A stretch of DNA of 64,000 bases, taken from NCBI RefSeq assembly GCF_964194155.1, contig NC_135898.1:77934001-77998000 (forward strand). Reading direction: 5' to 3'. This stretch comes from Cetorhinus maximus. Lineage: Eukaryota. The notes under the pieces were generated by a model. That model saw only the letters and a program-made list of their open reading frames with translations. It was not told where the DNA came from and searched no databases. The translations under genes and the position numbers were made by a program. Each line of letters starts with the position of its first letter. Within the stretch, counting starts at the first letter, position 1. This document shows positions 1 to 64,000 of the stretch, one piece after another.

Positions 1-345
1 TTAGAAGAATGAGAGGGCATCTGATTGAAACGTATAAAATTCTAACAGGGCTAGGCAGGCTAGATGCAGGGAGGATGTTTCTCCTGTTTGAGGAGTCTAG
101 AACCAGGGGCCAGTGTCTCAGGATATGGGGCCAGCCATTTAGGACTGAGATGGGGAAAAATTTCTTCCACTCAGAGGGTGGCCAACCTGTAGAATTCTCT
201 ACCACAGAGGCCAGGTCACTGAGTATATTCAAGAAAGAAATTGCTAAATTTTTCAATATTAGAGGTATCAAGGGGTATGGAGAGAAAGTGGGAATATGGC
301 ATTGATGAATGGCCTACTCCTGATCCTAGTTTTTATGTATCTATA
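1..345 (+). mobile_element. CR1-clade LINE 3' end fragment
   Basis: ORF 9..305 RGHLIETYKIL...SRTRG...FRTEM is the C-terminus of CR1 ORF2, followed by the tail gaatggcctactcctg. Confidence 0.85.
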
Positions 346-1427
346 ACCAATAAAGCCTTGCCTCTATTACAAACATTGTGGTTAACTCTCAACCCACTAA
401 TTCCAGGTGGGTCTAGTTGGTTCAAAGATGACACATCCCTGGGTCAGACTGTCTTTACTCCAAGCAGTAATCTGGTGGAGCAGATCACTGATCCTGCAGA
501 GAATCCAATTTTCATTCCAGTGATTCAATGGAAGCTAGTTTTATGTGAGTTTAGAAGACTTCTTTCAAATTATAAATCTAAATATATAAATTAAATGCAC
601 ACAAGACCAAAAGAAATGAAGTACAAGTTTGTACAAACCAGGCACTAAAAAAAACAGAAGTGATATTTGGCTTAAGATCAGAACAAAATTCAGTCAGATT
701 GAACAGTTTATCAGCAGAAAGTGAATCAATCATCTTGTTAAGCTCAAGCTCTGCAACTCAATTCAGAAAACCTTCAAAAGCAACTAGATAGGTGATACAG
801 CACTTAAAATGCAGCATTGCGGTCATTAGAAACACATTGGAAACAGAGCACAGGATAACAAAAGTTCATTGCAAAACTGTAGGGGTTCAGGATTATTTAT
901 TTAAAAAAAAAAAGAAAAAAAAAAATTTAAGACAGTGCTTGAAAAGTAAAAAAGTGATCGAACTGTACACGCAGAAACCCTTCTTTCAGCGTCACGATCC
1001 TAATCCTAGTAATTTCCCCTCGACACTTAGTGGTCACTGTTCAGTATGAGGATTTCTAAACTTGGCGGTGGTGCTCTCTGTATTAAAATTGGGCGATTTG
1101 AATTTCAAAATGCAGGCGCCCAGTTCATTCTGCTGAAATGGTTCCCTGCAGGGATGGAGAGAAGTTGCAAGAAAGTTCATATACATCGATACGCTCCCCA
1201 CACCTCTAATTTTAATTCCTCGCCCTCTTTCTCCCATTCCATTCCTCCAGGACAACACTTAGAAGTAAGATGTAAGCAACACTGAGGGGTGAGGGGAATG
1301 TTTTTATTGTACTAGGCTTGTAAGCATATTTAAACCAGTTTTATTGAACTTAAGTTTTTGAAAGGAAAAACATAATAGTTAAAGTAATGAGTGGGAATAC
1401 ACAAAAGAAAGCACAAAACTATGTTAC

Positions 1428-1526
1428 CTTAAGTGTATCATAACCCTTCTGAAGATAGTTGCCACATCGCTCATGCTCTCCTATAGATGCATAAAACTTG
1501 CTCCACCAATCGATCGATTCCTCCTC
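1428..1526 (-). CDS. MYOF: MYOF exon ~40, [33 protein letters not shown]
   Basis: 99 nt, phase 0 to 0; ferlin DWWSKF motif. Confidence 0.95.
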
Positions 1527-1819
1527 CTACATGTATAAATAAATCATTAAACTCCTTTACAAAATAATCTGCATTCAAAAAGATGGGCAATAGCTACAGG
1601 ACACTAAACCGAAATGTTAACAGCTGCTACCTGGCTGGAACCTTCCCTGATCCATTAATATTGGAAATTTGCCTGTGTGCAAGTTGGGAGCCAAGTACCT
1701 CTTGTAGCAGCTATTAATATTTCCCTTAGTATTGGTTACAAAAATGAAATAAGTTAGTGTCTTTTCAATTGCAACTTGCATTTAACAAGCAAAAACACAA
1801 AAATCAAAATTAGACTTAC

Positions 1820-1828
1820 CTTTACAGC
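1820..1828 (-). CDS. MYOF: MYOF microexon ~39, AVK (9 nt)
   Basis: gaacag|GCT GTA AAG|gtaagt. Upstream cactaat branch-like site, long pyrimidine tract and about 70 nt free of AG; positional equivalent of human LTEK. Confidence 0.8.
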
Positions 1829-3734
1829 CTGTTCACAGGATCAATATTTATTCACATTGGGAATGATGGAAAGAAAGAGGAAGAAAACAAACCAAATTAG
1901 TGAAAGTTGTTCACCAACTCAAATGGTTAACATAGTTCTAAGTAGGAAAGAATAATCAGAACAATTTTATTTCAGGAGAGAGGGCTTCATTATGGATAAA
2001 TCCACCATTCCCAAGAGAAAAGATTCCGAAACCATGAGTTTATTACATACCTCTTCAGGAAATCACACCAAGATTAATTTAGGTTAATTTACACCTGTTT
2101 AAATGCATGCTGAATCTTGTGTCACAATTCAATGCAAAAAATCACAACTAAAATTTCTGGCTTTGGTTAGTGATGTGAAAAAACCCCTCAAAAGTTGGAT
2201 TCAACTTGTAGGGAGCAATAAAACAGACTTTGTAGGCCTTTGCATTGATGAAGGTATGTAATGAACAAGTATTGGTTAGTAACACCAGTATTCAACTCCA
2301 AAATAGAAATTCTCTTGCAATACAAACTAATGTACCGATCATGCAGGGGCTCCATAAAGCTTTTTAATGACGGGAAATGGAACAGAAATTATCAACCACT
2401 TGAAGTTTTTGAATTTGTGACTGAACCCTCAAATTTCCTCCATGGGATTTAGAGACACTATCCCTTTTTATCAGCCTACACAGTCTTCTGAATTTTTTAA
2501 ACCCACACAGCATTATTAACATAAGACGACACAGTTTTCAAACTGCTGTTTCAAAGTACAGTACCACTGTACAGCACATTGTACATACCTGGGATGATCG
2601 AAAGGCAGCCAGTCCTGCAGAATCAGAGGGCACCATCTTTGGTTTTTTATAATAAGAAAAGATAAGGATTTTAATAATGCTGCACAGTTTAAAGATGGCC
2701 TTTGTTTGACCTTGTTGCCATCGGTTTAACCTGTAGTCTGTGTAGGCGAGCATAGGAGATATTGTGTCTTTTTAAAGCAAGATTTTATGATCAACTGTAT
2801 GTAAATGAGATTTAGGAGTAGATAATTGGCATCCGTACAACAATAGGAGGAATTGTTTTTAAAGAAAGAAATCTTTTATCATCACAATCAAACAGCAATG
2901 TCTCTCAGTAGCTAGTTTTCTGTAGGATTCTTAACATTAATTGAGGAGGCTCCATACCAGAGGTTTTGTTTTGCAAATCACTCCAGTAATAAAAAAAAGC
3001 TCATCTATGCCAAAACAGAATTTTAGGTGTAGGTCTAACACAAGAAGTGTGGTTACAACTGCCTTCAGAGATTTATGGTGCTTAAAATGTTAATCCATAC
3101 TGTGAAGAACTTGTTACAATAAATCTCTCAGCTTTAGATCGAATATTCTCCTGGCAAACCCTACAAAAGTAAAGCAGATTTGAAGTAAAACCAACAAGCT
3201 CAGAAGAACATTCTTATTAGAAGAGGGGCCAGCAACAGAAAGGATTGAAAACAAGGAAGGCTCCGACAGTGCGAGCAACTCCAGCAAACATCAGACCTCG
3301 ATTCCAAGCTATAAAGACTTTCTTCGGACTCACCATGTTTAGTGTATTCTGGGAATAAATCACCCAAATTTGGACTTTAAGGCTTTAGCTGATGATTCAG
3401 CTGTGCATGATCTATTTAACAGGAAACGCTAAGCTTGATCTCATTCACCCTCTCTCTCCCACCCCCATCTCGGAGATCTTGTACCTTACCCAAAGTCCAG
3501 GCAGTGCACTGCAGCAACTTAGTTAGATCAGGAGTATGATTACTACCACAAATGAGATCAGCAAACTCACCAAGAACTCAGGATCAAATTGGCACATTCT
3601 GTTATGCACATCAATATTGCTGCATATAGTTCATTTAAGCACTAGCTATTTGGTGTGCCTTAACTCTGGTCCATCATGTTGAATATTTACACTATAAAAC
3701 AAGTGAAATGGGATTACTAAATATATGGATAACT

Positions 3735-5320
3735 GCAGCCATTGGTTTTCAGTGCCCGCTCCAAATTCCATTCCATAACTACTGACTCCATTCTTCTCTC
3801 TGGCAACTGTCTGAAATTAAACCACTCCATTTACAACCGTGGTGTTACTTTTGACCCAGAGATGAGCTTCAGACCCAATATTCATGCCATCACTAAGACA
3901 GCCCATTTGCACCACCACTACCTTCAGCTGCTGCTGAAACCCTCAGTTATGCCTCTAGACTTAACTATTCCAATGCACTCCTGGCTGGTCTCCCACATAC
4001 TAGCCTCTGTAAACTTGAAATCATGCAAAAAATTCTGCTGCCCATGTCTTAATTCACTGCAAGCCCTATTCTCCCCATCAACCCTCTGCTCACTGATCTA
4101 CACCGCCCAGTCAAGCAACATCTTTATTTTAAAATTCTCATTCTTGTTTTCAAATTCCTTCATGACCTCACCCCTCCATAAATCTAATCTCCTCCAGCCC
4201 CACAACGTTCCAGAGATATCTGCGCTCCTCTAATTCTGGCCTCTTGCGCATTTTTAATTTTAATTGTTCCACCACTGGTGGCTTTGCCTTCAGTTGACTA
4301 GGCCCCAAGCTCTGGAAAGCCTACACCTCTCTGCCTTGCTGCACTCCTTTAAGGCACTTCTCTTTGACCAAACCTTCGGTCATCCGACCCAATCTCTCTG
4401 TCAGGAAAATATGTCTATATTGTACAATAAATTCCAATAACATTAGAGTCTGTGTCTGCATGGGATTTAATAGAATTAGAGGCAACTGCCTGGGTGCTTT
4501 GATGTAAGAGGAGAGGTTGGGTCTGAAATGTTAATTAGGTAAACATGGGGAAGTTTTAAAATGTGAAGTGTAAAGTGGGCAATTTGCATTTTTAAACAAA
4601 GTGTGGCTTGAATTCAAAAGTGCAGGGGTAATGTATACCTAGCCAGCAGAAGTAGTAAGAAATTGTGTATTTATTTATTTTTCCCCAAAGATTACTGGTA
4701 AAACTGAATGCTATGAGATATTCTTATCAGGAAGGTAAAGTCCAAAGACAGTGAAACAATGGATATTTGCATCCAAAGAAGAAAATATGTACAAAGGAGC
4801 AAAGACTGCCTACCCTTAAACACAGCCTAAAATTCAACAAGTGTGAAATGCCTTCAGCCTGCATATACCAAACAGGGACTGAAGTTAAGAGAACTCACTT
4901 GACAGTTCAGGATATCGTTTACTTAACCTGGGTCTTTTAAAAACGTGCGTCTTACTGTTGTCTTAATGAAAGTGTAACTGGGAGTCAGATTAAAGAGGAT
5001 TTAGAAGTGATCATAGTAGTAATTTGTAGATCTGTGTATGCTTCAAATAAATGTTTAGTCTAGTTTTGTAAAAGCCTTTAAGACTTGGTGGTCTTATTAC
5101 TACTGAATTCAAGGCACTCATCTTGAAATTTATACAAATTGCAAAACAGGTTGTGGCAGTTGTTTCAAGTTTCCCTTTGGGATTTGAACAACTCAGCATT
5201 TACCATCAGCTGTGCCATAACAATCTCCGATATGGCTTGGGTGTCATACTTTATTTTGTAATGCCCCTATGAAGTGCCTTGCGCGTTTCATTATGTTAAA
5301 GGTGCCATGATATAATTTCT
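3735..5320 (+). mobile_element. Degenerate L2/CR1-group LINE 3' fragment, interrupted by an LTR at 4399-5222
   Basis: RGVTFDPEMSFRPNI RT-tail remnant. The 3' tail resumes at 5223 and resembles the copy at about 31865-32100. Confidence 0.7.
4399..5222. mobile_element. Solo LTR (824 bp)
   Basis: Ends TGTCA...TAACA; flanked by ctctc/atctc (5-bp TSD with 1 mismatch); cleanly splits the host LINE tail. Confidence 0.7.
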
Positions 5321-6650
5321 TGTGGTATTGGACAGTAATTTTTTTTGATGGGTGTAAAAGGTGAAAAAGGCCACTTTATGTATGACTGCAGCTTGTGAGT
5401 AACCAGTGATATGAAGTTCAGGAAATGGAGATCAGCATCACTATTGAAAGAGAAAAATAAAAGTCTTCTCTCCTTTATCTCTTCATCGGCAATGCAGTTC
5501 AAGGTATCTTGGGAGAAAAGTAGAACTGATGGAATATTAAAAAGTTGCTCTGAGAGCTTAGAAGTCAAGTCCCCAACCTTTGAGTCATGCAGGCCTGGAA
5601 TTGACGTGCATAGAGTTAATCTCTCAGTCAAGGCAGCAATAAGAGAACAAGTGGCCATAGCATCTTCAGGTTAGGAAAAAGTAAACAGAAGAAGCAGGTC
5701 TGCCACTTTCCTGCTTTCTGTGCTCAAATATGTTGAGCTACCCCTGGACAAGGCCAGAATCAGGCTTAGCCATGATATCTTCCACAGACCAGGCTGCTGA
5801 CAACCAAAATCAAACTTCCTACACTAAATCACCAATTGGTGTAGATTAAAATGTTCAGCTCATCCCTTCCCCTCCCTCTCCTGCCCAGCCCATCTGGACC
5901 CATAGCTCAAGATGCCAGTGCCTTCAGAAGTGGGGAGCAGAAAAATGTTTGCAGAGTTAATAAATATAAAAAATTTAATATAGCAAAACAAGAAAGAATG
6001 GAAAAGCGCAAAGAAGAAACAGAATCAGATTATAAACCCAATTTAAAAACAAAACGATTGAGAACTTAAAAGCTATTTCTGACATCCGAAGAGCTTTATT
6101 GATTTAACAGTCAAGAGTGACGGAGGGTCAGTTTTCAGGTAACGTGACCAGAGATTAAAATGGCTGGCCTGTGGAGAAGACGACTCCCAGGCTGTTAGAG
6201 CACAAACAATTTTTAAAAAATACGACGTGTTTTTCTTTTAAATACTGTTTTAAGTTTTTAATCTTTAGCATACGGAGGTTAACTTTCTTTGGCAGGGCGA
6301 AAGAGCAAACATCTACCTGCCAATTTAATTGTAAACCAAAATACATTCATAGATATAATGTACTTGACGTATCAGATTGCTATACATGGCATACTTTTAT
6401 GAATCAGGATGCAATGAATGCTGGAGTCAATTGCAACAAGGTGAGTTTATAATTCATTCTAATTTAGGAAATCAAGTATTTCTAGTGGAAATTTAGTTAC
6501 TGACAGACAGCCAATTCCAAGACAAATGAATGCAGCAGATGCTAAATCACTCCCACAATTTAATTTAACATACAGTGATAGAAAACAATCCAGTAGAGCC
6601 ATCTAAACCCTGAGTATTGCCATCTCTTTGTATTCACTTTCCATACATAC

Positions 6651-6707
6651 ATGCAGTGCTGATGGAGTAGCCATTTTGATGACTGCCTTGGTCATACTAT
6701 CTACAAA
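6651..6707 (-). CDS. MYOF: MYOF cassette exon 38a, FVDSMTKAVIKMATPSALH, 57 nt
   Basis: ttctaactttcag|TTT...CAT|gtatgt; phase 0-0, 19 codons. Aligns without gaps to human exon 38a as recalled (CLSSMSTALSKMASPATVH). Confidence 0.85.
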
Positions 6708-7278
6708 CTGAAAGTTAGAATGAATTGTGAATGTTCCATCTTGTGTAGGTTAGAAAAATGATGCTTTTACCCACACCACTCACTCAACCAATATCACAAC
6801 ATTTTTAAATTGTTCTCATCAGCCATAAATCTTACAGATTGCAGAGATTACATAATGGGCCTAGCAACATATCAAACATTGCACCTGTAAAATAATAGAA
6901 ACACGTTATGCAATTTATAACTAGAAAAACAAATAGAATTCAGGCCACTGCATCAAATGGAGATCCAACTTGGGTTTGTATTAAAAATGTCAAGAACCGG
7001 TATTCTAAATTCTTACTCCAATTTGTCAACTATCAGTGCAACATGATTTACCTTCAGCTTGCCATAGTGTATGGATTAAACTGTACTTGTGTGAATTTAA
7101 ACAAATCATGTTCTGTAGCTTGCCTTTATTTCAATCAATACATCATCTGCTCAATTCACAAATAGATTTTAATCCTGAGCAAGCTGTGTCTTTGGTTTGT
7201 GGGGATAAAGTATGTGATCTCAGGAAGTTCTGAGCTTTGAAAGATTTTTCAGGTCATCAACAAAATGAAGTTCATTAC

Positions 7279-7352
7279 CTGTGATTCAAGGAGAGGCTTT
7301 TGATTATCTTCTATATCGATGACACAATCACGAGCATTTGAAAGTAGAGATG
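7279..7352 (-). CDS. MYOF: MYOF exon ~38, (A)SLLSNARDCVIDIEDNQKPLLESQ
   Basis: 74 nt, phase 1 to 0; matches human ASLLSAPPCRDIVIEMEDTKPLLASK. Confidence 0.92.
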
Positions 7353-7559
7353 CTGTGTGGAATTAAATAAACAAGTATGAGGTAATGCCATGGCAATCTA
7401 TTCAGACAATGAATATATTACATTTAAAAAAAATTACATTACACATTTAAAAAAAATGCAACTTCTGATGGCTCACAAAATGACTGCACTTCAAAAGTGA
7501 CTCATAAGTCCTAAAACACTTTGGAACAGAGAGTTTGTGAAAGATGCTACATATAAAAG

Positions 7560-8095
7560 CATTCGATATGACCATGGCTGGTCCTCTATTTCAACGCCAT
7601 ACTCCCAATCTCTCCCCATACCCCGTGACGCCTTTGGTGTCTAGAAATCTTTTCCTCAAATATATTCAGTGACTTGGCCTCCACAATCTTCTGCGGTAGA
7701 GAATTCCACATGTTCACCCTCAGTGAAGACGTTTCTCATCTCGGTCCTAAATGGCCTACCTCATATCCTGAGACTGTGACCCCTTGTTCAAGGCCCCCTG
7801 CCACGGGAGACATCATCCCTGCATCCAGTCTGTCCAGCCCTGTTAGAATTTTATATGTTTCAATCAGATCCCCTCATTCTTCTAAACTTCAGTGAATACA
7901 GGCCTAGTTGGTCCAAACTCTACTCATACGACAATCCCGCCATCCCAGGAATCAGTCTGGTGAACCTTCAATGCACCCACTCTATGGGTATCCTTTCTTG
8001 GGTAAGATGCATACAATACTCCAGGTGTAGTCTCACCAAGGCTCTGTACAGCTGCAGTAAGACATCCTTGCTCCCCTGTACTCAAATCCTCAAAT
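7560..8095 (-). mobile_element. CR1-clade LINE 3' fragment
   Basis: Reverse-complement similarity to 1-345 and 27950-28560. Confidence 0.85.
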
Positions 8096-8166
8096 GCATC
8101 CAAATTTGTTCTATATACTGAAGCTGCATGAGGTTGTAATTTCTATACAAAAATAATGTAAAATAC

Positions 8167-8332
8167 CTTTTGATTGCATTCCAACAGTCTCTCTTTCAGC
8201 ATATGGGTCAATCCGATATCCTTGCAGAGAATGAATTGTGCACTGTCCAACTATTGGTTTACGTCCAAATGGTCTGTGGTCAATTACCTTTATGACAATA
8301 GGAGGGGTGTACATTTCTTCCTTTGGAAGCAG
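8167..8332 (-). CDS. MYOF: MYOF exon ~37, [31 protein letters not shown]...GMQSK(A)
   Basis: 166 nt, phase 0 to 1. Confidence 0.95.
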
Positions 8333-9423
8333 CTGGAATCAAGATCAGAAATGATAGGTTTTTTGCAGGTCCATCCACTTACATAAATCTTCAGTGATAA
8401 CAATACTTGCTACAGCCGAATTCATTCCAGTACCTCAGCCTTCAGTAATATCTTAGTTGCATGACAATTGTTCAGATCTGTGACCAATTTTATCTTTAGA
8501 CATCATTCTGTACTCGCATCTTTACCGATGGACTAGTTTCCAAATCTGACCTTCAACCCACGCACCGGTATAACAGCTGATAGTCAAATAGACTGACTTA
8601 TTTAACCCTCTTATTATTCTGTATAGTAAACAACTCAGATTTTAAACACTTTTTTCAAACCTTTTCAAACAATTAGAATTTCTAATTAACTATGACTAGT
8701 GTGCTAATCAAGTGAAGACCAGTCAGACAACATGGCTTTAGTTTAAGCCATGGACACGAGTGTGAAATTCTTTGATAATTTTAGTGAAAGTCATTTTGAA
8801 CCATCTTGTTAAAATGGTCAAAAGTAGCAACCTTACCTCAATGGTTATGAGCTGCCTTCTAAGAAGATTACTGAGCAGGATACTGGACATGTGGCTATTG
8901 AGACAGACACTAACTTGTTACTAGGCATTGTAAATCTTGCCAGAGTATAAATGATAAATAACTCGAAGAGGGTCAAGAAACGCCATCCATAGCAACAGTT
9001 TTGTTGAATGCTGAAATATTGTTAGCATAAATGATGATTTTAAGTTGCATGAGTTGCACATTAGATGTAATTTTATTGATAGCATATTGAGAAGAAAATG
9101 GCAATGAAAACCACAAGCTTAAAGCATTATTGAGTTAGCCTTTCCAGTTTATGCTCAGAACTGTGCCTGTGGAGAGGTCTAAAATCATTTAGAGAGCCTT
9201 GTGCTAGCTCTCGAATGATATAGGAGAAGTGGTGCAATTTTACATAGACGACAATGCAGTAAATTATCAATTAAATATTTGATAAATCTTGTTGTGTAAC
9301 CAGAATTTAATTAGATACACTGTTCCTTTGCATTACAAACTGTAAAATAAAAATGGTTTAATACCACCACTTCAATGATGTGAAGGGATTTACCGCATGT
9401 TGATTCGGTATTCAAATACATAC

Positions 9424-9585
9424 CACTTTCATAAACAGAACTGAAGAGGGGAAGTTTGGACATCTCTTAAGACTCTTGATCACTGCCGATTCCAAATACT
9501 CGCCACCACATTCCACAATGAGACTCGGGGAAGCAACAGCAGCCAGTTGGTAGGTCTTCATGTTCCGTAACCCCCATGTTAAGAT
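9424..9585 (-). CDS. MYOF: MYOF exon ~36, ILTWGLRNMKTYQLAAVASPSLIVECGG...PNFPSSVLFMKV
   Basis: 162 nt, phase 0 to 0. Confidence 0.95.
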
Positions 9586-9720
9586 CTGTAATGATACTTC
9601 AGTTAAATAACCTGTACGACACTTTGATTAATGAACTCATTAATTTCCTTTAGTTTGAAGCAAATGGCATAAGTGGTTGTTGTTTCAACCATTAGTTTAT
9701 AAAATATAAAGTAACACAAC

Positions 9721-10457
9721 GGCCCAGATTTTACAAACCCAATAATAGCGAGGCTGTTAACACTCAGTGCTATTATTGGGTAAAACTGACAGCAACTTCC
9801 AGTGTCCACACATTCATAGTTAGACACGGAAATTGAGAAGTCACCGTCAGTAACACATGATCCACCACAGGCTGTGCTGTTGCAATCTTTACCATTGGTA
9901 TGGGGCAGGTTGCTGGGGGGGGGGGGGGGGGGTGGTCACTATCATGGTGTGAACTAGGGCTAACTTTCCACTATTCTCACTTTAATCGAGGACCAACCTT
10001 TGCAACTGCTCTCAAATCAGGAGGATCTGAGCTTTGAATGCAAGTGCAAGCGATAATTAGTGAACAGCCGCTCTGACCCAGAGGAAAATAATTTGACAAG
10101 TATGGAGTCTCATTCCTCAAAAGAAAATCAAAAGTTGCAGCAGTTGTTTTCCTGTTTGGCTCTTATTTCTCTCAATCCCAATTGTACTTCCTGTGCAATG
10201 ACCTAAATGTCACTTATACTTTAGAACTTCCTTCTTTACAGTCTGCAAGTGTCAGCAACAGTTCTTTAGCTTGATTCGTTAAGCAGCTTGCCCAACTTAC
10301 AGACACCACAGATCCCCTCTAGAATGCAGGGAATTCAAACAGGTGACGGTGAAAGGGAAAGCCTTTGCTGACAAACCTACCAAAAGTCTTTGGGCAACTG
10401 TAAATGATGTAGAGCAGCTTTTGCCATTTTTTCACCATTGACCGCAAAACCTAGGCC
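9721..10457. mobile_element. Non-autonomous TIR element (MITE-like)
   Basis: Imperfect terminal inverted repeats ggcccagattttac ... gcaaaacctaggcc; no coding capacity. Confidence 0.5.
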
Positions 10458-10621
10458 ATAGACAATTACGAACAGAAAACATTTTCTTCATCAAACTCTG
10501 AAATGTGTTCAGACATTTTTGAACACATCTAGAAATCCAAACATCTCCTAATGAGCAGCAAAACAAATAAGTTTTCACATAAGTAAACTGCTCCAGTATT
10601 ACGAAGTTAGTTCAAGGTAAC

Positions 10622-11512
10622 ATTCCATCATAAGGTCAGAAGTGGGGATGTTCGCTGATGATTGCGCAATGTTCAGCACCATTCATCACTCCTGAGATAC
10701 TGAAGCAATCTCTGACCAAGTGCAGCAAGACCTGGAAAATATCCAGGCTTGGACTGATAATTGGCAAGTAACAGTCACACCGCACAAGTGCCAGGCAATG
10801 ACCATCTCCAACAAGAGAGAATCTAACTATCATCCCTTGAGATTCAATGGCATATCATCACTGAATCCCCCACTAACAACATCCTGGGAGTTACCATTGA
10901 CTGGAAATTGAACTGAACTTGCCAAATAAATACTGTGGCTACAAAAGCAGTCAGAGACTGGGAATCCTGTGGTGAGTAACTCACTTCCTGACTCCCCAAA
11001 GCCTGTCCACCATCTACAAGGCACAAGTCGGAGTGTGAAGGAATACTCCCCACTTGTCTGGATGAGTGCAGCTCCCACAACCCTCAAGGAGGTACAACAC
11101 CATCCAGGACAAAGCAGCCCACTTGATTGGCACCACAAACATTCACTCCCTCCACCACCAATGCACAGTGGCAGCAGTATGTACCATCTACAAGATGCAC
11201 TGCAGGAATTCACCAAGGCTCCTTCAACAGCACCTTCCAAACCCACGACCATGACCATCTAGAAGGACAAGGGCAGCAGGCATATGGGAACACCACACCC
11301 TGGAAGTTCCCCTCCAAGTCACTCACGATCCTGGCTTGGAAGTATATCGCCGTTCCTTTGCTGTCACTGGGTCAAAATCCCTAACAGCATTACAGGTGTA
11401 CCTACACCACAGGGACTGCAGCAGTTCATCACCATTTTCAAGGGCAATTAGCAATGGGCAATAAATGCTGGCCTAGTGAGTGACGCCCACATCCCATAAA
11501 TTAATTAAAAAA
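10622..11512 (+). mobile_element. HER1-like LINE, 5'-truncated copy
   Basis: RT remnant SEVGMFADD / QQDLENIQAW..WQV; tail ggcaataaatgctggcctag...cccacatccc; collinear with the copy at 42897-45092. Confidence 0.88.
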
Positions 11513-11650
11513 TTCTCTAATATAAGAGGTCCTGGTGTAGAATTCCAAATATAAAAAAGGTTAAATGTGCACCAGCAGCACATTAGTAAAATTAGCCATG
11601 GTTTATTCACCAATGCTGAATAAAAATAATCTAGGAGAAATGAGACTCAC

Positions 11651-11752
11651 CTCAATTGCAGTAAGCTGCACGACTGGTCTGATGCCATGTGGCACCATGT
11701 ACAGTACAGCTGACCGGACTGGAGGAAGAATTGGTAAATTAGATCCATCAGG
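11651..11752 (-). CDS. MYOF: MYOF exon ~35, PDGSNLPILPPVRSAVLYMVPHGIRPVVQLTAIE
   Basis: 102 nt, phase 0 to 0, donor gtgagt. Confidence 0.95.
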
Positions 11753-12185
11753 CTGTTGGAACGGAGGAGGAAAAAAAAGGTTAGAGTAGAAAAAGTACGA
11801 TTAGAGTAATAAAATTGCAATGTTTAAACAGCATTCTGCAGTAACAAGACAAGAAAAACGAGTAGTTCTCTCATGTGAAGGTGCAGAAAAATTGGGCAGG
11901 ATGTAGAATCCCAGGAGTTATGGGGTAGGCCTGGTGAGGAAGGTGGGGAAGGCAAGGAGCAAGCATTAATGGCCCAGCAGTACAAATCAATCAAAACTCA
12001 GATAGGAGATTGCAGGTAAATGGAAATATATAAATAGCTAAGCAGTATTTCTGGCTTAGCAACATTAGCATTGCATAGAGAAAGCTGCATTATGTATTTA
12101 CTTCATGCACATGTATTACCACAGCTGGAGAACATATCATACGTTATTGTACTGACAAAGTGCAAAACTACTCCAATATATTTAC

Positions 12186-12344
12186 TTTATCTTTCAATAT
12201 TAGTTCAGCAGCTATGAGGAGTTCCCCAGCTTTCTTTGTTCCATTCTTTATTGGGTACCAAAGGAGTTTGGGGGTCACATCGGTCTCTGGATTTAGCTTC
12301 ACCATCGGAGGGCAGGCACATCTGCCTAAAAATTCGTCTTTTCC
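12186..12344 (-). CDS. MYOF: MYOF exon ~34, GKDEFLGRCACPPMVKLNPETDVTPKLLWYPI...AAELILKDK
   Basis: 159 nt, phase 0 to 0; follows a 95-nt intron. Confidence 0.93.
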
Positions 12345-12439
12345 CTGTGCAGAACAAAGTTAAATTTATTAAGATCGCCTACTTTTCTCTCTGACAGAAA
12401 AGCACGATGCAATCAAACCAAAATTAAAGTAATACGTAC

Positions 12440-12621
12440 AACTTGGTCTTCGTCAAATATTTCAATCATCACATTTGGTGGATTTTTAATTAGGGTTTCA
12501 GGACTGCCATAGATATCAATATCATTGAAAATAAGGGTCTGGTCCCAGGTTGGGTTCAAAGTGGATTTGATAACTTCGGTTGTCTTGCTTTGATGAAGAA
12601 ATGAAACATGTGCATATGGAT
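12440..12621 (-). CDS. MYOF: MYOF exon ~33, (D)[27 protein letters not shown]...EIFDEDQV
   Basis: 182 nt, phase 1 to 0; inside track ORF 12413..12667. Confidence 0.95.
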
Positions 12622-14100
12622 CTGAAAAAAATAAAGTAATAGGTTTAACCTGAGAAAAAGTGAACACATTTAGGCCAATCAGACATTCCGAGAAAGACCA
12701 GTGTGCATGGGAACTGAACTTTGGGAAACTGGAGGGAAATGCAGCCTGTGGTTATTTTAATCATTCGGAAAACCACAGGCTGCATTGCCACTGTTTAACA
12801 AGCTGCATGCCCCTCAAGTGCTAGATTGAAGAATCAGCCCTATTGATACAAAAGTTTAACGTTTTATTATATTCCGTTAACAGCAAAAATGCAGGTGGAC
12901 CTTGTGTAATGAACGACCAAAATTAAAATGAACAGCTACACAATTGAAGTAGTTTAAATTTCAAAACAAGAGCAATCTTGAATGATTTACAACTGTCTTA
13001 ATTCATGCATGGACTTGTCTTAAGCTTTTTATTGACTTCCTTCTCTGCACCTTCTCACTGGAAGATTACTGATGGCAGGTGCAGCGCAATAATTGGTCTC
13101 AGCATCTCTGGGTGAGGAAGAGCGCAGGGTAAAGGAAAACAAAAAGAAACAAGGTTCTCACTCCTCTTTGTAACACAAGCCACTGGATAGTAAAGTCCCT
13201 TTGTACAGAAGTTGAGTGAGGATAGGGTCATGGTTGACTAGGATACCATCCTCACATCAACAGCTAAAAGGCTTGCTGACAATTTGCTATCAAAGCTCAC
13301 ATGAAGAATGGTCACTTAAGGCCAGATACCACACACCAGCACACAGGGCAACCTAGAAAACCCAAAAGCTGACAGCCCAAACAGTACCAAGCATAAATCT
13401 ATGATGTGTCATTGTCATAAGTTGCATACACCTGCAGCTGAAGTTTAGTGCAAAGTTGAGAAAAATTGAATGATATTTCTGAAATGGTTTCTATAGTTAC
13501 TATAATAAGAAGCACCCTTGTCCACCAAAGACTGGAATTGAGAGCATTCCCACCCACAGTGATATTCAATCTAGGAGCAGCCAAAACAGGTAGGAGCCAG
13601 ATGTGCTACTGGAGTTTGTTTTTGTCATCAGCCAACACAAAGCAGCAGCCATTGCCGACAAATGCTGACCGTTCGGTGACAAACACTTAATTTGTATCTC
13701 ATGAGTTAACAGCTCACGACAGGTGGTGAAGAGAAAGTAAGACAGGGCGAGGGGAAAAGGATTAAGGATAATTTGCCATTGCTACCGATTTGTGTAATAT
13801 TTTTCCTTGCAATGCTGCCTTCTCAAAAACATGCTAAACTAATTTATACCAAAAGATGTACAGCTGGTTGGTAGCTGTTGACCTCCAACATACTGTCAAA
13901 TACTTAGTTATGTCATAAACTGCTCCAAGTTGTTAGATTTCACCTCATTGATATTGTGTAATTAATAAGGCTTAAATCAAATTGTACCGCACATAGGCTT
14001 AGTGATAAAAAAACCTTAACTTAGCAACATTCCAATTAAGTTGGCATCTCTATCTACCAAAATACTGTAATGTAACTTTAAAATATGTGGAGTTACAGCT

Positions 14101-14398
14101 GGGAGGGGCGGAGAGGGGCGGAGAGGGGCGGAGAGGGGCGGAGAGGGGCGGAGAGGGGCGGAGAGGGGCGGAGAGGGGCGGAGAGGGGCGGAGAGGGGCG
14201 GAGAGGGGCGGAGAGGGGCGGAGAGGGGCGGAGAGGGGCGGAGAGGGGCGGAGAGGGGCGGAGAGGGGCGGAGAGGGGCGGAGAGGGGCGGAGAGGGGCG
14301 GAGAGGGGCGGAGAGGGGCGGAGAGGGGCGGAGAGGGGCGGAGAGGGGCGGAGAGGGGCGGAGAGGGACGGAGAGGGACGGAGAGGGGGAGAGAGAGA
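14101..14398 (+). repeat. Tandem repeat (GAGAGGGGCG)n, about 29 units, decaying into (GA)n
   Basis: Directly visible 10-bp unit. Confidence 0.98.
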
Positions 14399-14769
14399 AA
14401 GAAATTTACAGTAGTACTGCATTTGCATTGGATGCAACACCTTCAGAGAATTGCAAATGTGTCACGAACCTGCATATTCAAAACCCAAACCATATAGGCC
14501 TATTTTCCTCCAGGTGTCAGAGAATTGCAGGGTACCTGAGGTGCACTGAAACCATGAGTGAAAAGTCTAGTTCAATTTTTCTGCTTTGCATGGCACAACT
14601 CCTTAGTGGGATCGTGCACTGGGATTGACTGGTTGAAACTGAAGCAGAATCGGGCACATGAAAGCCCCATTACCACCAACAGGATCCATTGGAGAGAAGC
14701 AGCCAGAAAGCTCAAATGATTCGTTACATTTTTTCTCCTTTTAGCATCAATGCTGCTTGGGTACCCTGT

Positions 14770-14870
14770 GCATCTCTGCAGATGCTGTCAGACCTGCTGA
14801 GTTTTTCCAGGTATTTTTATTTTTGTTTTTGTTTTGGATTTCCAGCATCCGCAGTTTTTTGCTTTCACCC
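14770..14870 (+). mobile_element. Fragment of Penelope-like terminal repeat, family A
   Basis: cagatgctgtcagacctgctgagtttttccaggtatt...cagcatccgcag, as at 23210-23330 and 34935-35021. Confidence 0.7.
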
Positions 14871-15163
14871 TGTGAACCTTCTGGGCTGCAGAGGTTTCCA
14901 ACATAATACCCAGCATTAGCTTCAAGACCCCTCTGTTTGGGGTAAGTGAATGAGGGAGTATGACCACAAGCAACAACAGTTTCATTGGTATCCTTACAAT
15001 GGTCCTGCCCCTTCAACAGGCTGAGAGATCCCAGGCTGATGTCTTAAGAGGCCCAGACCTGATGCGACAGATAGTCCCCATGCCCCTCTTTCTCCTTAGA
15101 TCTGGAAACTGAGAAAACCCCAGGCCTAACCTATAACCTTATGCAAACATCTAGCAGTGTACA

Positions 15164-15690
15164 AAACAGTTGCTTGTTAATACAGCATTTGCATGTTACT
15201 GAAAAGGGAGACATGCTGTGGAAGCTTTTCATCTTGCACTCATTGGGTCAAAAAACACAGGAATTTCAAACAATCAAAAACATTTATACTACAGGAGAAA
15301 AGGGTGCTGATTGGTTGGCAAGTCAACTCTGATTGACTAAGGTGTCGACATAGAGAAAGCAACAGGTAATAGGCTCCCCAAACTCCTGGGTAATTAAAAA
15401 AAAAGTGCAAAGCTTGGACATATTCCTTTTGTTTGCAGAGAACAAGTCCCTTCCTATGTATGTCACTTCTAGCAAGTGTAAATGAACCATATTGTGAGCT
15501 CAGCTGATTATCTTCAATTGGCTATTAGCGTAACTATTGACACACTCAGGATTGTTCAGCAAGTGCTGCCCAATCGTGGAATCACATCTAACACGGGACC
15601 TTTTGTTTTGAGTTTTACATGCAGACTGGTTGAATATGGTCTGTATTCTGCCTGTTACCAACAGCCTAAGGAACATGCTTTTTGAACCAA
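15164..15690 (-). mobile_element. Penelope-like element 3' remnant, family B (GIY-YIG C-terminus plus terminal repeat)
   Basis: ORF 15500..15748 contains STIGQHLLNNPEC...LKIIS, continuing to LLE...LCKQKE; homologous to 33418-33947. Confidence 0.78.
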
Positions 15691-15804
15691 ACAAATTTGT
15701 TCTTAACAGGCCAAATACAGACTGTACTCTGACTTTAAACACTGACAATATTTCTAATAATACATTAAATAGACCTCACTGGATAAAGTTTGGTAAGTAC
15801 ATAC

Positions 15805-15882
15805 CTGAAAAACTGTCTTTATCCATAGCAACTATGGCTCTTGCTTGATAAATATAGCATCGGAGGTGATAGATCGAAGGGC
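15805..15882 (-). CDS. MYOF: MYOF exon ~32 (C2D start), (R)[25 protein letters not shown](D)
   Basis: 78 nt, phase 1 to 1. Confidence 0.95.
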
Positions 15883-16638
15883 CTGCAACAAAATATCAGT
15901 ATTATCCAAAATATGTGCATGCTCTAGTTTAGGTCACATTTCCAAAGTGTCAATGTGAAAATGCTGATCTGGTGTGAGGCCCAAACTGACACCCAAGTGA
16001 AGCAGAGCCAAAAGGTCCTCCTCTGCGATGCCTCATTTTGCTTTGCCCCAATATCAGATAAAGGTCTAAACTCCAGTTTCATGCTGAATTTAGAACTAAA
16101 ACACTGATGCAAAATGAAGTTGCTTCATACCAGCATAACAATTCTCATTTGAATAGTTACAAATGCACACTTTCAGGAAAACATCATCAGTTTTGGAAAA
16201 TGACTGAAGTGACCACTCTGACACAAAACCACAGTTACAATTCAGTAGCCACTTCTGAGACATTGAGTTAACAACATATGTGCAGAAATTGAAGAGCAAA
16301 AGTAAATGTGGATAGCGCAGTGCTAAAAAAGACTTAACATTATCTATGAGGATAAGTACGGTAGCTTTAAAACTATTACAAATTGTGGGGGGGTGGGTGG
16401 TGGATGGCGGGGAGGAGGAACAGTAAGACATATTTCTGGGAAATGGTATTGTGGTTTCGGGGGGGGGGGGGGAGGGAAAAAAAAGGTGCACGGATGGAAA
16501 AAGCAAACAGAAGTATTCGGATCAATTTTGATGTATAATTTCACAGAGATCAGCCTTCAACCCTCTGGGCCTTTATTGGTGTAAGATACACTCTATGGCA
16601 TTATGATAGAACATTAAGAGTTGGAAGGTTTTGCTTAC

Positions 16639-16726
16639 GGTCAAACACACAGGAGATCATTGGGGCACTTGCTCCAAACACAGAGTCTGTTGGTGATTTA
16701 TCACCATCCTCACTGGAAGTTGGAGC
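16639..16726 (-). CDS. MYOF: MYOF exon ~31, APTSSEDGDKSPTDSVFGASAPMISCVFD(R)
   Basis: 88 nt, phase 0 to 1, ttttaag acceptor. Confidence 0.9.
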
Positions 16727-16991
16727 CTTAAAATAAACAGAACAAATCAAGAACGACGATGCGTCTCAGGTCATTTATTTTTGCCCACCCTGACAACTTC
16801 ACTCCATAACCACACCACACAAAAAGAAATGCTGAAACGTTCATGCGAAACATTTAATATGTAACACAGAAAGTAAACATGCACCCACAAATCTTGAAAT
16901 AGACCAATAACAGGTGGACAGCATTGAAAAATGTTATTTGTGCAGAGAGGATAGCACTTAAATTTAAAAATAATCCTACTAGTTCACTCAC

Positions 16992-17162
16992 GAGAGCACC
17001 TTCCAGTTTGAAGACAGCCGCAGCCCCGAGTCGGCCAGATGGTGCCATTTTTCTTCGCCATCTTCTGCGGCGATAAGTATCTGATTTCCGCTGCTTCATG
17101 TGGAAGTTCCAGCCAATCAGGGAGGCATATTCCCACCCTTCCAAATCCTGAACTGACTGGCT
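16992..17162 (-). CDS. MYOF: MYOF exon ~30, [21 protein letters not shown]...RRRRWRRKM...FKLEGAL
   Basis: 171 nt, phase 0 to 0; the acceptor could shift 6 nt in frame to a downstream CAG. Confidence 0.93.
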
Positions 17163-17556
17163 CTGAAAGTTGGAAATAAGTGAAAGTCAACAACAAAAAA
17201 AAACACCCATCAGCAACAGATATTGTCGATATAAAATCTCACTGTTTCCACAGCATCAATAGTCTACTGTTGTCATTTTAAATTTTGTTACTTGAATTAA
17301 CGTGCATCAAAAAGCTTTCCACACGTGAGCAGCAAACACACATCCAGCAACTTAACTACACAAATATACTGGTTTCACATATAGGGTAGGTTGGAGGGAA
17401 AAGCAATTCAAATATAAATCATGTAATGGAAATGGATTTTTAGGCGATATGTTACAATGGATCATTTCCACAATCCAAGATCACCCTCAAAACTCATTCA
17501 GCATGATAAAGTTTTGATATTCTCCACAACTTGTTGCAACTTTCAAAAGACCGGGG

Positions 17557-17886
17557 AGGGGAGGTGGTGGCATAGTGGTATTGTCACTGGACTGGTATTC
17601 TACAGGCCCAGGGTAATGCGCTGGGGATCTGGGTTCAAATCCCACCACAGCAGATAGTGAAATTTGAATTCAATAAAAATCTAGAATCAAAAGTCTAATG
17701 ATGACCGTGAAACCATTGCCGATTGTTGTAAAAACTAATGCCCTTTAGGTTACCTTAATGCTTACCTGATCTGGCCTAGATGTGACTCCAAACCCACAGC
17801 CCTCTGAACAAGGGTAATTAGGGATGGGCAATAAATGCTGGCCTAGCCAGCAACTCCTACAGTCCATGAACGAATAAAACAAAAAA
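17557..17886 (+). mobile_element. tRNA-derived SINE, HE1-like
   Basis: Pol III A box TGGCATAGTGG (17568-17578) and B box GGTTCAAATCC (17632-17642); 3' tail shared with the HER1-like LINE. Confidence 0.88.
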
Positions 17887-17909
17887 CACAACAGACTGCC
17901 GGAACATAC

Positions 17910-18046
17910 CTTATGTGCAGTTTGCAGATTGTCTTTTTTGCGCCTTCGCACCCAACGCCTGCGCCGATGGATATGATACATTTTCTCTGTCGAGACCCAG
18001 GATTTGGGCCTGTCATCTGGGGGTATTGTTATTCCATACTCCCAGC
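17910..18046 (-). CDS. MYOF: MYOF exon ~29, (G)[45 protein letters not shown]
   Basis: 137 nt, phase 1 to 0; DysF Arg/Trp motif. Confidence 0.95.
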
Positions 18047-18654
18047 CTGCAGTGTAAAGAAAGGGCAAAAATAGGGTTGAAAAATAACATACAAGATTTT
18101 AAAATTTACCAGCAACCTTACTAAACCTCGGAGCAGTTGCAAGTTACAGAAGTCACACACGCTTTGGAAAGCAGAGAGTGTTTTATTTTTTCATGTTTGT
18201 CAGAGTTTTAAGTATTAGGCAGGGCTGTTGATGGTGTATCCCACTTTTTTTTTAGGCATGTGGAGCAAAATGGATAAGCAGACTTAACCCAATTCTGAAA
18301 TACGATGTAGGAGATAAAACCAAGGCTATTGATTTGCCGCATCATTACAGACCATGACATGTCCTGTGATTTCTGTTATCCAACTTGGGAAGCACAATTT
18401 TGTGTTTTAAAATTCCAGATTTTTGGAAATTAAAAAAAATCTGATTGTTAAATCGTACCTATAAAACGAGACCAAGTTGAGTAGGGCTCTATATGATGAC
18501 AGCTGTAGCTCAAGCCCCATCTAAAGATAGGGTCTGGTTTGTGCCAATGCAGCTACTGAAGTGTACTGCTAGTGGCAACCCCCACAGTAAACTGGCTAGG
18601 TTTGCTATGGCCAGCAAGTTTTACAGTGGGACATAATAAAGAAGCAGTTATTGT

Positions 18655-19140
18655 TATCCTTAGGAGTAGAGGAGATTAAGGGGTGATTTATTTAATAGCG
18701 GTATTTACAAAAGAGAGGTGAGAATGTGGAACTTGCTACCACAAGGAGTGGTTGAAGTGAATAATATTAAAGGGTGTTTAAGGGCAAGTTAGACGAGTGA
18801 GGGGGAAGGGAATAGAGGGTTACGATGATGCATATAGATGAGGAAAGATAGGAGGAGGTTCGAGTGGAACAAACTCCAGCATGGACTGGTTGGGCTGAAT
18901 GGCCTGTTTCTGTGCCGTATAATCTACACATCAAACATTGAGGTGTTTTGGTGGCGAGGGGTTTTGGTGGTGTAAATAAGGAAAAACCTGTCTCCACTGG
19001 CAGCAGGAGCAGTAATCAGGGAATAAATTGGCACAAGAGAATAAGCAGCAAAGTGGAGGTCACTTTCTCCCCAAATGCAGCAAGTTATAATCTGCAATGC
19101 ATGGCCTGAAAGGGTGGAAGGAGATTCAATAGCAACTTGC
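18655..19140 (+). mobile_element. CR1 3' fragments
   Basis: ggagattaaggggtgattt, gtggaacttgctacc and tail gggctgaatggcctgtttctgtg. Confidence 0.7.
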
Positions 19141-19154
19141 TAAAAAAAGCATGA

Positions 19155-19465
19155 AAAAAATCATTTATGGGATGTGGGCGTCGCTGGCTAGGCCAGTATT
19201 TATTGCCTCTAATTGCCCTTGAAAACGTGATGGTGGTGGTGAAGCTGCCTTCTTGAAACGCTGCAGTCCGTGTGGTGTAGGTACACCCACAGTGGTGTTG
19301 GGAGGGAGTTCCGGGATTTTGACCCAGCGACGGTGAAAGAAACGGCGATATATTTCCTGGTCAGGATGGTGAGTGACTTGGAGGGGAACTTCCAGGTGGT
19401 GATGTTCACATGTCACTGCCCTTATCCTTCTAGATGGTAGCGGTTGTGGGTTTGGAAAATGCTGT
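19155..19465 (-). mobile_element. HER1-like LINE 3' fragment
   Basis: Reverse complement of 11235-11510 (WKFPSKSLTIL remnant ORF); sits inside a CR1 fragment that resumes at about 19470. Confidence 0.85.
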
Positions 19466-19937
19466 GTAAAGATATACCTATTGGATATATAATTGAAGGA
19501 AAAACTTACAGGTATGGGGAAAGAGCTGAGGAGTGGGACTAACCAGATAGCTGTTTCGAAGAGCTGGCACAGGCACAATGGAGTGAATGGCTGCTTCCCT
19601 GCACTATTATTGTATGAAGTGTGAGAGACATAAGCCCATGACAAAAAGGAAATGAATGCTGCTGGCACGGTGTGACACACTGTCAAGCCTTAAACCTCAC
19701 CTGATAGAAGGTAGTACAGCACACGACAGTTGATCCCACTTAACTACTTAATAAAAACATTTTACACTAGAAAATCGTCAAGTTGCAGCAGTGTAAAATA
19801 AATCCTTCCAGTGCTTGTAGTAGCTCCCTCAAAGTGTGCACATGCTTCAACAGCACTTCCTCAGATTTCATGTAACTTCCTCTGTCCTGAGATTTTTGGG
19901 CAAATAATCCCATGGCAAATCATTAAGATTAGGTACA

Positions 19938-20900
19938 AGTCATAAAATAGCAGAGCATAGGAGGGCACCATTCGGCCCAGTCTGTGTGAGCTCTTCTGAA
20001 AGAGCAATCTGGTTTTTCCCCACTACCTTGCTCTTTCCACATATCCCTGCAATTTGTTTCTCCTTGAAGTATTTATCCAATTCCCTTTTGAATCCTACTC
20101 CATCCAATACCCTGTCAGGCAGTGCATTCCAAATTCTAACCACTCATTTCATAAGAAAAGCTTTCCTCACACTGCCTGTGGCCAATCACCTTAAATCTGT
20201 GCTCTCAGTTTATCGCCCCTTCAACAATTCTAAACTGTTCCTCTTGATTTACTTTATCTAAACTTTCTATAATTTTAAACATCTCTAGCAAATCTCTTAG
20301 CTTTTGTTACTTTAAGAACGACTCCAGTTTCTCCAGATTACCCAGGTAGCTGCAATCCCTCATCCCTAGAACCATTCTGGTAAATCTCTTCTGTACTCCC
20401 CCCCATAACTTTCATATCCTTCCTGAAGTGTGGGCAATACTCAAACTGGGGCAAAACTGCTGTTTCATATAAGGTTTCACATACGTTGCTGGCTTTTGTA
20501 CTTTATGCCTCCATTTATAAAATCCTAGGATCCCAAATGCTTTAATAACTGCTTTGTTAACCTGTCCTGCCACCTATCCCCATGTCTCTCTCTTCTTGCA
20601 CCTAGTTTAATATTGTAGTATTTGGCATGTATCATCTCTCTCTATTCTTCTGATTAATATATATTTTAGTGTTCAATAACTGATTGGTGTAATTGTGAGG
20701 ACATTTTAAAGTACTGAAAATAAACCTGTTGCAGATTTAGATCTAGTGTCATCTCTGCATTGCTTTGAGATGAATCACATGTACAAGATATATAACAAAC
20801 TAACAAATACATAACATACATCCCCTCACACCTTTCTGCATTGCATTTCATCTGCTGTGTGTCCACCTATTCCAGCAGCCTGTTTATGTCCTCTTGAAAT
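19938..20900 (-). mobile_element. Degenerate CR1 LINE fragment
   Basis: ORF VRIWNALPDRV...FKRELDKY plus CR1 tail. Confidence 0.78.
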
Positions 20901-21195
20901 CTATCACCATCTGCCTCCACTATACTTTGAAGTTTTGGGTAAGCTGCAAATCTCTAAATTGTACTCCCTGCACTCCCAAGCCCAAATCAATAATATATCT
21001 TAAAAACAGCTCATTGCTATTTCAGCTAGATACTATTGGGACATTAACTCTTCTCCCCTTACCCATCATTGCAAGTTAATTGAATAGTTGAAATTCATTT
21101 AAAAATCCAGCCTGGAACAATAAACCAGTGAAACAAATATTTTCCCTATACACTGAACAAAATTTCTTCCAACAGCAGGTTAGTGTCAAAATCAC

Positions 21196-21298
21196 CTTGC
21201 TCATCCACAGCTCGATTGACATCATATTCCCAATCCTCCAACCAATTCCAGCCAGGTGGACACTCAATCTCCTCTTTTGAGGAACTCTTCTCACCATT
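21196..21298 (-). CDS. MYOF: MYOF exon ~28 (inner DysF), [34 protein letters not shown](G)
   Basis: 103 nt, phase 0 to 1. Confidence 0.94.
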
Positions 21299-21974
21299 CT
21301 ATCACAGAAGAAAATAAAAGTAAATTTTAAGGATCTCTTAACTACACAAGTTTGGGAGCTGTGTTAGTTCACAAACTGTATGGTCACAAAAATGGACTTA
21401 AAGTTCATGGTTTATAATTACTTGAAAACATGAAGCAAGAAAACCAAAAGGTAGCACAGCCTGGAGTGCAAAAATTGCATCAGGCTAACAAATGTCCAAT
21501 GCTTTGTTCAGTTGTTAATTTGGCATTTAAATCTGTTTCCAAGTGACCAAATTGCAGATTGCAATACAGTGACAGTAGAAGCCTCCAAGTCTGTCATTTG
21601 TATAATGTGAAATTGTTTTTAATGTGTCCTCAGGCGCGGCTATACTCAAATCTGTATTGTTGGTCAATAACCCCACAAAGTGTAAATCTCAAATGATGAG
21701 TATATTCACAGTCTGCTGAAAATAGAGTGCAGTAGCCATGTTTTCAAATGACAAAGTGTGTTAGAGGTCCAGGGACCATCAAATCATTAAACTACACCAT
21801 TGGCAAAGGAGCCAGGTCAGCTACATTAAAAATATGTAAGGGTGGGTTGTATGCATGGTTTGTTCAACGTGGGAGCTTACATTAACACTAGATTGACAGG
21901 ATTTCCTGGCTCCCTAAAAAAAAAAAATTCATATAAAATGAGCGTCAGCCATGGCAGGTGTAGGAGTTACATAT

Positions 21975-22395
21975 TTCTGGGTTCAAGTCCCATTCCAGAG
22001 CTTGTGCACAAAGAACTCCAGGCTGACGCTCCAGTGCAGTACTGAAGAAGTGCTGCATTGTCAGAGGTGCTGTCTTTCAGATTAAAGATTAAACAGAAAC
22101 CCCCGTCTGCGTACTGGGATGGATGTAAAAGATTCCCTGGAACTACATGGAAGAGAGGAGAGATATCCCTGGTGTCCTGGCCAATGTTTACCCCTGAATC
22201 AGCATCAGAGAAACACATTATCTGGTCATTATCACATTGTAGTTTGTGGGAGTTTGCTGGGTGTAAATTGACTGCCGTGTTTCCTACATTACAACATTGA
22301 GTACACTTCAAAAAGAATTTCATTGGCTGTAAAGTGCTTTAAGGTGTCTGGTAGTCATGAAAAGTGTGATATAAGTGCAAATCTTTCTTTCTTTA
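21975..22395 (+). mobile_element. Deu-domain SINE (SacSINE1/AmnSINE-like)
   Basis: B box ggttcaagtcc; Deu-like core ggatgtaaaagattccctgg...ggtgtcctggccaat; (cttt)n tail; second copy at 37535-37945. Confidence 0.75.
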
Positions 22396-22596
22396 AATGC
22401 AGATCACTAAATTTGTGATCTTGAAATTTTGCTTCAATAATACTAAGTATTATCTGAATATAGATGGAGACTACACCATTGTGTAAAGCAACTCCCAAAT
22501 CACACTCCTGATTGATAGCTTTCCCTCAATTGTACGATCAGTTCCACAGAAGATATAGTGTCAGCATTTTGTTACCCTAAACAATACAATACACAC

Positions 22597-22711
22597 CAGG
22601 TCAGTGTAGGGCTCCTCTGCTACTTTCCATTCAGCTCCAGGATAGCGGGTGTTATTTTCATAAACTTCATCGATAAATTCTGTGTGGCCAGCATCAGCTT
22701 CTGTTAGCAAA
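22597..22711 (-). CDS. MYOF: MYOF exon ~27, (S)LLTEADAGHTEFIDEVYENNTRYPGAEWKVAEEPYTDL
   Basis: 115 nt, phase 2 to 0. Confidence 0.94.
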
Positions 22712-23209
22712 CTATGAACACAAATAAAATGAGCCAAGTTATGGTAGGTTTTATATTATATGCAGAATGTACACCATTTACCACTCTCCCTTTCATTTGG
22801 TCTGAAGGGCTGGCCTACCACATCCAGTCCTCGACTGAAGCGATTTAGTGCACTGCACTAATAAGGTAGAATTGGCATAATTTCTCTCAGAGAATGTATT
22901 CACTTAGACCAAGAAGAATTGAGAGTGGTTTGAAAAGTCAAGAACTAGTGCTACAAAAAGTTAAGGTTAGAGTGGAGATGTTCCTAAAGATAAGAGTTAA
23001 AAAAAATTGATCTCGCTCAAATTCAAATGTTTCAGAAATCATGGAGTATTGGAGGAGATATTAGAAACTAGGGAAAAAGAGGCCTGAATTTTCCACTCAA
23101 ACGTGGAGAGTAGTTCAGACTGGAAATTTTCCACGGTTCTTCAAAGCTGTAGAAGCGAGTCACAGAATCACAGAGTGCAGAAGAGGCCCTTCGGCCCATC
23201 GAAGTCCAA

Positions 23210-23330
23210 CAAGGGTCATGCGGACTCGAAACGTTAACTGTGCTCCTCTCCACAGATGCTGCCAGACCTGCTGAGTTTTTCCAGGTATTTTTGTTTTGGA
23301 TTTCCAGCATCCGCAGTTTTTTGCTTTTAT
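23210..23330 (+). mobile_element. Penelope-like terminal repeat fragment, family A
   Basis: agggtcatgcggactcgaaacgttaac...cagcatccgcag; abuts a short inverted CR1 tail at 23160-23208. Confidence 0.72.
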
Positions 23331-24709
23331 ATAACTATTAAAAACTTGGTCAGCCTTTCAAAGCAGTGATCTAGTTCCATTATTCAACTTTGTACAATTC
23401 CTTTGGAATTGAAGCCTTCCATTTTTAATCTAAGAATGAATAAATTCATTTCAGTTTTGATAAAGGCAGAGGATAGGGGGAAGGTGCCATTGCGCTTGCT
23501 AATCAGCAGCAGTGAGTGAACAGTACAGAGGTCACTTTAAACATCATTGCTTATTTTAAGATCAGAAGATTTTAAAAAAGTATCCTTCCGAATCAACACA
23601 TGCGAAGTGTTCATTCCATGGGAAGGGTGCCAATTCTAATATTTCTGTTCTATGCCACCCACATTCTGTCCAACACTAACTCTAATTTGCCAATCAGCCC
23701 ATTTCTCGCCCACATCCGTTGGTTCCCTCTCTTCCTACTGCACAGAACTCAAATTCTTCATTTTCAAGTCTTTCTATGGCCTCGCCAACCTCCTCCACCA
23801 GTATGTTCATTCTTCCTCCTCTCTCTTCAATCATTGACAGAGCTGCCTGCCATCTCAGCTTTATTCTCTAGCAGCTTAGAAGTGTTTAAGAAGCGAGTTC
23901 CAAACTCACTTCCTTTAAATGTCTCCTCAAAACTCCCCTCTCCAATTGTGCTCTCAGCCATCTCCCCTAAAGCAGCTGTTATTGTCTCCCATGCAATTAT
24001 TCATCAGATCAGCCTGGAACAGGGTTATGGGGAGAAGGCAGGGAGAATGGCATTAAGTAAATTGCTCAGGTGGAGTAGCAGGGCAGACACAACGGGGCTG
24101 AATGGCCTTCTCCGCTGTAAAAATTGAGATTTGGTGATGAACTCTGATTCTGTACATGCTAAATATATGGGATAAATACTCAAAAATCTCTTATTCTACA
24201 GTGTCTGGTGTGGTTTGCTGCCACCAGTTGACAGTGCGCTGGCATAAACAGAATGGTTTCAAGTTACAGTTTAACCATATGTACTGCTCATAGTAAAAAT
24301 TGATTATTAAACATGTGGTCAGCAAATGCCTCCTTCTGGGCAGAAGAGTTAGTGCAGTAGCAAGAGGAGCAAGAATATATTTCTCAAACCGGGAGAAGCA
24401 TGATGAGTATTTGGCCATGTTGAGGATCTAACTGACAACCTGCTTTTGTTCGTGAATTTGGGGGCGGCGGGGGGGGGGGGGGGGGGGGGAAAGAGATGGA
24501 TGAAGAGGAATCCATGGAAGAAGATTAAGCAGAGTAAATATCAGAGTACAGAGCTATAATAATGGCCGGTAAGAGTGGCTAAAGATGCACAGGAAAATGA
24601 AATATTCCAACAGTTTCTGTTCAGTCAATTATTTTTCTAGTTTACACCACATGACTGAAGCATGAAAGCTATCGAAGTCAAGAAATATTTAGATTAAAAC
24701 ATTTCTGAC

Positions 24710-24873
24710 CTTTTTTCGGGATCAACAAACCAGTCGCCTTCCCATTCCCAGCCTCGTGGGGGCATGAAGTTTTCCTTCTTCAGTTTTATTTTACCAGTTA
24801 CATCAGAAAACTTGTGGCGACCCACAAGCCCACTAGTGCCCCATTTGCCCAGTAGCTGTGCTTGATTTTCATA
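24710..24873 (-). CDS. MYOF: MYOF exon ~26 (outer DysF N-part), [27 protein letters not shown]...[14 protein letters not shown](S)
   Basis: 164 nt, phase 0 to 2. Confidence 0.95.
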
Positions 24874-26114
24874 CTGCGTACAAAAGATAGATGAACAGGC
24901 ATAAAAAGTGGATAACAGATGACTAAATACTTGTCCCTAATTTGAGATAATTGTCAAGGGTAAGTTTAAAATGTGCATTATGGAGGAGAGAAATTATTCC
25001 TCAAACATAACAAGAGCTATGCAAATCATTTTGAGAATGGCAAACAGTGTCTGGTTAGGCACAAAACTATTAAATAAAATGCATCTTACAACAGGTAATG
25101 GTGGACTCCAATTTGTCCTGGTGCACTAAATGTGGCTAGTGACCAGAAGGTTTATTTAAAAAAGTATTATTTTAATAAGTACATACTAAAAATATTGAGC
25201 TAAAAAAATATAAAAATATCATTCTAGCCGCTCCAAGCTTCAGCCAATGGGGCACCTGGCTTAATAGCACCACAAAGGCCATTATTAAATGCATCTTCTG
25301 AATTGCTTGCCCTTACTGAAGGAAATGACATGAACACTGCTCATGACAGCAGGGCTAAAAACAGAACTGTGGGCCTGAACATGAGGGAGCAAACATACTG
25401 GGTGTGGTAACTGGATGTACAGTCATTCCCTCATGTGATGTGCAGTGGGGGCTCCCACCAGTGAGCTCAGAGTGGACAATCCGCAGGGCAGGGCTTTTCC
25501 AACTCTGATCGAGTGTGCAAGCACCGAAAATGTCTAATAGAATTTAACTGTTTCTTGACAAAACCAGTCTGCTCCATATCATCATCACACTGGGTGTGGC
25601 AGTATACCGAACACTTGAATTAAAACGCAGACACAGTAAACCCTCACTTAAAACTGTGTTTACATTCCCGAAAATCATGACTTTAAGTGAATCACAGGTT
25701 CCCACAGGAATCAATGTTTAAAGCCAGAGAAGGATTCCTTCGACATTTCTCACCAGGAAAAAAAAAAGTACAAATTGAAATACTCCAATATGCATGTGCT
25801 GCACTGTGCATTTCTGGCTGAAATGCCTTGCAAAATAAAATACATTAAATGTAAAAGAAACACAATACATAAAGAATAATAAAATACATTCACCCTACTC
25901 TACAGTACTTTGAGTGACTAGGTTCCATCTAGTGATAGATGTTGGTCACTGCAGTTATCGGCTGGAGTCCCAGAACTACCTGCACTGGGCAATTTCTGCC
26001 AGTGGATGGAGCCAAGGTCTTCAGTGGGAGCTCAGCATCAGCAAAACCAGGAGCAGGGGTAGCAGCAGAGTGAGCAGCCAGGAGACGAAGAACAGACCCG
26101 AGGGCCCAGAGCCG

Positions 26115-28563
26115 AGGGGAGGACTGACTAAGATTAATTGGGTAAGCAGTCTAAAAAAGGTATCGAGGTAAATGAACAGTGAGAACATTCAAAATGTTCA
26201 ACAACAATACCTTCCATTGAAAAACAAAAACTCAGCAAGACTGACCTGTGGCTCACTCAGGAAGTTAAGGATAGTATTAGATTAAAAGAAAAGGCTAACA
26301 ATGCTGCAAACAAAAAGGTAACAAGTCTGAGGATTGGTCGTGTTTTAGAAAACGGCAGGCGGCCATCACGAAGATAATAAAAGGGAAAAATTAGAATGAG
26401 GGTAAACCAGCCAGAAATATAAAAAAACATAAGAGCCTTTATAGGTATATAAAAAGGAAGAAAAGAGTAGCTGAAGTAAATGTTGGCCCGTTAGAATCAG
26501 CGACAGGAAAAATTATGAAGAATGAGAAAATAGCAGACGGACTGACATTTTGTCTGTCTTCACAGTAGGCGACAAGTTTCAGACCAGAGATAGAGAGTAA
26601 CCTAGGGGCTAAAGGAGTGAGGATATTGCTTACTCTCAGCAAAGTACTGGAGAAACTCAAGGGACTAAAATCCAATAAATCTCCAGGACTTGATGGCCTA
26701 CACCCTACGGTGCTAAAAGAGATAGCAGCAGAGATAATGGATGTGCTAGCTATGATTTTACAAAATTCATTAGAAGATTCAGGAAGGATCCCACTAGCTT
26801 GGAAGTTGGCAATTTTTACACTGCTTTTCAAGGAAGAAAAACAGTGAACTTCAGGCCAGTCAACCTAACATCAGTTGTTGGAAAAATGCTGGAATCCATT
26901 ATTAAGGAAGTCTTAACAATGTACTTAGAAAAACATAGTACAATTAGAACAAGTCAACATGGAAATCCTGTTTGACAAATTTATTATAGTTTTTTGATGA
27001 TGTAACTAATATGGTAAATAAAGGGGAACCAGTAGATGTCATATCTGGATTTCCAAAAGGCATTTGATAAGGTGTCACACAAAAGGTTAGACAAAATATG
27101 GGCTCATCATGTTGGGGGTTTATTTTAACATGGATAGAGAATTGATTAACAGGTAGGAAGCAGAGGGTGGGCATAAACAGGATTTTTTTCAAGTTGGCAG
27201 GCATTGTACAGTGGAGCGCCACAAGGATCAGTGCAGGGGCCTCAGCTATTTACAATCTATATTAATGACATGGATGAAGAGATGAGTAAGGTATCAAAGT
27301 TTGCTGATGATACAAAGCTGGGTGAGAAGGTAAGTTGTGGGGAGGGCACAAAGAGGATTCAAAGAGAAATAGACAGGTTACGTAAGTGGGCAGAAGATGG
27401 CAGATGGAGTATTTTCTTTTTATTATTTGTTCATGGGATATGGGCTTCACTGGCTAGGCCAGCATTTATTGCCTATCCAGAATTGCCCTTGTTCAGGGAG
27501 CATTTTAAGAGTCAACCACATTGTTGTGGGTTTGGAGTCACATGTAGGCCAGACCAGGCAAGGATGGCAGATTTCTTTCCCTAAAAGGACATTAGTGAAC
27601 CAGAAGGGTTTTTAACAACAGTTGACAATGGTTTCATAGTCAGACTTGTAACTCCAGATTTTTACTGAACTCAAATTTCACCGCCTGTTGTGGTGCGATT
27701 TGAACCCAGGTTCCCAGAGCATTATCCTGGGCCTCTGGATTACTAGTCCAGTGATAATAACACTATGCCACCACACAGGGATGTGTGAAATTATTTGCTT
27801 TGGTCACAAGAATTGGAAAGCAGATTATTTTTTGAAAAGCTTGTATGTGTTGATATTCCGAGATACTTGGGAGTGCTCATACAAAGAATGCAGAATGTTA
27901 GTATGAAGGTGCAGGAAGCAATTAGGAAGGCAAATTGCATGTTGGCTTTATTGCAACAGGAGAGAAGGACAACAGAAGTCTTGCTACAATTGTACAAGGT
28001 TTTGGTGAGACCACATCTAAAATAGTGTGTGCAGTTTTGGTCTCCACATTTAAGAAAGGATATATAGGAGGCGGTACAGCAAATGTTCAATAAATTGGCC
28101 CCTGGGATGAGAGGGTTGTCCTATGAAGAGAGGCTGGAGTAAATTTGGTTTATATTCTCTGGGAGTTTAGAAGAGTGAGAGGTGATCTCATGGAAACCTA
28201 CAAAATTCTGAAAAGGCTTGATTGGGTAGACGTTGAGAGATTGTTTCTACTGGTTGGGGTGTCTAAAACACAGGGGCACAGTCTCAGGATAAGGGGCCGA
28301 TCATTTAGGACCGAGATGAGAAGAAATTACTTCAGCCAAAAGGCTGTGTATCTTTGGAAGTCTCTACCTCAGGATTGTGGATGTTCCATCATTGAATACA
28401 TTTATGACAGTTGAATACGTTGAATACAGGCTGGGATAGACTGACTTTGGTCTCTCGGGGAAATCAAAGGATATGAGGAACATGGAGTCGAAGCCAAAGA
28501 TCAGCCATGATTGTATTGAATGGCTTGACAGGCCATATGGTCTACTCCAGCTCCTATTTCTTG
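26115..28563 (+). mobile_element. CR1 LINE, about 2.1 kb frameshifted ORF2 remnant with a nested SINE
   Basis: KSPGLDGLHPTVLKE, GAPQGSVQGPQLFTIYINDM, KFADDTKLG, LYKVLVRPHL, RGDLMETYKI. Confidence 0.92.
27411..27774 (-). mobile_element. HE1-like SINE nested in the CR1
   Basis: Reverse complement of 17557-17886; interrupts the CR1 RT region. Confidence 0.88.
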
Positions 28564-29147
28564 TGCTCGAGGCCTGGAAGCAAGGGCAGGAGTGGGGAGG
28601 AGAGGCACTGAAGTGGGAGCAGAAGTGCTGGGTGAAAGGTTGTGTGTGTAGGCAGGCCACAGAAGAGGAAGGCTGTGGCAAATAACATTAAATTGAAACT
28701 GGCAACAGTAAACGGCTATACTGACACTACTTCATTAACGAAGCTAAAGCAAAACAACGAAGGGAGGTGACGATAAGCAAGAACTAGCTGGACAGTACAT
28801 CTTCAGCAGGACCAAGCTCAGACTGCTTGATGAGCTAAGTGATGAGGAATGTGAAATGCCATTAATGTTCAAATGTAAACCAGAAAACAGTTTTCTTTGC
28901 TACCCAACCCGCTCAAATTCAGCGCAATTCCTAATTGGATGAAGGGACTATATTATAGTGGCAGAGAATTTAGTTACCTAGCATGTGCTAAAGTTCTGGA
29001 ATCCTGTCTGTTGATGAGAAAAGTCACATGCCACAGATATACAGAGCTATGTACAGGTATTTTTATTCTACATTTAGGGTCCTGTCTGCATCTCTCTGCA
29101 TTAACTCAGCGCCACGAAATTTAAGAAAAACAAACATGCTGACTTAC

Positions 29148-29279
29148 CAATTCAGAAAATACACTGAAGTTTCCTTCAGAAAAACTGTTGAATTTGCTCT
29201 CCACAGCAGAAAGGCCGAGCCAAAAGCGAACACGTAACTGAATTGGAATTTTGGAATTTTTCTTTTTGCCTGCCACATA
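29148..29279 (-). CDS. MYOF: MYOF exon ~25, YVAGKKKNSKIPIQLRVRFWLGLSAVESKFNSFSEGNFSVFSEL
   Basis: 132 nt, phase 0 to 0, donor gtaagt. Confidence 0.93.
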
Positions 29280-30601
29280 CTAGGTGAAAGAACAGAGGTG
29301 AGGGATTTAGACCGTTTGAATATTTTCAATGAAAATAACACATTTTGAATCACCAACATACCATTCTGCAATCTCCAAATTAATCAAACCAATCTTCAAA
29401 AACCCTCCCTCTAACCGAGACTGTGTTTACGGTCATGACCGACGCGGATCCGGTTTGAAAGTTGCTTGCAGAACCCCTTAATTTGTCAGGGTTTGGGAAG
29501 GGGATGGGACAATAGGGAACTAGAAAGCAACATAAAATTGACTGTTTCAGCTAACAAGATTCATCCAGTGACTTTTGTTGGAAAGTTTTTAAATGTGTGG
29601 ATGTTGGGCAAGAACAGGATTGACTTGGTGGCAATGTCCCTCGGTGTGTAATAACCTGCAGACACTCCTGATTTAACAAGCAGCCACTCGGTTCAGGAGC
29701 TGTCAGACATCTGTGGAATTGGTTCCAGTACAAGTCATTGGGGGAAAAATAAAGGAGGCGTATGGAACTGGGCCCAGCACAAACATCACAACTGGAATTT
29801 CCATCAAGTTCTCCCAATTTCCGAACATAACTTCAGCAAGAGATCGGTGGAAATGCTGGAAAAACAGCTTTAATGATCATTCACACCATTTTTAACAATG
29901 TGTTTACTTCAATCATGGCAAGAAAGCAAGACAACTTTTCTGAAATTCTAATCCATTGTCTTCAGGTGCAAACTGCAAGGGGTGTATAATTTCGAAGGCT
30001 CTATGCAAAAGCAACTAGAATATTTTGACCTCAATAACCAAGTGTTGTTTTTAGTAAAGACACTTATTTATCATTGTATGTTAATTGAGCTAAAACATTT
30101 GGGTTTTAACAGTTGCTATGTGGCAATTTTCTTCTGCACTATTTAGTGTCACAATGGGAACAGATACCCAACTAATATGGATCGTCTCTGCATGGACTGT
30201 AAGCAAAACAATGTACAACTTACCACAAAAGAATCCAATTGTTGAAATTTATTTGGTTCCTAACATAAGTTACTCGTATTTATTTCTTTAAAACCAAATT
30301 GACTAACAGCAGGTAACAAGTTAATCCAGTTGTGAAGTTTAAACACATGTCCAATAAAAGATACAACAAGAGCAAGAGTTAGAAAGCAAGTTAAAACATT
30401 AACCCCAGCACCAAGACAACAAAATCAAAGAAAATGTTTGGTGCCCATTATTTCAGTACAAATTATGTATATAGGACAAAAGGAACATACATAATACCAG
30501 AGCGATGTTTCTAGAATGCTTTGCAAAACAAAAAAGCAATTTTTTTTGCATTCTTTAAATAAAGAGCTCTCATTAATGCCAAGTGCCAAACTCAACTCTA
30601 C

Positions 30602-30757
30602 CTTCAAGAATATGGTTCGTGTCTTTCCACAGTATTTGCCGCAGGATTCTTCGCTGGTAGTTGAGTAAAGCACCTCATAGGCTGGGATTCGTGCATATGC
30701 AACTCGTTTTTCATCACATATCATCCATATGATCACATCAGGCATGCTATTTTGTGG
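30602..30757 (-). CDS. MYOF: MYOF exon ~24 (FerB), PQNSMPDVIIWMI...CGKYCGKTRTIFLK
   Basis: 156 nt, phase 0 to 0. Confidence 0.95.
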
Positions 30758-32234
30758 CTGTTAGCACAAAACAAAGCTTTACCATACTAAACAGGATCTC
30801 GCCGACTAACTGAACCATACATACAAAAACACTCACCTTGCAAATTCAGGCTTTGCCTGATGAGTTAGAGGATGAACATACTTCAAAGTCTATAACAACC
30901 TGTACTGTACCAAGGACCAAATTCAAACCCTGGCCTGTGCTCAGTAAGCAGTCAGTTGGGAGAGTGATTGGAGAGTCTACTATTGCCCAGTGTTACTTGG
31001 ATTAAGGGCAAAAAGAAATAAAATCAGCCAAGTCAAAGTATTCACGTATGGATGTTAAAGGCAGAAGAATGAAGCATGGTTGTGATACATTCTGGCAGTC
31101 AAGTAATGGGATTGTACTCTTCATCATGAAGAATGACTATTTGCGAGGGTAGTCAACCTCTGAAACTATTCAGGAGGTGGGGGTCATTCACCCATTTTAA
31201 TCACACATGCTATGACTTTTCTTTACGCTGTTTGGTTTCAATCTTGCATACAGGATAATTTTTTTCAAAAACCACTTCCAATATATTCATGGCATGTAAT
31301 CTCTAGTGTACAGTTACACTACATATCTGGAGTATAATTACACAATAGCAGTGAAGCAGTTTCAAGCCAGAGTCAGGATTTAACTTGGAGTAAAATGGAG
31401 CAACACTGCATGAAGAAGGTAATCTAGTGCTCCACTGCTTGACAGCAACATGACTGTTACAATATAAATGCATCCTACAATAATCGTATCAATTATAGGT
31501 GCAAAAATCCACAGCAGAGAAAAAAACTGAAACGTGCAGGCAAGATAAGTGCGTGCCCCTAATGTAATTTTATTTCAGTTGAGTTGTTTCAATGAAAAAG
31601 ACTAGTGTTCAAAACCTAAAGGTAATGGATTTTGAATCTCATCTGTTAACAATCTCCTGTTTTCAGGTGCCTTTCACAGTACATCAACTTTTTTAAAAGG
31701 GAATTAAAAAAAAAACCTTTCAAATCCTATAAAGTATTAGTTTCAACTCTTTCAAACCCTCCATTATCTCAGACTTATCACAATTCTTGTCCAGCGGTCA
31801 GTGCTAGATACACAGCAATTTTCTCCAACTTTTGGTCCCCTATGAATCCCCCAAGGTAAATTGCTTGACCATTGGTTGCCATGCCTTCAGCTTATTTATT
31901 AATGTCCAATGTCTCCAAAATCTGTGGAATTCCCTCCCTAAAATTCTCACCTTTTGAGACACTCCTTAAAACTGCTGATCTTAATCTCAACCACCTGTCC
32001 TACTGTCTCTCCATATAGCTCAGTGTCAAATTTTATTTTCTAATGCTTGTGAAGCACCTTGGAATGTTTAAATATATGTTAAATGTGTTATATAAATACT
32101 ACCGTTCTTTTAGTTATCAATAAGTATAGATATTACTCAGAAAGTCAAAGTTTCTGTTAAATGACTGGATTATAAAATGATCATGCTCATGTAGATATGC
32201 AGGTGAAAGAACAGGCAAGATTTTCACCACAAAC

Positions 32235-32427
32235 CTCTTCAGCCAATGATTTAAGTCTCTCTAGCCAATCTTCAATATCATCGATTGTGTCTTTTGGATC
32301 CTCCGCCTCCATGCGTGTGCGCTTTGCCGATTCAAGAATACTTTCCAGAGTGTTTTTGCGAAGCTTTAGGATTTGCAGGTCAAGCTGAGTTACGTTAGAT
32401 TTGCCTTCTAACTTTGGCAGAGGTTGG
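32235..32427 (-). CDS. MYOF: MYOF exon ~23 (FerA), (S)QPLPKLEGKSNVTQLD...IEDWLERLKSLAEE
   Basis: 193 nt, phase 2 to 0; inside track ORF 32187..32450. Confidence 0.94.
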
Positions 32428-33417
32428 CTGAAATCAGAAGGCAGATTCAAGTAAAGGGCTTACAGCAGAGGGAACACACACCTCAAAACAAGAAACTGGT
32501 TCGGTAAGAGTTAATCGGAATTTAAAAAGTAGTGGAGAAGGAATCGAGAATTATGTATTCAGTGAAAAATAAAGGTAACAATCCTATTCCAATAAATGCA
32601 CCGTCATTATCACTAGCAGCTAAACTAAAGAAACCCATTTGTATATTCATAAACTATATATCCCCCCAATAAACAATATCAACCAAGGTTTTTGAACACA
32701 GGAAATAGGTTTTATAAAATCTACACTTTGCTTTTTAGTACAGAATAGAATTTCTCCAAGTCTTTCCTTACTCTCAACAACTCAAAAGGGTCAAGTCTGA
32801 GCGATGTCTATGCTGATTAGATATTTTCAACATCAGTTGAAAGAATGCTATCTTATTTATTAATGTCCAATGTCTGAATTGTAACACAATTACCGATGCT
32901 GTAAACATTAAAGTGACAGATTGGGCAAAATTAACCTTTTGAATTCAAGGTTTTCACTGTTGTGCAACCAGGCAGAAGATGGGACATTTCATCTCAGGAC
33001 ATTAGAGTGTCTCCTGTTGGATTATAATGCACCAACATTTACAACATCTATTGAGAAACATGTAACCAGCTGTGACTCAACTACCCAGTATTTATTAATT
33101 CTCAGAAGGTGGCCAACACCAGCAAGGCTACACATGTGTAGTTACTTTCCCCCATCCTTCACTTCTTATTTCAGAAGGATTGTTTTTTTTCAATGAATTG
33201 TTTCATTAAGAGTTAACCAGCGAGCATTTGGACTTGACCATTAGTTAACATTTGCTCATGGAAAAAAAACCAACACTTTCACAGTCATTTTTTGTCAGCC
33301 AAAAGCTTAATAGATATATTTAAGTCAGTTTCACACTTTGCCACTAAAGGGTACCTGAACACAATCTTTGGATTGCTAGTTCAGTAGCATAGCTACTGCA
33401 CCATCCTATCCAATTGT

Positions 33418-33947
33418 ATATCCCTGAAAAGAGAGACAAGTTGCGGAAGTTTTTTTGTCTTGCACTCAAGACAAAATGTAAGAATGCCAAATTTCAAACA
33501 ATCATAACAATTTATACTACAGGAGGAAAAGGGTGCTGATTAGTTGACAAGTTGAATCTGGTTGGCGGAGGCATTGCCCTGGGGTAAGCAACAGGGAATG
33601 ATAAGCTCCCAGATAATTAAAAAAAAAAGACACAAGGCTTGAACATATCCCTTTTGTTTGCAGAGAATGAGTGCCTGTGCATGAATGGATGTCACTTTGA
33701 GCAAGCGTAAACGAGCCATCTTATGACCGTGACTGATTATCTTAAATTGGTAATCCCATAGCAATGCCTTGGCCGGAGTCAACCTGCCAATTAATCAGCA
33801 ACCTTTTCTCCTGTTGCACAAATTATTGTAATCATTTGAAATTTGGTATTCTTGCATTTGTCCTGATGAGTGCAACGTGAAAAGCTTTGACAACATCTCT
33901 CTCTTCTCAGCAATTTCAAGTTCTGTACTACTAAGCGACTATTTATT
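33418..33947. mobile_element. Penelope-like insertion, family B: inverted terminal arms around a GIY-YIG tail remnant
   Basis: Arms 33424-33580 and 33755-33911 are inverted copies; ORF FKIISHGHKMARLRLL...LCKQKGYVQAL; tccaattgt repeated at 33409 and 33948 (possible TSD). Confidence 0.8.
33858..33893 (+). ncRNA. Minimal type I hammerhead ribozyme motif
   Basis: TTGTC-CTGATGA-GTGCAACGT-GAAA-AGCTTT-GACAA: 5-bp stem I, both core boxes, palindromic AAGCTT stem III; stem II weak and cleavage triplet UUU. Confidence 0.62.
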
Positions 33948-34086
33948 TCCAATTGTGCTGGGAGCATAGCAGCAATGTGAGGTAATTAAAAGGTTCTCTC
34001 CATTCATAAAAGTCAAATTGCACCAACTTTCCATCAGGAGACTGTCCAGCAACCTAGAGGTACCTTGTCCAGGAGAAAGGTTTGTG

Positions 34087-34350
34087 ATTTCTTTATTTCT
34101 TCTTTCACAGGATGTGGGCATCTGGGGCAAGGTAGTCTTTGTTGCCCATTCCTAATTACCCTTGAACTGAATGGCTTGCTAGGCCATTTCAGAGGGCAGT
34201 TAAGAGTCAACCACATTGCTGTGGGTCTCAATTCCACCAGCTGCTGCGGTGGGATTTGAACTGGTGTTCCCAGAACATTAGCCTGGATCTGGGTTACTAG
34301 TCCAGTGAAATTACCACCACCACCACCACCACCACCACCACCATCTCTCC
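34087..34350 (-). mobile_element. HE1-like SINE, internally deleted, with a (CAC)10 expansion in its head
   Basis: gggatttgaac (B box, reversed), tactagtccagtga and the shared tail; ends about 35 nt from the exon ~22 donor. Confidence 0.8.
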
Positions 34351-34385
34351 TTAGGTAAACTTGGAGAGGTCTTTTTTTTTTTTAC

Positions 34386-34492
34386 CTGCAGTCTTCTATG
34401 ATTTGCTCAATAATTTTCAACCACAATTCAGCCAGGCGCTCCTCACTAACTTTGGCCTGAACAGCAGTCCTCAGCACCGTTAAATTCTTTTC
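34386..34492 (-). CDS. MYOF: MYOF exon ~22 (FerA), EKNLTVLRTAVQAKVSEERLAELWLKIIEQIIEDC(S)
   Basis: 107 nt, phase 0 to 2. Confidence 0.92.
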
Positions 34493-34646
34493 CTGAAAGG
34501 AGGGAACAAAATTTTTTTTAAAATTGAATTTTATTTTTAGTTTTCCCATGAGCAAAGCTCCAGTGAAATGCCAGCTGCAAACATCGTTGTTTTATGCTGT
34601 GCTTATGTTGGTGAACTGCCTCCTGAAGCAGTGCTTCAATAATGAC

Positions 34647-35021
34647 AAAAATAAAAATATCTGGAAAAACTCATCAGGTCTGGCAGCACCTGCGGAGAGG
34701 AACACAGTTAACGTTTCGAGTCCGAATGACCCTTCAACAGAACAAAGTAAAGATAGAAGAGAGGTGAAATATAAGCTGGTTTAAGGGGGGGGGGGGGGGG
34801 GGGGGACACCCCTCTATCCAGCTCTTCTTGTCCCACCCCCCCACCTTAAACCAGCTTATATTTCACCTCTCTTCTATCTTTACTTAGTTCTGTTGAAGGG
34901 TCATTCGGACTCAAAACGTTAACTGTGTTCCTCTCAGCAGATGCTGCCAGACCTGCTGAGTTTTTCCAGGTATTTTTGTTTTTGTTTTGGATTTCCAGCA
35001 TCCGCAGTTTTTTGCTTTTAT
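34647..35021. mobile_element. Young palindromic Penelope-like insertion, family A
   Basis: About 145-bp near-perfect inverted arms; exact 13-bp TSD cttcaataatgac at 34634-34646 and 35022-35034. Confidence 0.82.
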
Positions 35022-35916
35022 CTTCAATAATGACCCTCTCATTTTTACTGCAGTAACTTTTAAATCATAGGCGGTTAATAATGGATCGATTTACAAACAC
35101 TGCTGCACATGTGAAAGTGTTTGCACATTGATTTTAAAATCAGAGGCACAGCATTTAACTGTGCATGGTGCTTTCACCAGGTAGGTCAGTACATCAGTCA
35201 CTACAGATCTCCTTCACTGCCCTAAGCAGAGCTAAGGCTTACCGGAATCATTTAACCTACCAGCAGCATCTTTTGACCACCTCCATCTCTATTAGCAAAC
35301 TGTTTTCCTATGATGGTCAGCCATCTCACTGATGCATGTGGTCTATAGCAGTAACAGAACAACATTTGAAGTTGCCTGCTGACTTTGTGGGCAATGTCAA
35401 ATGATATATTGGATATGAATGCAACTATTACACATGCTAATCAGGTCACCAACCACTCAAATTCTTTTCTTTCTTGAGTCAAGCAAAATACAAAAGGAGC
35501 CAAGCAAATATTACAGTCATTTTGCTGTGATCTTGAAGGAAATGAATGACATACCCAGTCAAAATTGAAAGGACTGGTGCAGAGTGGCACATCCCACAGG
35601 TGGGCAGACTGACAAGTTTAGAAGCAGAACAAATATGCAAGGGGAAAACAAGATGATAGTTACTTCCAATTAACCAGGGGTGGCTGGAGACTTTGTTGAA
35701 ATTAAAAGATGCAAGACACAACGTCTGCTGCACTTTTGATTTGTTTGACTGAAACAGTAACTTAAATGGTCGTGTTTTTAATTTTTTCATTTATGTGCAA
35801 GAGGAGACGATGTTAGCCAGCAGAGAAAGCCACCAGGAACTGCTTGCAATCTATTTCACACAAAGCAAAATAAAATCAAGAAAGAGACGGGTGGAAAGAA
35901 AATGAGAAATGCTTAC

Positions 35917-36041
35917 CATTCTGTGGACAATTTTTAAGATGATGTTCACTACATCCAATCTGTGACTGATGTCTTCCCAGTAGGAAGTCAGTGTCACAAC
36001 AGGCTTTGTGTTGGCCCAAGGTAGATAATAGTAATAGTTAC
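35917..36041 (-). CDS. MYOF: MYOF exon ~21, (G)[41 protein letters not shown]
   Basis: 125 nt, phase 1 to 0. Confidence 0.95.
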
Positions 36042-37534
36042 CTGATGGAAATAAAAGATCATAACTTAAGGCTATTCATCTCTATTCTGACAGATATTAT
36101 GCTTTCTAAACTACATTTCTTGCTTTCTTTATAGAATCTGTAAAACAGGAGATTCAGCCCACTATGCCACTGCAATCTGATCTACCTGCCCTTATTCCTT
36201 TTATATTTTTCCTTATTGAATTCTTTATTATTTCTAAGACTCTTAGATCCACAATTTGACCAAACCAGGAAAAGATAATTCATAACTGAGGCTGCAGATT
36301 GGACATCCCAGGATTTCTTCCTTGAATTCATCTTCCTCAGTATGTGCCACTTCACATTCCTGTGCAGTGAATTGCACTGGCCATTTAACAGCCACATGAC
36401 TAACCTGTCCAGGTCCTCCTGCAATATTAATAGTTCATCTCAATTTGCCATGTCACCTAATTTAGCATGAACAATGTCTAGTATCAATATTCTGCATCTA
36501 CAGCCAAATGATTTGTATAAGTGGTCATCACACAAACTGTCCCAGGGCAAAACCCTAAAGGCCCATCCCATCAACTAACGCATCCTTTACCCCCTACCTT
36601 TTTATGTTATGTCCTTTAGCCATCCCTCTTTCCATACATACATTTTTTCCCCTGCAATAGGCATTGAAACCTTGCTAGGTTATGGATCGACAAGTGGTAA
36701 CTTGTCCAGGTGTCACTGTTTACCTGCAAACCTCGATGGCTAATGGGAGTAAACTATTTCTATACTTGGAGGGGTTTATTCAATGACATTCCAGAGCAGG
36801 AATTGTGGTCAATTTTCCCTTTGGCTCATGGGTACAGATATCAATTAGCCACCACGCTCCAGGATCAGCAAGCAGTGCGGATTGAGATCAAATGTAACAG
36901 CTGACCTACTGCAGGAATATATCACTTTGTCCAGATATAATTGATGCTGTTAACTCCAAGAAATAGCTGGTGATAACAAGATATGTAAAGATCAAGAATA
37001 GTTCTGATCTGCTTTCCACCATACAGAGAGCAACATGGCTGGTGGCAATTTGATAAGCTTGGGTTCTTCAGCCTTTAAAAAAAGGGTTGAGTGGGGACCT
37101 TATGAAGATACTTAACTGAAGAGAGAAAGTAAACCAACAACACACTTTGATGCAGCAGGAGCACAGGACAATTAGATCACAGCTTCGGGGCTGTGAGTAT
37201 TAAATTTAGCAAAGATACCAGGAAGCATTTTTTTATTATATAGATGAAGATCAGCTGGATCAAATTATCAAGTGAGGCCAAAATCAGGATCCTGAACTTG
37301 AGAAGCAGTCAGATACTATTACGGATATAGACAAAGGGATGGCTGAGGAGCAGTCATCAAAACATGCAAAGTACTTGTGGGATTATTTTTTTTTAAACAT
37401 TACTTAGTTTAGATACTGCAGTAAACTAGCCACTATCTCTTCAATTCAGTATGGATAGCTTCTTTAGCACATTAACCAATTTGCTACGGAACTACAGGAA
37501 AATTCTAAGCGTATTTTACATTAATGAACTTATT

Positions 37535-37945
37535 TGGTAGCACTCACTTCTGAGTCAAAAGTCAATCCAAGTCGCACTCCAAAGACTTGAGCACAGTGCA
37601 GCCTGACATTCCAGTGCAGCAATGAGAGAGTATGGCATTGTCAAAGGGGCTGTCTTTTGCAGATGTTAAAACCAAGGCCCTGTCTCCTGTTCAGGTGGAT
37701 GCTAAGGATCCATGGTATTATTTCAAGAGTAGAGGGATTTTGGGGGGTCTTCAATCAATTAGCAAATGTTGATTGAGGGAAATTCAGATGAAGTCATTTA
37801 TCTCAAAGCTGTCTAGAGGAGTTCGCTATGAATATTTCAACTACTATATTTGCATATAAAATAGTGACTACACTTCAGAAACAATTAAGTTGCTGTGAAG
37901 TGCTTCGGTGCTTCCTGAAGATGAGACACATTTGCAAGTTCTTCT
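37535..37945 (+). mobile_element. Older Deu-domain SINE copy
   Basis: Collinear with 21975-22395. Confidence 0.68.
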
Positions 37946-38001
37946 CCCCAAATTGTTCAATCGTGACAGACTAAATTAACAGTGCTTTATCCAAGGACTT
38001 A

Positions 38002-38385
38002 CTTTTGTTTATTCATCCTTGGGTTTTGGCTGCAGCTAGCAAGGCCAGCATTGATTGCCCATCCCTAGTTGCCATTAAGGCTGTCATGGAGCTCCTTGAA
38101 TCATTGTAGACCAGGTCAAGATGACACTATTACAATGATGTTAAGTAGGGAGATCCAGGATTTTTGACCTAGAGACTAAGAAGGAAAGGTGTTACATGAC
38201 CAAATCGGGATGGTGTATGACATGGAAAGGAACCTGGAGCAAATGGTGTCTCTATATATGTCTGCTGCCCTTGTCCTGGTCACTGGTTTGGGAGATGCTG
38301 AAGTAGCTTTGTCAACTTGCTGCAACACATCCTGTAGATGGTAGACATTACAGCCATATATGCAGGTGGTGAGGAGTGGATATTT
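38002..38385 (-). mobile_element. Diverged HER1-like LINE 3' fragment
   Basis: ggccagcattgattgcccatccctagttgcc tail, collinear with 42900-43300. Confidence 0.7.
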
Positions 38386-38389
38386 AAGC

Positions 38390-39060
38390 TCCTATAAATG
38401 GAGAGAGATTGCAGAGTTCTGAGATGTAGAGGGATCTGGGTGCCTGAGTGCATGAATCACAAGAGGCTAGTATGCAGGTACAACAAGTAATTAGGAAAGA
38501 TAATAGAAGGTTATCATTTATTGTGAGGGGAATTGATTAAGGAAGGATGCAAATGTGTTGGAAGCGGTTCAGAGAAGGTTTACCAGACTAATACCTGGAA
38601 TGGGCAGGTTGCCTCAAGAGAAAAGGTTGGGTAGGCTAGGCTTGTATCCGCTGGAGTTTAGATGAGTAAGAGGCGACTTGATTGAAATATAAGATCCTGA
38701 GGAGTCTTGACAGGGTGGATGTGGAGAGGATGTTTCCTCTGGTGGGAGAATCTACAACTAGGGGTCACTGTTTAAAAATAAGGCGTCACCTATTTAAGAT
38801 GAAGATGAGACAAAATCTTTTCTGAGTGTCGTGAGTCTTTGGAATTCTCTTCCCGAAAAGGGAGTGGAAGCAAAGTCTTTAAATAGTTTTAAGGCAGAGG
38901 TGGATAGATTCTTGGTAAGCAAGAGGGTGATAGGTTAATCAGGGGTAAGCGGGATGCAGATTTGAGATTACTATCAAATCATCCATGATCTTATTAAGTG
39001 GTGGAGCAGGCTCAAGGGTCGAATGGCCTACTCCTGCTCCTTGTTCATATGTTCGTATGC
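38390..39060 (+). mobile_element. CR1 LINE 3' fragment
   Basis: gagtttagatgagtaagaggcgacttgattgaa... and tail gaatggcctactcctgctcc. Confidence 0.85.
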
Positions 39061-39392
39061 AAGCTGATAGATGGGATGCAGCTCAAAATGCTCTAAGGTT
39101 CAATCTGAAGTTTGGAAGGACAATCTATTAATATCCTGCTCAGCAGTTTTTTTTTTTGCAAACTTCAACTGGCCAATGTACAAAAATTGAATGTAGCCTT
39201 TACACTTAATTGACATCATAATGGGTGATTAAAGAGAAGGCAATGCAGTTCTTAGTTATGGTTTTCCAGGAACACACATCTTTGTTTATAAAAATGCACC
39301 TGGAGTGGATTCTTTTGAAGATTTAGTGCTGATGTGTCTTGTAATGGAGCTACTGGTCTCAACTGCCATGGATTCACAAAAGTGATACTCAC

Positions 39393-39570
39393 CATCAAAC
39401 ACTGCTCGACTGTACTGAGTAGTAGATGCCAAAGGTCTGCATGTTTTGTCAAATTTGTTGCCATAATTGCCCATGCTGACTTCAAACTGGACGGCGTCTC
39501 CAACTTCTCGTTGCATTGTTCCAGCATAAAAGACAGCAGAAAGACTGAACTTACGCCGGCGTTGATATTT
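39393..39570 (-). CDS. MYOF: MYOF exon ~20, [14 protein letters not shown]...[11 protein letters not shown](G)
   Basis: 178 nt, phase 0 to 1; inside track ORF 39286..39621. Confidence 0.95.
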
Positions 39571-40228
39571 CTGGAATAGAAACAGGATGATTTGGATTAA
39601 CTTCATACAAGACCAAGGCAATGACGAACAATAAATTCCACAAATAATTTAAAACTTCTGAAAAAGGATTATGGAATAAATGTTAAAATGCAATCCCACT
39701 TTTTCAAACTCCCATCTATCTCTCATTCAAAAGGGGGTTTTTCTCCAACAGGTTTGCCACTGAACAGGGAAGCAGTGGGATAAGAACAGGAAGCTTTGAC
39801 AGTTGTCTAGATCTAGCTGCAGCACGACTGCAGGGTGTTTTTGACCTCTATCAAAATTTGCAAGCTGTCATCACGTTACTAAATGTGGCATTACATGGTG
39901 GACTTACACATGCACCCTGAAACGCAAAATCTCTTACACAAAGCCAATGAAACTGTCCTGCAAGACAGCCATGACTTTCACCCCCACTGGTTTAAACCAG
40001 TAGTTTTGATGCTTATTACATTCCTTACTTACTTTCCTTAATCTTCATGTATGTGGGAACACAATTCTTATGGGGGATAAATTGGGAGGGTTATAAGGGA
40101 ATAAGGAAAGGTGAGGAAAATGCTTCCAAATATGATACTAAGTGTTACATGACCAAATTGATGACAGTCACAGGTTTAAGACAAATAACCATAATTAACA
40201 GAACACTTAAACATGCTGCATGACTGAC

Positions 40229-40342
40229 CTGAACTACTAAGACATCATCACTAGGTATGTCCTCCAATTTCTTCTCTGGATTAGCATCAAGCTTGGTGAT
40301 TAATTCAATCAATATTCTACCACGATATGCAACTCCTTCACC
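40229..40342 (-). CDS. MYOF: MYOF exon ~19, [38 protein letters not shown]
   Basis: 114 nt, phase 0 to 0. Confidence 0.95.
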
Positions 40343-40986
40343 CTAGAAAAAAAATAAATTTTATTAGCTCTGCAGGTGCTGGTCACCTTCCAAGACATCA
40401 CCGAGCTGGCGTTTCATGTCAGCAGAGCGCGTGCTTCTTTTTTCATTTATTTTTTCATGGAATGTGGGCTTCCTGCTGTGCCTAAAATTCTTCTTGTAAC
40501 TTGCAGACCCTCCAAGCAAGTGCAGTTGAAGGATACTCTCTTGAAGAGCTGAGGGCACAGGCCAGTTTTTTCTGCAGTGATTCATCTGGTCCATAAAAAG
40601 ATTAGGGATACTTGGGTATATTGTAGTGGAACTTGTTTTGACTTCAAAATTCCTGATCTTTAATGTTATACAATTGGTACTGATCCCAATTATAAATGTC
40701 TCTTTGCGCAAATATGAAATAAACTCCAAGCCTAAAGGCATAATATCTGAACTGACTACACGTGCCAATTGGAAATGTTTGCTGTGAAAATATATCCCGC
40801 ATAGCCAATTTATTTTCCATGGCAAAGTTATTGAAATAATGCCAAACAAAATACATGTCAATTTTCATCGTCACATCATCTACCAATTGAGTGTACAACG
40901 CATCTTACCGATTTTCTAAAAGGAATGACACCCATTCACATTTTGTAGTGACGTCAGATACAGTACAGATCACATTTCTGACTAAC

Positions 40987-41111
40987 CTTTCCACAGTTCA
41001 AGTCTTCATGAGGATCAGCAAAGCCAGTGTATTCCCTGGGACTCCCATAAAAGTTTACATAACAAGGCCCAAAAGCGGGAAGAAATCCTACTTCCTCATC
41101 TCCAGTTTCCC
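40987..41111 (-). CDS. MYOF: MYOF exon ~18, (G)[41 protein letters not shown]
   Basis: 125 nt, phase 1 to 0. Confidence 0.95.
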
Positions 41112-42114
41112 CTATCAAAACATAGAAGGTGATCAACAAAATATACAACCCTGGCATTTGCAAAGCGTATTTTCTAAAATTTGGTTAGTAAGTTAGTTTG
41201 TAAGCATGTGCTCAGATGCATCAAATGCACTTGCAATTAAGGAGGTTATTCTATCTCAGAGGGCCAAATAAGTGTTGCAAGTTTATCATTTGAAATGCAG
41301 GAGTATTGCAATGCATTGATAAACATAGTTCCCTTCAGCAGTGAAGTTCTTTGAAGAATGCTTGCTAGCCAGCAGCTGTTACAAACATACGTTGTTACTT
41401 TCATTTACCGCATTAAATTGGAAGCCTCACTGATTTAGATTGGCTAAGCTGTTGTTTCAACTCTATTGTTGGATGGGGTTAGGTGGGACAGTGGAAAAGG
41501 AATGTTCAGTTCATTTTTTAAGTAATAGATGGAATAAAACTGCCCCAAAAAGTCTACAATCAACCAATCTCCTTGGGCCAGGCAATAAGCCATTTATACT
41601 TCCTGCACAGCCATGCAACTAAGCTAACAAATCTTGTGTACGAATTACATCCACTGTGATGCGATTAATTGTTCATCACTTCCTATCACACCACCAGGTG
41701 AGATGGTATTTTTCTCCTCCCAGGCAAAGTGGGAAGAGGAGTGTAAGTAAATGCAAGAAGCTGGGAGATTGATCTCTTTTTTCTAGAGTTCCTCATTGGT
41801 CTAACTATCACTTTCAATGAAAAACATGGAGTCACACCAATATCCTTCTGGGAAAATCGATTGCTCACTCTTTCCCCTTTAACAGATGATTTATAGAAGG
41901 TCTGAGGCCTCAAGTGGAAAATCTGAAGCAAAAAAATATTGATAGATAAAACTAAAAATCAAAAATGCTGCCATGGAACCATCTGACCAGAACCCAAGAT
42001 ACCCCTTTCAAATTAGCATCAACCAAGTTTAACAGAAAGCATGTAGCTATACTGAACTAGACAAGAACAGTTTTAAAATTAATTAACATGCACTGCTACC
42101 ACAAGAACTTAAAC

Positions 42115-42345
42115 CACAAAAGCCAAATACTGTGAATGCTAGAAATTTGAAATAAAAAGCTGCTCGAATTACTCAGGTGGTCAGGCAGCATCTGTGGAGG
42201 GAAGCAGAGTTAACATTTCAGGTAGAGATGGCTTTCAGAATAGGTTCTGATGGAAGATCATCGTGAGCTGAAATGTTAACTCTGCTTCTCTCTATAGATG
42301 CTGCCTGACCGGCTGAGTAATTCCTACAGTTCTTGTTTTTATTTA
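42115..42345. mobile_element. Older palindromic Penelope-like repeat, family A relative
   Basis: ttactcagg..caggcagcatctgtggag..gcagagttaacatttcag is inverted as ctgaaatgttaactctgc..agatgctgcctgacc..ctgagtaa. Confidence 0.7.
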
Positions 42346-42896
42346 AGTAAACTGCAAACCAGACTCAAGAATTAGACATAATTTTGCTTAAATTCCTTCA
42401 ATAAAATTTGAAAGCCCAAATTAAGGGGGAAAAAATGAAAATTGACCCAATATCTGGAAGAATTCATACAAGTTGCATTTCAGAATATTAGGAAAGAGTC
42501 TCAATCAAGAGTCAATGAAATTGTAGCTGTCCTTGAGAATATAAAAAAGGACTATAAAACTGCTGTTAGCAGTAGCACTGTTGCCCTACGTTGGGTGCCA
42601 AATGCCACCTGGAAATTGTAGTCCAGGGGAGGTAAAAAGTTAACAAGAGGCAAAATCAACCTGGGTCTGTTACTGGTGACAGCTTAAAACCAAGAAAGGA
42701 GAGAAAAGCAAGGTTAAGTGGCTAAGTAGAAGAGGAGATGAAACCAGATACAAAAAGACAGGAACCCACAAAATTCAAGATAGGAGAAAAAAATAAGTTA
42801 TGACTTGGTGGCCGGGGGGGTGGGGGGGGGGGGGGGGGGGCGCGGGGTTCAGGTTTTCGGTAATTTTTTCTAAACACCACAGAGTGGTCATTTAAT

Positions 42897-45092
42897 ACTT
42901 TCTTTTTTATTCATTCACGGGATGTGGACTTCGCTGGCTGGGCCAGCATTTATTGCCCATCCCTAGTTGCCCTTGAGAAGGTGGTGGTGAGCTGCCTTCT
43001 TGAACCCCTGCAGTCCCTGTGGTGTATGTACACCCACAGTACTATTAGGGAGCAAGTTCCAGGATTCTGACCCAGCGACAGTGGAGGGAACGGTGATATA
43101 TTTCCAAGTCAGGATGGTGAGTGACTTGGAAGGGAACGTCTAGGTGGTGGTGTTCCCATCTACCTGCTGCCCTTGTCCTTCTAAATTCTTTTGGTCATGG
43201 GGTTGGAAGGTGCTGTTGAAGGAGCCTTGGTGAATTCCTAGTGCATCTTGTAGATGGTGCACACTGTTGCTACTGTGTGTCAGTGGTGGAGGGAAGCGAA
43301 TGTTTGTGGATGTGCTGCCAATCAAGTGGGCTGCATTATCCTGGATGGTATCAAGTTTCAAGTGTTGTGGGAGCTGCACTCATCTACGCAAGTGTGGAAT
43401 ATTACATCACACTCCTGACTTGTGCCTTGTAGATGGTGGACAGGCTTTGGGGAGTCAGGAGGTGTTGCAGGATTCCTAGCCTCTAATCTGCTCTTGTAGC
43501 CATAGTATTTATATGGCTAGCCCAGTTCACTTTCTGGTCAATGGTAACCCCCAGGATGTTGATAATGAGAGGTTCAGTGATGCCATTGAACATCAAGGGA
43601 TGATGGTTGGATTCACTCTTGTTGGAGATGGTCATTGCCTGGCACTTGTGTGGCACGAATGTTACTTGCCATTTGTCAGCCCAAGCCTGGATGTTGGCCA
43701 GGTCTTGCTGCATTTGGACATGGACTGCTTCAGTATCTGAGGAGTCACGAATGGTGCAATCATCAGCAAATACCCCCACTTCTGACCTTATGATGGAAGG
43801 AAGGTCATTAATGAAGCAACTGAAGATGGTTGGGCCAAGGACACTGCCCTGAGGAACCCCTGCAGTGATGTTGTGAAGCGGAGATGACTGACCTCCAACA
43901 ACCACAACCATCTTCCTTCATGCTAGGTATGACTCCAACCAGCAGAGTGTTTTCCCCTTGATTCCCATTGACTCCAGTTTTGCTAGGGCTCCTTGATGCC
44001 ATACTTGGTCAAATGCTGCCTTGATGTCAAGGGCAGTCACTATCACCTCGGGAGTTCAGCTCTTTCGTCCATGTTTGAACAAAGGCTGTAATGAGGTCAG
44101 GGGCTGCGTGGTCCTGGCAGAACCCAAACTGGGTGTCAATAAGCAGGTTATTGCTAAGCAAGTGTCACTTGATAGCACTGTTGATGACCCCTTCCATTAC
44201 TTTTCTTATGGAGAGTAGACCGATGGGGCGGTAATTGGCTGGGTTGGATTTGCCCTGCATTGTGTGTACAGGACATACCTGGGCAATTTTCCACATGGCC
44301 GGGTAGATTCCAGTTTGTAGCTGTACTGGAACAGCTTGGCTAGGGGCATCGCAAGTTCTGGAGCACAAGTCTTCAGTGTTATTGCCAGAATATTGTCAGA
44401 GCCCGTAGCCTTTGCAATATCCAATGCCTTCAGCCATTTCTTGATATCATGTGGAGTGAATCGAATTGGCTGAAGGCTGGCATCGGTGATGCTGGGGATC
44501 TCCAGAGGAGGCCGAGATGGATCATCCACTCAGCACTTCTGGCTGAAGATTGCAGCAAATGCTTCAGTCCTATCTTTTGCACTAATGCTGGGTTCCTCCA
44601 TCATTGACGATGGGGATATTGTGGAGCCTCCTCCTCCAGTGAGTTGTTTAATTGTCCAACACCATTCACAACTGGATGTGGCAGACTGCAGAGCTTAGAT
44701 CTGATCCTTTGGTTGTGGGGTCACTTAGCCCTGTCCATTTCTTGCTGTTAGGCATGCAAGTAATTCTATGTTATAGCTTCACCAGGTTGACACCTCATTT
44801 TTAGGTCTGCCCGGTGCTGCTCCTGGCATGCCCTCCTGCACTCTTCATTGAGCCAGGGTTGATCCCCTGGCTTGATAGTAATGGTAGAGTGGGGGATATG
44901 CCAGGCCATGGGGTTACAGATTGTGTTCGAATCCAATTCTGCTGCTGCTGATGGCCCACAGCGCCTCCTGGATGCCCAGTCTCGAGTTTCTAGATCTGTT
45001 TGAAATCTATCCCATTTAGCACTGTGGTAGCGCTACACAACACTATGGAGAGTATCCTCAATGCGAAACCGGGACTTCATCTCCACAATGAC
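42897..45092 (-). mobile_element. HER1-like LINE, 2.2 kb frameshifted ORF2 3' half
   Basis: KATGSDNI, NPANYRPIGLLS, GVPQGSVLGPTIFSCFINDL, FADD RT motifs spread over several frames. Confidence 0.92.
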
Positions 45093-47273
45093 TTGCAGAA
45101 GATGTTTAAATAAACCCAAAAGGCCAAGAGTTATTCACAATGATAGAAAAATAACTCAGGCAAACATACCCAATAGAAATTTCAGTACTGGAGATAGCCA
45201 AATGTGCCAGTAAACGCTAGCTCCATATTAGAGCCATTGAAATGTAGTCCCATTTCATTGATTTTTTTCCTATTTTAAACACACAACTTAGAGTCTGTTC
45301 ATTAAAATTAAAACAATTTAAGACCGTTCAAATTGCTCAACCACTGCAACTGACAGTTGTCATTGGCATAGGGTTGTTTCCTTTGCAGGCGTAAATGGTG
45401 CTATAAAAGAAGTGCTGAAGCTGGGGGACTTGTGTTATGGAGAGTTGAAGTTGGTGCACTATTCTCCAGTTCACTTCCAAATATAATGTGCAGTGTACAC
45501 TTGATTTAAAGCTTCTTAATCCAAACTATCTTTTTTTTTAATGCACTAAATTCCCAACTGGCTAGGATTGCCCTTTCCTCCCCATCAGATAAACACATGG
45601 GATGGGGGTAACAGCCCAACAGACAGGATAATAGCAAATGAAAATGAAAAGTAAGCAAAGTGAAATGAGGAAAAAAAAATGATATTCTAATTCATGTCCA
45701 AGAAACAACTTGTACTTGGATCGACAACTATAATTCTTTGAAACTACGTTTAACAAGAGATCAGGTCGTAACCAGCAAATTGTGTCTGATCTTGAGCCGT
45801 CATGGAAGCATATTTTCCAGTCATGATTTAAGAGTTTGTTTCTATGGAACATCAAGCACAACAATGCAAAAGGTTGATTTGGTGCAGGAGGTGCTTGCAA
45901 GCAATTTATCTAGCTTTCAGCCAAAGCAAGGAGGACCAGTGTGCATGTTAGCAGCAGAGTTTGATTCCACATTTCACTTCATCAATAGAGTGGCAGAAAA
46001 CAATTTTACTTAATTTAATTTTCCTGCCAAATTACTGAAGTACAACAGAAATTAAAAAAGAATCACCAATTGCAGACTGCGGAATGACATACTGTCCTAT
46101 AAAAGTTCTGGCAGATAATTGAGAAGCAGTGAAATATCTCTGCACTAGAATTATTGCGATGGACTTCAATTGGTCAATGTGTAAATAAACCTTGTGGTAT
46201 CAAACCAAGCTGTACCAACTCGGAAGGCTGCCGTACAATCCATGGTTTGTGCAACTTTACCCAGTGTCAGATAGGTATCACATTAACACCCTCAACATTA
46301 TTGGGTTCAGAGCAAAGAAAAACTCAAACTGACCTGATCGTTGCCCAGTAACCTCTGCTGAAAGCAAGTGTTTATAGACAGGATCAGTTGCACTGGACTT
46401 GCTCACATATGCAGAATGACTGGAGGGCTTATCTGCCAAAAAGCCATAACCCAGAGAGGGGCACCCATATTCAGGAGTGGAAGGCTGAAGGAAGAAAACC
46501 AGGAGGGGTTTTTTGGGGTGGGGGGGTGGTGGGGGGCAGTATGTTGCCATTTTCCATCCCAGTGTGGTACTTATAAAAGTGGGATTCACCAAGCTTAAAA
46601 TCTTACCACCCAATGCACAGTTCGGCCTACACCGAAAAATTTATCAACCTCGTATTTCAGGCTGCAGAACTTATGAAAGGAAATAAAGATTGCCAAGCCA
46701 GCTAAGAAGCTCAAGTCCAATAGCCATCATATGTGAAAACATCCATTGCCAAAAGTCTCTACACTATTGTATCACTTTTAAAAGCCAAATTCACCCATTC
46801 AGCAATGCATGCTTTTTACATGGTCTTTGTCCTTCCCCATCCCACACTATGTCCCCCTTTTGGCAACAGATGTTCAAAGATTAGACCAAGAAATAAAACC
46901 TTCATTTGCTGGAGAAGCCCCAGAGACCTCATCATCTGGATTGTGGGAAACAAAAATAAGTTAGAATGTTACAAAGTAAAATGAAATTAACCAGTCACTG
47001 AATGTTGTTAGTACTGTGTACAACTAGCTTCACAATTCCCTTAAACTTTATCACATGGAGCACCAATGGAAAACACTGCCGTAAACGCAGGGTCAGAATC
47101 TCCTTATTCTCCCATTCTGTGCTGCCAAGTATTAAGTATTAAGCGAAACCAGGCACCTCGTGAGGTTTGTGGGGACGGGGGGAGAGAAGAAAGTGAGATG
47201 GGTCATTTACAGGCTGCTGCTGCACACCTCCATACCATTGGCTAGGAGGCAGTGGAGGTGGTTTGGAAATTAC

Positions 47274-47312
47274 CTGGCTTACTCTTCTCAGGATGCGAGC
47301 TTCTTGGGGGGT
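47274..47312 (-). CDS. MYOF: MYOF cassette exon ~17, (D)PPRSSHPEKSKP, 39 nt
   Basis: ttatctttttctag|AC...CCA G|gtaatt; symmetric phase 1-1, open frame. Same length and position as the human alternative exon 17, but the peptide is divergent. Confidence 0.72.
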
Positions 47313-49088
47313 CTAGAAAAAGATAATGTTGCTTAGAAAACACTACATGTCCTGCCAATATTCATTCTTGTGATCAGCCAACAAGAAAACCAGAGAAGGT
47401 GCTCTGTTTGGGGTAATGGGGAGGGGGGAGGGATTGTGGATGAATTTGCTGGAATAGAAAACATCGAACGTCAGAAACATTTGTTAATTTGGCAACCTGT
47501 TCAGTTACTTTACATACTTCCAATTAGATGCTGCTAAACAATGGTACATTAATATGATCAATCTTGCCCTGCAACTTCAAGATGCCAGAATAGCAAAAAT
47601 AAAATGCAAAATGTTTGCACTGCTTTGACAAGATAATGCATCAATTCTAAGATAAAAATACAACTTCAACTATAAAGACATTATAGCAAGATAATTAAAA
47701 TGCCAGATACACAATGTTGTACACAGTTTCTTATGAGAGGTGCACTGCAGTACCTGCCGGAGCAATTTGTTGCTAATCTTTGGGCAAAAGGAAATATTCT
47801 CATCTTTCTATTTAAATAGTGGGCCACAAACAACAGCCTATAAAATGGGAGTATTAAATATTGCATCAGCAGGCCTTTGCAATGTTTGACAGCAAGGTGT
47901 TAACAAAAGGCTACCAGCCCTTACAAAGGTACATTTCTTAAAGCACAACCTTTAAAAATGTTGCTTGATGAAAGCTATGTTGATATAATAAATCTGTATT
48001 AAACTGTCTTAATGTGAAATGCTGTATTCTTCACTTTCTTGTAAAGCCATTAAGTGAGTGGAATTTTGTCATGAGGTGGAGGATTCTTGTAAATATGGCG
48101 GATTATTGGGCCTGAAGGGAAGAAGTCTGTAGTCCTGCATCATATTTATGTCAATTTCAGATTTCAAATACAGTTCAAGGCACTTATGAATTAGCTCCTG
48201 GCAGTATTATAGTGTTAAAAATTAGTTTAGATTTGTTTGGGAGTGCGTGGCCACAGTTGGAAAAATAAGCGAGGAGAAGGGAAAGAAAAACGAGGAACTG
48301 AAATCATCACAGCTTACTTTTTATTCTTCCAGTTTATTATTCCCCACATCAGTACCAACTGTCCACTGTAATGTGACCTGCTGATAAAAGCCAGGGCCCA
48401 GCTTTGGGGGAAAGGAGGTAGAACAATTGGAAGACATTGACTGAAAATTCATTCAGGCTCAAAGAACAAAGAGCAGGCAGCAACAGTTATATTTCAATAA
48501 CCTACTGCAAGGATCATTTTGCTGCAGTAGTACATTGCACATATAGACCAACGTGTTTCCTAAAAAAAAACTGATTTTGCTTATCAAGTGCAATCTTGTC
48601 ACAATAATCAATTTTAACTCATTTAGAATTAGTGGAACATATAAAATATTTCAGCTTAATTTCAGGATGTCCATGGCACACAAGCAATAACTTGAATTAG
48701 TTTACATACTCCACAATGGCTTATTGTGTCATTTTAAAATAATAATTAAGAGACTGCAGGTTGATATCTAAAATCAAACAATGCATATAGTATGTAATAG
48801 TGATCCATATGGTGGCCACACATAGCTGAAAATGCATATTAAGAAATGAAAAAAATCCAGAGAAAGTCAAATGAATGATTCTGGAAGCCAGCAAAAGTAC
48901 AGTTTATATAAGTTCCAACATGTTACCAAGTGTGGGTCATTCATCAGAAATGGTTAACACTGCATCTCAATCCGGAACACACTTTCACTCGAGATTGGAA
49001 AAATGATCTTCTCCCTGGAACTAGCAGTGGAGTGTTTATTGTAAATAATCCAGTACATCAGTAACAAGGCATTGAAAGTAACACCAAC

Positions 49089-49171
49089 CTTCAACTTCAC
49101 CTCCAGATGAAGCTATTTTGGAGAGGTACAAAAATGCTGTTCCAATCGCGTCATTCCGAGTCAGCCGATCC
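49089..49171 (-). CDS. MYOF: MYOF exon ~16, (W)DRLTRNDAIGTAFLYLSKIASSGGEVE
   Basis: 83 nt, phase 2 to 1. Confidence 0.93.
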
Positions 49172-51011
49172 CTGGAAGATATTGGCCAGGTTTTGATATT
49201 ATTTGCAGGAAGTAAATCACAATGGAACGTAGCCCAAAGCAGCTATCATCGAGCATTCACATACTGGTACCATCAGGTGGTGGATCACTGGATAACCAGC
49301 AGGTAAAAGAAGAACTCCAGCCAAATTGTCACTCTAAATCACTGTACAAGCTGAAATCAGGTTGTCCACCCCTACTGGCGATTGGAACCTTGGCAGATGG
49401 CTCAGCTCCTTGCCACTTTAACCAACTGATTGATCAGAAGGACTCCACAGAAATGCCAAAAAATAAAAGCCCAAATCCATTTCCATACCATGTTAATTGT
49501 AATGGAGTCTGTGGTCGGAAATCTATTAACCCTCATAATATCACTTCCAAATTGTTGGCAACAGAAATCAAACAAATGGTACATGCCACGGAAGTGGAAA
49601 TGTCTACGGCAATTTTCACATTAATGCAAAAACTAAAATGTTTATACAGTGTGGTGGTGGTGTGGAAGGAAAAGCAGGAACACTATATTTATCGTCCCAT
49701 ATAAAAATGGTGAAACAAAGCTGTCTAACAATGATAAATGACGATAACGATTAGCTGCACAAACTTAATGGGAGAACCTGATGCGAGAATTTCTCAAGGT
49801 GGTCAGATCATGAGAACACTGAATAACCCATGCAATTATGAGGGTCAACTACTTGCTCCGAGCATTCCAGGCACTGCACAGGTAATATGTTCCAGTAGAG
49901 AACCACACAAAACAAGCGCAAGCAAAGTCTAAACCTGGGTTTTTTTTTCTATACACAAACCTCCCCTCAAATTATCTTGCCTTCCCAAAATTTCACTCCT
50001 CCTTTTACTGTTGTCTTAGTCATATTTTTGCTCTGATGCCTTGTGTGTTTAAAACTACTCCAAAATAGATCTTATAAAATAAACACAATGCCAAAATTTC
50101 ATTTGTCACCTTAAGAGCTGGCTAATTTGTTGGCAAAAACCATTCAGGGGTACAAGAGATATTATGATGAAGTACTAGCTAGATAGACTCTCTTTTTCCA
50201 GGTACTGTACTCCACCTTTATGATTGTTGCATCAAACTTGCAAAAGCAATTCTGGAGGACTCCCTACTGCTGTCTGGTGAATCAGATGAAAAAGGAGGAA
50301 TTTTCTAAGCAAGGCCATACTTTATTTAGCAGGTAAAGCCACCAGTGAACATTTAAAATGTCTATCACCATTGAATTTATGCCTTGATTGTGACCAGTGT
50401 TCTCATTATTTCACCAAAACATCAAGTTTATTATTGTTACAAATCACACTTGCCCCCAACCCCCTTCAAACAAAAACAAAGAATTCGCAGATACAGTTTT
50501 ATTTTCTTTTTCACTATAGGAAAACACATCTGTGCTGCAGACAATTTAGTACATGTACTCTGCATCAAAAATTGTACCACTTCAGGGTCAATTCCAATGC
50601 AAGTTACAAAAGCAAAATAATACACATACAAGTAATGCTGGATTCCTCAACTGGTAGTACAACCTAGTTCAAATTGTTACTTGAATCAGACTCCAAAATA
50701 ATCCTCCCAAAATTTGCTGCCAGCTATGGAGAGAGCTTCAATGGGCAAATCAATCCTTTGTTAACAAATGGGTGCTTTTAAAAAAAAAAGCACAGGACAG
50801 AATAGAACAGATTTCCTTTAAAAAAACAACTGTTTTCTGCCCCACTGTTTCTTGGTTTCTCTTTACCATTCACCATCAGCTGAGGGGTGACCCAATCCCA
50901 AGCATTTCTACAACGTCTACACTGACACATCCATTGGTAGTTAAATCCAAGTTAGTCACAGTTGATGAAGTTAAAAAATACAAGAAATGAAAGCTTTTGC
51001 TTCATACTCAC

Positions 51012-51055
51012 CAATCAAACACGGTCAAGCTTATTCTTTCACACATAGATGGAAA
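51012..51055 (-). CDS. MYOF: MYOF exon ~15, FPSMCERISLTVFD(W)
   Basis: 44 nt, tgcag|...|gtgagt, phase 0 to 2. Confidence 0.93.
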
Positions 51056-52574
51056 CTGCAGAAGGGAGAGAAAAATTAGCCCTTATTTTAGAGCGATGGT
51101 TTATTTAATATTGCAATGTAAAAACTTAGAAGAGCGACAAGATTGAATTTAGTCAGTTTTCAGCGTTGCCAGATTTCGTTATTTACCAGGTAACTAGTTA
51201 AGCAAATATTTCTTGTGAAACCACATTGTATTCTGTCATATGCCCAACTGATTATGATCCCAGTTACTTACTGAAGAATCAAGCCACATGACTAACATCA
51301 TACCGGGCATTTAAAGCCTTAGGCAATCTACTGTACTGGACAATTTCTCACTCATCCCTAGTGGTTCGATATTAAACGTACATTTTCCCAAAAAGCTGTA
51401 AAGTTTCCTTTTGCTTCCTCCTCACCTCAAAACATTTTAGAAGTTTAACTTATGTTTTAGCAATCCACAACAGAATCCATATCTCATGTCTTATGTAAGC
51501 ATGCACTTTTGGTCTGACGAAACTACCACCTGATGACATAAAAGCATGTTTAAAAATGATGTTCAACATTGAAAGGGTCTAAGTAAACAGTTATAATTGA
51601 AATCATGTCCATGAACAGGTCTAGCTAATTTAGTTAACTGCAGTTACAGGTGTCATTATTGGTAGGCACTCTGCAGCAAGTTTCAGTTTCTCAAAAACTT
51701 AACTGACTTAATGTTTGTGTCCCTCTTTCCCAAACCAATTAAGTTACTTGATTTAACCTTTTAATGTTCTTCCGTTTCATTGAGAATTTCTTCCTTCCGT
51801 TTTGGCTTTACCTCTCTTTTTTCCTTCCTCCTTTTCTCATCAGGACCTCCATCCCCATTTCTGCCACTAGCCTCTGCCCTAGCAGCAGCTCTTTCAACAC
51901 TGTCCATGGCCCAACCGCACTCTTCTGGCACAATAGTTCACCACTGGCTCTATTCAGCTATCAAATATACAGCCTACAATTTTTTTGGCACTCATGGACT
52001 GACTTTCTTTCAGCATGACCATCACCCACCTGATCTAGTTCCCATTTGCTCAATTATCTTGAGCCTCCAACTCTATTTCCTTCTGTCCATCCTGTCCCAC
52101 TGGCTTCTTGTTACCAAATGCCTCCCTCGATTACAATGCCTTTCTTCCAGCTTTGACCCAAACCTGTCACTTGTTTCCATCATTAAAACTCTTCCTGAGA
52201 CTCTGCGATGTTTAAAGTTAATTACTCTTATTTTAGAATCTTTTAGTAACTTCAGAGGTTCATGATAATTGATTCCCTACGAACCATATTTTTAAAGTCA
52301 GTTTTATTCTGCTGAAGTAGTAAGATCAACGTAATGTTTCAGAATTTCAGACCGTGTTTGCACAGGGGAACATGCTTTAATGTATATTAAAAGCTATTAT
52401 TTAAACTGCACTTTCAAGAGGTTCAAGTTCTCAATAAGCAAGGCTTGATCAGATCAGCTGGGGAGTCTAAACCAGTGCACTATAAGCAATGAAAGATAGC
52501 TTGACATTACAGTCACCATTGGCATTCATTGCTGCTGGAACAACTCATTAATTTGAACTTGGCAGGGGCCATTA

Positions 52575-52730
52575 GGAACAGGACTCAGGAGCAGTAGGCG
52601 GCCATTCAGCCCTTGGAGCCTGCACACACATTCAATAAGATAAATCAGCTGATCTGGTTGTGGTCTTGACTCTGCTTTGCCACCTGCAACCCCATAATCC
52701 TTGCCTCCCCTGTCTACCAAAAATCTATAA
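52575..52730 (-). mobile_element. CR1 3' tail fragment
   Basis: aggagcagtaggcggccattcagccc, the reverse complement of the CR1 tail. Confidence 0.7.
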
Positions 52731-55197
52731 CTCTTAACAAGTTAGGGGTAGTCGTCTTTTTTTTTTCTAAAAGAAATTACTAAAGCAAAAACCAACTTGC
52801 AAAAGCTAGGAGCAGTAAGACAAAAAAAAATTGAGGGAAGGATAATGTACAGGAGAAGGAAGTTACAAAACTAGCTTCAATTCACTCACTGAAGTGGGAA
52901 TGCATAGCATGCTTCATATATTATGCACATTGATAGAAGTACCTAATCAGAAGTGCTCTATGTTGGGATGTGAAATTAAACAGTTTAGCGATTCACATCA
53001 TGTCACATTCTGTTTGTGTGGTCTACATTTGGCAAGAAGGAAGATTCATCTGAAAGATGGGTCATCCATTTCAGGTCAAAAAAGGGTAGCATGATAGTTA
53101 CACTCCCAGGTAACAACTATTGCACATGTAAATACAGGGCAATGCAGTCAACTAGAAAAGGATGCTCGTCAGAATTACTGATACCACTGAACTCGAGAAG
53201 GCATCAATAGCAGGTTCAAATTTATAATAGCAATATAGATTACTTAACCAGGTTTTAAAAATTCAAAAAGGACATAAAATTAGAAAAAACAGACACTATG
53301 CAAGAGTGCGTTTAATACACAATGTTCTTTTTATAATGAAAGCCCATATGACTCACTCAACACCAACTTAATAAACACCACCACTGGAACACTTGCTACT
53401 TATACAACATCTCAAGACTGAAAATAGCACATTGAAAACAGAGGAACTGCCCCCTAAACTGCTTAAAGATGGTCATATACACCTGTCAGAACCATGGGAC
53501 CCTCAAAACTAAATCAGTGATGTTTAAAACTTTACTCCAAACTGAAAAATGGTTAGACTCCATCTCCCAAAGAGTCCCCAGCAAAAATGGCAACATGAGG
53601 AATAGGAATAATTATATGTTAGTACAGTGTTGAAGCACACTGAAGGACTGCAACAATTTTAAAATACCACTTTAGGGAGAACTCATGCTAATTTGTTAAA
53701 TTAAAATATTTCAAAAAACATCGCCATGATTTTGGGCTGGATGTTAAATTTCTTGCTTCTGAATAGCTGAGAACTATTTTGTTATTTGATGCCAAGTGGG
53801 CAATGATCATTTAACATTGGAGTGTTGATTTATATTTGGAAACATATTTGCTGCGTTGAAGAAAACAAAATTCCTTTAAAGGTGTTAACAATCCTCTTTC
53901 ATCTTTACGCATACAAGGCCCTACATAACACCCAGACTTTAAGTTGGTGAAAAACAGAATGATGTGACCGTAAGTCAACTATTTGACTTAGGTGATGAGT
54001 GCAGAGCTAGAGAACAAGTTCAAATTTAGTCCTTAAGGTGAGACTAGAAATTAAAATGATGTTCCCACTGCCTTTTAGTCATGTTTGAACTCAACTCTGG
54101 GAAAGGCCAAGCGGTGCTGTGTTAATTAGCATCTTCAGAAGATGATGTTTGGGGAGATCGCAGAGAGGTTCATGGTGCCATAGCACTGATAGAAGTAGGG
54201 TGGATTGTGGTGGAGCTTCTGGCTGCCACTGTCCTACTGTGGAACACATGTCAAACTATAGGAATGGGATATTTAAATGTTGTGCAGTGGGCCCTTGTGT
54301 TCTCAAACAATGCGCCAGAGTAGTGGTGGTAAAGAAACAGGGAAAGAATGTCAACTGCACATTTCACCAATTTTCATGCAAAAATAATTTTTTAAAAAAC
54401 TTCCATCTGCACACACTGAGCAGCACCACTTGAATTTGCAATCAAATCTGTTACATTCGTCAATTGTTTACACTATAAAATGTCTATTTGCACATCTACA
54501 ATGGACACTGCCCTTGTAATCACACCAATCACATCTTCCTGCCATGCTGATGTTGCGGCACTTCCATGAGTTGGGGTTGGGGGCATTGATTAAAATTGTA
54601 ACAAGTTTACATTGGCAGTTTATTACAAATTGGGACGTAGAAAGTTAGGTTCATGAAAAAGTAAGGATCAAATGCATTATGTCAAATGTCAATTAAATTT
54701 CCTTAGTATGATTAATCATCCTCTATGCTCTAATGACATTTCCCCTTAATACTACTGGACTCCCATGTTCAAAACTACAGGAGTTAAATTATTAAAAATG
54801 TCATATGCGCACATTTGTTTAATTGCCTTCCTTGTCATGTGTGCACTACACTTATGTCAACATTTAACATTAAACTGCCCATGTAAACCTTGACCAAATA
54901 TTCCTTGTTTCAGGCCTAGGTCACTTGGTGATTCTGTGACACATTTCTCAACAATGCCTAGCTACTCCACCAATCATGTTGTTTCTCAGCCAGTCTACAC
55001 AAAACATCTTACAGACAAAAGGTAAGCATTAGACTAATACAACAAAAAGAATATAGCTCTGAATGGGCTGTAAAATACATGGTTATGGCAGGAGATACTC
55101 CTCTGAATCATGACTAATGACATGACATCTACTAGCATATCAAAAACAATAACTACAGTTAATAAAACATTAACTACAGTTGATAAGCAGATCGTAC

Positions 55198-55266
55198 CTT
55201 GACCTGAAGGTTGATTGTTTGATTCCACTCAGGGTTTGCATTTTTTTCTATGATCTTTGTACAAAG
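55198..55266 (-). CDS. MYOF: MYOF exon ~14, LCTKIIEKNANPEWNQTINLQVK
   Basis: 69 nt, phase 0 to 0; follows a 100-nt intron. Confidence 0.95.
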
Positions 55267-55366
55267 CTAGAACAGAACAGAGTCAGTGTTACTCATGCAG
55301 GGCAACGGGTAGGAAACTTGAATTCCATGCCGAAATCACAGGACATGGGCACAACCAGGTGCTCAC

Positions 55367-55470
55367 CTTTTTCCCAGCAAAGCCAACTTCCACATATGGG
55401 TCCACGAGGTTTTTCTTATCAGCCCCTGCTCCAAATATTGACTTAACAGTTTCCGCAAAGGCATCATCCA
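55367..55470 (-). CDS. MYOF: MYOF exon ~13, (M)DDAFAETVKSIFGAGADKKNLVDPYVEVGFAGKK
   Basis: 104 nt, phase 1 to 0; inside track ORF 55289..55495. Confidence 0.95.
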
Positions 55471-56674
55471 CTAAATTGTAAAGGAACAAGAACATTGGCC
55501 TGATGACACCTTTGTTGTGAATGTTTACATTAATCTCAGCAGTTAAAGAAAGCCAGAAATAATTTTAATTGACAAATGTACATCTAAAAGACAAAAACAA
55601 ACACCACACAACCTAGTTCAAAATGCTGTTAAATGTGCTGCAATAGTTATATGCACTAAAATAGACCTTTAACACAATTACACATCCCAAAAGTTCATAT
55701 GACCAAACCGGAATAAGAGAAGAGGAGAAAAGTAATGAAAACGGTCAAAAGCAGTATGGAAGAGGAAGTCTTTTTGCGGGCGGAAACATAGCAAGGCAGA
55801 ATGATTGGGAAAGAAAATTGTTGAAGGGTGGTGCAAGGTGGCTGAAGGCTTCACTGCTGACCAAGGTGGAGAAAGGGAAAAACAGCCACTGGAGCAGAAT
55901 TGACAATAGAAATGTGCACAGTGCAGTTCTGTACGAGTTGAAGCTGACAGCAAGTTGTGCTCAGGAGGATGTTGAGCATCGGAAGAAGTTGAACTTGGCC
56001 AACATTTCACCAGTGACTGGGGTAAGGCAGAAATGATAACATTTCAGATGGACGTTGATAATTTAAAAGGTTCAGCTCAGGATAGAAGCAAACAGCATGG
56101 CTCTGCTCCATGGAGTGACATCTACCACACAATGTTTCTGACATGAGCAAAACAGAGTACCTTCTACTTTACCAACATTAGGCTGAAGATTGTGGCTCAT
56201 CCAGACAGAAGCTGGTGGGTAGCACAACCAGAGTCAGGGAGCAAGCAAGAGGAAAGTTGGGCATCAGCTAAACCGATGTTTACAGATAATGTCACCAAGC
56301 AGTAACACACAAAAAAGGAAGGGTCCAACAATGGAACCCTGGGGCACACAGATAACAGAGCAAGCATGGGAAGCCTCAGTGCAGGGGATGGACTGTTAAC
56401 ATTAGGACAAACAAAAACAGAACTATAGGAGGATAGTGCCAGAGTTTAAGCACAAGGAGGATGACAGCTGATTAACAAGAGAATGAGGAAGAATTAGGGA
56501 CAGAAGATAACACAGCATTACAATTACACCAGGATTATATGTGCATCTTTGACCAGGTCTCCTGCTGGTCAGGCATGATACTGCAACTTAAGTAGGATTT
56601 TGCTTGCTGCAATTTTTTTCAAAATTAGCTTCTGAAATTACCACAATCTTCTCTTCATCAGAAATGCAACTTAC

Positions 56675-56801
56675 TCTGTGGAATATCCTCTGCTCTGTAA
56701 ACCTTCAAAAGGAAGGTCACCCATCGAAGTGTGAGCCCTGCAGGGAGCAGCAGGTTGCTTTCAACATCATCATGCTCTTCATTTGCCTCTTTTTTTTCAA
56801 C
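56675..56801 (-). CDS. MYOF: MYOF exon ~12, VEKKEANEEHDDVESNLLLPAGLTLRWVTFLLKVYRAEDIPQ(M)
   Basis: 127 nt, phase 0 to 1, donor gtaagt; FerI/C2C start motif. Confidence 0.95.
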
Positions 56802-58072
56802 CTATTGGACAGGTATGATTAAAAGGTTGATGTGTTAATAGATAGTGACTGCAGTGAATCACGGTATCACTTAGCTGTTTCTGCCTCTCACCAACTACTT
56901 AAACCATCCAATAATGTCAGAAGCTTTGGCAGAGGGGTGTCTGGTCATGACACCCACATCACTATTGGCTCTGGGTATTCAATGATAGTTTAGCAGTTCA
57001 GAGCCTACCTTCCCTCACCTCTCAGCTTGATGTTCGTTCTATTGGATCATGTCACAGAACCAAGACCAGAGTGCCCTTTCCACTCCTGCACTAGGTCAAG
57101 GACTGCGATCAAGCTGAAGTGGTTATCCATTAGGACCCAGGTATTTATGTGAAACAATGGAGTCAGATGCCCTCCTACTTTCCCATTAATAGCATAGATT
57201 ACTTCTCAAGATGTGCAATGCATTAGTGATGCATTTTTCAAAACCTAGTGCGTACCCAGGTGGCCTGGGAACAAGAGCACATGGTGTCCACCTACTCACT
57301 TGAAGCTTTCTGTGATCATTGATCACTGTTGGGCACCATCTCAAACACTGAAAAAATGTTGAATTTCAGTAAAGTCATGTAATTTTACTTTGATTCATCA
57401 CTTACATTAGTGGCATCCTCCTTCTGAGGGGCACCTGTGGCATTTGTCCTGGTGAAACTGGGCTCATGGCCAGTGCCACTTGATTGACCCAAACCAAAGC
57501 CATCCTTTCTACCACACTTAGGGGCACCCAATAACAAATGCCACTGGCTATTCCATTATTCAAAATGGCGAATGAAGCACACCCGAAAGAGGCAATGACA
57601 CCACAATATTAAGCAAGAATGAGTCCTACAATTCTTCCACATATACTTGAATAAATATTTGATGACCATCCTTTCTAAAGCTATTTAACACATCAGGGGT
57701 TTGAAGTTTTATTCAGTTTTTTGCAAACATCCATCTTTCAGCACTTCTCTATATGCAATAAACTATATAGGAATTCCATAATTAGAACCACAAGCACTCA
57801 AAATTGTAGCATTAACCTTGCACATGTATGGATCTTTCTGCACTGACACCTCTTAATATTGAATAAAGAGATTATTTTGTCGTTAGCATCTTTCTCCCAC
57901 TGCCTGCATCCAAAATACCAAAAAGGACCATTTTGGCAAGATTGTTCAAAAAATTTGCCACTTGTCAGTTTGGATTTCAAACAGTGAAAAACTTTGTTTC
58001 CTGAAGAAAACAAACTATTTCCACCAATTTCCCCAAATCTCTATGCCCCACTAACTATTCGCCAGATAGGAC

Positions 58073-59065
58073 TGTTACAACCAGGCGAGGGGTTGAATGG
58101 CTCTCTCTTTGTCCTCTCCTAGTTTGACCGCAAGAGGTTTTCTGTTTTAAGAGGATATACTTGCCAAGCCAGTGAGTACTTAACTGTTTACACACCAATC
58201 AGAAAAGAACCAATAGGACAGGTTTTTGAGAGTTTAAGAAAAAGAGGTTAGTTTATTAAAATACACTCCAACTTTACACACACTACACTGGGGAAGGATA
58301 GGTTGGCCAAATTAGAATCCATAAAAAAATGTTTTAAAAAGTAGTTTGGTGACTGGGCTGGCTTAAGGCTCAATTTGGTGATTTCAATGCTTCTAATTTA
58401 GAAATGTAGCCAACTGAGTTGGTGTTCTTTGGGATACGATCGTGCTGGGTTGGATTCTTTTACGAAATCTGTGGCTGCAACAGGGCATCCCTGTGTGATC
58501 ACAGGGCTCTAAGCTTACCAGGTGTTGGAGAAAGGAGAAGGCAGGAGGGACCCCACTTAGGACTTCTACCTCAGCTGCTTGTCCTCAGTTCTGTTAAGAA
58601 AACATGTGCTTAAAACAAAAGGGATGGTTTGTCATGTGACCTTCCTTCGCCAATTGCCAGGGAGATTAAAAAATAGACATCATCCATGTATTCCAATGGT
58701 GATTTGATTAGTTCACGTCTGGAAGACAACTTAACCAGAGTCCCGTTATCCAAGTGATTAGTCTTATTGGCCTGTCTCCAAAAGTTGAATACCTCAGGTG
58801 GTTGCTACGAATATCTTGCGAATGATGCGATTCCTTCACACTCCCCTGAAGTAATTGTCTTTGACGGGTTTGGCAGACAAACTGACTGCACTCCAATGAG
58901 TTGCAATGGGGAATGTACAGTAATGCAAATTTGGGGTTAGCCATCTTGGGCTCAGTTCAATTCACTTTAGTCTGTCTCTTTAAAAAGTCTGGTTTTAAAA
59001 GTTCAGTTCAGGTTTCCAGCCGGTGGATTAAAAATCATTATTTGGCATAAAGCAGAGTCATGACA
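58073..59065. mobile_element. Solo LTR (993 bp), Gypsy-like termini
   Basis: TGTTACAAC...GTCATGACA imperfect inverted ends; flanks ggac/gggc (4-bp TSD with 1 mismatch); non-coding. Confidence 0.6.
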
Positions 59066-59460
59066 GGGCCAACTTAATTCAAAATAGCCTGTTTGTCATC
59101 CATTTTCAATCAAGGCTCATGCTCATTGTTGGGGTCACAATGATGTTTTCCTTGATGCATTTTTTTTGGGGGGGGGGGGGGGGAAAGAGAGAGGAGGCCA
59201 AACTGTCACATTCTCATTAGCATTTGCAACAATACAAAAACACCTTGCAAAACACTTCAGTAGCGATTCCCTAAGTATCACAGGTTACATTATGAATGCA
59301 AATACGTGCAGGAGACCTAAACACTGCAGACATCTCATCAGTGGCAAAGGGATTTAGTTAAACCACTCCAAGAGCAAGGGTAAATTGATACATCACTTCG
59401 GGGGGGGAGGGGGCAACCCTTATTCTTGCTTCAAATGCACACATCAGAAAAAATAATTAC

Positions 59461-59576
59461 CGGAGGATCATCGCCTGTCGCCAAGACGAATAAGCTGACT
59501 TTCATGTATCCCTTGGACCCTGTGCTTGTGTCTTCAAGATCATGAAGCAGGAGCCATTTCCTTAGAATAGCATGTC
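59461..59576 (-). CDS. MYOF: MYOF exon ~11, (G)HAILRKWLLLHDLEDTSTGSKGYMKVSLFVLATGDDPP
   Basis: 116 nt, phase 1 to 0, atag|...|gtaatt. Confidence 0.93.
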
Positions 59577-59929
59577 CTATGGGGCAGTGAAAAATTCAGC
59601 TTAAATGGACTTGCCCAACACCAGCAACACTAAACTGCCTGGCAATAGGAACTTAAAGCAGAAGTAATGTGGGGACCATTTACCATTATGTATCTTTTAA
59701 TCGAGTAGACATCCTATCACCACAACCAGATCACAGGTAGATTGGACCAATAATTGATTTGCAAATGAGCAATGGGAGGCCTTCATTGTGGAGAAGGTTC
59801 TTGAACAAACTGAACACATTCCATTAAAGGGAAAACTAGATTTTCCTGGATATAGAAATTAAAATGAAACAAAGTGGTTGTGATAAACATTAGGTCCATA
59901 GTTCAGTGGAGGACCAAGCTGAATTCAAC

Positions 59930-60950
59930 CAAGTACAGAGGAAAACTGAACAAGGGAATTAGATCGTGTATGAGAATAGATTAATAGATAATTTGAAAAT
60001 TAGTAAAAGTGCGGTCAAAGGAAGGATGTGACAGATTGGAGACCAAAAAGGAGACCTTCGAGTGGAGGCAGGGGGCATGGCAGAGGTGCTAAAAGGTAAA
60101 GAGGAAGTATATAAAAGATTGGTAGTGCTCAGAGCAAAAATGATGGGATGTATACTAGGGTGTTGAGGAAAGCACGATGAAACTTGCAGAGACTCTGACC
60201 ACAATCTTCTAATGCTTCTTATAGATAGGAGTGGTGCCAGGGGACTTGAGGATTTCAAATGTTACACGCCTGCTCATTTGTTAAAAACAAATTTGTGTTT
60301 GACTGACTTGAGGACTTTGAAGTCATATAATTGATGTTGGCTGGGATTTTCCAGCCGTGCCGGGACCTGCCACAGGGGATGCAGCAGCCTTTTGGCAGGA
60401 GCGGAAGATTCTGGCAGCGGACGGGGCCAGAAAAATCCTGGCCATGTGTAATGGATTTTTATAAGACATTTGATAAAGCACATGTAAGACTACGTAAGGT
60501 TAGCAAAATTAAAGCAGGGCAGTGACTGTATGGATATAAAATTTGCTCAGAGCCAGGAAGTTGGTGAGCAGCTGTTTTTCAGGCTGGAGGGAAGTGGTGT
60601 ACCAAAGGGCTGTGTTTGGACCATTACTCTATGATGTATATTAAGAAACTGGACATGAGTATACAGAATTCAAAGTTTGCAGATGATTAACTCAAATGTG
60701 AAAGAAACGGTAAGAAGGATAGCAACTGTCCTGTCCTATGGACACAGACTGGTGAAACAGCCAAACGAAAGAAAGATGAAATTTAATGCAGAAGTGTGAA
60801 GTGACTCATGTTGCTAAGGAGAATTAGCAGAGGCATTATAAACTAAGTGGTACAATTTTAAAGGGGGAACAGAATGGACAGAGAGATCTGGGGTGTGTTC
60901 ATGCACAGGACAAGTTAAAATGGCTGATTCCTTGGATTTAAAATTGAGGT

Positions 60951-60982
<32 letters not shown>

Positions 60983-61540
60983 AAAAATAGGAAGCTATGC
61001 TAAACATTTATAAATCACTGGTTAACCCCCAGCTGAATACTGTAGCCAATACTGAGCTACACACTTTTAGGAATGATGCTAAGACCTCGGAGAGGGTGCT
61101 GTGGAGATTTACTGGAATGGTATGAAAGATGCAAGACTTCAGCCATGCAGGGGGATTAGAGACTGGGGTTGCTGTTCTTAGAGCAGAGACAGTTAAGGGA
61201 GATTTGAGAGAGGCGTTCAAAATCACATACTCTTATCAAAACTCATGACGAGAAACTACTTCCAGTGACAACCAAAAAGGACAAAAGATTTACATTGATC
61301 AGCAAAAGAACCGGAAAAAAAAATTGTTTTAAAAAAACACAGCGAGTGGTGATGATCTGAAATGCTTGACTGAAAGGCAACGGAAGGAGATTCAACAACA
61401 ACTTTCAAACAGGGACTGGACAAACACGAGAATAAGGAAATGGTTGGCCAGTGGAACTATTTGGCTAGATCTATCAAAGTTGGCATAGGCATGCTGGGTT
61501 GAATTACCTCTTTCAGTGCTGCATCATTGTAAGATTACAA
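59930..61540 (+). mobile_element. Highly degenerate CR1 LINE containing a small TIR insert (60339-60443) and a (GA)n tract (60951-60978)
   Basis: MDFYKTFDK remnant, aagtttgcagatga (KFADD), gagatttgagagagg and CR1-like tail. Confidence 0.72.
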
Positions 61541-61644
61541 AAGCAAGAGAAATTTTCATCCACTGGCATTACTTGAAATTTAGATTTTGTATAATATTTG
61601 TTAAGTGCTGGTAAATTCCTCACTGCCTCAATAAAGGCCTCTAA

Positions 61645-61961
61645 GTTTTTTTAAAATTCATTCATGGGACGTGGGTGTCACTGGCTAGGCCAGCATTTAT
61701 TACTCATTCCTAATTGCCCTTGTTCAATTGACCCATTGCTGTGGGTCTGGATTAGCATATAGGTCAGACCAGGTAAGGACAGCAGATTTCCTTCCCGAAA
61801 GGACATCAGTGAATCAGATGGGTTTTTAACTACATTCCAGATTTTTATTGAATTCAAATTTCACCATTCTGTGGTGGGATTTGAACCCAGGCCCCCAGAG
61901 CATTACCCTGAGTTTCTGGAATACTAGTCCAGTGACAATACCACTATGCCTCCATCTTCCC
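61645..61961 (-). mobile_element. HE1-like SINE
   Basis: Reverse complement of 17557-17886 with A and B boxes. Confidence 0.88.
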
Positions 61962-63413
61962 TGAAGTTGTACAGTAATGGAAAACTTTAATCCCTCTATT
62001 TTGATGTTTTAACCAAAAGCGAAAGGCTCCATTGAAAACTATTTAAAGCAACCTGTTACTTGGTTGAGAATGCTCAAGAGCTCCATGCAGTCTGGCTCTT
62101 GTTTAGATGAATACATTTTGAATTAAGAAATGCTTCTTCTGGTTTTTCACAACATGCTTGTAAAGTGGAACCTCCATTGACCACTAGACATAGTCAGTCA
62201 GTCAGACTTGTCTAGAATGGCCATACATTTATGCATCTCTCCATCCATCCAGTGTATATTATGGGCACTGATAACCTGAATGCTAGCTCTCCTCTGAAGG
62301 GGAATGTGTGCAACCCCAGTGGAAAGAACAGCTCCCTAGAATGGTAACTGGGGCATATGCTGTTCATTAACACTGGACTATATTGAACCTTGGGGCAGGT
62401 TCAGTTTATTTTGCTGGGGGAAATCCTAGTTAAAGTAGCCTCTTTTGAACTACTGGCAATTCAGTCAGTCCCATGGGAGATGAACACAGCTCCCATTATA
62501 AAAGTCACTCATGGCTATGAACATTGGACAGTTACAAGTCAGCCATGCATCCAAGCGAAAGCCTTGTATCAAAGACATGCAGCAAGCTGTACCCATCATG
62601 TTGCATCCTTCAATTCAGTGCAAAAGTGCCAGTCAAGAAAAAAAAAAACAACTTTCATCTTGTTGGTCCAAATCATGATTTCTTCCCCTCAGGCACCAAA
62701 GTATACTAGTATCTATCTAATTGGTCATTAATCATGTGTGAAGCCAAATTTTAGCACAGTCCTAACCAAATTGCCTTTAATTTCCCAGCTGTGCACTGCC
62801 CATTAGCTGCCATACACATCTTAAAGGGACCACTGCTTGCTCGTGGTCTGGCAACAGTGCAGCTTAGAGGGACCATTGGTCTCAACTGATTCAAGCGTAC
62901 TATTCAATTAAAAAAGGAGCACAACAGTGGAGCCCTGCCAGTATACATATTTCTAGTATGAATTACTGGATAGCAAATAAAGTTGAAACAACAGACAGTT
63001 TCCTCTTCCCTATTTCAGGAGGCCCCCTCCACACAAAAGAACAATAAGCCTCTATCGATGCCGAACTATAATCAATTAACACAGCAGAGACCAGGGTCAG
63101 TTCTTCCCACTCTGTTCAATGTGTTCATTGACTGACTGGATTGACTCACTTAGCTGCTGATGGTTAATATTTCTCTGTTCAAGAAAAAAAAAGAGGAAAC
63201 AGGAATGACATCACTGGAGGAGGATATGACATTTCCCACAAGCATTGGGAAACAAGATGTAACTGCATAGAAATTACAGTAGCAGCACACTGAGCTTCAA
63301 CAGGAAAGGGGCCTGACAAATAGAATAACTCTCCCTACAAATGTCTAGCAATTTTGGGAAAGGGGAAGAAAGCATATTTTCCTTGCAAAATAAGGAAAAA
63401 TAATGTTACCCAC

Positions 63414-63444
63414 CTGGTTCATCATACACATAGCCAATGTCCAG
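63414..63444 (-). CDS. MYOF: MYOF exon ~10, LDIGYVYDEP(G), 31 nt
   Basis: tttttcag|CTG...CCA G|gtgggt; matches human IDVGFVYDEPG. Confidence 0.9.
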
Positions 63445-64000
63445 CTGAAAAACAAATGAAATGGTTAACCTCTAAGTCTGACTTATTTTGCAGAAAGTTC
63501 AGCATGTGACAAATGGTAATGGGTTATCAGGGAATTATGCACTGCAGACTGCATTAACTGCCAATCTAAAATGATTAGGGGGATTTCTAACAAAATATTA
63601 AACAATTACAATTAAATGACTGTACATTAGGTCACCACACTGTCCTTTAATGATGGGAAGACAGTTGCTGCTTAAGGCAGGATCGGTGACAGGAGTTGCT
63701 CATTGTTTGTGTCGGCTTCAAGACAAAGCTGCCCAAATTTTAGCAGCATCCATTAAATTTGTGGAAGACATAACTCAGAACAGTCTGAAACTTTGGAAAT
63801 CTGGGATTTTAAGATAATAAGCAACTAACCCTTCACTATTATACTAGACATCAGAACACCAGTCTGCCCTACACTCGAATTTATTAAATTTTTTTTGAAA
63901 AAGGCTGATAAATGTTTAGCAAATGATGACTATTTCATAAACTATAATTTAACTCCTAAACAGGTGTCAAAGTCAGGGGAGAAAACAAAGTATATGGACT

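What the first reader, a model, noticed from the sequence alone, without database searches (positions are those of the whole stretch)
1820..7352. Splicing-variable linker in shark myoferlin: up to four small phase-0 exons between exons 38 and 40
Seen: between exon 38 and exon 40 lie four short, stop-free AG...GT units that are all phase 0 and multiples of 3: 57 nt (6651-6707), 15 nt (3334-3348), 48 nt (2589-2636) and 9 nt (1820-1828). Known: in mammals this linker holds the cleavage sites (dysferlin exon 40a; myoferlin exons 38/38a) that release the C-terminal two-C2 plus transmembrane module. Inference: combinatorial inclusion could tune linker length and protease sensitivity, with more cassettes than I know of in mammals.
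Basis: partly seen in the sequence, partly recalled or inferred. Interest (0 to 1): 0.7.

Follow-up and report, generated by a model that had tools for sequence, protein, structure and literature searches.

The report
Three optional exons in shark myoferlin
Three of the four short pieces flagged in this shark myoferlin gene are already in public gene models as optional exons (two are shared with mammals, one was found only in sharks and chimaera) and would lengthen a surface loop that is likely cut by a protease, while the fourth is probably a chance look-alike.

Summary
The four units are there, on the minus strand, inside myoferlin; the exons translate to the RefSeq model of the basking shark, which already holds three of them: 57, 48 and 9 nt. 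The 57-nt exon matches the mammalian 19-residue cassette (exon 38a; name recalled) and dysferlin 40a; the 9-nt exon matches the 12-nt LTEK microexon that mammals also skip. The 48-nt exon is the extra one: in models of 11 of 12 sharks and the chimaera, 0 of 8 batoid species, and 0 of 264 non-chondrichthyan records. The 15-nt unit is in 0 of 68 models, shows no constraint, and units this good arise by chance about 0.25-0.4 times per such intron. Shark models show five combinations. The cassettes insert in the C2E anchor loop at the dysferlin-40a position. So three cassettes, against two in mammals; bichir also has three. Cleavage tuning is inferred; no RNA run was available. Modest interest.

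The parts
8167..8332 (-).
   Evidence: Exact match to P0245 residues 1349-1403
7279..7352 (-).
   Evidence: Exact match to P0245 1404-1428
6651..6707 (-). X1: 57-nt cassette exon, FVDSMTKAVIKMATPSALH; orthologue of the mammalian 19-residue myoferlin cassette (38a, name recalled), paralogue of dysferlin exon 40a
   Evidence: In P0245; in 24 of 68 chondrichthyan records by the classifier plus 2 irregular chimaera models; similarity to bat cassette z 6.4 and to two mammalian 40a peptides z 4.4 against shuffles
3334..3348 (-). X2: 15-nt AG..GT unit, NTLNM; probably a pseudo-exon
   Evidence: 0 of 68 chondrichthyan records; last base differs in the relative laid; 4 differences within 60 nt on either side against 3.3 expected
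2589..2636 (-). X3: 48-nt cassette exon, MVPSDSAGLAAFRSSQ; found only in sharks and chimaera (19 residues in Heptranchias, Heterodontus, Callorhinchus)
   Evidence: In P0245; 15 of 68 records, 11 of 12 shark species and chimaera; shark against chimaera z 5.6-8.4
1820..1828 (-).
   Evidence: In P0245; 44 of 68 records, including 6 of 6 full-length Logan proteins; no listed difference in 1760-1895 in the relative
1428..1526 (-).

Best explanation
This is a cluster of three optional in-frame exons (57, 48 and 9 nt) of shark myoferlin, present in several combinations in public gene models, whose inclusion would lengthen a surface loop of the C2E domain and likely sets how readily calpain cuts off the two-C2-plus-membrane tail; the 15-nt unit is probably not an exon. 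Shown: the sequence, the match to annotated proteins, the conservation, and the place of insertion (same position as dysferlin exon 40a). Taken from gene models, not from reads seen here: skipping and inclusion giving inserts of 0, 3, 19, 22 or 38 residues. Inferred: that the 57-nt exon confers cleavage as its mammalian counterpart does (about 0.65), and that the 48-nt exon adds a second stretch of exposed chain with a similar effect (about 0.35). Inferred history: the 57-nt/40a cassette predates the myoferlin-dysferlin duplication; the 48-nt exon was present in the shark-chimaera ancestor and is absent from batoid models.
For: Window exons translate to XP_078421087.1 with all three cassettes. 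Great white shark isoforms differ by exactly X1, X3 or both. Shark records show five combinations: none, X4, X1+X4, X3+X4, X1+X3+X4. Bat models show cassette+LTEK, LTEK alone, or neither. Exon 40 aligns to dysferlin E1471, and exon 40a inserts between Q1470 and E1471 on the protein surface (PMC11544258, passages). Human myoferlin anchor loop is 1395-1498, its C2F/C2G-contacting part begins at 1447 (PMC12264198, passages), the residue that exon 40 starts with. Dysferlin is cut by calpain only with 40a (PMC4230592, passages); recognition is broad and tolerates substitutions, and myoferlin is cut within an alternative exon (PMC8650162, passages citing Piper 2017). The same genome's dysferlin intron holds a 60-nt unit that ranks 1 of 126 against both the X1 set and mammalian 40a.
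Against: No junction read was seen; combinations rest on computed gene models (XP_ and UniRef records), which may join exons that no single transcript holds. Myoferlin without an added cassette is already cut constitutively in cells, so cassettes may add little. X3 has no detectable likeness to X1 or 40a (p 0.11-0.65 against the X1 set, 0.26-0.83 against 40a), so nothing in its sequence points to calpain. X2's AG and GT are intact in the relative and it scores second of 245, so it is not excluded. DNA conservation around X3 is not significant in a fixed 60-nt flank (3 observed, 4.1 expected); only the upstream 200 nt are (0 against 4.9, p 0.008, one of nine windows looked at).
Confidence: 0.7

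Rival explanations
1. Same three exons, but their main effect is mechanical or interaction-based: the inserts change the slack of the anchor loop that couples C2E to C2F/C2G during membrane binding, or add a short amphipathic helix (X1) or a phosphorylation or docking motif (the invariant RSSQ end of X3), with cleavage secondary.
For: The anchor loop wraps C2F and their movements may be coupled. X1 has an 11-residue stretch with hydrophobic moment 0.54. RSSQ is kept in all 15 X3 records. A 3-residue microexon is a poor way to add a broad calpain site.
Against: The only tested function of a cassette at this position is calpain cleavage. No structure or binding test was run here.
Confidence: 0.3
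2. All four units are exons; the 15-nt unit is a young or tissue-restricted microexon of this shark lineage that annotation missed.
For: Strong donor, second-best score of 245; AG and GT kept in the relative; microexons are often missed by annotation (general knowledge); single copy in the DNA search.
Against: 0 of 68 chondrichthyan records, among them five great white shark isoforms that do capture the 9-nt exon; the last exon base changes in the relative, at the donor -1 position; background divergence around it; chance rate 0.24-0.37 per intron; no TGC in the last 25 intronic bases (motif for neural microexons recalled), though the real X4 lacks it too.
Confidence: 0.15
3. X3 is tolerated splicing noise in a permissive loop, with no function.
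For: Unrelated extra inserts occur at this position in bichir and bowfin models; X3 has a weak acceptor (2.5, below all 29 training exons) and is absent from 25 batoid or batoid-like records.
Against: Frame, length class and peptide are kept between chimaera and sharks (z 5.6-8.4), a split of roughly 400 million years (recalled).
Confidence: 0.1

Closest known systems
Dysferlin exon 40a (calpain-cleavable cassette)
   Same: Same insertion point, phase 0, about 20 residues, detectable likeness to X1 (z 4.4).
   Different: One cassette in the dysferlin records seen (15 records); paralogous gene; cleavage shown in mammals only.
Mammalian myoferlin alternative exon 38a (name and details recalled from Piper et al. 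2017; paper not held)
   Same: 19 residues at the same place, likeness to the bat cassette z 6.4.
   Different: Sharks add X3 behind it; cleavage untested in sharks.
Tetrapod myoferlin 12-nt LTEK microexon
   Same: Last element before exon 40, ends in Lys in most records, skipped in some models of bat, marsupials and turtles.
   Different: 3 residues in chondrichthyans, 4 in tetrapods, 3-5 in fishes; orthology is by position, too short for a statistic.
Bichir myoferlin linker with three cassettes
   Same: Three optional pieces at this site in gene models.
   Different: The extra bichir piece lies before the 38a-like exon and is not like X3 (p 0.09-0.60 against bichir and bowfin extras).

Membership tests
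Myoferlin (type I ferlin) | Best protein matches are myoferlins; Fer/DysF/C2 exon series | tested here: met
   the dysferlin paralogue lies on another contig
Cassette exon (X1, X3, X4) | AG..GT ends, frame kept, no stop | tested here: met
Cassette exon (X1, X3, X4) | Peptide conserved across species and present/absent between isoforms | tested here: met
   (gene models; X4 also in 6 Logan proteins from contigs of about 7 kb)
Cassette exon (X1, X3, X4) | Junction reads in this species | not testable with these tools
   No RNA holder listed
Cassette exon (X2) | Peptide conserved across species or present in any isoform | tested here: not met
   0 of 68 records
Cassette exon (X2) | DNA constraint around the unit | tested here: inconclusive
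   One relative at about 2.4% divergence; 4 observed against 3.3 expected; low power
38a/40a-type calpain cassette (X1) | Position at the 40a site and sequence likeness | tested here: met
38a/40a-type calpain cassette (X1) | Confers Ca2+-dependent cleavage | not testable with these tools
   Bench test needed
38a/40a-type calpain cassette (X3) | Sequence likeness to 38a/40a | tested here: not met
   X3 is not filed in this family
SRRM4-type neural microexon (X4, X2) | TGC close to the acceptor (motif recalled) | tested here: not met
   Absent in the last 25 bases for all four units

The most novel reading that the evidence does not exclude
The ferlin anchor loop is a splicing-controlled dial as old as jawed vertebrates: one ancestral 38a/40a cassette (kept even in shark dysferlin), to which cartilaginous fishes added a second, unrelated protease or phosphorylation cassette and bichirs another independently, so that tissues choose among at least five loop lengths and cleavage rates; batoids then lost the shark cassette.
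Probability: 0.3. Interest if true: 0.4.

Novelty: new variant of a known kind. Interest (0 to 1): 0.22.

Why it matters
It gives natural variants of the loop whose cleavage releases the membrane-repair fragment of ferlins, and suggests the 40a/38a switch is far older than mammals (a 2021 paper describes 40a only as conserved in most mammals). The three exons are already in public annotation, so this is a comparative note and not a new system.

Tried and rejected
No RNA holder listed for the stretch; the one guessed RNA run laid only on repeats: no evidence either way. The first lay was swamped by repeats, so no differences were shown for X1; its rows for 1342-2404 come from a cut table and may be incomplete; the second lay lists 22 of 25 counted differences. 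A word-based search with the linker region gave only 3 shark proteins among 10 candidates, and a HMMER search of 1.84 billion representatives gave 3 unrelated repetitive proteins: neither shows absence of X3 elsewhere. X3 as a tandem copy of X1: rejected for lack of signal in protein and DNA (p 0.21), although both are 19 residues in three species. X2 or X3 as repeat-derived: one match each in the genome, a search that skips very common words. In one search one X1 peptide was cut short by my script; rerun with the same result. The 'N' flag marks a match elsewhere in the protein, not in the linker. TGCATG (4 against 2.1 expected) and ACTAAY (4 against 2.8) counts are not informative. Piper et al. 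2017 is not held. No earlier finding of the scan fitted. No structure or complex prediction was run.

Full report
Observation. The four units lie on the minus strand at the stated coordinates, bounded by AG and GT, without stops, in phase 0. I call them X1 (6707-6651), X2 (3348-3334), X3 (2636-2589) and X4 (1828-1820). The flanking exons are 7352-7279 and 1526-1428.

The gene. An upstream exon finds myoferlins. The window's exons match RefSeq XP_078421087.1 (Cetorhinus maximus, P0245) letter for letter inside exons, and the window's contig has the length listed for that record. That model already holds X1, X3 and X4, and not X2.

Chance. A score trained on 29 exons of the gene ranks the four first to fourth of 245 candidate units in the intron (X4 16.9, X2 15.0, X1 14.0, X3 13.0). 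In 47,193 bases of other introns, 3 units reach X2's score (0.37 per intron of this size) and the opposite strand gives 0.27; for X1 and X3 the rates are 1.0 and 1.5. One of the 3 is a real exon in another phase, so 0.24 is the corrected figure. The matching dysferlin intron has 5 units scoring 13 or more among 490 of 6-90 nt, and its best 40a candidate scores only 11.8. Splice scores therefore do not settle the matter.

Conservation in cartilaginous fishes. Of 72 records fetched, 4 short Logan forms end before the region and were dropped; two clusters were listed only in part (15 of 17, 15 of 20). Among the 68 left, X1 is in 24 (plus 2 of 3 irregular chimaera models), X3 in 15, X4 in 44 and X2 in 0. 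X3 occurs in 11 of 12 shark species and in Callorhinchus, and in 0 of 8 batoid species (19 named records) and 0 of 6 skate-like Logan proteins. It always comes with X4 (15 of 15). Shark records show five combinations; great white shark isoforms differ by exactly X1, X3 or both. Shark and chimaera X3 are alike beyond shuffles (z 5.6 and 8.4). These are computed models, not reads that I saw.

Bony vertebrates. Bat models carry a 19-residue cassette followed by LTEK, LTEK alone, or neither: two cassettes. Shark X1 matches the bat cassette (z 6.4) and a set of four bony-vertebrate ones (z 8.7), and two mammalian dysferlin 40a peptides (z 4.4). No X3-like insert was found in 264 non-chondrichthyan records (best local score 29, on exon-38 sequence, against 49-68 for true X3); this set leans to short forms because the queries were short forms or single exons, so it is weak evidence of absence. 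Bichir models have three pieces and bowfin an unrelated 10-residue one, so extra cassettes here are not unique to sharks.

A relative's DNA. One contig of organism B covers X2-X4 at about 2.4% divergence (49 listed differences in 2,010 bases). Within 60 bases on either side: X4 0 differences (3.1 expected, p 0.04), X3 3 (4.1), X2 4 (3.3). The 200 bases upstream of X3 have none (4.9 expected). X3 has one change in the exon; X2's last base differs, at the donor -1 position, while its AG and GT are kept. Power is low; X2 shows no constraint but is not destroyed.

Place in the protein. Exon 40 aligns to dysferlin E1471 and to position 1498 of the human myoferlin chain, which is residue 1447 after the 51-residue offset. 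Dysferlin 40a inserts between Q1470 and E1471, on the surface, inside the C2E insert that wraps C2F (PMC11544258, passages). In myoferlin this anchor loop is 1395-1498 and contacts C2F/C2G from 1447 (PMC12264198, passages). The cassettes therefore sit just before the part that grips C2F.

Mechanism. Dysferlin is cut by calpain only when 40a is included, inclusion varies by tissue, and myoferlin is cut too, partly constitutively (PMC4230592, passages). Recognition within 40a is broad, and myoferlin is said to be cut within an alternative exon (PMC8650162, passages). From this I infer that X1 makes shark myoferlin more cleavable and that X3 adds exposed chain with a like effect; the second step is weak, since X3 resembles neither 38a nor 40a. 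The main rival is a change in loop slack or a docking or phosphorylation motif.

Paralogue. The same genome's dysferlin has, in the matching intron, a 60-nt phase-0 unit (FAGCMTSPTLNKSPSMSSLH) that ranks first of 126 units of 45-75 nt against the X1 set (16.8 against -2.1 for the next; z 5.1) and against mammalian 40a (z 2.8). This suggests one ancestral cassette older than the duplication; it is a prediction from DNA.

Literature. Eight full-text searches showed no paper on shark myoferlin splicing; 'myoferlin, shark, exon' listed one 2010 phylogeny (listing only). Passages only were read of PMC4230592, PMC6770723, PMC7140416, PMC9847081, PMC12264198, PMC11544258 and PMC8650162; no supplements were opened, and the 40a alignment figure of PMC4230592 was seen as a legend only. 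Piper et al. 2017 was not held; its exon names are recalled. Subscription journals are mostly outside the library.

Verdict. Three real, already annotated cassettes, one of them seen only in sharks and chimaera; the fourth probably chance. New variant of a known kind, interest 0.22.

Noticed in passing
window 47312-47274, minus strand: A 39-nt phase-1 cassette exon (reads PPRSSHPEKSKP) missing from the basking shark model but matching an alternative exon annotated in Rhincodon, Stegostoma, Chiloscyllium, Hemiscyllium and Scyliorhinus; it lies just before the 36-nt cassette at 46935-46900, and models hold either, both or neither.
   Followed up: partly
L004 6339-6280, minus strand (G000:C1:242919338-242919279): Predicted exon 40a counterpart in shark dysferlin, 60 nt, first of 126 candidates.
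   Followed up: partly
L003 and L006 (G000:C21 near 21.47-21.48 Mb): A third type I ferlin on the same contig as myoferlin, more divergent (perhaps Fer1L5; name is a guess); several phase-0 candidate units in its matching region, not assessed.
   Followed up: no
window 21913-21881 and 46357-46334, minus strand: Two more well-scoring short AG..GT units with no match in fetched proteins when read in phase 0; the second is the tail of a longer candidate.
   Followed up: partly
window 6655-6650, minus strand: A TGCATG word overlaps the donor of X1; its role as an RBFOX site is recalled and untested.
   Followed up: no
window 1526-1520, minus strand: Tandem acceptors three bases apart at exon 40; chimaera models differ by one residue at this point.
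   Followed up: no
window 3710-5396 and 7566-8288: High-copy repeats in these introns by contig depth; none covers the four units.
   Followed up: no
batoid records: In Hypanus, Mobula and Narcine models X1 never appears with X4, whereas in shark models it always does; small sample of computed models.
   Followed up: no
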